A stretch of DNA of 63,983 nucleotides, the filler included, from Diploschistes diacapsis (Eukaryota), in the NCBI GenBank assembly GCA_023645945.1. It is 12 parts of 12 records of this genome, joined end to end, with 100 filler letters (N's around TTAATTAATTAA, not from the genome) between each part and the next. Parts side by side here need not be neighbours in the genome. Positions count along the whole stretch, not along the records: positions 43,068 to 48,337 come from JALAIB010001581.1; 11 more parts are not named here. One strand, written 5' to 3'. This document shows, piece after piece, positions 1 to 63,983 of this stretch. A program made the position numbers and the translations under genes. Position 1 is the first letter of the stretch; each line of letters begins with the position of its first letter. A model generated the notes under the pieces. The model worked only from the letters and a program-made list of their open reading frames with translations. It was not told where the DNA came from and did no database searches.

Positions 1-265
1 ACGGTAATATTTCGATAAATTTATTATAATATAATATCCGTAATAATATCGTGTTTAAAAAATTTTAACGATAATGTCCGTGGAAATGTTCGTGTTTTAA
101 ATTTTTTAACCGTAATGTCCGTGTCCGTGCTTTTATTATAGTATAGTATCCGTAGAAATGTCCGTGTTTTAAAATTTTAGCGATAATGTCCGTGGCAGTA
201 TCGTGTTTTAAAAATTTTCTCGGTAGTGTCCGTGGAAGTGTCCGTGGCACGAAACGGCCAGCCTA
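1..265. mobile_element. Putative DNA transposon terminus (hAT-like) with subterminal tandem repeats
   Basis: Many degenerate copies of ATGTCCGTG and CGTGTTTTAAAATTTT motifs ending abruptly at ...CACGAAACGGCCAGCCTA (reverse complement starts TAGGCTGGCC). The family assignment is inference. Confidence 0.4.
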
Positions 266-290
266 ATTGTAACTCGTACGAATCGAGAAG

Positions 291-335
291 GGTGTCCGCT
301 CGCTATGAGTGTCCGCTCGCTATGCATATACGTTA
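291..335. mobile_element. Fot1/pogo-type terminal inverted repeat followed by TA
   Basis: Two direct copies of GTGTCCGCTCGCTATG (292-307, 309-324), then CATATACGT|TA. An ACGT terminus, internal direct repeats and a TA target are typical of fungal Fot1/Tan1-like TIRs. Confidence 0.6.
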
Positions 336-349
336 AATGTCGGATTTAT

Positions 350-625
350 AATCCAACATTATTCGGCCCATAATCCAACACAATAATGGATCTAATTATC
401 TAACATTTATTGGATCCATGGTCCAAGCATTATTAGATCACTAATCTAATAATCAAGACCATCTGCAGTCCTCCCTAGTAATCCATGATACTAGTAGGAT
501 GTTCAACTGTTATTAATAAGAATGGTGATGTGTCCTGAAAGGTTAAAGAACCTTCAGGGTCCTACTAGTGATTAAGTAGTCAGACAGACTAACCCATTTA
601 GATTAATAATTTGATAATGGATGTT
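350..625. repeat. Dispersed repeat; related copies at ~4809-4985 (direct) and 48189-48315 (inverted)
   Basis: AATCCAACATTATTC and TATTGGATYCATGGT recur at 4809-4895. GTCCTGAAAGGTTAAAGAACCTTCAGGGTCCTACTAGTG is matched in reverse complement on contig 9. Confidence 0.75.
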
Positions 626-1202
626 CGGTTATTAGGGTCTGTTAGAGTACTAAGGTCACGATTTTAATCTTAATTTATAGAACTATTTCATATTCTTCAG
701 TTTCTACGGTTTAGCAGTCGCATAATTATATTAGGTATGTAAAGTATTTAGGTGCAGGAAGAAAACTAACCTAAATCTAAACTAGTTAAGTAAAGTTCCG
801 AACAGTTTAAGACAATTTTATAGGAAGATTTGTTTGTTCGCTTAATAACAGACCATGCAAGCATGATTGTGTTAACTTTTAAATTTCTATTAAACGACGT
901 TGATAATCGGAGCAATACATAGAGTCCAAGGCATAGATGCGAAGGAAACATTCCACCTAAGAGTGCCATCCACGATTCTCCCTTTCCCCCCCTGGAAGAA
1001 ACCAGAAACCCCGGCTTTGGACGGAAAAGGCTTCCTCTTGTAGATATTACACTAAGCATGTCTGTCCTAAGATTTGACTTGTATGTTAACCCGAATCTAC
1101 ATTTCAAAAAGAAGAGTCTATTAGAACCAGCATGGTTGTCTGTCTCATAAGGGACAAAAATGCTAAACTGTAACGAAATGAATATTTCCGCGTTAACATG
1201 TT

Positions 1203-1720
1203 CTATCGCCTCGATAATACGATCGTATTTAGTTGAGAAGGATCATTTTCATCTAATTCAGTCAAATCGATCTTGCAAGCGTATGAGTTGTGCCTAATTT
1301 CTCTGCAACGACTACAATGGTGCTTATTTAGTATCATTTTCGCTAGCCGATCGCTGTCATCCTGGCTGGAACTCGGAGCTGTGGTCAATGTGTCTATTAT
1401 ATTTCTAATCGCATAGGTCTTCTCGTTCTATATATGATTTCGTTTCTGCCTCTTTCGTTTTCTTGCCACCTCTTTTCACAGTAATACCAAATCATGTGCT
1501 ATTATTTGAGCACTTTTGGTAAGTCGTCCGATTCTGTCATTTAATGAGCTGGTAGATAGCCTGGACGGGCCTGTTTGCGGTTCTAAATTAATGTTAATTG
1601 CGCCTGCATCTCGCCGGCATTGCGTGGAGTCTTAGGCATCCAAGAAGTGGTGGGTTGTGAAACGGGGGTGCAGGTTGAAAACGTTTCAAAAAAGAAAGCC
1701 AATCTTGCAATAAAAATAGG
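1203..1720 (-). pseudogene. Decayed Fot1/pogo transposase, C-terminal part
   Basis: Minus-strand frames give TTSWMPKTPRNAGEMQAQL and the zinc knuckle HHCSRCREIRHNSYACK, both typical of Fot1-like transposase C-termini. The frames are broken by stops. Confidence 0.7.
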
Positions 1721-2287
1721 CGCGTGATAGAAGATTGAAGAAGACTTATAGCAAGTATAGTACGTTGGGCCCTCTGGGAGAAAAAGAGAATGGCAGCACG
1801 GCCTTTGCTTTTACCTTGAACTGGTTTAAGCACATGCCGTTCCTTTCTACATATAGTGATTTGGGACAACATGATAATTTTTTATAATTATAAATTCGTC
1901 GATATTGGCGTGAGGAACTCGATTTATCTCGCCTCGAGCTAGTCTTGAATACTGTTGAATGATGACCGAATTTCTTCGACATATTGCTTAAACAACCATA
2001 TCAATTGATTGTTACGATATGGTAGAAAGAATTTTCAGGAGTCCTGCCCTTTAAGACAATTTTTATTCATTATTAAGGCGTTGCCCATTGCAATGGATTT
2101 CGTGTAGAAGTTTTCGAATAGGCTCGCATCGGAGGTTGTCTTAAAGAGAATGGCAACCATTGCATGAATTGCCGATAGATTGGTGCCTGTGGTGTACTAT
2201 AGTGCGTAGAGATTACTTGAAAGACTCTCCCATTTACAAACAATAGAGTAATTTGGTTAAACCTTAAAAAGAAGATCTCCTGCTGAT

Positions 2288-3560
2288 AAATGGAATTTTA
2301 TCGAATCCGAAGTTATTATGGGCATCCTTGGATCTGGTACGGTTGTGAACGGATTCAACTCGAACCGCCAATAAACCAATATGCAAGCAAATATTTAGGA
2401 GTGAATCACCACAATCGACGCGATCAGCGCCAAAGGCTTGGTCATTTTAACTACAACGATCTTTAAGGGCAAATTGCATTACCCCTAAGCGATATAGGTT
2501 GAATTAATAACGATCTTAGACCACAGTACTAGAAGGAAGCCTTCCATTTAAGAGTTTCGATATCTGATCGTTATACATACCTAACCGTTATTTTAAGTTA
2601 AGTACCTTTTTGCGGGTAGATGCATCAAAAAGATATTTATAAACTAAAAGTAGTTATTTAGTAACTACATGCTCAGTTCTTTGTTTATATAGTTTTTATA
2701 TAGTTTATTCGAAAGCCCTAAATTAGTTTTATTGAATGATAGAGATTTTAATATTGATTCTAGCTTTGTTGGGTAGATTTCTGATTTCCATATAAATTGA
2801 GCTCCGTAGATTCAGCTCTTAGAAGCTCGAATATATAAACAAATTTGCTTATAGGGCCTGACCGAATCTATATTTAAGAACCCAACTCTATCTGTTATGA
2901 TTTGGATGAGATAATCTGAATATAAGTGGCAAATACTGGTTTTTGCGTCTGATCTGTTCTTGAACAGCGATCAGAGAAGTTGATTTTTTAATTTTTTATT
3001 AGTCTTATCTAACTAGATGCTAAGCTATTCAGCGCATTTTTTAGAATTAGAATTAGAGCTCTGATTGGTGAGGTCCTAGGGGTGCCTATTTTGCCCTAAA
3101 AATAGGCCCTTGCGCCGATCTATATAGTTTTAAGACGGGGTAGACGAGGATTATTAAATTGAGTTGGTATATTCGACTTAGTGAGGCGATTCGAATGAAC
3201 TATACGTCGATTGTGCATGTAATTTTGAACAATATTCGCTATATAACCGATTTGTTTTCTTAAGTATCTTTTTGGTGTATCTACCCACAAAAAGGTACTT
3301 AATTTAGGGTGACGGTTAAGTGTGTATGACGACGGTTAGGTGTCGAAAGCTTTTATATACGAACAAGTTTAAATAATTGAGCGTGCATCCGATGTTAATT
3401 ATGCATAGTTATAACAGTCACGTCTGGCCTTAATTTGATCTGGCCTGCGAGGAACGGAGCATAATATTCCTTTGTACAGCCTTTCATTTAAGTTATCTAT
3501 TGCAGCCGTTAGATGTAGGTCTTTTACCCATTTTGAAGAGACAGTATATTAAAGGGCTCG
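2288..3560 (+). pseudogene. Decayed Fot1/pogo DDE transposase, interrupted by a TIR element
   Basis: Plus-strand relics: WNFIESEVIMG (cf. WNFDETGFMMG), E*ITTIDAISAKGLVILTTTIFKGK, HSYNSHV (cf. DGHNSH) and HLSYLLQPLDVGLL (QPLDV motif). Confidence 0.75.
2550..3356. mobile_element. Non-autonomous TIR element (MITE-like), ~0.8 kb
   Basis: Imperfect ~90-bp inverted repeats at 2551-2640 and 3261-3355 (AAGTACCTTTTTGCGGGTAGATGCATCAAAAAGATA / TATCTTTTTGGTGTATCTACCCACAAAAAGGTACTT). Differences are mostly transitions. Confidence 0.75.
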
Positions 3561-3765
3561 GAAACATGATCAGATTGGGCATAAATTAAATCTGTAAATA
3601 CAGCACGAATTTTACCTGGCTGATACTACTAAGCCTGATCGCGATTAGGGAGAAAATTTCAGAATTGATTCCTCTGAATAACTGACAAAATAGTTTTATA
3701 TAGGATACAAGATAAATAGCCGTCATGAATTGCTATCAAGAGATACTTGACTGGGTGTAAATTTT

Positions 3766-4257
3766 CTATTCTAATCGATCAAACTTCTTTTTCATGGTGT
3801 TCAGGTTTTTAAGATCTTTCGCCGAGGAATGGATTGGGATCAATTCGTTGATTAACGTGAGACCCTCCGTTTTTGCGCCCGGTTTCTTCTGGAACGCAGC
3901 CTGCGCGTAGAGTTTTACTATTTGTCTATATTTTTGCTCGGCTTCCTGCTTTGAGATGGAGGTCACACTTGTTGGCTTTAAAAATTTGGAAAAGAGTGGA
4001 TCTCGTCGCTGATGAGTCACCATTTGGTTATGCGCGACATCACCGAATCTAGAAAATGGGACAACTGTATCTCGAATGGACAAATGGCCTTTAAAGGTAG
4101 TGGAATCCATGTCGACACTATCCGCGAACGGCCCGAGATATTCAAATCCGCCGTCCATGGACGCTGTGTTTCGGAGATATAAACAATCTTGCGTCTGCCG
4201 TGCTAGAACTAGCGTTACAGGCGGAAGTATTAGAGCTCCGGCAGCAACCAGATTCAT
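3766..4257 (-). CDS. Hypothetical 163-aa ORF within the transposon nest
   Basis: Uninterrupted ORF with protein-like composition in otherwise stop-rich DNA. No recognised motif. Confidence 0.3.
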   Translation of the reverse strand: MNLVAAGALILPPVTLVLARQTQDCLYLRNTASMDGGFEYLGPFADSVDMDSTTFKGHLSIRDTVVPFSRFGDVAHNQMVTHQRRDPLFSKFLKPTSVTSISKQEAEQKYRQIVKLYAQAAFQKKPGAKTEGLTLINELIPIHSSAKDLKNLNTMKKKFDRLE

Positions 4258-5004
4258 TTTGAAATCTGAGATTCTTTAGCTACTGTCTATTGTGTGCGCA
4301 GCTGTTAAGTGATAACGTTATAGTGTATGATGAGAAAATCCTGTGATCCTACCAGATCGAGGAATCAAAGATTCTGAGTATCAGGTGCTGCAATATCTGA
4401 ACAGGGCGGGAGATGACCCTAAATAGGCAATAATGACTAGTGGAATAACTGCTGAATACAATAATAATGCTTTATTATTGTCGGAGGTAATGAATAAAGA
4501 TGAAGATAGAGGGATAGAGATGAAGATTAAAGCTGTAAATGGTGGGAGGTGAAAGATCTTTTATAAATACTTTCCCTGATCATGTAACAGCGGGGGTAGT
4601 GCCTAATAAGTAGCAACTATCCCACTGAGCTAAAAGACTGACACAATGCTTTCAGGAACCCCGAAGCACTGTTTCCTTATTATACTATATGTAGGTGCGT
4701 GGCTGTGGCAGCAGGGGGACCTGAACCCCAGTGCGCACACTGCGGGCGTTATAGATCATTATTAGTGATCAATATTACCTAGTAATCTTTATTAATGTTA
4801 AATCTTCTAATCCAACATTATTCAACCCACAATCCAGCATAAATATTGGATTCATGGTTTAAATATTATTGGATCATTAATTTAATAATTTAAAGATCCT
4901 TTTTAATAGCCCCTAGTTATTAAAATAATCGATTATTAATAATAGGACGTTAAACTGTTGTCAATAATATGTTAAATAATTGTTAATAACGCGTCTTCAT
5001 CACG

Positions 5005-5215
5005 AAAAGTTTTTGGCGGCGAAACACCGCGAAAATCCGCGAGGTTGGCGAAACCGGCGAAACCGGCAAGGTGGGCGACAGATAATGCGTTCAAGCGACT
5101 TGCCGTGTTTCGCTAAACATTTTGGCGAAACGTGGCGAAACCGGCGAAATCGGCGAAACCGGCGAAACCTGGCGAAACCGGCGAAACTGGCGAAACTTAA
5201 CGAAACCGGCGAGGT
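5005..5215. repeat. Tandem GGCGAAACC repeat array, probably a transposon subterminal region
   Basis: About a dozen copies of (G)GCGAAACC form a GC-rich island in AT-rich DNA. Confidence 0.7.
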
Positions 5216-5296
5216 CAATCATTTTATACTTATATTTAGCTTAATTATTACTCGTTTCGCATCTTTCACAAATATAATTATTTATTATTATAACAC

Positions 5297-5396
5297 NNNN
5301 NNNNNNNNNNNNNNNNNNNNNNNNNNNNNNNNNNNNNNNNTTAATTAATTAANNNNNNNNNNNNNNNNNNNNNNNNNNNNNNNNNNNNNNNNNNNN
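5297..5396. other. Artificial contig spacer N44-TTAATTAATTAA-N44. Also at 10692, 16087, 21468, 26844, 32219, 37594, 42968, 48338, 53698 and 59055.
   Basis: Identical 100-bp linker with stop codons in all six frames, occurring 11 times. Confidence 0.99.
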
Positions 5397-6257
5397 TGGG
5401 ATGGGATGGGATGGGAGAAAAGTAGGGGAGGGACTTAGCTGGACTGGACCGGACTGTGTTGAGGGTAAAGAGACATGCAGAAAAAGAAGAGGAGGAAGAA
5501 GAAGTAAAAGAAAAAGGAAGGAAGGAAGAAAGAAAGAAAAGGGAAAAACTGGACCAGAGGAATTTAGAGCTGGGATGGAGCTGGAAATCAAAACTGAAAA
5601 CAGGAACAGGGAAGGGACAGAGCAAATTAAAAATAAAAACAGAACGACCATTAATGGAGGACGGGAAAGAGATGTGAATAAAGAATGGGGAACGGGAGTA
5701 GAGGTGGAAACAGCGTAGATAAACATGTTGTCTGCAATATTTTTATGCCGTCTAAGGAAAGAGAGATAGACGACGCGAACGGAGTCTTACGGATAGGGGT
5801 CGACATCAGCATGCCCGATGAAAGCCATATAAAATTATACAAGTTTGAGGCAGGGTGTGGTGTGGTATAGAAAAACATAGCGCACAGCCGTGGCTATGGC
5901 TATTGCTACAGTAATAGCCACAGTCCTAGCCATAGCCACAAATATAGATCCAAAGGCGTGGGACTTGAGACATTTATGTACACACAGGTAGGTAGGTAGG
6001 TAGGTAGGCATATAGATGTAGATATATCAGGTATATAAATAAAGAAATAAGATCCCGCGTCCTACCTGCTCCGCGTCCCTCCCGAGCTCTGGATTTCCAT
6101 CTCAATGGGCTGACTCCTCACGCACGGCCGCTGCCATGGCAGTATCATAGCAGCAGCAGAGGAGGCCAGCCACGACTCATCATGATCCGAGAAAAGAGGG
6201 GTCTCCTAGGCCGTCACACTCTCGACAGTAGTAACGGGGCCTTTCTGTGCTAAGCAA

Positions 6258-8397
6258 TCAACATCTTCCACTGATCTTTCCCGCAAGACAGACCCTTGGC
6301 CAAGATCTGGTGCTAGTACGATGAAGAAGAAGACGAGGAGGAGGAGCCGCAGCTGCATCCCGCCTTCTGGTTGCTGTAGCCGCTCATGGCGGTCGTTTGG
6401 AGGGGGGTGCCGGCTACTTTGAAGGGGCTATCGGGGAAAGAGAGTGTTGGGTCAGCGGAGGGGCGCTAAGTAGTTGGAGAAGGGAGGTGAGAGATGAGGG
6501 GGAAGGGCGAAGGGTGAAGGGGGAGGCCAGAGGCGATGGGTTAGGATGGGAAAGGTGACGGGGAAGCGTGAAAGATGGAGGAAAAGGAGGAGGGAAGAGA
6601 GAGGAATGGAAAGAAGGGTGAAGGAAATAGAAGAAGAAGAATGGGGAAGAGGTAGGAGGACGAGGAAAAGAGGAAGGAAAGACCGGGTATATCTTACTGG
6701 GCTTCGGTGTTGAAGACGAATCGTTCCTGGCCCTGGTAGTTGACCTGGAAGGGACCATCCTGTGCACCAAATCAGCACCGTCATGCCTCGCCACCAACAA
6801 AAGGGGTCAAAGACTTGAACAGCTGGGGGAAACACTCACCACATCATGAATAACGTACGCATACTTCATAACCTCCGCAAACAAAAAGCTCTCCTGCAGA
6901 TCCCCCTTCGAGCCACCCCCGACGGTATTGACATCGTTGATCTCGCTGAACCCGCTGCCCGTCCTCGTGCTCGCGTTGATGGCCTGGAAGGCCTCCCAGC
7001 TCCACTCCTGATACTTCTGCTGGCCCGTCGCGCGGTACGCATAGTACAGACTCTCCAGGTACTCGGGCCTCAGATCGTAGATCGAATCCGTAATATAGAA
7101 CCCGTGCGCCTCCCAGAAGCTCTCGTCGCCCGACGGCACGCTACTGTTGTCCCACGAGAACACCTCCGGGCCAATGCCCGTCGCCGTGCTGGCGTACGTG
7201 TTGCGGCAGCCCTCGACGAGGGCGAGGCCGAAATCCGTATAGTTCTGCTGGCCGAGCACGAGGCCGCCGAGGATGAAGTTGCCGCCGTCGAAGCAGGCGA
7301 GGTGCTCCGAAGTCTCGATCGTGGACGTGTTGCTGAACTCGGCCAGGTACGTGATGTTGGGCTTGGTCGACGGGTGCGAGGCCAGGTACTGGATCGTCGA
7401 GTCCGCGGCCGCCATCCACCGCGTCTTGTACTCGCCGAAGCGCGATTGGTCGTACACGTACATCTTCAGCAGGTACTCGTAGAAGGAGTCGGCGCCGCCG
7501 ACCCAGCCGCCCGTGGCATCCAGGAATTCGCCGGAGGTGATGTTCACGTTGCTGCCGACCAGTCCGGGGAAGGGTTCCGCCCACGACGGTTGTGGGTGGA
7601 GGAGGTACGACTCGCCCGTCTGCGAGAGGTTCGCGTACAGCGGATTGCCCGTCAGGTCGGATAGATGCGTCCATTCCAGCACGAGGGAGCCGATCGTTGC
7701 AAGATCATTGGTGGGCGAGGAATCGGCAACGGTTTGGGGGTCGATGTTGAGGTCGTTGTACGGAATGCCGGTTGTGGTGTTGAAGGCAAATTTGAGCGTG
7801 TTGGCGAGGGTGACGGATTGGGAGACCAGCGCTTCGACGTTGCTGCTGCTGTTGGTGGTAAGGTTGGCAAATGGGCCTTTGAGCAGGTCGTAGCCCGAGA
7901 GCATGCCGGCGAGGTAGCGGATGGTGGTCTCGAAGAGGGAGCATGTGGTGCTGGTCTGGGTGTAGTCGACGGTGGCAAGGTGGTTGAGGATGACGTCTAC
8001 GATGGTGGCGTTCCGCATGATGATTGCCGTGCTGAGGGCGTCTGCCGCACTGGCGCCCCATCCGTTACTACGGAGGCCGGGTTAGCTACGCGTATGCTTA
8101 CCACCACCCCTGGCGAGCTGATCCATATTTTTCAGCCATGTAGACTTACCGCGAGTTTCCATATGTGTTGCTGACGGGATGGAGCTCGTCGTTGGGAAAG
8201 GCATACGTGAAGTAGCCATCCCAGGCGAACTCAAAGGCCTCCTTGACCGCTGCCGCGCGCTTCTTCTGTACGGCAATCTGCTCAGAGTCACAGCTGCATC
8301 CGCTCCGGGCCAGCAGGCCCTCATCTGCCACGGAATGTTCATAAGCCGGGGCTGCCAAGGCAGAGCCGATCAAGGTGAGGAGGAGTAGGAGGCGCAT
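6258..8397 (-). CDS. Class I alpha-1,2-mannosidase (GH47), secreted MsdS-like, 4 exons
   Basis: Signal peptide [11 protein letters not shown]; motifs [70 protein letters not shown] and FNTEAHP. Introns at ~8068-8149, ~6760-6839 and ~6429-6698. Confidence 0.95.
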
Positions 8398-11093
8398 CTC
8401 GGCGATTCTGAGTCTCTCGGAGCAAATGATTCGAATTGAAGGGAGTGTCGATGAGGGTAGGACTGCCAGAGGCAACTTATAATGGTGCTCCTCGGGTAGT
8501 ATCTCCTTCACTATCTCATCGAAGTAGAAAGTCGTCTGATCAAAAAGTGATTCAAGCTAATGAGAACGCGTGTGACCAGGGGCACGTCCGAAGCTATGAA
8601 AGTTGAGAAGTTAAAGAACGAGCATGGGTTTTGCAACCCTATGCAATGCCAGAGAAGCAAGTACCGGTGTTCTCGTGGAAGAAATTTGGGTTGCGCAGAG
8701 GAAAGACAGAACAGAGGCAAAAGCCGCACAGCAGACAGCAGACAGCAGAGCAGCAGAGCAGCAGAGCAGCAGACATTTGCCTCTCTCTACTCCTGGCGCA
8801 GAGTTCAAGAAGACAAGAGAAGCAGACAAGGCAAACGGCTATATACCCACCTATTGTCCAATCACTTTGGCTTGCCGACATAACATGCTCAAATTACGCG
8901 ATACTCCAGGTCGCGGATGTACAGCAGCACCTACCTTGAACAGCATCACTTCCACGCGTGGCAGAAGACCCCAGGTTCATGCTCGATGGCCAAAGCTCTC
9001 TGTCCGCATTTCTGGACGCAGATACGAGGAGCTCGAAGCTGGGGTCGCCAAGCATGCAGTTTGATCCGGTGGTACACATGCTCGTCAGTAAATACCGAGC
9101 TTGTTGGAGAGCCGGAAGCAGTCTCGCGGTCATCTGAGAGCGTAGTGGTTAGGAGACTCAAGCTCTAGCAAGTGGAGGTGGACGCTTCTTGTATGCCTGT
9201 TGCCGTGAGCGCATTCCGAGGTGCATGATTCTGTAGGAAATGCAGTTGTTTGCGTGACCTCGATGCTGAGAATGATGCTTTTTGCAGCATGCCAAACGGG
9301 TAGGAAAGCAAAAAACCCAGAAGTTGGCAATCGAGGACTGTGGCTTCGATCAAGTGCTGGAAGCACCTGCACCGTTGGGTTCCTGCTAAGCACGCACGGC
9401 TACTGTGTGAGATGGGCCGTTGGGGGTGGCTTAACGAAAAATCATAGGAAACCAACCTTTAGAGAAGGTCGAGTAGTTTATTGATGCAAAGAGCGCTGCT
9501 GATGTTAACGAAGAAGATGAAACTAACCGTTCCCAACGACGAGGGTTCTTCGACTTTCGGCTGTCCACCAAACGTGCGAGCATCTTACCGGTTCTGTAAC
9601 GAAGTAACACTTAGCACACTGTGTATCTAGAGGCGAAGTGTGCATTGCGGACATAGTCCCGTTCAAAATCAGCCGTGCGCAGGGTCCTTCCCTTAAGGCC
9701 ACCTTCCTCAGCATCATCATACATACACACATACCCGCCGATTGATATGCAGACTATTGACTCACTCCTCACTCCAGTACCGGCCCCAAATCGTCAATCC
9801 AACCGGCCAGCGGCTAACTTCGGCTTCTTCTCAGCATCCCCAACTTCTGCAACGTTATCTCAACGGACAAAGCCGCTGCTGCAATCAAGACCCACAACCT
9901 CGACAGGGCATCCAAGGAAAGCTCCAAAGCAAGACGAAGCTTCAGAAGAACGTCGACCGCTTGACTCGGATGCTTGGTAAGTCAGTCAGTCAGTCAGTCA
10001 GCCAGTCAGTGAGTGCCCCGGCATGATCACAATCCTTACACACCCCCAACAGCGTTAACGTTGCAGCCACGCCACTTCAGCGGTCTTGGTTTAGCCTGGT
10101 GCGCGGGGTGCTGAGGCCAAATGCAAAAACAAGCAGGAGAGACAAGACAGGAGGTCGAAGCTTTAGATGATATTTGGGGGCCGGCAGTTGACACAGAAAC
10201 TAGCTGGGTTCGGGAAGAGGGGGGGGATGGTGGTTAGCTTCCCCCCTCGGCATCCTTCCCACTTACCTTAACTACCCGTCCCGTAAGGTAGACTAAGACT
10301 ACCGTGTCTTGGTTGTGTGTGTGCGGGGGGGGGAGAGAAAACGTTCTGGATTATTACACGGAATATGTCGTGTGCACAGAGCACGCGCAGATGGGGGGGG
10401 AGCTCGTGCCCACCAGTCAAACAAACGGTGGCCGTGGCGGCCCGGCCATAGCGCCCACCCACTACCCCTCCTCAAGCCCAAGCCAAAAGCCAAAAGCCAA
10501 AGGCCAAGGCGGGCCCGCCGCTTCCGTCGAATGCCGCCCGGCGTTTCCTGGCGTGACGACCACTTCCAAGTCTGGTACGCCCCTGTTCTAATCAATAATC
10601 AAGCTGGGGAAGGACATCGATATGATATGAGCCTTTCTGTAAGTCGTATAGTGGGAGGTACCGTAGGGTCGTTGGGTTCAATTCTGTGAAGNNNNNNNNN
10701 NNNNNNNNNNNNNNNNNNNNNNNNNNNNNNNNNNNTTAATTAATTAANNNNNNNNNNNNNNNNNNNNNNNNNNNNNNNNNNNNNNNNNNNNCCCCCCCAC
10801 CTGCACCCGCCTTCCCCGTTGAGGTTAGAGAGTGTCCGGTGACTAAGCTAGCGGGCTCGGTAGGGATCAATCACCGTAATCAATTACACAGTCAGTTAAT
10901 CTCGGTCGCCTGCTCACACCTCTTGCTTCCTACTACTACTACCACTACTATATTTCAGCCTTGACCGACTGACTGGCAGACAGACATTGGACCTCTTGGT
11001 CTTCTTGCCTTTTGCTTATTATCCCATTCTTCTACTCACATATGAGTTCTTCGCTATTGTCCAGTTCTTCGACTTTTCCACCACCAAACCAAA

Positions 11094-13078
11094 ATGTCCA
11101 AGACTTGCATCGTTTGCCTCGACGATCTCGGCGAAAGCGCCGCGGATCCACCCCCTCTATTTCCTGAAGACGACGATGTCCAGCCACCGGACGACGTCCG
11201 CAATGCAGCAATCATCACAAGAAAAGCAGCCAAGACACTCGAGATTACTCAGGATATATTGATTGCACACCTACTACCGTGTGGCCACAACTTGCACAAC
11301 GAATGCCTCAAGCCATGGGTAGAACGGGCCAACAGCTGCCCAATCTGTAGGCAGAGCTTCCACATGGTCGAACTTTGCAAGTATCTAGATGGTAAGTTGG
11401 CTGTGACCCCAAGTCCTCATGGGTTGCTCACGAAGTACCCCCAGGTCCCGTGGTTAATTCCTATGGTGTCAGCGACAAAAAGCAGGAGGCGGAGATCGAT
11501 GCCGCAATGTACATTGATGATCTCGACGAGATTGACTCCCGCCCATGTCCAATATGCAACTTGAACGATGATGAAGACGTCATGCTTCTTTGCGACCGCT
11601 GCGACGTCGGATACCACACCTATTGCGTTGATTTGGACGCCGTGCCGGACAACGCTTGGTATTGCGGCGAATGTATCGTTAATGGGGCCGTCGAACCCAG
11701 GGCCAATCACATCCCCACTCCACGGGCTCGTGCGACCGGACCGCTTACACGAAGTCAGCAACGCATCTTAAGGCTAAGCAACCAAGTCTCGTCCGCTTCT
11801 GATTGGGCTCAGGTGTGGCGGTCAGTTTGGGATCGTCTGGATATCGATCTAGACTTTCCCTTTGAGGACGACGCATCTGCTGCACGATACAGACGCAGCC
11901 AACAGTCCGCTGGCTCCGGTGGAAGGAGGTTTAGAGCTTGGGAAAGACGTCTCCACGTCGCTCAGCAGCAGGGGGCTGGGGAGAGGTTCGAGAATGTTGC
12001 TGACGTCGTGTTTGACCGGGCAGTGGTGTCGAGACCTCGGCCAGAGCCTCCCGAACCAGAGTCCGTCGAGGAAATACTTGCTTGGAACGCCCTGGAGAAG
12101 GCGCGAGATATCGACGCGGACCCATCTCCCAAGTCAAGAAAACGAAAGTCGGCAACAAGCTCGCCGGCCGAGACAACTTCTGCTCGGAAGAGGACGAAAC
12201 GAAAACGGTCGGCCAGTCCTTCGCCTACGGAAACCTTGCCAGCTCCAGTACCAGAACGCAAATTCAAGCGGCCTCAGACGCGAAGGGCACTGAATGTGGT
12301 CACTTCACACGCACCAGAGCCATTGTTGTCGCATACCAATGGTACTGGATCAATAGCGAACGGAAACGTACCGGCGGCAACGAATGGCGAAGGACCCAGC
12401 TTTTTACAGTCTTTGCTGCACGAGGTCGAGGTGTCTGCCAACCTGGAGGAATCTCGCACCAACGGCCTGCCTAACCAGATGATCTCGAATTCTGTCTCTC
12501 ATGCACCCTCCGACCACCCTTCACCACAATACTCTTCGCCCGCTGCGTCTCCAACGGTCTCTCACCACCCCAGCCCTCGGGCTCTGTCTGCGTCGCCTCC
12601 ACCAATGAGTAATAATAGGCCGGGATCTCCTGCTCCTCTGACCTCCAAGATCGAGCCGCTCTATCCTCCAGCACCTGATCTCTCGAACGAAGTAACCTCT
12701 CCCACCGCTACAGTGCCCAAGCATCGACACAGGACCTCCAACTCGCAGACCCGGGTAAGCCGCTGGGCAATGGAGACGGCCAGTTCGTCGAGTCCACCGA
12801 GGCCTCGCTCCGAAGATAATTCTCCCACAAGAGGAATGACGCTAGCGGCCAAGGAGAAGCTCCAGAAACTCGTCAAGGATGCACTCAGAGAACCATACAA
12901 AGCCGGGCAGGTCAGCAAAGCTCAGTATGCGGATATCAATCGGGGCGTATCGCATCTACTATACGATAGAGTCGGGGAAGGGGGGGATCTCAACAACCAC
13001 AACGAAGAGGTGTTGCGAAAGATGGCGAGCGATGAAGTCACAAAAGCCTTGGAAGCGTTGCAGGAACCGTCCGACTGA
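11094..13078 (+). CDS. RING and PHD finger protein (PHRF1/Asr1-like) with a C-terminal SRI-like domain
   Basis: RING CIVC...CGHNLHNECLKPW...CPICR; PHD CPIC...LLCDRCDVGYHTYC...WYCGEC; C-terminal LVKDALREPYKAGQVSK. GT-AG intron at 11392-11444. Confidence 0.9.
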
Positions 13079-14140
13079 TCGTGGCCTGGATACACTTCCA
13101 GGGTATGGCGCCTTTGGCTTTTAATGATGTGGTTAGGCATTTTGATAGACGGACTTGTATAAACGGTTTTTAGCGCTCTGATACCCCATAGCGAGTTAGC
13201 TGATGAATGATCTCAAGGCTAATAATTGGGAGATGAGCGAAGGGAAGAATTGATATGGTATAGTTGGACACCCCCAGGAGATGAGCTTCATTGCATTTGT
13301 ACATAGCTCGTGCCTTATACTCCTGACAATATTGAAGGTGGAACAGTAACTGCACTATGCTGTCCGTGTTTGGTTCTTCTTAGTGCGCTTGTAAAGTCTT
13401 TATCCCCTCCTGACGAAATTCCACACAGCTTCTCTTGATAATATTCACAAGAACCACAAAGACCGTCCACGCCATTGCTCCCATCACTCCCCACTCCCCA
13501 CTTCCCCTTGAAAGCCCATCTCGTATCCATGCTGTATCTCCTCATATGCCTACCCAACACAATACTTCTACTTCTACCAGTGGATGGGATGTGCGCAGCA
13601 TCTATCTAACCGTACACCTCTTTTCTAGTTTGACGATTTCAAAACAAAACCATCGAAGGTACCGCTAGCGAAAAAAGGCTGCCCGGAAACCAAGAAAGAA
13701 ACTTGGAGTCCGTTGATCTCGACACCGAGATTAATGATCAATCGCCTATTGGGGGTTGCTGCAAGCATCGTGGGCGATGGCTTGAGGCATTGATGGTAAG
13801 GATGCGGTGTCTGATGATGGGAGGAGAGAGGAGAGAGGAATTGTGCGGTGGCTAAATATGGGGGATGGGGGATTTCTCGGAGGAAGGCGGAGTTAATAAG
13901 CTTGTTCTACGCTAGGTTGGTAATGGTTAGCGCGGCTGCCTAGTCTGTCGCGTCACTTCTTCTAGGGCAACGCGTTCTTCGAAATCAAACAATCTTGTTA
14001 TCGATATTCGGGGTCTTGGGATCACCACTTTCTCTTTTCCTTGCCGTTCGCTGGCACGAATATTATCGTGTTTGGATCTACATACTTGTAAATTTACTTT
14101 GCGGGAACCGCAATCCACGACTCGGAAAACCCAGCCTACT

Positions 14141-16066
14141 ATGCCCCGTCCACAGCGCAGTAAAATCGCCCCCTCTGCACCCGCCGCCCTTCCCGCAAAA
14201 CTCCTCGCCGCGCTCGCAGCAGACCGCGCAGATCCGACATCATCCAGCAGCGATGATAGCCAAGGCCTCGTCAAGCGCAACGCCACCGGCAAGAATCGCA
14301 GGGGCGCTGCAAAGAAAGAGGTGTTCATGACAGGCGCGTTGCCTGGGAGAGAACAGAACGAAGCAGGGAGGAATAAACCACCAAGCCGGACGAGTAGGGC
14401 CGCGTTGGTGGAGATTACGCGCAATGCTGACTTTGCGCGAAAGAGGGAGAGGGAGATGCGGGCAGCCAAAGTCAAGGAAGGATTGGAAGTGGATGAGAGT
14501 CGGGAAGAAGACGTGGACGTGATTGTGCCTTCGTCTTTGCCTGGCGCAGATGGAACAGCATCAGAGCCGGTCCAAACTATCGAATTCGACGCGCCAACAA
14601 CCGCACAAAAGCCAGTTGCCCCGAGATCTGCGATGCCGAGCGCGAACTGGAGGGCTCAGGCCACGCCTCGCATGGGCATGGACTCCTCCGTACTGGCGCT
14701 GGGCAACTTCAAGCGCAGATCGAGGCAGCCGAGTCTGCTTGGGATTGGCAGGCCGGACGAGTCGGTTTCTATGAGTAGCTTTGACCTGGGAAGGGACATC
14801 TCGTTTGGTGAGCTCGAGGCTGAAAAGTCGAGCCTTGTGACGCCTGTGCAGCGGACGGGGAAGCAGCTCAGCGATGCCGTCGGACCAGAGGATATGTTGG
14901 GTTCTGCTTCACGAAAAGAGGCTGCGCTGTCGTCGAGTTCACGTAAGCGTAAGCGTTCAAAGCCGGAGATCTTGGTTCGGCGCTCGCAGTCACCTACGAC
15001 TTCGGAAGCGGATCGCATATTTGGCTCAGAGGGAGGTAGTCCGCCCTCTACTGCAGAAGTCGAACATGAGGGCGAGGGTGAGGGCGAGGACAAAGACCAA
15101 GATGAGCCCGAACTCCCAGCGCTGCCAAAGCCCACAGCTGCCACGCCTCCAGAAGTTTGGAGCGACACCATGGCCCCGCCCCAGAGCAGCAGTCCCTCGC
15201 GCTCCATCCGTACGCAATCTCAACCAGAAGCCAACGACAAAGCCAACTCAACAAAAAAAATCCACCAGTCGAGGCGCGCTGACCTCAAGTCTCCATCTAT
15301 GGACCGCAAGCCCACCAAGCCCCCCAAAACGCGCGACCAATCCTCCAAGCCCAAGCCTCTACAGCCCCTGTCCACTGCCACGCTTCAAGCCCTCTTGCCC
15401 CGCCGCCCAAACAAGAAGCGCCACGGCAAGCAAGACGAATTTGACGTACCGAGCAACAGCGATCACGAGCTAGAGATGACGGCTCCACAGGACGATGAGG
15501 ACGAGCTGAGTTTCATGCCGGTTGCCAAGAGGAAGAAGAGGGACAAGGGAACGGGCAAGGGCAGCGGCAGCGGAAAAGAAAAGGGCAAGGGGAAACGCAG
15601 CACCGTGATAACAAGCGCCAAAAGCGCAGGGAAAACCCCAAAGTCCAACGCGAAGAGAGGCAGCAACATCAAAGCGAAAGCCAAAGCGGCGTCAAAAGCG
15701 TCCGCCGCAAAGACGCCCCTGTCGAAGAAGACCCAGCCCGGGACCGGAACAGCGATAACGCCTTCCGCTTCTTCCGAAACACGGCGGACGTACTCCCGCC
15801 GCCAGCATCCGCCTGCTCTCGGAACCGGAGACGCTTCTTCCTCCGCGCTCTCGCCGCCTCCTTCCTCCCCCTCCCTCTCGCATGATCACAATTCCGAAGT
15901 AGAAACGAGTGCGAGTTCCTCTTCCACGCCACGCGCAAACGGCTTGAGCAAGGAGGGCAAGGAGGAGATGAAGGCTCTAGCGAGGAAGTTTGCGGAGGTG
16001 GATGAGTGGGAGATGGAGTTCGAGAGCGTGGAGGGGAGCGGGAGCAGTTTTGCGGGTGCGAGGTAG
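14141..16066 (+). CDS. Disordered basic protein with a Sororin-like C-terminal motif
   Basis: Long intronless ORF rich in S/K/P, with LSTATLQALLPRR and terminal LARKFAEVDEWEMEFESV. Confidence 0.75.
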   Translation: MPRPQRSKIAPSAPAALPAKLLAALAADRADPTSSSSDDSQGLVKRNATGKNRRGAAKKEVFMTGALPGREQNEAGRNKPPSRTSRAALVEITRNADFARKREREMRAAKVKEGLEVDESREEDVDVIVPSSLPGADGTASEPVQTIEFDAPTTAQKPVAPRSAMPSANWRAQATPRMGMDSSVLALGNFKRRSRQPSLLGIGRPDESVSMSSFDLGRDISFGELEAEKSSLVTPVQRTGKQLSDAVGPEDMLGSASRKEAALSSSSRKRKRSKPEILVRRSQSPTTSEADRIFGSEGGSPPSTAEVEHEGEGEGEDKDQDEPELPALPKPTAATPPEVWSDTMAPPQSSSPSRSIRTQSQPEANDKANSTKKIHQSRRADLKSPSMDRKPTKPPKTRDQSSKPKPLQPLSTATLQALLPRRPNKKRHGKQDEFDVPSNSDHELEMTAPQDDEDELSFMPVAKRKKRDKGTGKGSGSGKEKGKGKRSTVITSAKSAGKTPKSNAKRGSNIKAKAKAASKASAAKTPLSKKTQPGTGTAITPSASSETRRTYSRRQHPPALGTGDASSSALSPPPSSPSLSHDHNSEVETSASSSSTPRANGLSKEGKEEMKALARKFAEVDEWEMEFESVEGSGSSFAGAR

Positions 16067-16886
16067 GCTGGGAGAAGGGGGGGCAGNNNNNNNNNNNNNN
16101 NNNNNNNNNNNNNNNNNNNNNNNNNNNNNNTTAATTAATTAANNNNNNNNNNNNNNNNNNNNNNNNNNNNNNNNNNNNNNNNNNNNGGGAGAAGGTGCTG
16201 GCTGTGGTGGTGGGGATGGTGGCTGTGATGGTGGCCGTTGGGGGTGCAGAGGGTTCTTGGAAATGGGGTGCTGGGACGGGTGTCTCGACGTGATGTTGGG
16301 GACGGGGCCCCGTAGTGTGCGATTTGGCGCGTTGGGTTGAGGATGGGGGCTTTGGGGACGGTGAGTGCGATGGCTGTTTCTGATTTGTTCTGGAAGTTGC
16401 TGTTCGGCGCCAACGTGGTCTGGGAAGTAGACACGGCGGGCTAGGGGAAGCGGCGATTGTGGTGATGGTGAAGGTCGCAGGTGCGAGGTATTGCAGGAGA
16501 ACGAAGGGCAAGGAGATATGGGAGGCTGGTGGATGAAGGTTGTTGTTTGGCATTTTGAACAGACGAAAATGTTTGGAGAACTTTGGACGACGGGTCATGT
16601 TTGCTTCAGCGATTGGCAATCGCGATGGCGATGGCGAGTGGCAGCATGCATGTGACTTCAACCCCATTCGCCTGCAGTGTGAAACTTGAGATATCGCAGA
16701 ACACGCTTGGATGAGAGCTAGAGATTAAGAGACTATGTCCTGCCTGGGTGATACATTAGATACATAAAGAAGCCTGACCTCAACTACCTGAAGCATCTGC
16801 GCTCTATCGGCGTTGATATCAAAGGCCTTGGGCAAATCCGTTAGATAGCCGCTGGTAGGTCACTTAGCTTTCGTGATTTGGTCGTT

Positions 16887-17794
16887 CTAATAACTAGGTC
16901 GTCCGTAGTCGTCTCTTCGGCCTTCGCTATACTGTAGAAATGTTAGCGACTCAAGCTTCCAACGTGTCCTGATATGCTTGCCTTCTTCCTCAAAACTGCC
17001 AATCGCCTCTTCTTGATGTGCGCATTGATATACGTGCCAATCACAAAGGCCACAACATTGAAGAAAGGCACCCAGGTCTGCTCCGGCAGGAACTTTTGGG
17101 CAAACGCCAGCGCCAGAGGCGAGGTGATCCAGGTCACCTTCATGACGGGCATGAACCCCGCACGCACAGTGGCATTGACCTGGTGCAGGGTTCTCGCGCC
17201 AGCGATGATGGCCATTGATGTTAGGTAGACCACGTTTTGGATGGGTGCAACCTTGGGCCACAATGTCAGTAACCGATGGGGCGGCAAAGAGGGAAGACAT
17301 GGCAAAAAATAAATGGAAGATGGCAATGGGTTCGGACGTACAAACAAGTTGCTAACGAGGATCTGGGCAATCTTCGACTTGAGACTGGTCTTCCCAGAGA
17401 AAAGCCACTGCAAGATCTTGATCAAAAAGTGACCCATTGGTGCGCTAACGAAGGCACCGTAGACGGCCATTTTCGGGACCCGGGAGCTGAAGTAGTGACC
17501 ATGTTTGCTCATGTCCTTTGCGATCCACGAGGCTAAGAATTCTTGCAGGCCGGCCAGTGAGCCGGACGTAAGCATTTTTGTGCGCAGCGGGTTCTTTTCT
17601 AGCTGTTGAAGATATGCCTGTCGCGCTTGTTCAGTTCCCTATCTTGTGCTCGCCCAGTTGTCGCTTACTTGAAGGTATCCCGTCATGCTCTCGCCGCCGG
17701 TCAACCTCTCGCCGAGCTCGTGCACGAGCTCATGACGCCTGCCGCCTGGGACTGGGGCCTCACGGATCGTCTCTTTCTCGAATTTGACAGACAT
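16887..17794 (-). CDS. Mpv17/PMP22 (PXMP2) family peroxisomal membrane protein, multi-exon
   Basis: PLRTKMLTSG, RVPKMAVYGAFVSAPMGH, and FAQKFLPEQTWVPFFNVVAFVIGTYIN. Three GT-AG introns are apparent. Confidence 0.9.
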
Positions 17795-19263
17795 GTTGGT
17801 GGTCTGAACTGGATCGTCGGGGCTTGCAGGTCAAACTAGTCTGGAGGTTATTCGAGATCAGGTTCAGGTGTTCCAGTAGCTATAGAATGGTAAAGCAACG
17901 GGAGGGTTCGGTCTACTGAGCTTGGCTCTGTATAGACACCGTTCGAGGTTGCCTGCAGTTGCTGAGGCTCCTTCGTGGACCTATCGCGCGAACCTTGGCG
18001 GTAAACGGATACGGAAGGTCTCAAGTCATTCAGGTCGCAATCTCAGTATTCCGCGCCGTTGAAGTATGGCCAGTTCAAAGATGCCTATTGTCTCGAGTTA
18101 TGAATGAAGGTGGGAATGCAATCGCAAGGGTTGGCAAGCAATAGCTAGAAAATGAAGCGCGACGGGGGCAATCCACACGACCTTGTACACATCACACGGC
18201 ACAACGTTGTTCCGACACTGCCATTGCCAGCCGAGGCTAAAAGATTTCAGCCCTACAGACGGGCGGCTCAAGAAAACTTCAGTAAGTTGATACTGTATAC
18301 ATACCACTTACATCTTCATCAATCAATCCAATCGGTGCAATGTCTATAGGACACAGGATTCCCAGATCATCACAGAAAACAGAAAAGCTTTCGGAACAAC
18401 AACAAGCATCTCTTGAACTCTGCTTGGGCTCATGATGCTGCATAGTAACCATCTGACTCCGGTACCGTGATGAACAAGCCTTGTACTGATTGTGGCTCTA
18501 TGTGCTGTACCCCAGCAATTGCTTTTCCACACCAGCTCAACCATATCCATGACTGCTATGGGCAGCACACCCAGTCTGGCATACTTTGACTACAAGCAGC
18601 CCACGACCATCCTCTCCTGATCCTCACTTGCACCTCTATCGCGGGTAGACCCATCCCTTTGAAGCAACCGTTTGTCCCTTGTTGAATTTCCACTTCCTTG
18701 ACATGAGAGCATATTCGATATTTCTGGAGGGGACTGCGAGGGGAAGCTGGCCCCTATAAGTAGCTTCCCCAACCATTGTCGCCTCCTATATGCATCTATG
18801 GAGGCGTTACAGGATACTCAGTATGCATTCGATCCCAGTGTTATGAGGTAGTGTTCAGCACGAACTCACAAAGGGTACATAGCAAGAGGGATGGAAACTT
18901 AAATCGGCTTGTCCGTGAACTCAATCCGCAGTATTGGGTTAAGGTTCAATTCTTATTTACCCTAGGAATACAGTCATACAGAAGAAAGCATCTAATTTGT
19001 TTAGTTCTTAATGCTATTAGGAGTACTCTGGTTCTCTATAGTCGCTCAAGAGTTTGCACTTGAAAATAGCATGGGATGATATTTCATAACCTCTCTCTCT
19101 ATCCTCTATTCTACACTCACATTAACATGTAGTGAACAAACTGAAATAAAAGCCCAACTATTTAACGATGTTGATATCCTTGCTTCATATTCTTTCCTCT
19201 GTCGGAGCGAATGCGTGTTGTGTCCGTCTAGTCGTGCTCCGCTTCGTTTCCTGCACTTCATAA

Positions 19264-20644
19264 ATGGCCCTCAATTTCAAGAAAATGGCTTCTGCTCTAA
19301 AAGACTTCGCAGCTCAGAGCATAACTGCTCTCAAGAATTTCACAATGTCCGACAACAAAGACTCAAAGGACGGTATTCCTTCCTCTCCTTCGAAGCTTCC
19401 TCCTTTGCAAGCCCGGAAAGCTGCTTGCACTCACACTAGCGTGACCCGGCTCTATGGACTTTACCCATGCTCTCACTGTGGCAAGACGTCGGAATTTGGC
19501 TGGGTGTACCGCTGCACACAGGACTACGATGGCCAGCTTCCTCCTTGGGAGGGTGGTCCTATACCCAGCTTCGAAGAGTCCCCTCCTGAAAATCATGCTG
19601 GAGATAGTGCCATGGCAAGGACAGATGCCATAGCTTCACCAAGTCATATCGAAGACGGTGGAGAAAAAGTACCTGAGAAGCCTAATGAAGGGTTGAAAGA
19701 AGAGCCCGAGGAGCCCACTCTCAAGTTGAAACCATGGATGGAAAAGGCCATCGCCGAAGGGCACTACACTGAGGAGCAAGCTGTGACGCTAAGACGTCAG
19801 AGACAGGAGGTTTTGGAAAGGATCAAAGAGTCGGAAGCGTCGTTCCACTACCATCGTACCACCAACAAGCGTTTATCCGGGCAAGCTGCTCGTAGAATGT
19901 CTCACAGAAACACATCCATTAATGGATTTGGCATCACGGTTCCAGTCGTTCAGCAGGAGTCTGAAGTAGATCCTGCTCCAGGTTCGGCTATCGCGCTGAA
20001 GATGTTCCCAGACTGTGCTTACAAGTCTTGCCAGAGCTGCAGGTACGTTCACATCCTATTGTGTCGAGATTCCGTCTGACCTTTTTCATAGACCAATTCT
20101 TCGTGATAGATCTTGGCAGTGTATCGACCATGCTTACGAGTCTACGAAAGATCCAATACCTAACTTCGAGCTTGACAATCGTCCAGTCACCAACGCTGCA
20201 CTTGTCTGTGAGGTGGGGCTTTGGGAGCCGGTTGAAGATGATTACTCAAGTTCCTTCGAAAGCATGGACTACGACCGTCTCGAAGCCGAGGAGTTGTTCC
20301 AGCCAGAACCCGAAAGCAAGCCCCTCCGTCGCATTTCCACAAGCATTCAGAGAAGGCTCAAGAAGGGGTATCGTACCATGGCCATGACCACCGAAAAGCG
20401 TTCGCAGAGTGCCAGTGGCAGATTATCCAGTGAAGTTAAGAAGGGCGCAGACAGAAGTCGTGAGACGCAGACCAGGTCCGACAGTGACACATGCTACATG
20501 CGGCCTTTTGACGCTCCACGCATTGACCCTGTGGGCTGGAGGATGACTCACCCTGACGCTAACGAGGTCCATACTCCAGATGGAGTGGCTGTTACTGAGG
20601 AGGCTGTTGATCTTGGCACTGCCGATGTGATCACGCAAGTCTAG
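19264..20644 (+). CDS. Hypothetical fungal protein with Cys/His motifs, 2 exons
   Basis: CTH...CSHCGKTSEFGWVYRCTQD and CAYKSCQSCR|PILRDRSW. An intron at ~20043-20091 joins the two ORFs. The start codon is uncertain. Confidence 0.75.
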
Positions 20645-21271
20645 CTTGCTTGGTCTGATCGAATCCAATGCTTATGTCGACAGCTGCTGTAATTAGTTCA
20701 ACAGCCGTTTCTACCTGGATCGTCGCTTAAGTCCCCGACCTTTGGGCAAGCTGGAATGTCTCGCAGACTTTAGCTGCCGGCCCAGAACGCTGAGAGGAAA
20801 GACGTCGCGTGGATATTTGTACGATGGTCTCTGGACCTCGGAAGACATAAAAGAATGAAAACAACAGTGGCTCGGGCGGTATTACTTGCAAGTTTAGTGT
20901 CTCTGTGGGCACTTAAGAATAGACAGTATGAACACCACTGCAATCTTGTGGCACAATCCTGGCATGTATGGGAGACCGACTAGCTATCGTGGCTGAAACC
21001 TGTAGTGCTTTAATCCATCCCCAGTCATGTCCAAACGCAGAGAAAAGCTCAATGTGATAGATTTTGAAGCAACAGTGGCCACATGGGCTTTGGTACTTAG
21101 CACAAGCTTAATAAATAAAACAAATGACAGCTTCACAGGCCTTCTATAATACTATATCATGTACAGCCGTAATCATTATACAAAAGAAGCCCAAACAAAT
21201 AAAAGAAGTATCCACGCATAAAGCCCCCTCAATCCTACACAGCTAGAGCCAGCGGGTGATGCATTCCAGAA

Positions 21272-21467
21272 TCAAGCACTCGCCCTCCACGCCGCCCTCA
21301 GCGCCATCAAAGCCGGCACCAAGCCCAGCGCCGCGACAGTCCCCTGCCCCAAAACCCCCTCCTCCAAACTGTAATGCACCGTGATCGGCATCCACGCCGC
21401 ATTAGCACAGACATCCCTCCACCACCTGTCCTCCTCCCAACCGCCTTGTCCTTCTCCTTTTCCTTCT
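21272..21467 (-). CDS. PEX11-family protein, C-terminal fragment (5' truncated by contig end)
   Basis: WWRDVCANAAWMPITVHYSLEEGVLGQGTVAALGLVPALMALRAAW resembles the C-terminus of fungal Pex11C-like proteins. Confidence 0.6.
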
Positions 21468-21567
21468 NNNNNNNNNNNNNNNNNNNNNNNNNNNNNNNNN
21501 NNNNNNNNNNNTTAATTAATTAANNNNNNNNNNNNNNNNNNNNNNNNNNNNNNNNNNNNNNNNNNNN

Positions 21568-23415
21568 CCTCCCAGCTCACCCCATTCACCCCCTCCTTAT
21601 GCGCATTTGCAGCGCTAACCCTCCTCCCCGGCTTCTCCACGCTCCACACGAACACGCTCGTATCCAGCGCCCCGCTCGCCGCGAACTTGCCGTCTCCCCG
21701 CCATGCGATTCCCATCACTTTTCCCGTGTGCGACGACCACCGGCTGATCGCCACGCTCCAGTCGCTCATACTATACACGGTAATCTTGCCGTTCGCATGG
21801 CCGACAGCCAGCATGGAGCCGTCGGGGGAAAAGGAGAGGGTGCTGGGCTGCGAGCCTTGGGTGGAGAGGGAGATGGAGTGGTTCAGGCTCGATGAGGAGA
21901 GGGTGTAGATGTGTACGGCGCCATCATCGCCGCCCGCGGCGATGGTGGAGTTGGATGCTGCTAGGCAGAGAGTGGAGAATTTGGTGGGGAAGGAGGAGGT
22001 GCGGGAGCCGGTGCTGGTGCTGAAGACTTCTAGGGCTTTGTGCGTGCTGACGATTGTATGGGGGCCGGAGTGCGCGATGGCCCGGGGCTGGCCGTCTGTG
22101 GGGGACTTGGAGCCTGTGAAGGTGGAGGCGGAGACGTCGATGGTACGGAGGGTGTCGTCCCAGCCGATAGAGGAGACGGTGGAGGAGGTGCAGGTTAGGC
22201 CGGAGACGTAGTTTGCGTGGGATTCGCCGTTGATAGAGGAGGCGAGGCCTGTTGAGGTGTCGAAGAAACAGATGCGGCCATCGGAACTGCCGGTCCAGAG
22301 AGTTCTGGAGGAGGGGGTAGAGGCGAGGGAGGTGATGTTCTTCTGTTGGCCGTGGATGATGCGGCGGGGCTTGGAGGAGTCTTCGCTAAGGTAGGTGAGG
22401 GCGCCGGAAAGCGAGAGGGAGATAATGAGGTTGTCGGCACGGGGGACCCAAACGACGCCGACCTGGTGGTCTGGTATGCTGACGACGCTTTCTTCGCCAA
22501 TGCGCCACGATTGGGCACACTTGCTGGTTTCGGTGTCCCAGACTTTGACAGTTTGATCTGTTGAAGATAAGCTGCATGGTAGATATTCTTAATTGATTCT
22601 TCTTACCCGCGCTTGAAGTCACAAATCGTTTGGAGTCCTTTGCCCAGGAGACACTGAAGATGCTTCCCTTGTGCTCACCATCGCCAATCTGACTTTTGAC
22701 CTCTCCTGTTTTTCCATCGAATAACCATATCTTCTTATCAGCCCCTACGCTCGCTAATAGTGATCCGTCTGGACTGAATGCAACTCCATACACGTATCGG
22801 TTGTGCTGTCCTCGAAGACTGGTATTGAACTTGAAAGGCGCTCCGTGAAAGAATCCCAAGCTCATATCATCGCTGCCGGTAGCGGCCCTCACAGGTCTCT
22901 GCTGCCGTATCGAGACGCTATTGATCTGCGATGTGTGCCCTGAGATCTCGCCAACACTGTTGCCACTGTCCGCTGTTATGCAGTGACCGAAGCGCTCCTT
23001 CCCATCTCCAACAGCGATGATCCTTTGCGAATCGCCATCCCAAGCCAAGTCATTGATGCTCCTTGTGATCTGATATACACCCCTTGTTCCCCCCTCGCCC
23101 ACGCAGTCCCATACCCTTACGCTTCCCGCCACGTCGCCGCTGGCGACATAATAGCCGGACGGCGCAAACCGTGCAACGGTTGCGGTAGCGGTGTGTTCCG
23201 TGTACTGCGTACTAATCGCCGGGTCGTCAATAGATCTTAGGAAGACCGATTTGTTATTGGTATAGGCGAGGCGCTGCCCCTTGCTATCGACGGAGAGCTG
23301 TGTGCTTTTGCCCCGCTCTGTACTCGGCGACGGAGCCCATATGGCCGCTGCAGTCTGTTAGACGCGGTATGACGGATTCACCTAAATGGCCCTACGTACT
23401 TGACTTGATAGACAT
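21568..23415 (-). CDS. AIP1: Actin-interacting protein 1 (WD40), 3' truncated
   Basis: IWAPSPSTERGKSTQLS, ARFAPSGYYVASGD, GDGKERFGHCITADSGNSVGEISGH, FHGAPFKF and multiple WD repeats. Confidence 0.93.
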
Positions 23416-23698
23416 TCTCGATGGTGAGCTGATGCCATCAAACAAAGACTGGTTAGTACATGGGCCCCACCTTGTTGTTAACCGCTCAGAATAAGCGAGA
23501 ATGCTTGACCAATAGGGCAAGACCCTTTACTCGGCTCAGGGGCGCTTCTTGGATTTCACCGAAAGGAAATCCCGAATACTCTCGGTTCTCCTCCCTTAGG
23601 CACTCCAGTTGATTCTGGTTCCACTCTCTCTTTCTCGATTCATATTTCCTGCGTTACCCTTTCCTTCCTATTTCTTCATCTTCTTCCTTTGTCTCATA

Positions 23699-26140
23699 AT
23701 GTCTGAATATCGGTACGACTTTCAAGTTAAGCCTAATGCCAATCCAAAGTCCATCGTTGCGGGCGACCATTGGCGGTTCACGGTGCTTACAGACGGCCTG
23801 CTTCGGTTTGAATGGACTGGAGATAAACCCGGAGAGTTCGAAGATCGGGCGTCTACGTTTGCGATAAACAGAGATTTTCCTGTTCCTGAATTCCAGCAAT
23901 GGGAGAAGAACGGCTACCTGAATATCAGGACTAGTCGATTCCATGTGATATACAACAAGAAGGCCTTCACAGAAAGCAACCTCCTGGTCCGGATCCTTGG
24001 GGGTATCACAAGACATCACAGTGAATGGCGATATGGCCAAGTAGCCGATGGCTTTGGGGGCACTGCAAGGACTCTAGACGGTGTAGACGGGCGCATTGAG
24101 GTCGGGCCTGGCGTTGTTTCTAGTCAGGGGTACGCAGCTATTAATGACTCGAGGTCGATGCTATTTGATGGATCAGGCTGGGTAGGGTCTCGACAGGGCG
24201 GTGCTGGGAGGGTCGACGGCTATCTCTTCGCTTATGCACATGATTATCGAGGCGCTATCAGAGCATTATATGGCTTATCCGGCAAGCAGCCATTACTACC
24301 AAGATGGAGTCTGGGAAATTGGTGGAGTCGGTATTATGCATACAATGCAGACGAGTACACGAATCTCATGGATAGGTTTAAGAAGGAAGGAATACCCATG
24401 AACGTTGCCGTGATCGATATGGACTGGCATTGGGTTCACGCACAGCGCGTGAAAGACGCTGGCATGAGTGGTTGGACAGGCTACTCATGGGATAAAGCAC
24501 TGTTTCCGGACCCAAAACATTTCTGTAAAGGTCTGCATGACCGTAACCTGAAGATCACACTCAACGATCATCCGGCGGACGGTGTTGCAAGCTACGAAGA
24601 CGCATATCAAGAAATGGCGAAAGCACTTGGCCATGATACCAGCAATGGTGAAGCTATCGACTTTGACTCAACCGACAGGAAGTTTCTCGATGCTTATTTC
24701 GACATCTTGCTCCGAAGGCTCGAGAATGATGGCTGCGATTTCTGGTGGGTTGACTGGCAAAGTGGGCCGTTCTCTCGTATTAAAGGAACTGATCCTCTTT
24801 GGATGCTTAACCACTATCATTTTCTTAACAACAAAGTGCGGGATAAGAATGCACCTCTTGTGTTCTCTCGCTATGCTGGACCAGGATCCCATCGCTATCC
24901 GGTTGGTTTCTCAGGCGACACAGTAACGACGTGGAACAGCCTCGACTTCCAGCCGGAATTCACAGCAACTGCATCTAACATCGGATATGGCTGGTGGTCG
25001 CACGATATTGGAGGACACATGCATGGCTACAGAGACGACGAGCTGGTGGCAAGGTGGGTGCAGCTAGGGGTCTTCTCGCCCATCATGCGGCTACACTCGA
25101 CGCAAAGCTTGTGGATGTCCAAGGAGCCATGGCTGTACGGTATCCAAACGGAAATGGCGATGAAGGAGATGCTCCGCTTTCGTCACCGAATGCTACCCTA
25201 CCTGCATACCATGAACGTTCGAGCAACAAGGGAAGATGAGCCGCTCGTCCAGCCAATGTACTGGACATGGCCCGAGAGGAAAGAGGCCATCCAGTTCAAG
25301 AACCAGTTTTACTTCGGCTCTGAGCTCCTCGTTACGCCCATTACTTCACCGCAAGACCCCACCCTGCGCCTAGGCACCGTCAAAGCCTGGCTGCCACCGG
25401 GCCGCCACGTCGATATCTTCACCGGCGCCGTCTACGACGGAGACCGAGTCCTCGACATCTACAGAAGTCTAAACCACATCCCCGTCTTAGCCAGCTGCGG
25501 CTCCATCGTCCCCCTCGACCACGACCCGGTCCCCGGCAACGGCTCCTTCAACCCCTCAAACATGGAGCTCCTCATCGTCGTCGGCGAGGACGCCCGATTT
25601 ACTATCATCGAAGACGACGCCTCGGGCAACGCCGCCTCCGTCAACTTCTCCATCACCTTCAACCAGCGCGACGGAACGCTGCACATCGCCGGCGCGCCAC
25701 CCTCAGCCAGCCCCGCTACCCGCAAATGGTGGCTCAACTTTGCCGCATGCTACTTTGACGAGCATGATCTCCGCATCACGGACACCGGCAGCAACGAGGA
25801 TAGCGACAAGGACAAGGGCTCGGAACTGCTCGCGCCTTCGGTCACGCGCTCGGCGTACGGGACGATGGTGGAACTCGGCTCGCTGGATGCGGGGAGTAGC
25901 GTGACTGTCAGCGTTGGCAGGGATCCGCAGCTAAGGATTGCGGACCCGGGGGAGTGGATCAGGGGCACTTTGATGGATGCGCAGATCGAGTTTGGGGTCA
26001 AGCAGAAGATCTGGGATGTCGTTGAACGGAAGGATGTAACGAGGATTAGTAAGGCGAGTCAGTTGGAGGCGCTGGAGATGCCGCGGGGTTTGAGGGCGGC
26101 AGTTTTGGAGGCGTTGCTTGCTGATTCGAGGGGAGGGTGA
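23699..26140 (+). CDS. Glycoside hydrolase family 31 (GH31_u1-like), intronless
   Basis: LGNWWSRY, VIDMDWH, GWTGYSW, nucleophile motif FWWVDWQ, RYAGPGSHRYPVGFSGDT, WWSHDIGG and FSPIMRLH. Confidence 0.93.
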   Translation: MSEYRYDFQVKPNANPKSIVAGDHWRFTVLTDGLLRFEWTGDKPGEFEDRASTFAINRDFPVPEFQQWEKNGYLNIRTSRFHVIYNKKAFTESNLLVRILGGITRHHSEWRYGQVADGFGGTARTLDGVDGRIEVGPGVVSSQGYAAINDSRSMLFDGSGWVGSRQGGAGRVDGYLFAYAHDYRGAIRALYGLSGKQPLLPRWSLGNWWSRYYAYNADEYTNLMDRFKKEGIPMNVAVIDMDWHWVHAQRVKDAGMSGWTGYSWDKALFPDPKHFCKGLHDRNLKITLNDHPADGVASYEDAYQEMAKALGHDTSNGEAIDFDSTDRKFLDAYFDILLRRLENDGCDFWWVDWQSGPFSRIKGTDPLWMLNHYHFLNNKVRDKNAPLVFSRYAGPGSHRYPVGFSGDTVTTWNSLDFQPEFTATASNIGYGWWSHDIGGHMHGYRDDELVARWVQLGVFSPIMRLHSTQSLWMSKEPWLYGIQTEMAMKEMLRFRHRMLPYLHTMNVRATREDEPLVQPMYWTWPERKEAIQFKNQFYFGSELLVTPITSPQDPTLRLGTVKAWLPPGRHVDIFTGAVYDGDRVLDIYRSLNHIPVLASCGSIVPLDHDPVPGNGSFNPSNMELLIVVGEDARFTIIEDDASGNAASVNFSITFNQRDGTLHIAGAPPSASPATRKWWLNFAACYFDEHDLRITDTGSNEDSDKDKGSELLAPSVTRSAYGTMVELGSLDAGSSVTVSVGRDPQLRIADPGEWIRGTLMDAQIEFGVKQKIWDVVERKDVTRISKASQLEALEMPRGLRAAVLEALLADSRGG

Positions 26141-26498
26141 GAAAACGGTTTTTTTTTACAAATGAGAAGGGAGTGGGGATTCGATGACGTGGTGGTAAAC
26201 GCTGATAACGATGGTAGTAATGAAGAGCAGGCTCCTACGAACAAGCGAAAACACTGGCGCGTAACTCATCGCCAGCTCCTTCCTCGGCTTATCAGGCTTC
26301 CGAGTACTTGGAGAGCTGGGGCGCTCCTGTAGCTTCAAAGTACAAGGAATAATAGGCGATGAAAAACAAGCTCGAACAAACAGCTAAAACCCCGCCAGAA
26401 TAGTACAATATGGGGTATCTCAAGACTTGGAAAATGCCAACCAAAAAGCCATTCTCCCATATAGTCCACGACTCCGTTCCCTTCCATCGCTTTCGCCC

Positions 26499-26843
26499 TC
26501 ACTTACCACCCTCTGCCCCCTCAATACTTCCAATAATCCCCCTCCTCACCCTCCAAGCCCCGCACGCCACCAACATAAACACAAGGATGAAAACTGCCTG
26601 CAGCGGATCCTGCACCAAGCCCCTGGCCACCAACACGACGCTGAGCGCGCAGAAGATGATGGGGTTGGAGGGCCAGGTTCTGTAAAGTTTTTTGAGTGGC
26701 GGAGGCGGAGGAAGAGCGACGAACGCGCCAGAGGCCCGCGGCGGCGAGGAAGAAGAATATGTATTCGATTATACCTGTTTATGTCAGTAATGGGGATGGG
26801 GGAGTCTGGGAGGGGAATTGACGCAAGGGAAGAGGAGTGGGGA
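26499..26843 (-). CDS. Amino acid permease (LAT/methionine permease-like), C-terminal fragment with an apparent frameshift
   Basis: GIIEYIFFFLAAAGLWRVRR and YRTWPSNPIIFCALSVVLVARGLVQDPLQAVFILVF lie in different frames across an A6 run. Confidence 0.6.
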
Positions 26844-26943
26844 NNNNNNNNNNNNNNNNNNNNNNNNNNNNNNNNNNNNNNNNNNNNTTAATTAATTAAN
26901 NNNNNNNNNNNNNNNNNNNNNNNNNNNNNNNNNNNNNNNNNNN

Positions 26944-28523
26944 GTATCTGGGGTGGTCGAAGGAGGAATTGGAGAGGCGGTGGGGTGGCGATGTGCGTTA
27001 TCCTCTTTCTCTTTCTTTCTTGGGGCTGGGGGGCAAAGGAGTACTTGCTTTGGGAACGAGGTTTCCTTGTATTTTGTCAATTGAGGTACTTGAGAGCTGT
27101 TGCATTCTTGTTTCATGTCCGCATGTCCCGCGGAGGCTCGTTGCGGTAGTGCTATGCGTGTCCGACATTCTCTTCTCTCCCTTTCTCCGGACGATAAAGG
27201 GGGGATAGCCCGCTGAACGTGCATATACAGTGGGCCTTCTCGGGCATATCCACTTTTGCCCACCTCAAGCACGTGAGGTGTCTCACCGAGCCGGATGAGA
27301 AGTTCGATATTGCCATCGTGGGTGCCCCCTTTGATACGGCGGTCAGCTACAGACCAGGTATGTCGAAGAGTTTTTTGCCTGCCCCTGATCTTCCTCAGCG
27401 GTCGCTGGCTGTGAGGATGATTTAGCATGGTGTCCCAATGCCGTCGAGGGAGAGCCACGTCCGTTCCAAGGAATCGAGTCCTTTTCCCCCAGCGCACTCC
27501 TTGTTCGCCAATCCCCTTTCACCTCTTACGCATGCTAGGAAAAGTGTCCGATAACTGACTTCCGTATCAGGAGCCCGCTTCGGCCCCCGCGCCATCCGCG
27601 CCGCCTCCGCGCGGCAGCTGCCCTTCCGCGCGTACAACCCCCGCTCGCTCTCCAACCCCTACACCTCGCCCCTCAAGATCCTCGACTGCGGCGACATCCC
27701 CATCAACCCCTTTGACAACGCCCTCGCCCTCGAGCAAATGACGACCGCCTTCCACCAGCTCGGCCTCCGCCACACCAATCTCTCCTCCTCCTCCTCCTCC
27801 TCCACCACCATCACCCCCCTGTTCGCCCACCCAAAACTAATCACCCTGGGCGGCGACCACAGCATCGCCCTCGCCGCGCTGCGCGCACTCTACAGGATCC
27901 ACAAGCAGCCCATGGCCGTCGTGCACTTCGATGCGCACCTCGACACGTGGCACCCGTCCGCGTACCCGTCCGCCTGGCACGTGCCCTCCTTCACGCACGG
28001 CAGCATGTTCTGGATGGCGAGCGAGGAAGGGCTGATAGCGAACGGCTCGTCCGCGCACGCCGGCCTGCGCACGCGGCTGCAGGGGCCGGCCGACTGGGCC
28101 GACGATGACCGCCAGGGGTTCCTGCGCATCGCGGCGGACGACATCGACGACATCGGGACCGAGGGCGTGGTCGAGAGGATCCTGGCGAGGGTGGGCACGC
28201 GCACGCCCGTCTACCTGAGCCTCGACATCGACGTCGTGGATCCGGGCCTGGCGCCGGGCACGGGGACGCCGGAGCCCGGCGGCTGGACGAGCCGGGAGGT
28301 CATCCGCGTCCTGAGGGGCTTGGAGGGTTTGAACGTCGTCGGGGCGGACGTGGTGGAGGTGGCGCCGGCGTACGATGGGGTCGGGGAGCAGACGGCGCTG
28401 TTGGGGGCGCAGGTGGTGTATGAGATGCTGACCAGCGTTGTCGGGCGCGCCGTCAAGGACCTGCAGGCCGCTGAGCGTGGAGACGAGGAGGATGCCGGGG
28501 CGAGGTTGAGGGATGAGCTGTAG
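26944..28523 (+). CDS. Agmatinase/guanidinobutyrase (ureohydrolase family), 5' truncated
   Basis: [44 protein letters not shown] and [18 protein letters not shown]. The protein ends in RDEL. Confidence 0.93.
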
Positions 28524-29154
28524 TTGATGGAACCCGATAGATCCAGGTTGATCTTGTTAGCGGTCAAGTCGATAAAAGGCACCGGCTGGCGAGCTGCTGA
28601 GGTTATAGGGCTACGAGGCTAGACATAGTCTGCTCCATAGTAGTCTTCTCGCATTACTCAAACCAGTTCTTGCGATTTTTTTATGAAATGGAATGTATGG
28701 AGAAACGAAAACCTGAAATTTTGCGGGAAGAGCACCCGACGATCAGCTGTCGGGCTGGAGTAGCTTGCACCAGCATGATGGCACTCAAATGCACGAAAAA
28801 ATTGGGATGTAATTTCTGGAGTTTACTGGCGTATGTATCATCACTGACCGCAGGGACAAGTGCTAGAACTCGGCATCGGACATATCCTGAGAACTCGTTT
28901 CTGTTTAGTATCCACAGTCTCACGATGGACGTATATGGCTCTTAATGTCCATCCTTCCCGTAATCGCCCACGCTTAAGATAGGGACTGAAAAGTGTCTTT
29001 GACACACTAAGTAAGGGCTCGTATCAAGGGGCTGCCAGCGGATTGACAAGTGGCAAGCATAACAACGGCCGGCACTTCCCCGGACACCTCTTTACTCCAT
29101 TCGCCGGGGCGTTTCTTTGACGGAAACACCAGCGCCAGTACATTTCGGTTGGTA

Positions 29155-30276
<1,122 letters not shown>

Positions 30277-31130
30277 TATGGCAGCTTGAGAATTTATGCT
30301 CTGGAAGCGCAGGCCAGCAATGTGTCAAGAATAACGGCTTGGTGGCGGCTGATCAAGGCGGGAGATGTCTGAAGGAGTTGAAGCTAATATTCTAGACTCG
30401 AGATAGTGCTGTTCTTTCACGGTCAAAGTGCCTCCTCGGCGATAGTCGAGCAGGACGTATACAGAACTAGAGCACTGAGCCGCGGGCTATCCTACATGAT
30501 CACAAAAATAAATAAGCAACACAACATTGAAGCTCACAGGTTGTTCATACCGGAAATGCTATGTGCAGCTGTTGGGGAATCCGGAAGCGCAACAAGAACA
30601 GGCAAAGCTGTGCCGGCGAATCTGGCTAGACAATTGTAGAAGTGAAGCGCAGTTCACTGATAGATATACTGAGAGGGACAAGCGCCTAATATGGGTGATT
30701 CGAAAAATAGGTAGATCTAGCCGAAAGAGGAGGTGAATGAGAACTATCGACCGTGAGTAATCAGGACTCGCAGTAGAAGTGTAGTAGTGAGCTGGTAGAG
30801 AATAATGATGAAAGTCTGATGCTCTCGAACTCTTCTCTCTATCTCTCTGTTTCTGTTGTCCAGGCCTGAAAAAGGGAAAAGCTTTTTGCCAAGGCCGCGT
30901 CAGTTGTCAGTGGTGTCGGGGATGGACTTTGGACTGGGGAGCATTAAGTTTCGGTCGGTATTGGGTATTGGGGTATTGGGGTATTTCTACTCACTTCTCG
31001 TACAGAGGGAGTATTATACTAGAGTTATTCCCGAGTACGAGGACATTGCATTATGGCTTTTGCCTTAGGCCCTTGGCTGCCTTGGATGCCTTTATAAGCT
31101 TTCAAGCTTTTCCCGTAACGTGTTCCACCA

Positions 31131-32218
31131 CTTAACGGTATGTGCTATTCTGCCTACTATAAAATTGTGTAACATATTTAGTGGCGCCTTAGTGATACAT
31201 TCTACCTAGCTCGCTGTGGCTTTGCCATATATCTAGATCTCTATATAATTTATATATAAATATATGTTACTTATAGAAATACGTAGAACTATATAAAATT
31301 AAATATAAAAGAAATATAATTTCATTATTATCGTGCCTATAATGATTTATAAAGTAAGTTATATAACTATAAAGATTATATAATAAAAAGAAATAGATAC
31401 TAAAATATTAAAAGATGTTTAAAATGTTTTAAAAATAACTTAAAAGCGTGCTTTTAAACCCTTTATAACCTTTTTTATACCATACTTCTCTTCTTCCGCC
31501 TATTATACCCCTTTTCGTTCTTCTTCCGCCCATTATGCTCTCTTCCGTTCTTCTTCCATTTCCGCGTCTGGTCGTGGTAATAAGTGATTATGAAAGTTAT
31601 TTAAAGCTCGTAGAAACTGGCTTATCAGGGCTTCTTTATCTTCTCGAGGTGCTTTTTCCGCCGCGCGTTTTTAGTCGTAGAAAGAGGTTTAAATATTCTC
31701 GAGAATCTTTTTAATTTACGCGTAATTAATAAACAATACCTTTAAATAAGACGATAATATATTTATAGCCGGCGTTTTTATCGAATAACGATTTCCGTAT
31801 CCGTTTATATAAAAAGATACGCCTCTTTTATATGTTTATATATAAAAAAGCCGCTGCCTTTATATATAATAACGGTATTTTTTTAATAATTTTAATTAAG
31901 CACGTTTTTATAAACGTACTCGACGAATTAAAAATAGCGATAAAAATATTATCATTTTCGTTAAAATTAATAATCGTAGCGGAAAATTTTATTATTTTAT
32001 AAAAGAAACTTTCCTTCCTTTCGGAATCTTAAGCTATACTTGAACTCCACGACGTAAAACTTCTACGCCGACGAAAAAAAGAAGCGTATTTTAAATCACC
32101 GATCCGTTCTAATAAAATAAAAAGAATTTTATTTCCGTTCCGTTTTACCGAGCCTGATTTAATACGATCTAATACGAGCTTTTATATATTCGATTAAACC
32201 GTAAAAGAATTAATAAAT
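31131..32218. mobile_element. AT-rich decayed transposon end
   Basis: Very AT- and TpA-rich. The first ~230 bp match the reverse complement of 32319-32555. Confidence 0.7.
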
Positions 32219-32318
32219 NNNNNNNNNNNNNNNNNNNNNNNNNNNNNNNNNNNNNNNNNNNNTTAATTAATTAANNNNNNNNNNNNNNNNNNNNNNNNNN
32301 NNNNNNNNNNNNNNNNNN

Positions 32319-32555
32319 TATAATTTACTTTATAAATTATTATAGGCACGATAATAATAAAATTATATTTTTTTTATATTTAATTCTATATAGTTCTACG
32401 TATTTTTATAAGTGATATATATTTATATATAAATTATATAAAGATTTAAGTACCTGGCAGAGCCACAGCGAGTTAGGTAGAATGCATTATTAGGGCGTCA
32501 CCAAATATGTTACACAATTTTATAGTAGGCAGAATAGCATATATCCTACCGTTGA
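32319..32555. mobile_element. Second copy of the same transposon terminus
   Basis: TGTTACACAATTTTATAGTAGGCAGAATAGCA is the reverse complement of TGCTATTCTGCCTACTATAAAATTGTGTAACA at ~31143. Confidence 0.75.
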
Positions 32556-33205
32556 GCTTCGGATATGTTGACTGGGTACAACTGAAATTCCACTTGGTGG
32601 CTCTGTGATAGCTTCAAGACATACCTTCGCGATATGGTGACTAGCCACGAGACTCTTCTAGATCTGATCCTTTTGTGATAGATGCTGAGATCTTGGTTGA
32701 TTCGAGAAGTGCTTCGATGGCTTTGACTGGTTGCATTAATGGTATGGAGCATCTCAGTATGCTTTTTTCGGTCGCAGTCGCGGTGTGCGAAACATCTGCA
32801 CAAATGCTTGTGGAGCTTCTGTCCTCACCAAATCTAGTCCAAACCATCAAGATCCAGAAGCCATTTTGATGCTTCAAGCTTCTTTACCCCGGCGTACGTT
32901 ATGGACAATTGTTGGTTAATAAATTAATAAAAATGTAAAAATGTGGTATTGAAGCCTGTCAGGATGTTGAATGCTGGCACCGGCTGAAAGCAGTTGGACA
33001 ACAATAAACGAAGATACAACAACCACTGACCTATAATGCTACGAATCATGCTTCTCCTGTTGAATCGTAACTCATGTTCGCTGAAATGACGATGTGTAGA
33101 GCCGTGCTCATTTACAGAACAGATTCAAGTTGAAGTAGGATGTTTTTTGAATGCCGTACTCCATGCAAAACGATATCCATGAATAGGGCTCGCTGGACCG
33201 TCTAA

Positions 33206-34501
33206 TTACCCTTGATTTGCAAAGTCTGTTAAGTACTTTGCAAGCTTCTGGACCTGCGCGAGTGTAACAGCGTTATAGTTGCTGACCCGTATCCCACCAA
33301 CGCTGCGGTGCCCCTTGAGACCCTGTAGCATCAACTCTTCCGCTCCCTTCACGAACGCCGTCTCGGCAGCCTTGTCTCCGCCTTTGACTCGAAAGCAGAG
33401 ATTCATTCGACTCCTCGCCGTCTTGTCGGGTACGACCTGGTAAACATCTGGGTTGGCATCTAGAATCTCATATAGCAATTCGGCCTTCTTCCGAACGAGT
33501 TCCGCTTGGCCTTCGAGTTTTCGCGCCCCGTGTACAGCGAGGAGATCTCGAATCACAAGATTCGCAATATAGACTGGAAGCAGTTCGAGAGTGTTGTAAA
33601 GGCTGTTCGCTTTGTAGATGGCGGGCCACGATAATACAGTTGGCGGAGACGGGATACCAACGGCATGTAGAAAGCCGGTTTGAGGCACGGTCGTCAAGAT
33701 GTCTTTACGAACAATGGCGACCGTTAAGCCAGCACTTGATATATTCTTTTGTGCTCCGAAGAAGATCGCACCGTACTTGCTGACGTCGACGGGCCGACTA
33801 AGTATATTGGAGGACATATCCGCCACGATAAGGGGTTCAGTGGTCCCGGCAACGTGGTGGTTGACAATTTTTGGTAAGCTCGGGAATTCCACTCCATCTA
33901 CCGTCTCGTTGTCGCAGTAATACATGAAAACAGGACTCACAGTACCCTTGACCGAACCTGTCAGACTCCAATGTCGTTCGTCCGGTATCGTGCGGAAGTT
34001 ACCGTCACTGAATTGTCTCGAATCCACAGCGATATTGACAACTTGCTGGCCGAGGGGCTCGAACAGAAGGACGGCCTCCTGCGCAGCCTTGAGAGTCCAG
34101 CTTCCAGTGACCAGGTAATCCATCCTCAAATTCTGCTTCATCTCATTTCGTACTCGCTCCAAGGTTGCATCTTCATCATCGCCTAGCTCTTCCATAGCAG
34201 CTCTTCTCCGAATTTCAACCCAAAAGGCAGCTAGATTCAGCGGTACAGCAGAGAATTGAGCGCTTGCTCCCGCTTGCATAAAGAGAACATCATGAGTATC
34301 TGGGATTTCCAGCAGCGCCCTCAAACGTGATTTTGTTTCTTCGAGGAGGTCGGCTGCCAGAGTACTTCGATGCGATATTTCACAAATTGACAGTCCGGAG
34401 TCCTTGTAGTTAAGCATCGCTTGTGCTGCAGATTGGAGGACCGCAGTAGGCAGAGGAGCTGGTCCCGCGCCGAAGTATGCTATGTTCTCTCGTGAGGGCA
34501 T
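33206..34501 (-). CDS. SER1: Phosphoserine aminotransferase
   Basis: YFGAGPA, EISHRS, YYCDNETVDGVEF, VADMSSNILS, the PLP-lysine motif GAQKN and GHRSVGGIRVSNYN. Confidence 0.97.
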   Translation of the reverse strand: MPSRENIAYFGAGPAPLPTAVLQSAAQAMLNYKDSGLSICEISHRSTLAADLLEETKSRLRALLEIPDTHDVLFMQAGASAQFSAVPLNLAAFWVEIRRRAAMEELGDDEDATLERVRNEMKQNLRMDYLVTGSWTLKAAQEAVLLFEPLGQQVVNIAVDSRQFSDGNFRTIPDERHWSLTGSVKGTVSPVFMYYCDNETVDGVEFPSLPKIVNHHVAGTTEPLIVADMSSNILSRPVDVSKYGAIFFGAQKNISSAGLTVAIVRKDILTTVPQTGFLHAVGIPSPPTVLSWPAIYKANSLYNTLELLPVYIANLVIRDLLAVHGARKLEGQAELVRKKAELLYEILDANPDVYQVVPDKTARSRMNLCFRVKGGDKAAETAFVKGAEELMLQGLKGHRSVGGIRVSNYNAVTLAQVQKLAKYLTDFANQG

Positions 34502-35200
34502 TTTGAAGGGATTGAATCTTCACAGGTAGGGTCTTTGAGTCAAGAAGGCTGGTGTATCTAAACAATCGCTTGAAGGTTTCAAAAGTTTGTGGTTGATTTC
34601 ACTTACCGAATGGTAAAATCTTACTCAGTCTATGAACGCAGCTTCGTTCCTACTTGTGCGAAGCAGATTCATGAGCGCAGACATTTTCTCTTATTAGCGC
34701 ATACTCACCAATTGGACATGGACAGAACTTGACTTCAAGGACTGTTTGGCATCAATATTTCAACTACTAGGGAAACACATACGTTACGGTTTCAGAATCC
34801 GATTTGAGGAAGAGCCCAGGCACAGGGCGGGTACGGAAGGTAGTCTCTGTAGCGAAACAGGTTGTCTCTCCGTTACTCAAGATTCCTGGCAGACATACGC
34901 CTTCAAAGTTTACAATCTATATCTTTAGGTCACTCAAGTCGAGTAACTGCGCGATGTTGAATGTTGTCGATGCCTCAAGACCGCTCCTGCCGTTGATGAA
35001 CAAGCTCATCGCCAGAGCAGCCAGTATCCCGCAGCAATTTTGGCGCCTTCACCCTGATCTACTACCCAGCATTTAATCTCTTTAGCGCCAACCTCCCTAT
35101 CAGTCGTTGTCCTAGATTTGCTATATCTCTGAATTGTCCTTAAACGATCGCTCTGCTCTTGTCTTCCCTACTTTCCTTCATTCTGTCCATAAGGTGCATC

Positions 35201-36638
35201 ATGTCCGGGCCTGACCGGCACCGGCATCGGGGTCTCTGGCCTGCTCAAATGCTACAACTGATTACGATACTAATGTTGCTCCTTCCATCTATATGTGCGT
35301 TACATCACATGAGACGCGACCCAGTAACATGGGTAGCAAGCCGTGCTACTAGCAGCAAACCTCTCTTTGTTCAGAACAAATGCGGCGAAGTTATCTACCC
35401 GGCAATCCTCACTCAGGCCGGAACAGGCCCAAGCACCACGGGTTTCAAGCTCAGTCCTGGCGCGTCTATGAGCCTCAGCGTCAGTGCGGACTGGCAGGGC
35501 CGCGTATGGGGTCGGACGAATTGCACTTTCAACTCTGCCGGCACTGGCCCCGACCACTCTGGCGGCGTGAACGGTAACGGCGCCGCCTGCGTAACCGGCG
35601 ACTGCGGTGGGACCGTGCAGTGCCAGCTAGCCGTACATCTCCCCTTCCCACCTGACTCTTACACCCTCCGTAGGAAGGCACTAACATCGACCACTAGGGC
35701 GCCTCCCCCGCCACCCTTGCCGAGTTCACATTTACCTCCGGTCAAGGTCAAACCTTCTATGACATCTCCCTAGTTGATGGGTACAATCTCCCCATGGGCA
35801 TCGAAGCCCTTTTCTCCCTCTCCGGCAACAGCACCCTCGAGGACATCCCTCCCAACCTGACCAACCCAATCTGCATCGGCACCTCCTCTCTCCTGGCGGA
35901 GGCCGGCTCCAGCGTCGACGCCCTCTTTGGCTCGAACTCATCCTTCCCCATCCCCCTTGACACCAAAAACACCGCGGCCTCCGTCGCGAGTTGGTGTCCT
36001 TGGGACTTGCAGGTCAACCCACCGTACAAGCCTGGGGACGGAGTGTATCCGTACCCGGACGACAATATCCAGCGGCCCATTTTCGATCCGTGTTTGAGCG
36101 CGTGCGCAAAGACGCAGTCGCCGAGCGATTGCTGCACGGGCAGCTACGACAACCCGAGCGTGTGCGGTCCCAACTATTACAGTACGCAGGCGAAGGGGGT
36201 GTGCCCGGACGCTTATAGCTATGGTAGATTTCTCTCCCCTCTCGGTCCTTTTTCGTCTCCCTACTTTTCTTCATTTTCTACGAGATATCTTCCCTCTTTC
36301 CCCTCCCTCATCTCTACAGATGCTAATGCGGCAAAGCCTTCGACGATCAAACTTCAACCTTCATCGTCCCCGAAGGTGGCGGCTTCGGCGTCGTCTTCTG
36401 TCCGCGGGGCCGCAGTTCCAATATCCTGGCCACGCTCGGCTCAGAACTGCGGGCTATTGCGGCCATGGGCAAGGTCACGCCACAGCAGCTGGACCTCCTG
36501 CAGAACGCCACGCTGATTCAGGAAATGAGTGCGGAGTCGTCAATAGCGGCTGGGAGCAGAGTGGGAGAGGTGGAGAAGAAGGCATGGTTGGCGTTGGTGG
36601 TGGGGATTGCGATGGCGGTTGCGTGGGAGGTGCTCTGA
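35201..36638 (+). CDS. Thaumatin-like (PR-5) protein, 3 exons, with a hydrophobic C-terminus
   Basis: WQGRVWGRTNC, CVTGDCGG, PATLAEF, FYDISLVDGYNLP and CPDAYSYAFDD. Signal peptide and C-terminal WLALVVGIAMAVAW. The start may be 35249. Confidence 0.92.
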
Positions 36639-37706
36639 TGAGGATGGGATGGGAGGGTTGCCGCGGTTGATATCATGGGCAAAGGGATGGTTGTGAGGTG
36701 TGGTTGATTGGTTTGGACTCGACTGGACTGGTATAAGATAAGACACGAGGTACGGGGGTGGGATGAACGTCGAGTGCTGGCCACTTGGCGTGGACTAGCT
36801 TGCCTGCGTGCGAGAAAAGGCATAGCATTTAGGATTTGAGGGAAGGATTCCGTCTGTATCATGATACCCTTCCATGCCGCTGTATCTTTCTTGGTTCTAG
36901 CAACTTGGAACTACCTATGCATAGCTAGCGCGAATGGATATTTTATCATCTGCACCTCTTGCGTCCCCGTGGACTATGCATGGCTACCATGCTATCCTTG
37001 TTATACTTTCTTACAAGCTGCAGCCTCTCGGGCGTGTGTGTGCTTCGAGATGGCACAGATGGGAGACGGATATATCACTGTAGGTGTTTGCGGAATAGTC
37101 TTCCAAGACTACATGCACCGCCCGTCTCCAAGAAACAGCCGACAGCGTCCGCTATCACCAAGCTCACTTAAACTGTCGAAGCGACAACTCTTCGGGACGC
37201 GCAGGCCCCAAGACTCGGAAGAAGGTGCATCTATACGTCTTTTCGCCATGGACGTTGCAACCTTGATCATCTAATAGGGGTTATGCTACAAGATGAATTA
37301 CTGCGTGTAAGTTGAGTTGGAGGATGACACGCTTCTGCACAGACGCTTAACATTCTTTAGGGCTTCAATGTAATGAAATTGCTCTTTCTGCTGATTTTAT
37401 CAGCATAATTATTCTGACTGAAATTAATTTTTTTTACCCCTATTCCTAAACAGGTAAGTAAGCTCCCTTTCTATTAAACAAATTTTTCATTCTTTTTTTT
37501 TTTTCTTTATATAAATTTTCGAGTATTTCGAAACTCTATCGAATATTTAATCTCGAGTAATAAACATCTCGAAGCTTATTATTTAATTAATACNNNNNNN
37601 NNNNNNNNNNNNNNNNNNNNNNNNNNNNNNNNNNNNNTTAATTAATTAANNNNNNNNNNNNNNNNNNNNNNNNNNNNNNNNNNNNNNNNNNNNCCTCCAC
37701 CCCCCT

Positions 37707-40172
37707 TTAAATAGCATAATTCTCAGTATGCATAAAAATCTCCTGCACCCCTTCCTCAGTCCCCACGCCCGCCTGCATCCCCGCCACACACCTCTGCACC
37801 TCGACCCTCATGCTCGGCGGCCCACAGACAAAGACACACGTCCTCCTGCCAAACTCCCGCCTCAGGCCCTTCAGCATGAACGGTATGTCGGGCCTCCCGT
37901 ACTCGGTGTGCCACCCGCGCTTCGTGTTCACCGCGGGCAGGAAGGCGAAGCGCATGAGGTTTTTTTGGAAGACGGTCGGGGTGGAGGGGAATCCGAAGTC
38001 GAAAAAGCCCGTCTGCTGTTCCGAGGGGATCTCGATTTTCATGCTGGACGGGCGGCGCCTGCTGATTTTGACGGCAGCAGAGGTCGTTTGGGATTCGCTT
38101 TGTTGCCGCTGCTGCTTGTCCTGCTTGTGGCCAGATCCAGTTCCGGCTCCGGGCCCGGGCGCGGTGAGGTATGCTTGCGGCAGGGCGCGGATCTCGTCCT
38201 CGTTCTCGGCGCGCAGCTCCTTCTCTCGCTCCGGGTCGCCGGCTGCTTCGTCGCGGATGATGGCCGAGTTGCGCTTCGAGGCGATGCCCTGGAAGGCGTC
38301 ATTGACGCGGTCGTGGATGTAGGAGGTCGGCCTCGACCTGGTGATTTGTTGTTGCTGCTGCTGCGCCGCTTGTATTACGGTGGCTGCGGCGGGGTCCTTT
38401 TGCGCGTTGTAGCGCTTTGCGGCTGTGATGAAGAATTGGCAGTGGACGGATTGAGGAGGGGCGAATTGGCGGCAGATGCGAAGTTCTTCTTTAAACCACT
38501 CGGCTGTTTCGGGCCGCTTGAGGGCCCAGATGACGTGCACCTGCTTTGTGACTGCTGTGCCGTCGCGCATTTTCTTGATGAGGAGGAGGAGGTGGCTGAT
38601 AATGGCTGTGATTCCGCTTCCTCCGGCGACGAGTACTACTGTGTCGAAGCTCGTGAGTTCGCGTTGCATTCCACCATAGGGGCCATCCAGAAAGGCTCGG
38701 TATGTTTGGTAGGGGCCATTTCGGATAGCGGTGTTTACGACCTTGCGAGTGAATCCTCCGAATGGTCGGAAGACTAGTACCATGTCCTTGTACTGCTCTC
38801 CGTACTCTGAGGGAAAGTCTTCACTGCAGAGCGAGGCGACGGTGAATGGATGGTTTTCAAAGAACGAAATTCCAGGCATTCGCAAATAGACGAATTGGCC
38901 AGGCTTCCATTTCATTTGCGTCGGTATCGTGATCTTTACCGCATTTTCTGGCAGAATTGTGATAGCGGACTCTTCTCCACACATAAACGATGGCCGCCAG
39001 AAAGCAGCCCAATTAAGGAAGAAAGGACGCAACAGTAAAGAAGCGATCCAGATTCCCACGGTCGCCCAAAGGTAGGACCACGAAGTCAGGTAGTTACTGC
39101 AATGCCAGAACATCATCGCCAGGAAAACTATTGAGACTGGAACATGGAGGATCACGAAAAGTTCGTACATCTTTGACCGAACGAATGGCAGGGAATGTAT
39201 GCAAAGAAAGGCTAGAGGTACTAGTGCGGCTAGACCAGTTGCATAAGGATACGATGGCCACTGAAAGTAGCCTTGGGCTTGGTAGACTCGGAGTGCTCCC
39301 TCGGTCCACACTGGGGTGACGTAAAAGGGGATTGTATGTATCAGGGCAAGGACGAGGCAAATATAGCCCATCCATCTGTGGAGAACGTTCAGCCTTTCAT
39401 GGCCTATCCCCGTGATTATCGAGATGAAGTTGGCCTTCATGCTGATTGCGATTGTCCATGGGAGCATAGCAACCGATAGCATTCCTGCTCTAATGGCTAC
39501 TGGCGGTGAGCCAAACGCGATGGATGCATAGTAGAGAGGTTGCGGAATGAATGTGTAGAGTATGACGAGGATGAATGCTGCTGAGACGAGAAGTATGATA
39601 CTAAGAGAAGGAAACACGATCTCGCACTTTGCTAGTTTCATAGTCGGAAGAGGTCGGTAAATGATACATCTCACGAAGGCGAAGAGCCGATCCACCAGCG
39701 GAACAGACAGCGATGACTCAGTATCTGGAGCTACAACTGGCGGCCTGTCTTTCGGAAAGAGTCTGTTTGTCGAACCGCTGGTCCTGAGATTATCCATCTC
39801 ATAGTCATCATCGGGCGACGATGTCTGAGAAGTCTTGCCCTCCACGACCGCATCTTCCTTGTGTAGCGCTCTCCGAATTTTATCCGTCCATAAATGATAC
39901 ATGTGTATCACGAACGCCACCGCCATCAGAACGAGCGAAAAGTAAACCCATGCCAAAGAATATTGACCAGCATTGACGAAAGGATCCTGCTGTACACTCG
40001 AGTTCAAAGCAGCAGAGCTGTTGGGATGAATTGTGATGTTTATGCGCTTGACTAGAGAGTGGATCGGTTCCAGATGCGCAATTTCGTCCACAATTGATCG
40101 CATGGAGAGATGCGGTAAGGTGTTGATGTACTCATCGTCGAGGATCGATCTGATAGCCGAGAGAGAAGGCAT
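37707..40172 (-). CDS. Ferric reductase-like transmembrane metalloreductase (FRE family)
   Basis: LHRWMG and HTIPF heme histidines, WKPGQFVYL, ENHPFT, DGPYG, VAGGSGIT, VCGPPSM and terminal HTENY. The ATG start is at 40172. Confidence 0.95.
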   Translation of the reverse strand: MPSLSAIRSILDDEYINTLPHLSMRSIVDEIAHLEPIHSLVKRINITIHPNSSAALNSSVQQDPFVNAGQYSLAWVYFSLVLMAVAFVIHMYHLWTDKIRRALHKEDAVVEGKTSQTSSPDDDYEMDNLRTSGSTNRLFPKDRPPVVAPDTESSLSVPLVDRLFAFVRCIIYRPLPTMKLAKCEIVFPSLSIILLVSAAFILVILYTFIPQPLYYASIAFGSPPVAIRAGMLSVAMLPWTIAISMKANFISIITGIGHERLNVLHRWMGYICLVLALIHTIPFYVTPVWTEGALRVYQAQGYFQWPSYPYATGLAALVPLAFLCIHSLPFVRSKMYELFVILHVPVSIVFLAMMFWHCSNYLTSWSYLWATVGIWIASLLLRPFFLNWAAFWRPSFMCGEESAITILPENAVKITIPTQMKWKPGQFVYLRMPGISFFENHPFTVASLCSEDFPSEYGEQYKDMVLVFRPFGGFTRKVVNTAIRNGPYQTYRAFLDGPYGGMQRELTSFDTVVLVAGGSGITAIISHLLLLIKKMRDGTAVTKQVHVIWALKRPETAEWFKEELRICRQFAPPQSVHCQFFITAAKRYNAQKDPAAATVIQAAQQQQQQITRSRPTSYIHDRVNDAFQGIASKRNSAIIRDEAAGDPEREKELRAENEDEIRALPQAYLTAPGPGAGTGSGHKQDKQQRQQSESQTTSAAVKISRRRPSSMKIEIPSEQQTGFFDFGFPSTPTVFQKNLMRFAFLPAVNTKRGWHTEYGRPDIPFMLKGLRREFGRRTCVFVCGPPSMRVEVQRCVAGMQAGVGTEEGVQEIFMHTENYAI

Positions 40173-42286
40173 TCTGGCCACTGAGTCAACGCCAAAGCCC
40201 GAGCGCGTTGATGGTGAATATAGACTATCAAGCTGTTGCCGATTCTGTCGCCCCGCCACAGTTCTGTTGCGTTCGTCTCCGATTCTTCCTCCCGGATTAA
40301 CGCCCTCAAAAGATCGCTGGTAATTGAAGCATCCGAGTGATAGGCCTCAGAGATTGGCGATTAGAAAATAGCGACACAGTGTCCTAAAGGACTGTCGAGG
40401 TGCGATGCGGACTGTCGGCCTCCGCGCCTGGTTTTTCGGCGTAGCAACTGAGTGCGCAGTGCCGCTTTCCTGCATCGACGCAGTGTCACACGAATTCGCC
40501 CCGCACGCTTAGGATTAATTGAGAGCCTGAGATAGTGGTGTTCCTGTGCAAAGAAATAAGACGTTGATATAGTTCAAACGAGTCTGCAGGAACAGTCGAC
40601 AACGATGGAAGAGATAAGGAGGCCAAGACTCGAGGTATCAGGGTCTCAAGCGCAGGAAAGGCCTGGTGCGCTTGAAGAATATTCACAAGCTTTGGGAGAC
40701 TTTCATTGGCCTGAACCGTAGTAAATGTGATAGAGGCATCTGTTGGTGCGTGTGGAAGACTTGATCGAGTCCCAACGTTTTCGATCCACGAGCTTTCCCC
40801 GGCCGAGCACAGCAGAGAGGATGCAAGGGAGCTCATGGAGTGGGAGATGGAGTTTCCCATTGGCTGCATCCGAGGAAGCAAGGAACGGCAGACTGTGGTT
40901 TGTTACTGCATGCGGTAGGAAAAGTGTGGAGAGAAACTGCGAATGCGGATGCGTGATGAAGTGGCTTCGAGTCTGGCATGTCTATTCGTCCATGGCCATA
41001 CGCCTCCACTGGGGTGGAAGGTTGGGTTCACTGGTAGACCGTTTCGGTAGTGCGCCATAGCGTCCGGTGAAGAAACTTTGAAGGACAAGCAGTAGGAGCC
41101 AATGATGTCTGCTTTGTAGCCGCCGTCGGCATGCGCGTTCCGGACTTTGCGGCGGAGTTATCTTACTAGCATCCCATCGCGGCTAGCTTACTTTCTCTTA
41201 TAGTTTATCATGTTCTTGTTCAATGCAGCAGCTCACTATCTCATATCAAGCATGGAAAACGTGGGTTGGTGTTGGCCACAATGGATTGGACTATTCCGAG
41301 TCGTCTATCTTGTCGGTGCAACAAATCATCAGTGAACTGCTTGTTGCTGCTCCTTCCCTTCTTGCCCCTCTCCAGCTCATTGACATGTCTACAGAAGCCA
41401 GCGTATATATCATTCAAGCTCTTACGATAGCAGTGGTTCACTCACAAGCCATCATCTTCGTAGGATCCAGGGCTTCTATCTAAACATTCAAGGTGGCCGT
41501 GGCATCATTGATTGCGTAGTAGAGCTGCATTAGCTCCCATGCCTCCCCTTTTCGTGGTCTGTGGCATCACCCAGGAACAGTTTTCAATCACGCAGTAGCC
41601 GCTGACGGTTATGCAAGTCTTACCAATTCATTCGGAATCCGGGAATCAAGCAGCTTTGGACCTGCAACCCATCGAGAAGCGCGCAGCGGTCTTGCCTGAT
41701 ATAGAAGAAAGCTAAGTTGTCTATTATCTCTTGCGTGACCATCACTGTATATGCGGGCCCCTTTCGACCTTGTCAACGGAGCATTCTGGTACATTAGGCA
41801 GTAGGGTGTAAAGTGTCTTAATTGTTGGATAAAGATTCTGGGAACACTTCGACTATCGGCAAGCGAGGCTGCTAGCCCGAGCTCGAGCAGGAAGTATCCC
41901 TTTAGACAAGATGCCGTCTGAATCCAGGGAATAAAGAACTTGCGCTTTGTGCTTCGTAGATGGATATACACTCTTTGCGGATGCAGTTGCTCAATTATGT
42001 ATTCACGGATCTTCTTGAATATTCTATAATGACAACCCATTGTCACACACCGCAGATACAGTTGTGCAACGACCTCCATGCTGCAGTACTCCAGAAAAAC
42101 ATATCACCTAAGTAGCGTTACTTCGTAAACAATAATCATCTCAGCATGGAAACACGCGGCTTCACCACAATACCTGTATGCGTGTCCCAGCCTTTTCGTT
42201 CCATCTCTATCCCCTCGGAAACAACAATGCACGCCCTGACTCAGCGCCACTACTAGCACACCCCTCTCCCAAATCCCCATACCCAA

Positions 42287-42967
42287 TCACCGCATAGCCG
42301 GCGGCCTCCCCTCCTTATTCCACTTAACCCGACTTCTTACCCACTCCACCGCCTCGCTCACCCCCGCGCCCGTCAGCGCGCTGACCGGCAAGACCCTACT
42401 ATCCCGCACCCCGGCCCCCCTCTCTCCCTCGAAAACCGGCCGCACGAGCCCCTCTTTGATCTTCACCGTCTCCACGCAGTCCTCCCGGTCCTGCTTGTTC
42501 GCCAGCACCAGCACCGGCACCCCGACCGTGTCCGCGCTCGCCAGCACGCTCTCGAGAACCAGCTTGCATTCTTCCAGCCGCCCTGTATGCTCTTTACTGC
42601 TGTTCCCCCCCCGCGCGCCCGCTTCGGCACCTCCTTCTTGGCCGCCCACAGTTAAACCACCTTCTTCTTTCGGCGACCGCGACCGCGACCCCACAGCCGC
42701 TGTATATGTGCCGCCGCCCAGCGAGCTCGCGGTCCTCCGGTGACTCTGGCCGCCGCCCTTCTTCCCAGCCTCTAAAAACCCCAGATCCGCGTCGCCTACG
42801 TCGGAGCTGTCGATCACAAAGACGATGGCGTGGCAGCTCCGGTAGTAGCTCTGCCACAGTTTCCGCAGCGAGTGCTGGCCCCCCACGTCCCAGATCTTGA
42901 GGTACATATCGGCGAGGGTGATGGTGGACACATTCTGGCCGACGGTGGGGACGGTGCGGTTGTGGGG
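42287..42967 (-). CDS. ARL3: Arf-like GTPase Arl3/ARFRP1, 5' truncated
   Basis: TVPTVGQNV, IWDVGGQHSLRKLWQSYY, LANKQD and PVSALTG. Confidence 0.9.
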   Translation of the reverse strand, partial: PHNRTVPTVGQNVSTITLADMYLKIWDVGGQHSLRKLWQSYYRSCHAIVFVIDSSDVGDADLGFLEAGKKGGGQSHRRTASSLGGGTYTAAVGSRSRSPKEEGGLTVGGQEGGAEAGARGGNSSKEHTGRLEECKLVLESVLASADTVGVPVLVLANKQDREDCVETVKIKEGLVRPVFEGERGAGVRDSRVLPVSALTGAGVSEAVEWVRSRVKWNKEGRPPAMR

Positions 42968-43783
42968 NNNNNNNNNNNNNNNNNNNNNNNNNNNNNNNNN
43001 NNNNNNNNNNNTTAATTAATTAANNNNNNNNNNNNNNNNNNNNNNNNNNNNNNNNNNNNNNNNNNNNCAACATGTTAAATCGTGCAGATGTAAAAGATGC
43101 AGGGTCAAGCCCTGGATTAGGGCAGCGATTGCTGAGGTATCTAGTTGATTTGGTTTACCAATGCCGGGGGTTGCGGGGGGGGGGGGAGGGCGTTCGCCCC
43201 GTCGTGGAGACGAGTATAGCCGCTTGGTTTCCGCGTGGTGGTAAAGCAAGACAGGAATTAAGTTACGGGGCAAATCAATGAATCAGCAAATCGGTATAGG
43301 AAGCGCCCTTTCACGGAAAAAACCCTGCAGAAGGAATAGATGGTGAATGCCGCCGAGATGGATACCAAATGCCTCTCCGGGACTCCTGTATAAATTGGAA
43401 ACCAGGCTCTAATGCAATTTTGACAGCTTTTGCTTTTAGTATGATGTTCTTGGCTCACCACTATCTGGTCGGGATCTATCTGTTGTCTCTTGGTTTAAAT
43501 ACGAGACTGCTTAATCGATTACAAGGATCTGATAGCTCTATTGGCTACTGCCACTCAGCTAAAGACGAATCAGTCCTCTCCATAAGTGACATCGGGTTGA
43601 GATATCACAGATGAATATCGTGCCAGTCTAGCAGATCTTGATGCAGATGCTTTGGGCGCAAATGGGAATTCTTTTGCAGATACACTAACAGAACATCCAC
43701 AAGTAAAATCCTATGTTGGCACTTGGGCGAAGGGTTCGACCACAGAGTATTTGCATGTATAAACTCATATTGGCCAATATTAC

Positions 43784-45124
43784 TCACGTACTATTGATGG
43801 CTCCATCCTCTTCCAATCTCTTGAGCTGCTTCGCGTCTCGGGACAAAAAACAAGCGTTGATAAGGCTGATGAGCCCCGAAAATGCCACAGGAATAGCTAT
43901 TGGGTTTATAACCGCGATACCGGCTGCCGTAGCTGTAGCACCCAGTGCGCCGGCAATTTGGAGGATCTTGTCCCGTTTCGCTCTCTTCTTCTCCAGCAAT
44001 TGCTGCGGAGTCATTGCTAGAGGCAATTGGGTATTGATACTGGGTTTGGTGGTAGCTTCGGGTTCAATCTCTATTACTGGCTCTTCCTGTGTCTGGTCGG
44101 GATCTACCTAGAGTCAGTCAGTATCCCTAATTGAAAAGAACGAGAGAGGGTAATGGAACCAAACCTTATCTTCTCTCGTTAAAGCGAGAAACCTCATGTC
44201 AAAATCCATTCCTTGCTGACGAAGCTGTTCTCGATTCTTAGCCTGCAATTTATCGATCTGCATGACATATGTCCGCTTCGCCTCCTCAACCCTTTTGGCT
44301 TGCGTGGTCTTTACTTCTTGCAATTCATCGTCTCGGGCTTTGAAGGCTGCATCAACATCAGTCTTCAGTTTCTCAATCTTCGCTTCGTAGATGGCAATTG
44401 TCTTTGTGAGTTCGCGCTTCAAGGCTTCGCCTGCAGTGGTGTCGATCAGATCAAGTTTCTGATCCACCATCTCCCTCTGAATCTTGAGCGTAATTTTCTC
44501 TTCATTATGAAGCAGAGACTCAACAATCGCAAAGGCTGACTCTTGCGTGTCATGAAATTGGGTCATTGTCGCATTCTTGATGAGCATGTCTCCCCAGTAT
44601 TCAGGAGTGCTTCGGAGCTCTTCCTCGTGTTCCCTCGCACGCTCTTCGTTTGTCATCACTTCCCAGAAGGTCGTGGCAAGCACGACCTTTTTCATTGGTT
44701 CATCACCACAGAGTGCTCTGAAAAGTCCGAGATTGGCGAGTCCTTCATGGCCTAGGCGCGGATCCGTTATGCGATGTAGGTAGATAATACCGCTCAACCT
44801 GATGTTCTTTTGGTACGTGCCCACAAGGAACTGCGCAATTCCTTGTAGAACATCGGTGTCCGTCCTATACGTGTCGTCAAAGCCAGGGGTATCAAGAATC
44901 GCCATTTGCCTGTCACCGTAACTGAATTCGAATAGATGTGGCTCCTGCGTACAGGCCTTGAGAGAATGGCCCACAACGACATCTGGGTTTCCGGTAAGCT
45001 TCTGGACAAATGTGCTTTTTCCGGAGCCTGTAGTGCCCATAACGGCGAATACGGTAAAATCATTTGTGCTTGGCAACTCCAGAGTTTTGACGTTATGCAC
45101 TCCTAAGGACTGGCTGCCGGCCAT
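43784..45124 (-). CDS. AIG1/GIMAP-like P-loop GTPase with a coiled coil and a C-terminal hydrophobic hairpin
   Basis: G1 GTTGSGKS, G2 GHSLKACT, G3 DTPGFDDT, GIIYLHRITD and G4-like TTFWE. An intron at 44108-44164 (GTTTGG..CTGAC..TAG) joins it in frame to ORF 43784-44026. Confidence 0.85.
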
Positions 45125-45516
45125 CTTGGACTCTGATGCCGTCTAGAAATATAGTAGACACGGACTAAGCGTATAGATACTGATTTCTAAAGACCACCCG
45201 TGGCGATGAAGCATGGCATTTCCCTTATCTCTTCGACAAAAGCTCGCTACCCAGCATCGATCGATCGCCGGCCGAGTCTCACACCACCGACATAAGGGCA
45301 GCCTTGTGGCTGATTGCTTAGAGATTCCGCGTAAGAAATCCATAGCATGTGTCAATCCAGAAGCCATTAAGCCTCAGAGGCTGCGCTCTTTTCTTTGCGA
45401 AGCGGGGAAGAGGCAGTTAGTTAGTAAGGCATTATTGAAATAACTTAGAAGGATGCAAGGCTAAACCACGCTAGTTCGAAAACAACTTAAGGCTAACTTA
45501 GTTATTCCACCGACAT

Positions 45517-46050
45517 TAGAGAGGTTTAGCAACCCTGTCGCTGCGACTGCGAGTTTGCTATTGTAGTTAGCTCATGTCTCGGCGCCGAGCGCTGCTTACT
45601 TCTTTGGGAAGTATGTCCGAAAGTTCTCGCAGCGTCCGCTTACAGAACCGCAGACGTCGCATACGCTGCGAGATTCTTAATGTAGATAAGCGTCCAGAAA
45701 AGCCTTACGGCCCTTCACCGACGCATCCGCAGTTAAATACTGGTATTTCCGTATTCTTTTACCCTTTCTTTTTCTTTACTCTTCTTAACGCCTCGCGTTT
45801 TGTTTTTAAGTATAATAAAAAAATAAACATAATAAAGACCCTACGGCTCTTTAAAACAAGCCTCTGAAAACGTAAAATGGCTATATTTTAGGCCTTTGAA
45901 CTATATTCAAAAGAGATGAAATTAGTAAGAGCATTGTCATTTTGATATATTTCTTAATTTGGATTAGTTTATTGCCAAGGTCCTAAAAAAGCGCTAGTTA
46001 CATCTGGATTCTCGCAGCGAGCGTATTGACAGGGTTGCTAAACCTCTCTA
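45517..46050. mobile_element. MITE-like element with perfect 23-bp terminal inverted repeats
   Basis: TAGAGAGGTTTAGCAACCCTGTC (45517-45539) and GACAGGGTTGCTAAACCTCTCTA (46028-46050) enclose a partly AT-rich interior with no credible gene. Confidence 0.85.
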
Positions 46051-46107
46051 TTCGACCCGAAAAAGTTCCTCCAAAAGGCCACGCTCATTGCAACGTCTAA
46101 GCTGCTT

Positions 46108-47792
46108 TTACTTCTGCTCGCTTTCTCCTAAAAGCACAATAGCTTTGAGCCATACCTTCCGTCTGGCATGCTCGCTATCTATCTCCGTATTAGAAGCTAA
46201 GATTGACGGCTGAACGACCATCTCCACCAGTGAAGCTTGTTCTGCATCACACTCTTCATCGAAGTGCTGGCTTGGGTGTATCTCAACCTCGTCGCTTATC
46301 GATTGAAAGGTCTTCAGATAATACGAGCTAGACGGACACTCGATCCATACCCTATGTTTCCAAAGACGAGAGCTTAGTTCTCCGGCATCCCGCATGATGT
46401 CTTGCAGTTCGATTTCACAACGTGGCAATCCATAGTTCACTAAAGCTCGATGCTTACTCATGAAATTGCTAGTCAAGAATCGATAATAGTTCGCCCTCCT
46501 CTGTGTCGCTTCCTCAGAAAGCCTGGATTGGTAATTGGTATCGTTATCCGCCGGACTGAACAGCTGCAAGGTCAGAGACCGCCAGGCGTGTGCGATGGAA
46601 GGATCTCCTAGACGCATCATTAGCAATGGTCTGCAGGTGTAGATTTGCAATTCTGCCACACCATGCCGATATGCTCGTTCGTATGCCGACCGAAAAGTAT
46701 TGAACTCGTCTATAAAGCCGGGTAGTAATGGCTCGTTAGAGTTATAGCTACCAGGTAAAGGGAAAAAGGGCTGCTGGAAAATCCATCCAGTCACGAATCT
46801 GGCCAATGCTGCATTTAGCATGATTGAAGGCGCTTTTATTATGGCTTGTGTAATTTGAGACCTTTCCGGTACGTCGAGTTTCGCAAGCAGGTCTATCGCG
46901 CTGGATTGTGGAATAATCTGCTGGACAGCATATTTTTTGGCCCACGATTTCCAGTGGCTGGCTAGAGATTGAAGTGCTCCTCGGATCCTTCCGTCGTCTT
47001 CGGTATTCATGAAGCCTTTCCTGTCCATTACTTCTGCCTGCAGGTCCTGCATAGCGCGAATGTCCTTGGTTTGCTTATCGAGTGCCGACTGAAGTCTCTC
47101 GTTCTCGGCAGCCAGGTCTGCGATTTCCAACTCTAATTTCTCCCTTACTTTCTCCATCCGTCTAATACCTACTTTGTACTCTTTCCTCGCCTTTTCCCTT
47201 TCATTCTCTGGACGTACCAGAGACCACGATTCAGGCTCCCTAAGCTTCTGGAGTTCTTTCTCTAGTCTTTCCAGGGGATAAGTCCCTTCCCTCTTGGCCT
47301 TAGAGTCGCGCCTTTCAGCCGAAATCAGCGACATCGGATCTGTATTGATACGAGTAGGCTTATGGGGGACGAAAACTTCACGATCAGAATTTCTGTGTCT
47401 CTCGGTGTTATTTGAGGCCGCTCTATCAGATCTACTACGCTCTCGTCGTTCCTCGCGGCTATTCCGTCGAGATTGGCTATTCCGTCGAGATGGTACCTAC
47501 CAATGTTAATGAATTCCTAGACTTAACCCGCCTTGTCTGCACGTACCGTCTCCCAGCCGTTGTGCACATAGGTGTTATTCCTGCTACTACGAGAGGATCT
47601 TCTTTTCTCGGAGTGCACGACTTGATGAGTATCATTGGGAATTTTGGAAGAGGCGGATCCTTCCGGTTTTTCCTGCTCCACATGATCAGATCCGGAATCT
47701 GAATCGAACAAAGACTGTGGGTTCACATCCTCAGTGATGGGGTCTTGACGCAGGCGAGAATCGGGTTCAAATCGAACACGATTGTCGGCCAT
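46108..47792 (-). CDS. Uncharacterised coiled-coil protein with a possible GrpE/MIEAP-like C-terminus
   Basis: Exon 1 (47547-47792) splices in frame via intron 47497-47546, and a further 54-nt in-frame intron is probable at ~46608-46661. Disordered N-terminus, heptad region, DDGRIRGALQSLASHWKSWAK and C-terminal VEMVVQPSIL...KVWLKAIVLL. Confidence 0.75.
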
Positions 47793-48188
47793 AGCGATCT
47801 GAGCCGTGAGCGTTGCAAAAGGGTTAATATTAATGGCTGATTCAATTGATGAGCTAGGCGACACAGCTTTGATCGACAGACTTGGTGGTGGTTTTGCTGC
47901 CCGAGCAGTCACTTGGACGGCAGTCTACCCTCTCAGAGCCAGTATACGACATATATCGTTTCTAACTACGCTATGAATGGCACCATTACCCTTTTAAACC
48001 GATGCTCACCGTCTCTCGAGTGCGAAGCAAGGCTGTGGCTTTGACGCTCGCAAGGCTTTCAGAAGAGCGGGGTTGCGAGGCTGCGCAATGAAAAGGTGCC
48101 TAGAGCACTGAGTCTGGCAGCCTTGCGCTGATGAATCCATGCATAATTAGATTAAGGAAACCTCGTGAGAAGTATTTTCCAGCGAGTT

Positions 48189-48337
48189 ACATCCCAATAG
48201 TGTCAGATTATTAACCTAAATGGGTTAGTCTATCTGACTAGTTAACACTAGTAGGACCCTGAAGGTTCTTTAACCCTTCAGGACACGCCATTAACAACTG
48301 TTGAACATCCTACTAACTATAGTCAAACATCCTACTA
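48189..48337. repeat. Dispersed repeat shared with contig 1 (490-625)
   Basis: CTAGTAGGACCCTGAAGGTTCTTTAACC is the reverse complement of the sequence at 541-568. Confidence 0.8.
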
Positions 48338-48976
48338 NNNNNNNNNNNNNNNNNNNNNNNNNNNNNNNNNNNNNNNNNNNNTTAATTAATTAANNNNNNN
48401 NNNNNNNNNNNNNNNNNNNNNNNNNNNNNNNNNNNNNCAGCCAGCCAGCGGGGATAGGTCGCCTACCTACCTACCTACCTGCCTGCCTACCTTGTCTACC
48501 TGGCTACCTGGGCTACAAATGTAAAAAGAATAACGACACCGCGTGAAAACCGATTTTTCTTCCGGGAGTATAACCAAAATTTGGGTGGGGGAATAGATCG
48601 ATTGCAGCGGAGAATCGTGGCTCGAGTTCTGATGGGGTGCGTCAGAGGCAGCTAGCTCCACAGAGAAAGTAAAAGCACCTACCTACCTTAGATCCACATG
48701 CAACACGAGATATCACGGTGGGCGCCCCCCCCGCAAGTTGATAGGAACAAAATACATATTCGACTACGTACATATGAAAAACCCTTCTCCTTCCACCGTT
48801 CTCCAGCGCTCTTTGCATGATTCGCTTTTCTAGATGCTCCACCCTCACTCAAGCACGGCGTTGCACATTAGCTTCAGGTGCGTGGATTCCTCTTCTTGAC
48901 TCGGTATGATACAATGTCCACGCTCTCCCCCGTCGCTGAAACCTGTACTCGCTGCTCTCTATCTCGGACGTGTCGT

Positions 48977-50774
48977 TCACGTAAAGCTCTTCGTGAACGA
49001 ACTCACGACATCCTTGAGCTGCTGCTCGAGCTCCTTGCTCAGTGAACCCTCTTTGTCGATCTTGCCGAGCAGCTCCGACTCGTTGCTCCTGAGGTGCGAG
49101 AGGAAATCCGACTCCCACTGCAGGATCTTGTTGACAGGGATGTTGTCGAGATAGCCGTTGACGCCGGCGAAGATGAGCGGCACCATCTCGTTAACGGCCA
49201 TGGGGCTATATTGCTTTTGCTTGAGGAGCTCGGTCAGACGCTCACCACGGTTGAGGGTTTGCTTGGTAGCGGCATCGAGGTCGGAACCAAACTGCGCAAA
49301 GGCAGCAACTTCACGGTACTGGGCCAAGAAGAGCTTGAGCGAACCGGCGACTTGCTTCATGGCTTTGAGCTGAGCGGCGGATCCGACACGAGAGACAGAG
49401 AGACCGACGTTGATGGCGGGACGGATGCCTTTGTAGAAGAGTTCGGCTTCCAGGAAAATTTGGCCGTCGGTGATGGAGATGACATTCGTTGGAATGTAGG
49501 CAGAGACATCACCACCTTGGGTTTCGATGATGGGAAGGGCAGTCAGGGATCCACCACCCATTTTGTCGTTCATCTTGGCAGCACGTTCGAGTAACCGGGA
49601 GTGGAGGTAGAAGACACTGTACAGTCAGCATTTGTAGCAAGTGCAGGAACATCAAACAAAACATACTCGCCGGGGTAAGCCTCACGTCCTGGGGGACGAC
49701 GGAGCAGCAGAGACATTTGACGGTAGGCAACGGCTTGCTTGGAGAGATCATCGTAGACAACCACGGCATGCCTTCCGTTGTCACGGAACCATTCGCCGAT
49801 GGAGCAGCCAGTGAAAGGAGCAATGAACTGTAGAGGAGCGGCTTCGGAAGCGGTGGCGGCGACAATGACAGAATACTTCATCGAATCGTTCTCCTCCAGA
49901 GTCTTGACCAGCTGGGCAACAGTGGAACGTTTCTGACCGACGGCAACGTAGATACAGTAAAGCTTCTTGGTCTCGTCACTTCCGTTGTTCCACCGTCTCT
50001 GGTTCAAGATAGCGTCTAGGGCAACGGCAGTCTTTCCGGTTTGACGGTCACCAATGATCAGCTCACGCTGGCCACGGCCGATCGGCACCATGGCGTCGAT
50101 AGCCTTGAGACCAGTCTGGACGGGCTGGTTCACGGAGCGCCGGGGCAGGATACCGGGAGCCTTGAGCTGAGCACGACGCTTTTCGGTGGTCTTGATGGGA
50201 CCCTTGCCATCAATGGGGTTTCCAAGAGCGTCAACAACGCGACCAAGCATAGCAGGTCCAACGGGCACGTCGACCTTCCAATATTAGGCTATTAAAGTCA
50301 TAGCTGGTTTTCATCACTCACAATTGTTCCTGTACGCTTGACCGTCTCACCCTCCTTCACGAGACGGTCAGATCCAAACAACACGATGCCAACTTGGCCA
50401 GCCTCGAGGTTCATGGCCATTCCGCGCACACCGGAAGCAAATCTGTTGCACGTTGGCTACCACCCGTATCTGTTCAGAAGCTTTGCTTACTCGACAAGCT
50501 CTTCGGCCTGGACATTGTTCAACCCATGCACACGAGCGATACCGTCACCAATCGACAGGACGCGGCCCGTTTCGGCGAGGCCAGCCTCTTCCTGGACACC
50601 GCGGATTCTCTGCTCGAGGATCGAGGAGACTTCTGTTGGAGCGGGCTTTGCATCCGTCGCGTACGTTCTGGAGATGGCAGAGATGGCGGGAGCTACGATT
50701 CTGGTGCGACCGCTGGCCTGGGCGGCCCCAGCGATCGCGCGGCTAGACTGCCTGAGAGCAGTCCTAAACATCAT
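48977..50774 (-). CDS. ATP1: Mitochondrial ATP synthase F1 alpha subunit, multi-exon
   Basis: Transit peptide, [34 protein letters not shown] and [13 protein letters not shown]. Confidence 0.98.
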
Positions 50775-51447
50775 GTCTGAGCTTCAGGCGCAGATGAAGG
50801 ATTGGAAATCAAAGGAAAACGGGATGCAATTGAGAGTGGAGATGGGGATTGTTGTCAGTTGTCGAAGCTGGAGACAGCAACTTGAAAGCTTTTGGTCGTT
50901 GGGAAGGGAGGGAATTCGTGAAAAGACCAAGCCTGTTTCGGGCTAGTGGAACGGAAGCTTGCAATGACGGGCCGACAGTAAACTCCGGCTTGGCGTTCGC
51001 CGTCTATAAAACCACCCTGGGTGACTGACAACTTTGAGCCTTATTCTGATCGGATCTTTCAAACTTCAATAAGTCCTGATGGTCTAACGCTGAAAGTTTG
51101 TCCGAGTGAGGTTAGAGAATTCTAATTGCTGCTGCACTTCGAGTATTATCACATTTGTGAATCAGGTCAGAAATATGTCTGCAAGCAGAACCATAGAGCG
51201 TTTGGATCATTAAAGCACTGGATTTGTCACAGCCTGAGGAGCAGAGAACATTTGTGATTAGTACTTGCTACTTCCCTTGTTATGCATAAGAATGTTGTAC
51301 AATATTGCAGAATTCTAAATCTCAATCAATCCTAGCTCAATAGACGCCAGATGCAGTGCAGTTCCCAAGTTCTCATGCCCCAACATAATGGCACAGACCA
51401 GAACAGCTCAAGCATCCAAGCAACCAACCACCTCTTCCAGCCTGCCT

Positions 51448-52586
51448 CTAGTGGACTGCCCTGACGCGTGCGCTCGGAGTGCTAAAGTCGATGCGCAACC
51501 TTCTTCCGTACAATTCCTTGCCTTCCAGCTTCTCCCTAGCAAGCTCGGCACTCTGGACGTCGGTGAAGTCAGCATGCGCGAAACCTCGGGGCTGTCCTGT
51601 TCTTCGATCGATAGCAACTCGCACGTCGAGGACGTTCTTGACATCGCGGAAAAGTTCGTTAAGATCTTGGTCGGACAGTTCGAAAGACATATTGCCGATG
51701 AACAGCGTCTTGGATGGATCATTCTTGACTGGGGTACGACGTTCGAAGCTGCCTCCTACTCCCCCCCTGGGAGTGGCGTATTGTACTGACATGCGACGGC
51801 CCTCGAATACTTGACGATCTAATGCTTGTAGAGCAGCGGTAGCATCCTCCGTGTTGAGGAAATCAACATAGCCAAATCTAGGAGATTGGTTTAGCACACA
51901 ACAATGATAAAGCAGTAATAGAACCCTACCCTTTGCTGAGTCCACGCGAGTCATATATGATTTTAGTACTGCTAACTGTTCCATGCTTGGAAAACTCCCG
52001 GCGTAGATCTTCCTCCGTAACGTCGAAAAAGAGGTTTCCAATGTAGAGATTTTTTCCGGGCTGGGTTGGAGCTTGAGCACGGGTAGCAAAGCCACCGGTC
52101 GCTGGGCCGGAGTCAAATGTTTCACCTGATCTTTGATCCCTCGCCGCAGAAAAAGCTTGTTGGTTTCCTGACGTTGGTAAGGCGGCTTGTTCTGCAGCTG
52201 CTTCAGCGGATTTTACTACCTCAGCATCATACTGCTCGCTCGCAGAGGTAGATTCCTGCTGGGGACCATCTCTTCCGTCTGTAGGTTGAACCTCAGAGAT
52301 ATCGAAGGGCTCTGCAGAAGTAGCCTGAGGCTCCGCAGGTTCATCTTCCAAAGCTGGATGGCGCTCGGAGGGGACGTCACTAGCAAACCTTCTTTGGGAG
52401 GGAAGAGCGAAGACGGGACGGAGAGTGCGGAGCGAAGAGGATGTTAATGTAGTGATTGACCGAGGCTTCTGGAAACACAGAGCTGCAGAAGGGTTTGACA
52501 GAGCGCGAGCTGCGGCTCGTCGGAGGCAAAACCTAATGAATTGTGAGCGACGCATATCTCTAAAGCGAATAAAACCTGACTTACAT
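51448..52586 (-). CDS. Two-RRM RNA-binding protein with a probable mitochondrial presequence
   Basis: RNP2 LYIGNL and LFIGNM; RNP1 KGFGYVDF and RGFAHADF; Arg/Ser-rich N-terminus MFCLRRAAARALS. Confidence 0.88.
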
Positions 52587-53510
52587 TGCTGAGATGTCAA
52601 AAGAAGAAATGGCAATATGGTAAACGGAATTCGGAGCACCTAAATGGTTTGGGAATCGTAGTGCAACTGGATGTATTTCATCAATGACTTTTTTCTTGTC
52701 GCAACCCTGGAAGTAATTTTTCGACGGGACTTGGCGGCCTTTCAGATTACTAAGAATTATTGGCACGCTAAACCCTTGTGGGCCCTCACGCAATATATCT
52801 CTCGATTTGGCAAGTTTTATGCCACATCGTTCATCTGTATGATATACTGCTACATCTCCTCCCCCGAGCCCCCCTTTCTCGCTTGTATAGACCCCCTTTT
52901 ATTGTTTTAGTTATTCTTTAAAGGTGACGGGGTTCAAGGCCAAAGACCCTATCCAACTACCTTGGTCAGCGTCCGATATAAGCGACCTCTTGCGGTACTG
53001 GTAGCAGGGGGCTTGCATGCTTGGGTATGGGGTCTGGCTTGAAGGTATGCAGCGCGGCAGCAGCCAGCGGTGGGATGAGCATCTCTCGCCGAGAGTAGAG
53101 ATTTCTTACCGCTGATATGTACCGTTTGAACTGGTGGTCGTGCTGGTGGAACTGTCGACGTGTCGTGCATTAATGCCCGTTTGATCTGGGAAGAATATGG
53201 GATGAGGTGTGTTGATGGCTGTCATGTTCGAAGCATCGAGAGGCGCGACAATAGGCCCCTAGCTCTTCCTTAGGTTAGCGGGGATATGGCATTAGATAAG
53301 GACGTACGACGGCTTTTCTGCTGTATGTATATATATATACGCCATTTTCTGTATCTTTGGATTCGCGGAGTATGCTTCTCTATCACAATGCTTTTGAGTT
53401 GTTCCCAAACATCGTCTATATACATAACCCATGGTCTATAGTCGTCCACGTCTCTTTACAACTCTTCCTTTCTTTCTCTCATTCTGCCCCTTTATCCCTC
53501 CACCAAGCTC

Positions 53511-53697
53511 CTACAGCTCAACCATGACCTTCAATACCAACCTCCCCCCCTCGTCCACCATCCTACCCGCCATATCAAAGGCCTCCTTTGCGCGTTCCAG
53601 GCCTCTGAAGCGATGTGTCACCAGATTCTCTATATCCGGCATCCTCCCATCCCTTCCCCCATCCACTCCGTCCTTCCCTTCTCCCTCCCTTCCGCCT
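53511..53697 (-). CDS. Zinc-dependent polyol (sorbitol/xylitol-like) dehydrogenase, C-terminal fragment
   Basis: PDIENLVTHRFRGLERAKEAFDMAGRMVDEGGRLVLKVMVEL*. Confidence 0.7.
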
Positions 53698-53797
53698 NNN
53701 NNNNNNNNNNNNNNNNNNNNNNNNNNNNNNNNNNNNNNNNNTTAATTAATTAANNNNNNNNNNNNNNNNNNNNNNNNNNNNNNNNNNNNNNNNNNNN

Positions 53798-54039
53798 CTT
53801 TTTGGGGGGGGGGAAGGAAGTAATATACTGGGGCTTTTCGGGCAGTGGTTGCCATTGATACGCTTTAACTTGGGCGTTGATCGTTGTAGAGGTGTATGTG
53901 CGGGGGACGGCGCGGAGAGGTCATCGTCGGATGACTTGGAGGGAAGGGTAATGCGGCGCTTCTTCGCTGGTCGGGGAGCAGTCGTGGATTTGGAAGCTGA
54001 GGCGAGCCCACCTTCGAGCCATGGCAGGCTGCGCACCAT
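53798..54039 (-). CDS. Hypothetical protein, N-terminal fragment
   Basis: MVRSLPWL...PAKKRR (NLS-like), divergent from VPS15 and cut by the contig end. Confidence 0.5.
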
Positions 54040-54351
54040 TTCTGGCGCTTCAGGTGAAGCTTAAACTTGGGATGACGAGAAAGTGAAGTGGGCTGGTGGG
54101 GGTGCACCGTACCTTGCAGCGGCGGCGGGATATCGGGGTTGCGACTGAATGCAATTGGCGCCAATACCAAAACTACTGAGCACATCGTTTTGAGCCAAAT
54201 GTGTCGAAGCGCTCTTTAAAAAGATGAACTAGACTTTGAAAGCATGTGCTGACGCGCTGTTCAAGCTCTACAGCGCTTCAGCAGAGCTTGCCCATACCAT
54301 GCATCCTCCATGAGCAACTAGAGCCCTAGGCTTCTCCGACTCCTACCCACC

Positions 54352-57300
54352 ATGGGGCAAAGCGTGTCTCTCGCAGCAGTATCCACTGGATCCGCTAGTA
54401 TAGACGTCAAAGAGCTCGAAGACCTCGCGTACGAGAAAACCCTCAGCTCCGCTCGGTTTATGAAATGTATCCGAGCGAGACACAAGCATGGGCTCGTCGT
54501 GGTCAAGGTCGCCATGCGGCCGCCCCCAGATTTCAAGCTGACGCCGTATGCCAAAGCTATCAAGCGTGCGTAGGTTCTAAATCGTTGGGTTCGCGTGAAG
54601 ATACCGAGCTGACGTCTCCTAATAGGTGAGCGAGACCTTCTTGCCGATGTGCCAAACGCTCTGGGGTATCAGCGCATAGCCGAGTCTGAAAGATGTGGAT
54701 ATCTTGTGCGGCAGTATCTACATAGCTCGCTCTACGATCGAATGAGGTGGGGTTTCCCAGGACTCTAGCAGGGAGAACTGCTAAGAATGGCTAGCACCCG
54801 CCCGTTCCTCGACGAAATCGAGAAGAAATGGCTCGCCTTTCAACTGCTCTGTGCTCTGCGAGACTGCCACTCAAGGAATGTGTATCATGGAGATATTAAG
54901 ACGGAAAATATCCTAGTTACGTCCTGGAACTGGCTCTACCTGACCGACTTCTCGTCCTCCTTCAAGAAGACGTACCTTCCGGAAGACAACCCGGCAGACT
55001 TCTCGTACTTCTTCGATATATCCGGAAGACGAACATGCTACTTGGCTCCCGAACGATTTCTGAGCGTCGGGGAAGAAGACGATGGTAGGGGTGTCACTTG
55101 GGCTATGGATGTGTTCAGCGTCGGTTGTGTTATTGCGGAGCTCTTCGTTGAGTCGCCCATATTCTCATTATCACAGCTATTCAAGTATCGCATGGGCGAA
55201 TACGATCCTGAGGCCGGCCATCTAATCAAGATCGAAGACAAGGATGTCCGTGAGCTCGTGGCACACATGATCCAGGTCGAGCCAGAGTCGCGCTACTCAG
55301 CCGAGGAGTACCTCAATTTCTGGAGACGAAAGGCCTTTCCAGAATACTTCTACAGTTTCCTTCATCAGTATATGGGGCTTATTACGGACCCATCTTCGGG
55401 CCATGCGCCTGTCGTGCCGGAGACTACAAACTTTGGCGAGGCCGATGAACGTCTGGATCGTGTCTATCTGGACTTTGATAAGATATCTTACTTCCTGGGA
55501 TATGATAGCCGTGACGACCCTAGTGAGACCAGGGTTGCTGCTCGACCTTCTGATGACGAGTTCTTTCCGGTGCAAATCGACGTACCCAACAACCGCCATA
55601 CCGCGAGCGGTCGCAGGAAACGGCCTGCGGATGACGGCACCCTGATATTCCTGTCGCTCATTGTGTCTTCGTTGCGAAATACCGCCAGAGCTCGAGCACG
55701 TATACGGGCTTGCGATCTACTCCTCGCTTTTGCGGAAAGAATCACTGACGAAGCGAAGCTTGATCGCATCCTACCTTACCTCGTGGTCTTGCTAAACGAC
55801 AAGGTAGACGCCGTTAAAATTGCAGCTCTCCGGACCATGACCCAGCTTCTCGCCATGGTCGAAGTTGTCTCACCTGTCAATGCCTATGTCTTCACAGAAT
55901 ACATACGTCCGCGGCTCCAAGGGATGATCCATAGTCAGGGCGGAAAGAACAAGCCTGCAGTTCGTGCAACATACGCCTCGTGTCTTGCATCACTGGCCCA
56001 TACCTCCTTAAGGATCCTCGATATGGTCCAGGCGCTGCGCGCTGAGGGCTCGATACCCTCGGTTGATCCAGAGGCAGAGAGCGCTGGTAGTTCCGAAGCC
56101 GTGTATCAGAGTCTGTACGACGTGGCTCGTGCAGACCTTGTGGATCATTTCGAGACGCATACCAAGTCGTTGCTTACTGACCCAGATGCTTCAGTCCGAA
56201 GAGCCTTCTTGGGCTCCGTCTCGAGTCTCTGCGTCTTCTTCGGGTCACCCAAAGTCAATGACGTTGTTTTGAGCCATCTCAATACGTACCTCAACGAGAA
56301 GGATTGGCAGCTAAAATGCGCTTTCTTCCAGACTGTTGTGGGGGTGGCTACTTTTGTCGGCAGCTCCAGTCTAGAAGACTTCATCATGCCACTTATGCTG
56401 CAAGCCTTAACTGATCCGGAGGAATTCGTGGTTGAGAGGGTGATTCGATCTTTCGCGAGTATGGCAGAGCTTGGCCTTTTCCAAAGAGCTCGGTTATGGG
56501 AGATGATGGACATACTAGGAAGGTTCATGATGCATCCTAACATTTGGATCCGTGAAGCCGTCGTTCACTTTGTATCTGCCTCCACCAAATTCCTTTCCAT
56601 AGCCGACAACTACTGTATTGCCCTGCCTCTGTTGCGTCCTTACCTTACCGTCGCGATTGCAGACTTCTCTGAGACCAGTATGCTTGATGCTTTGAAGCGA
56701 CCTCTTCCACGGTCGGTCCTTGACATGGCCATTACCTGGTCACTAAAGGTCGACAAAGGGTTGTTCTGGAAGAACTCGCAAGAACAGCGCACCTTCTCAT
56801 TCGGAGGCCAAGATCATACCTTACCTATCATCTCAGCAAAGGACTTGAACCCTTCATCGTTCCGGAAAGTCGCTAAAAACGAAGAGGACGACCAATGGCT
56901 GACCAAGCTTCGCAATCTTGGAATGATGCCCGAAGACGAAGGAAAGCTTCTTGCTTTGAGGGATTACATTTCCCGCACGGCTTCGCGGAAAACTCGAGAG
57001 ACCATTGAAGACAACTCTGCATCACCGAAAGATATACTTAAGCTTCAAGATCTCAACATCACGCCCCAGACAATCTTCTTCGAGAGTGACCCCAAGCAGG
57101 CAGCACAACAGAGGAGTGCTTCAGCGGATAATCTGCATGACAATGCTCAGCGCAAGAAGCAGCATACGATTGCAGATGCCCTGCTTGACGCTTCAACTAC
57201 AATTGCGGATTTACCTGCCCGCTCCGATCAAGGTCGGACAGGAAGTCGAAGGAGCAGCGATACAAGAACTCAGAAAAGCCTCGGAATTCCTGGAAGAGGA

Positions 57301-59054
57301 AACAAGTCGAGAAGAGGGTCTTACAACACACCATCATCTCAAGCATCAGCAGCATCTTCGCCCAACACACGAGTTGGCTCGATTGGCACTAACTTGCTGT
57401 CCGGGTCGACAACCACCATCACCGCAAAGTCTAAAGCACATGAAGAAAGAAGTGATGGGACTGTCACGCCAACAGAAAGCATACGGAGTGGATCCCGTAG
57501 TAAACAAAAAGGCAGCGCCATCAACCTGTTGAAGCGGGGCGATGCTCTGAAGTCTGTGGCCGATACAGGAACAAGCACCGCCAGTGCCATTGGTGAGATG
57601 GACGGCAGCAACCAGGACGCAATTGAAGACCTCCCGTCTATCCTCCACAGCGCGAAGCGAACATCTTCAGCTCCACAATCTCGTCGCATGAACCACACTT
57701 ACGACGGTAGTGACCCAAACGTCATCAACTTGCTCAACAACCTAGCATCGGAGAATTATCCAGTCGACGAGCTCGACTTTGGGCCTATGGTGGCGCCAGT
57801 GAACCGCAGGTCAACCAAGAAGTCTGACTCAACGGAACCCGAACGACCGTGGCGACCTCGAGGAATCCATGTAGCTACATTTGGCGAGCACACTAATGCC
57901 ATCAACCGCATCCTTCCTTCACCAGACCATGTCTTCTTCCTCACAGCTTCAGACGACGGCAGTGTCAAAGTCTGGGACACGCTGAGATTGGAACGCAATC
58001 TGATCCACCGATCCCGCCAAACGCACAAACACGCAGAAGGGTCCCAAGTCAAATGCATCACTTTCGTAGAAAACACCCATACCTTCGTCAGCTGTGCTAC
58101 GGACGGCAGCCTCCACGTCGTGAAGGTCGACTGCAGCTATATGGGCGACACGACTAAATACGGCAAGCTGCGCATCAAACGCAACTACTCCCTCCCACCC
58201 GGCGAGCACGCCGTATGGTGCGAGCACTTCCGCGCCGACTCCAAATCGACTCTCCTCCTCGTCACCAACACCTCTCGCATCCTCGCCCTCGATCTACGAA
58301 CCATGTCAACAATCTACACGCTTTTCTCCCCCCTCCACTACGGCACACCAACAACATTCACCACAGATCGCAAACACAACTGGCTCCTCCTCGGCACCGC
58401 ACATGGCGTGCTATCCTTCTACGACCTCCGCTTCCGCCTGCACGTCAAAGCCTGGACACTCCCCGCCCGAGCCCCGATCCACCGCCTGGCCGTCCATCCC
58501 TTCAAAGGCCGCGGGCGCTGGATCTGCATGGCCGGCGGCACGGGCCATCCCGACGTGAGCGTGTGGGATCTCGAGAAGCAGGAATGCAGAGAAATCTTCC
58601 GTGCCCCGGGCGACCCGGCGCACTCTTTATCTTCCAACACCGCGCTCACCGCTGCCGAGGCGAAGGAACTCACCAAACCCTTTCAGGCTATACCCCTTTC
58701 GCTCACCTCATCTTCACTTCCCCTCCTCACCGCCGCTACCGCAACCACCGGCAGTATAGCAGCGTCGTCCTACTTTCCACCCCCCTCCATCCGCTCCTTC
58801 GCCCTCTCATCCCCTCTTACTTCCTCCTCCTCCGTCTCGTCAACCGGCACATCGACCTCCGACCGCGACGCCGCGCTGCGCCATTCCTTCCTCCTGACAA
58901 CGGGGCCAGACCGCAAGGTGCGCTTCTGGGACCCCGCGCGGCCCGAGGCGAGCGTGGTGGTCAGCGGCCTCGGTGCTGGCGAGGAGCAGCCGCGGTTTGC
59001 GGTGCTGAGGCCGACGGCGGGGTTGGCGGTGAATGTTGAGAGGAGTGGGGGGGC
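54352..59054 (+). CDS. VPS15: PI3K regulatory Ser/Thr kinase Vps15, 3' truncated
   Basis: MGQ myristoylation start, HGDIKTEN, LTDFSSSFK, YLAPERF, HEAT region and C-terminal WD40 repeats. Two 5' introns. Confidence 0.97.
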
Positions 59055-59709
59055 NNNNNNNNNNNNNNNNNNNNNNNNNNNNNNNNNNNNNNNNNNNNTT
59101 AATTAATTAANNNNNNNNNNNNNNNNNNNNNNNNNNNNNNNNNNNNNNNNNNNNGGGTGTTGGGAACGGTGGGGGGAGGGGTGGTATTGTCGTGAGAGGG
59201 AACTGCTTTGCTCTTGGGCTTCTGCCTTTTGAAGGGGAGAGAATATCAGGGGCTAATTCTATTTGACTGTGCAGTGCCGACGGGACCGAGGAAGATTCCG
59301 CAGGGATATGATGACTGAGGGGAATGACATGAGGTGGATAGGAGAGGGGACAACAACGAGAAGTAGGGCCGCTGGCATACAAGCGTGGAGTTACGAGCGT
59401 CAATAATCGGCTGTTTCTGCGTAAGACGGGACGAAGACGACATGTGCGTAGTAAAAGTCATACATTCAGTGATATCTGAAGATTCAGCCTGGCGCAAGAG
59501 GTCAGCTGCTAGGACATGCCTGCCCTGTTTCCTTAATATGTCACTTCGACTGCCTAATTTCCTATGTAATCCTCCCTGCTGTTAGAACGCAAGATCAGTT
59601 GTGAATTATCGAATGCTAAAACACCAGAGTCCCTCCTAAGTGCTGCAGAGAATACAATGTTCGGACTGCTCCGTCAGAATGATGCAGACAGTGATTGACC
59701 TAGGGCTAA

Positions 59710-61721
59710 TCAAGCACTAGAAGCCCTCCTTATCTTGTTGGAAGTACATTCTGCAGAACCCACGGTGTGCTGCGCAAGAATGACAGCAGGCGAGAGAGTA
59801 TCGCAAGGTATCTTAGAAATCGTCTGAACAGCATTCGGCCAGTGGCCATTCTTCAAACCATGCTCCGTGTTTGCAGAGAAAGCTTGATATGAATGATCAC
59901 CATGCAACGCTGCCGGTTCTTTAGCCCCCAACGACGCCGACCTGTTGCCGTTTGCTGCGTGTGCACTCGACGTACGGGCTGGACCACCATCTCCGGACGG
60001 GGACCTGAGGACATTATTGGGGTCCTTGTTTGATACCGCTTGGCCGCTCGAAGTTTGAGCTTTGCGGTGGCCAGAGACACGAGTCTTGATCGCGGGCGCT
60101 TCCTTGCCCTCGTCGCTCTCCGCAACGACAATGGGTTTGCCACGCACCAGAGAGTCGCCACTGTCGAAATCAGACTCTACACTAAGCATAGCCTTGTTCG
60201 ACATCGTTCCGTTAGCCCTCTCAGCTGAGCTCGACAAGGCAGTGACCCTTGCGCGCTGATGATCCTGGCCTTTTTGAAAGGCTGTGTTGGCTCCGCTGCC
60301 TGGGGTGACGATCTTAGGGATAGGAGCTCCGTTTACAGTACCCCTGCCATTCTTTGACGACACGAGTGGGGTGGTAGTACCAAGGCTGACCGGAACGTCC
60401 AAAATCATCAAGTCGTGGTCTTCGTCCGGAAAGACGTCTTGCATGCTAATATCCTCATCCACCTCAGCAAACGAGATTGAGAGCCAAGGGCAGTCTCCGT
60501 CGTCGATATCTGCCGAAAGTAGGTAAGAAAGAGTCTCTGGACCAATATAGTGCGTGTGGTTCTTGAAGAGGGGAGTGACAAACTGCCTCATATCTTCCTT
60601 GAAGAGAACGATATGGTTTTCCATGACACCCTTAGCCTTGTCGCTCATTGGAAAGTATTCATAGAACTTTTCGAGGTCACCTTCAGTAAGGTAAGCATTT
60701 CCACCCTCATACAGTGCCCTGTACAGCCTGTACCCTCCGTCTTTGGCATGCTGGTTCTGGCCTCCGGAAACAACTTGGGAAAACCATTGGCGGAAATGAG
60801 ACAGCGCCATCCACCCATATATGTCGTTGGCATAGGCTGAGCGTGCTGGATTACCAGACGCACCCCTCTTGATCTTCTCCTGCTCGCTGCCCTTGCGCAA
60901 GTGCTTAGGATAGTGGCCAAGCATCCGGATCTCAATGGCTTGCTTCTTGCGTTTAAAGTCAAGTAGCTTCTTCATGAGAACCTTCTTCACCGCGTCTGCA
61001 ATCTCCTCTCTAGCATTGGTTGGTATGAGCTTCCATTTGCCGACCAGATGGGTCATGGCGTCCTTAAAGATTACTGCAGACTGGATCTTTGCAGCGAAAT
61101 TAGCCCAAACTATAGGCTTTCTGACGACGGATTTCCAAAGAAGTTTGTCGTATTGCAACAAGACTTGTTCAAGGTCTCTGCAGATGCCTTTAAGAGCCCC
61201 GACAGCGTCACCCACGGCGACAATACCCATGCAAGTCTTGAGCGTCATCAGAAGACCTTTGCCATAGTCGACTGGCTCCTGATACATGATGCGAAATAGA
61301 TTATCATAATTGTCGAAGACGGCAGGATGAAGTGCTGTGGCTCGAGCATTTTTATCAGAGCTGACAGGGAGGGTTCGACCCTTTTCATCTATTTTCTGCC
61401 CGACGTCAGGTAACGACTTGCAAAAGACAGTACTGGGAGCAGGAAGCGACTTACACCAGGGGCAAAATAGCAGTCTGTAGAATTACGATGTTCGTTAACT
61501 TCGACGTCGAGGTTAATCCTCCAGCGCAAGGTGGCGCCCTTGTTTCGTGCACGACCAGTGAGCTGAGCGGCTGTATCTTCTGTCAACAGGTTACCCAAAA
61601 TTGGAGCGCTCCGGCGAATGATGTTGGAGTGAAGCTTGTAGATGTGGTTGCGGCTCAGGACAATGAGGACGTCTGCATCTTCATACATTGGAAATCCACC
61701 TGCACCGTTGGAGAAGGCCAT
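59710..61721 (-). CDS. Fungal BTB/POZ-like domain protein
   Basis: FPMYEDADVLIVLSRNHIYKLHSNIIRR, then IFKDAMTHLVGKW. Intron at ~61391-61454. The 5' and 3' boundaries are uncertain. Confidence 0.7.
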
Positions 61722-63983
61722 AATTGTGAGAATTCGTTCTCCCCTTAAAGTTACACCTTGAGACAAGAAGCTTGAAATCGGTTGCTCAGCTTCAGCGATG
61801 CGTAAGTGGGTTCTTAAGTATACTTGAAGCGCCCTTGGTGGGTTTATATCTAAGGTGCCGTGTATTCAAAAGCGTCTCAAGGTGTTCATTGAAAAGAAAG
61901 ATTGGTCTAGGCAAAATGAATCGTCTAATGGATGGCCTGTTCAAAGCGCTTCTTGAAATAATGACTCCCCAGGTTTGCCCCCCACGTTTGACTTCCGGAG
62001 ACGTATGTTTGCAATATTGAGTATTAGTTCTTGAATGGTTGCTACTTTTCTGTGGATTCACCAAAGGGTTAAACACTTACCAGGTCGCTAGGGAGAACGC
62101 CCAGTATCTAAGACCTGATATTGGTGGCCGAACCCTGAGATATTCGCGATTCGGAGACAATGTTTCAGTAACAACGCCTTGACATACGCTGTACTGGACG
62201 CTATTCACGACTTCGATAGATGAGGCAGACGTATTTTGGAGGTTACATTGAAGACATGCGGTTGTACTGAAGTTATTAGTTCGTATCGCGCAGCAGAACG
62301 GGTTTCAACATGGTAATCCTGGGCTTCCAGTAAGCTTGCCGGTCAAAAGATCCTGTATACTGACAAATCTCTTCGAGCAGGTGCTGCACTGAAGTGCTCC
62401 CTAGGGCGTTGATGAGCCTACCTTATGAAAGAGCTTAGGGGGCTCGATTGTCGTAGGCTTGAAGATGAAGAAGGGTTAGAGGTTGAGACGATGATCAAGG
62501 CAGATGTTGTGTCGAAGTATCTTCGGAACAGGGAAAAACCCCAAGCCAGTATCTGAAGGTATTATGCTCAATATCGCCTTTGTTCTCAAGATCTCAAAGA
62601 GCGTACATACTTGGAGGGCTCTGGAGAGACTCGTATGGCCGAAATGCTCCCAGATGTCAGGTGAGCTACCTTGAGGTGAGGAATTTGCAGTGCTGGGTAC
62701 CGTCCCGAGCTTGAGAATAAAGGATATTAGCTTCAGGCAAATATCTAAAAGGATATAGCGTTGAAGCGCTCTTCGGACATCGAGAGCTTACGTGAAACTC
62801 AAGCAGCAAACTCATGTTTGCGACCATTCACCAGGAGGCAATCTGGGTGACTCCGAGTAACACGAAGAGGGAACGGGATATCAATACAAGCAATACTCAC
62901 CAGCTCAATATCCCAACCACCAAATCCTCTACACCACCGTCCCACCGCAGCGCTCTCAAAACCTTTAGAGTCCAACTCTACAGCAAAAAGCCGCAACGTC
63001 ACATACACCAGCCTATTCAAAAGGCGCTCAGCAGATCCACCATCAAACGAAAAGAAAAACGAGGCGCCCTTAGCCGCTGCACACACCAGCCAGATCAGGT
63101 ACAAACCACGGAGTCCCTCCAGAGCGTGCTATCTTGCGGAAAATTCACCTTGTGGGCAGAGACTTGTGTTTACTGTCTACCTTCCGCCCATACTGCTCGT
63201 TCCTTCCTCAACTGCAACTAGAGTTGCGCGCCCGCCAAACTCAGCATGAGCGCTTCCAGTTCTTTCTACCGGGTTGGAGTCCGCAGGAGCAGCAAGGCGC
63301 AATTTTGGCTGCATGTCTACATGATTCCATGACTAGGTAAGTTATCCAGGTAATAACTTGCGCTGAAGGTCTGCCTTACCATCCCTTTTCTCCGTTCAAT
63401 AGCCAGGCCAGCCCTTGGGAGGGAAAAAATCAAGACAAGACTGTGGAAACAAGAGAATACGTATACCTTTGGCATCCATCCTACTTCTTTTCATTTCCAC
63501 TCTAAAAGTAAGTGCTTCTACAGAGCACCGGCTGAAAGCAGAGAGACAACCAGACAGCGCTGTTGTGCATACATGCCTCCGCGATATCCGGGGGTGAGGG
63601 GCGGTAGAAGGGATTGTAATGGATGCTCTGGAGACCTGCGGCTTGGTCGGCGTCCAGGTGCGGTAAGGCTGGTAGTGATGATGCGTGCTAATTAATCAAA
63701 GCACGCAGGTTGATTTGGGGGGCATTTACGTTCTGATGTGGTCTCGTAAGGGGTTTTGTTGGGCTTGGCTCGACACGTAGTGGCATGATACTCTTGAGTA
63801 AAGCCAAGAAGGGCAAGATTACGAGAGCATATCCAATATACAAGTCACGTGCCAAAAGTAGTTAGGTATCAAATAAACAAATACCACCTACCAACTTTAT
63901 TGAGCCATTGCGCACTTAATAAAGCTTCAATGAATGCGCAAAGTAAATCATTTTAAAGCTTTTAAATAGTAGATTATATTAAT

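Follow-up and report, generated by a model that had tools for sequence, protein, structure and literature searches.

A spliced GTPase gene and its coiled-coil neighbour in Diploschistes diacapsis, and their possible membership of a three-gene module with an HSPA12-type Hsp70

Gene content of the locus

The stretch of DNA analysed (the window) comprises 63,983 nucleotides, filler included, of Diploschistes diacapsis (assembly GCA_023645945.1, here G000) and is a chain of contigs of ~5.3 kb. The contig under study, C648, has 5270 nt and occupies positions 43068-48337. It carries two intact, spliced genes, A and B, co-oriented on the minus strand, with a MITE between them and a piece of an LTR at the contig end (Table 1). 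Neither an Hsp70 nor a housekeeping ORF was found among the ORFs of C648. The initial annotation had described a co-oriented pair on one contig with a MITE and a dispersed repeat, lacking both a housekeeping gene and an Hsp70, and all of this was confirmed in the sequence. The MITE has 53 matches in G000, and the 137-nt LTR piece, which is the dispersed repeat, 40 scored matches. Other runs, among them X2, X3 and X4, were compared. One contig of X2 (~98% alike) links the 5' part of gene A to the 3' part of its neighbour and lacks the MITE; since it bridges both genes, their adjacency is not an assembly artefact.

Table 1. Features of the locus. Positions count along the window unless a contig of G000 is given.
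Feature	Position	Strand	Remarks
Gene A, exon 2	43784..44107	-	hydrophobic tail ~43838-43966, predicted membrane hairpin
Gene A, predicted intron	44108..44164	-	57 nt, GT..AG, phase 0; homologs break at same position
Gene A, exon 1	44165..45124	-	TRAFAC-class GTPase domain, then charged helical region
MITE	45517..46050	.	23-nt perfect inverted ends including flanking TA; absent from X2 and X4
Gene B, exon 2	46108..47496	-	coiled coil, helical domain, C-terminal beta domain; unnamed fungal family
Gene B, C-terminal beta domain	46129..46350	-	model residues 299-372; putative GrpE/MIEAP-like tail
Gene B, long helix	47020..47208	-	model residues 13-75; predicted coiled-coil stalk, pLDDT 87-98
18-nt tandem repeat	47457..47491	-	in the N-terminal, low-complexity portion of gene B; X2 and X3 have one unit fewer
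Gene B, predicted intron	47497..47546	-	50 nt, GT..AG, phase 0
Gene B, exon 1	47547..47792	-	putative start codon
Region upstream of gene B	47793..48195	.	likely belongs to a divergent, shared promoter
Left target-site duplication copy	48196..48200	+	AATAG, 5 nt
LTR, first 137 nt	48201..48337	+	C648 stops inside the LTR; 466-nt copy at C4317:903-1368
Right target-site duplication copy	G000:C4317:1369-1373		AATAG
HSPA12-type Hsp70 gene	G000:C4317:1427-3960	+	11 exons, 600 aa; outside the window

Gene A encodes a protein of 427 aa with one stop. It matched Pfam MMR_HSR1 (43.4 bits) and remained below the cut-off of 27 bits (gathering cut-off for AIG1) against both AIG1 (PF04548; 18.6 bits, E 0.0013) and Dynamin_N (PF00350; 19.7 bits); a full dynamin G domain with stalk was not found, and the match to LeoBC was limited to residues 19-82. 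G1, G2 and G3, at residues 30, 57 and 78, fit the AIG1/GIMAP motifs GxxxxGKS, xTx and DxPG as defined in an extract of PMC7053062. G3 is followed by a hydrophobic strand and the near-invariant R118, D121 and R123, with no match to the published conserved-box consensus. The protein resembles GIMAP/IAN/AIG1 proteins and their Toc34/septin relatives in G1, G3, the helical extension and the hydrophobic tail, and possibly in the arginine past the hydrophobic strand, but differs from GIMAP/AIG1 in its Pfam score, in a G4 that reads TFWE and in the IAN motif RxxxFNN, no FNN being present anywhere in the protein; a QFHDT/RFHDT stretch may be the counterpart of this motif. The family profile matched GIMAP4 (3lxx, E 3e-8) and GIMAP7 (3zjc, 2e-7) in PDB, over the G1-G3 region only and with Der scoring equally well. 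Of the label GIMAP/AIG1-like, first given to gene A, the likeness therefore stands, whereas membership of AIG1 does not.

A coiled coil and a C-terminal hydrophobic anchor were recognized in gene A by hydropathy and charge, the hydrophobic stretch extending over residues ~368-410 (Kyte-Doolittle 19-mer up to 2.11). This tail is conserved in the homologs P0005, P0006, P0009, P0013, P0021 and P0022, and in P0005, from Endocarpon pusillum, the intron position recurs with it. Between X2 and gene A, at least 6 synonymous and at least 7 non-synonymous changes were counted among the 13 coding differences listed in 40 of 331 rows, too few for an assessment of selection.

The product of gene B has 544 aa and no hydrophobic segment. 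Its structure model, a confident one (pLDDT 85.7), consists of a long helix, further helices and a small beta domain, an order which, in the model, fits that of GrpE (a long helix first, then a helical bundle, and a beta wing at the C-terminus). The V-x-P...KVxxKAxV pattern, from which a GrpE/MIEAP-like tail had been predicted, is present and is conserved at the C-terminus throughout a large family, but the likeness itself was weak and the profile test not significant. Human GrpEL1 (9bls_B) was aligned to the model with Z 6.2 and rmsd 11.8, level with coiled-coil matches and below the noise level of the tool (~8); the alignment covered 155 of 161 residues (model 38-378) and, among the 50 matches listed, was alone in reaching the C-terminal domain. 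Foldseek, proposed as a check on the fold, gave no match at E <= 0.001 for the whole model, and its top 1000 were also uninformative. Searching the PDB sequences with the profile of the partner returned nothing but coiled coils, and hhalign against 13 GrpE sequences gave a probability of 0.4% and a score of 14.3, within the shuffle range (maximum 17.8-18.0). Pfam GrpE (PF01025), MIEAP and GIL1 were absent among the families listed for 111 and 44 members of the partner family, and a profile search for named homologs returned 2 proteins. The nearest named Atlas families were MIEAP/SPATA18 (PF16026) and the plant GIL1/IRKI C-terminal family (GIL1/IRKI-C, PF24994), with language-model features at 0.80-0.83; Atlas scores below 0.9 are leads only.

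The Hsp70 gene and the LTR

Contig C4317 of G000, chosen for its Hsp70 before any flank comparison, carries a divergent Hsp70 gene with ATPase motifs, in this respect like HSPA12A/B. It has no internal stop, contains phosphate-1, EPEA, DCGGGT and GGFS motifs, and shows 27-35% to paralogs passing or matching PF00012. We take it to be HSPA12-type, a label drawn from its motifs rather than from a comparison with animal HSPA12.

The LTR of C4317 is 100% identical to the 137 nt at the end of C648. Its right flank begins with AATAG, as does the left flank in the window, a start unique to C4317 among 31 distinct right flanks, and the LTR family generates 5-nt duplications (solo copy L164). Ten of 26 LTR left flanks matched some right flank, against 3.0 expected, and 0 of 20,000 shuffles reached 10; under a flank-composition null, the chance of AATAG among the 31 right flanks was p 0.16, and ~0.005 for one named contig. 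C648 likely joins C4317 across the LTR, bringing the Hsp70 gene beside gene B. The two would then lie head-to-head across the LTR insertion, with 461 nt between start codons if the LTR is removed. Contig 15 of X2 departs from the window at 48189 and continues for ~1045 letters at single-copy depth, as would be the case for an LTR-free allele.

A coincidental join, which would leave the locus without an Hsp70, is the least probable of the readings considered here. The 902 nt to the left of the C4317 LTR are AT-rich retroelement-like DNA, not C648, chance would account for ~3 of the 10 flank matches between contigs, and no read spans the gap; however, most LTRs assembled with both flanks lack the duplication, so that this repeat has crossed flanks or nested elements, and the join agrees with the sequence identity, the duplication, the GC values (0.47 and 0.46) and the head-to-head geometry.

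Co-occurrence of the three families at other loci

All three families were found together at a distant fungal metagenome locus, L015, which was retrieved by the GTPase alone. Here an Hsp70 gene (minus strand) faces the GTPase gene, followed by the partner gene (plus strand), an order unlike that of the window, and the trio sits between NPL4/Vps3844-type and RFC genes. The partner match holds under leave-one-out (E 7e-11). Since the proteins are distant from those of the window (GTPase 33%, Hsp70 25-35%) and the GTPase comes 149th of 160 in tree distance, the trio does not represent recent shared synteny. On contig C2313 of G000, a second partner paralog, upheld under leave-one-out (E 2e-16), and an HSPA12-type Hsp70 face each other, with no GTPase within the 11.5 kb examined. 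The atypical Hsp70 which the initial annotation had predicted as a third component is thus likely adjacent to the pair in the window, through the join, is adjacent in L015, and faces the partner paralog on C2313.

At each of the three loci with a confirmed partner gene there is an HSPA12-type Hsp70 (at one through the likely join), and at two of the three a GTPase. A module of two proteins only, in which B would bind the GTPase and no Hsp70 would take part, is highly improbable against these counts, even though A and B adjoin each other in the same orientation in X2 and L015 as well as in the window, and are linked, therefore, also outside this assembly. Five HSPA12-type genes occur in G000: two with a confirmed partner (one through the likely join), one with a partner-like ORF, which fails leave-one-out (E 84), and two with none within the stretches examined. 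A candidate partner on C3335 was not counted.

The GTPase family was surveyed at 74 metagenome loci (563,450 bases), none of them from the close clade (best segments 27-54% vs 51-74%). The partner was present at one of the 74 loci, so that the linkage expected across genomes was found in L015 but not as a rule among distant GTPase loci; 24 of the 74 carry instead GTPase genes on both strands. Both the GTPase and the partner families are paralog-rich and highly divergent. With the Hsp70 found beside partner genes, the trio emerges as the unit, and the tightest link is that between partner and Hsp70, not between partner and GTPase.

It is unlikely that the Hsp70-partner pair is the working unit and the GTPase merely shares insertion-prone, fast-evolving spots. 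Such a reading agrees with the C2313 pair, with the absence of a partner from 14 of the 15 GTPase loci whose flanks are free for 2.5 kb or more on either side (present in 1), and with the large tree distance and differing gene order between the window and L015. On the other hand, the only AIG1-type GTPase match in G000 adjoins a partner gene; the only partner match in the 563 kb and the only Hsp70 matches, the latter in L015 and its short twin L016, directly flank one GTPase amid housekeeping genes; and the hydrophobic tail is present in both trio GTPases, compared with 21 of 102 homologs in all, many of which are cut at the intron.

Scanning of prokaryote genomes with the Hsp70 alignment gave 16 pattern matches and 0 relatives. 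The same scan with the GTPase gave 12 loci, 11 partial and one full-length on a 2.6-kb contig, which may be fungal carry-over, and no relatives were found in the viral contigs scanned for the GTPase.

Proposed module and comparison with known systems

With slightly more doubt than confidence, we propose that A and B are two thirds of a three-gene module with the HSPA12-type Hsp70 across the LTR, in which B would be a GrpE-like exchange factor of this Hsp70, with the GTPase as a switch at the membrane and defence as the probable role. GIMAP/Toc-type GTPases dimerise on membranes in a GTP-dependent manner, and protein A may do the same. Protein B would be a coiled-coil dimer whose beta domain opens the nucleotide cleft of the Hsp70 as in GrpE, and the GTPase, through a presumed tie to the pair, would act as a membrane-bound switch setting where partner and Hsp70 act. 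The coiled-coil protein is likely a helper of the HSPA12-type Hsp70 class, because the same three families occur together in a distant fungus.

The module resembles DnaK-GrpE, mortalin-GrpEL1 and Mge1 systems (PF00012 + PF01025; PDB 9BLS) in combining an Hsp70 ATPase with a partner that has a long helix, shorter ones and, at its C-terminus, a beta domain, and the F..H..V..V..A.V pattern of the partner is, by eye, in register. It differs in that the partner has no significant sequence or profile match and is longer by ~150 helical residues, the Hsp70 is of the HSPA12 type, a GTPase is added and no J-protein was seen at the loci. A separate, ordinary Mge1 is carried by G000 on C1500. In GrpEL1, it is the beta wing by which the nucleotide cleft of the Hsp70 is opened (PMC11685456, in extract).

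In bacteria, the GAP1-N2 GTPase-centred conflict systems, as presented in part of Kaur et al. 2020 (PMC7159879), link TRAFAC GTPases, some with membrane helices, to HSP70 and GrpE genes. The fungal loci are like them in gene types, the comparison not being one of GTPase homology, and unlike them in that the GAP1, FNIII and DnaJ parts of the bacterial systems were not seen; no GAP1, FNIII-repeat or zinc-ribbon GTPase components were seen on inspection of the ORFs of C648, C4317 and L015. A role of the module in defence is proposed as probable, by analogy with these bacterial systems and from the fast evolution and paralog richness of the families.

A real trio serving organelle or membrane quality control, in the manner of MIEAP, is an improbable alternative to defence. 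MIEAP is among the nearest named partner families, G000 has one such GTPase and no array, and an extract of a Podospora non-self study contains Pfam MMR_HSR1 only as a broad class. The divergence and paralog richness of both families and the joining of GTPase, HSP70 and GrpE genes in bacterial conflict systems argue against it, as does a large orthogroup of the Sordariales whose weak Pfam labels are those of the GTPase family, met and set aside in the consulted part of an NLR survey (bioRxiv); this orthogroup, OG0000027, may bear on the identity of the GTPase family. A link to Neurospora doc-1/doc-2 found no support in one search.

In the literature searched, no description of the three-gene module and no assigned function for the large fungal GTPase family were found. 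Doubtful is the wider proposal of an undescribed filamentous-fungal machine, composed of an HSPA12-type Hsp70, a dedicated GrpE-derived non-mitochondrial exchange factor and a tail-anchored GIMAP-like GTPase, as the eukaryotic counterpart of the bacterial conflict systems, with MIEAP and GIL1/IRKI as the animal and plant versions of the cofactor. One would not expect a GrpE-type factor anywhere but in mitochondria and plastids, the exchange factors of the eukaryotic cytosol being Hsp110, BAG and HspBP1. A GrpE-shaped gene kept beside an HSPA12-type Hsp70 would be a direct handle on HspA12 function and, if the proposal is true, the cofactor family including MIEAP and GIL1/IRKI would name a partner for human HSPA12. 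The part of a 2026 review (PMC13580251) on this family gives the function of HSPA12 as unknown, describes its expansion in bivalves and mentions no cofactor or gene partner.

The locus offers natural variants: two other runs lack the MITE, and the end of the LTR lies 53 nt ahead of the Hsp70 start codon, where it may disturb expression of the Hsp70.

Genes A and B on contig C648

The locus was found on contig C648 of the Diploschistes diacapsis assembly (29 Mb, 4361 contigs), one of the twelve contigs of about 5.3 kb linked by N's in the window. The initial annotation had described a membrane-anchored GTPase gene (gene A) beside a coiled-coil partner gene (gene B), and both genes were recovered as described.

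Features of the C648 locus and of related loci
Feature	Position	Characteristics
Locus	43068–48337	C648
Gene A		minus strand; 427 aa in two exons; G1 and G3 at residues 30 and 78
Hydrophobic stretch, gene A protein	residues ~368–410	
GTPase linker and tail	43966–44077	
Gene B		minus strand; two exons; 544 aa
Tandem repeat, gene B	47457–47491	18-nt (six-residue) units
Tandem repeat, L015 partner	L015:11004–11183	18-nt (six-residue) units
LTR at C648 end	48201–48337	
Degenerate copies of same LTR	336–614, 4419–4995	first contig of the window
Partner paralog, C2313	L082:7136–8461	
Coiled-coil ORF, C3335	L087:772–1952	

Contigs of four sequencing runs (X1–X4) were compared with the C648 stretch. 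Those of X1 were identical letter for letter across two long pieces; this run is possibly the source sample and was left out of the support for adjacency. The locus carries a MITE with perfect 23-nt inverted ends (53 matches in the assembly). Since a single X2 contig spans 44824–45495 and 46050–47210 without the MITE, and its site is empty in X4 too, the adjacency of genes A and B is real and predates the MITE. Contigs of X2, X3 and X4 also cover 43450–43910; at 43640–43734 one codon phase takes six of the nine listed X2 differences, and a convincing ORF was not found there.

For gene A, MMR_HSR1 passed the Pfam cut-off, and Dynamin_N, RsgA, AIG1, FeoB and Septin all scored below it. Against the AIG1 motif set in PMC7053062, taken as a yardstick, G1–G3 were present, the conserved box was loosely matched and RxxxFNN was not found. 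The GIMAP/AIG1-like label holds as a likeness, but not as membership, and the product, judged from its sequence, is GIMAP-like without formally belonging to the family. Relatives numbered 426 of 2601 candidates at E ≤ 1e-10; among the 120 matches listed all named ones were fungal, the closest being an Endocarpon pusillum protein (60%). Together with the lichen-metagenome label of the best-matching sequencing run, this relative points to a likely lichen-forming ascomycete. An 81-member GTPase profile matched Der, GIMAP4, GIMAP7, septins, GBPs and Toc34 across the G1–G3 region. Gene A was the sole match in the assembly for its own sequence, a distant relative and PF04548, these searches giving lower bounds. 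All four listed X2 differences in the linker and tail alter the residue and those in the G domain are mostly silent, in very small numbers. A Ktedonobacterales MAG also contained a full-length relative, on one of its contigs (L122; 2.6 kb), possibly as fungal carry-over.

The gene B protein showed no hydrophobic segment. Its family comprised 171 representatives at E ≤ 0.001, and an Atlas cluster scoring 0.95 against it held 4377 proteins, mostly ascomycete and hypothetical. The C-terminal motif reported initially proved to be the conserved end of this family. A confident structure model (111 sequences; pLDDT 85.7, pTM 0.80) consists of a helix (residues 13–75), a helical domain, two helices and five short strands. 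Foldseek gave no match for the model; in a wide structural search, 49 of the 50 listed rows were limited to the coiled coil plus at most about 45 more residues. The lone exception, human GrpEL1, aligned to model residues 38–378 (155 of 161 residues, rmsd 11.8) with a Z of 6.2, which lies inside noise. In a profile of the C-terminal domain against 13 GrpE sequences, the conserved F, H, V, V and A-x-V were in register; its score against the GrpE profile was 14.3, below the maxima reached by shuffled profiles (17.8 and 18.0). The named Atlas families nearest to the tail were, at lead level only, GIL1/IRKI-C (0.83) and MIEAP (0.80). For the proposed GrpE/MIEAP-like tail, order and register fit, but neither the Z nor the profile score rises above noise, and the likeness to GrpE is no more than suggestive. 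Both gene B and the partner at metagenome locus L015 carry tandem repeats in their N-terminal low-complexity part; that of gene B has one unit fewer in X2 and X3.

Atypical Hsp70 genes and the inferred C648–C4317 join

The locus likely exceeds the flagged pair and forms a three-gene module. The atypical Hsp70 predicted as third component was encountered at L015, facing a partner paralog on contig C2313, and on contig C4317. With the L015 Hsp70 as query, five atypical (HSPA12-type) genes were found in the assembly, the same five in a second search, and 10–20 kb around each was inspected. The C2313 paralog was supported in a leave-one-out search (E 2e-16); no partner was found beside the Hsp70 genes of C180 and C4127 in the inspected stretches. 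The coiled-coil ORF facing an atypical Hsp70 on C3335, partner-like by eye, failed the leave-one-out search and was removed. The C2313 paralog may be a receptor-like variant, because a strong membrane helix (hydropathy 2.9) lies behind a Ser/Thr-rich stretch; none of 87 other long partner homologs reached 2.0.

The C4317 Hsp70 gene has an open frame of 600 aa in 11 exons (one GC donor) with Hsp70 ATPase motifs, and starts 58 nt past an LTR that matches the C648 end perfectly over its first 137 nt. With the right end of the LTR defined from other copies, the next five letters, AATAG, equal the five preceding the window LTR; a solo copy showed a perfect 5-nt duplication. As flank control, the sequences beside 49 loci (from 40+40 scored LTR matches) were collected, giving 26 different left flanks and 31 different right ones. 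AATAG occurred once per side, and 10 of the 26 left flanks met some right flank, against 3.0 expected by chance. The chance of AATAG is 0.16 on some contig and about 0.005 on one named beforehand. Once the LTR is removed, the start codons of gene B and the Hsp70 gene would lie 461 nt apart. Because the left 902 nt of C4317 are AT-rich and retroelement-like, either the assembler crossed flanks at this join or extra repeat DNA lies inside the gap, which no read bridges. Duplications of this LTR family match flanks between contigs (L093–L112, L146–L174) and could be used for scaffolding the assembly; some LTR ends show a CA-to-TA change, typical of RIP.

Distribution and proposed role of the trio

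Metagenome contigs were scanned with the GTPase alignment and 74 loci were kept. Only in L015, of which L016 is a short twin, does a partner gene lie behind the GTPase; there an atypical Hsp70 faces the GTPase, flanked by NPL4/Vps3844-type and RFC genes. Identity with the window was 33% for the GTPase and 25–35% for Hsp70 pieces, the two partners gave no direct blastp match, and gene order differs. Among 160 G domains placed on a tree, from which 11 duplicates and any sequence lacking 140 residues around G3 were excluded, the window GTPase grouped with Endocarpon in a clade of 21 tips (support 1.0). None of the 74 loci belonged to this clade, and the L015 GTPase ranked 149 by distance from the window GTPase. 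Given these low identities, the large tree distance and the differing gene order, the trio either has an old origin followed by frequent loss or was put together more than once. Since a partner was present in one of 74 loci, and in one of 15 with long flanks, the trio is not a family-wide trait of these GTPases.

The trio is likely a new version of the Hsp70–GrpE(–GTPase) theme, with putative fold and interaction; no description of such a module was found in the literature searched, in which few subscription papers were covered. Its core would be the partner–Hsp70 tie, the partner probably being an Hsp70 cofactor; that it performs GrpE-like exchange is an evenly balanced proposal. By analogy with mortalin–GrpEL1, in which the beta wing of the dimer opens the nucleotide cleft (PMC11685456), protein B would recharge the Hsp70 with ATP. 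Protein A would dimerise with GTP on a membrane via its tail and fix the place or timing of action. Defence is tentatively favoured as the likeliest purpose because of the analogy with bacterial GAP1-N2 systems, which combine HSP70 and GrpE in 14% of cases (PMC7159879).

GTPase genes lay on both strands in 24 of the 74 loci, the members of this family frequently lying head-to-head in pairs or in tandem, with up to about eight genes per array (L009–L073).
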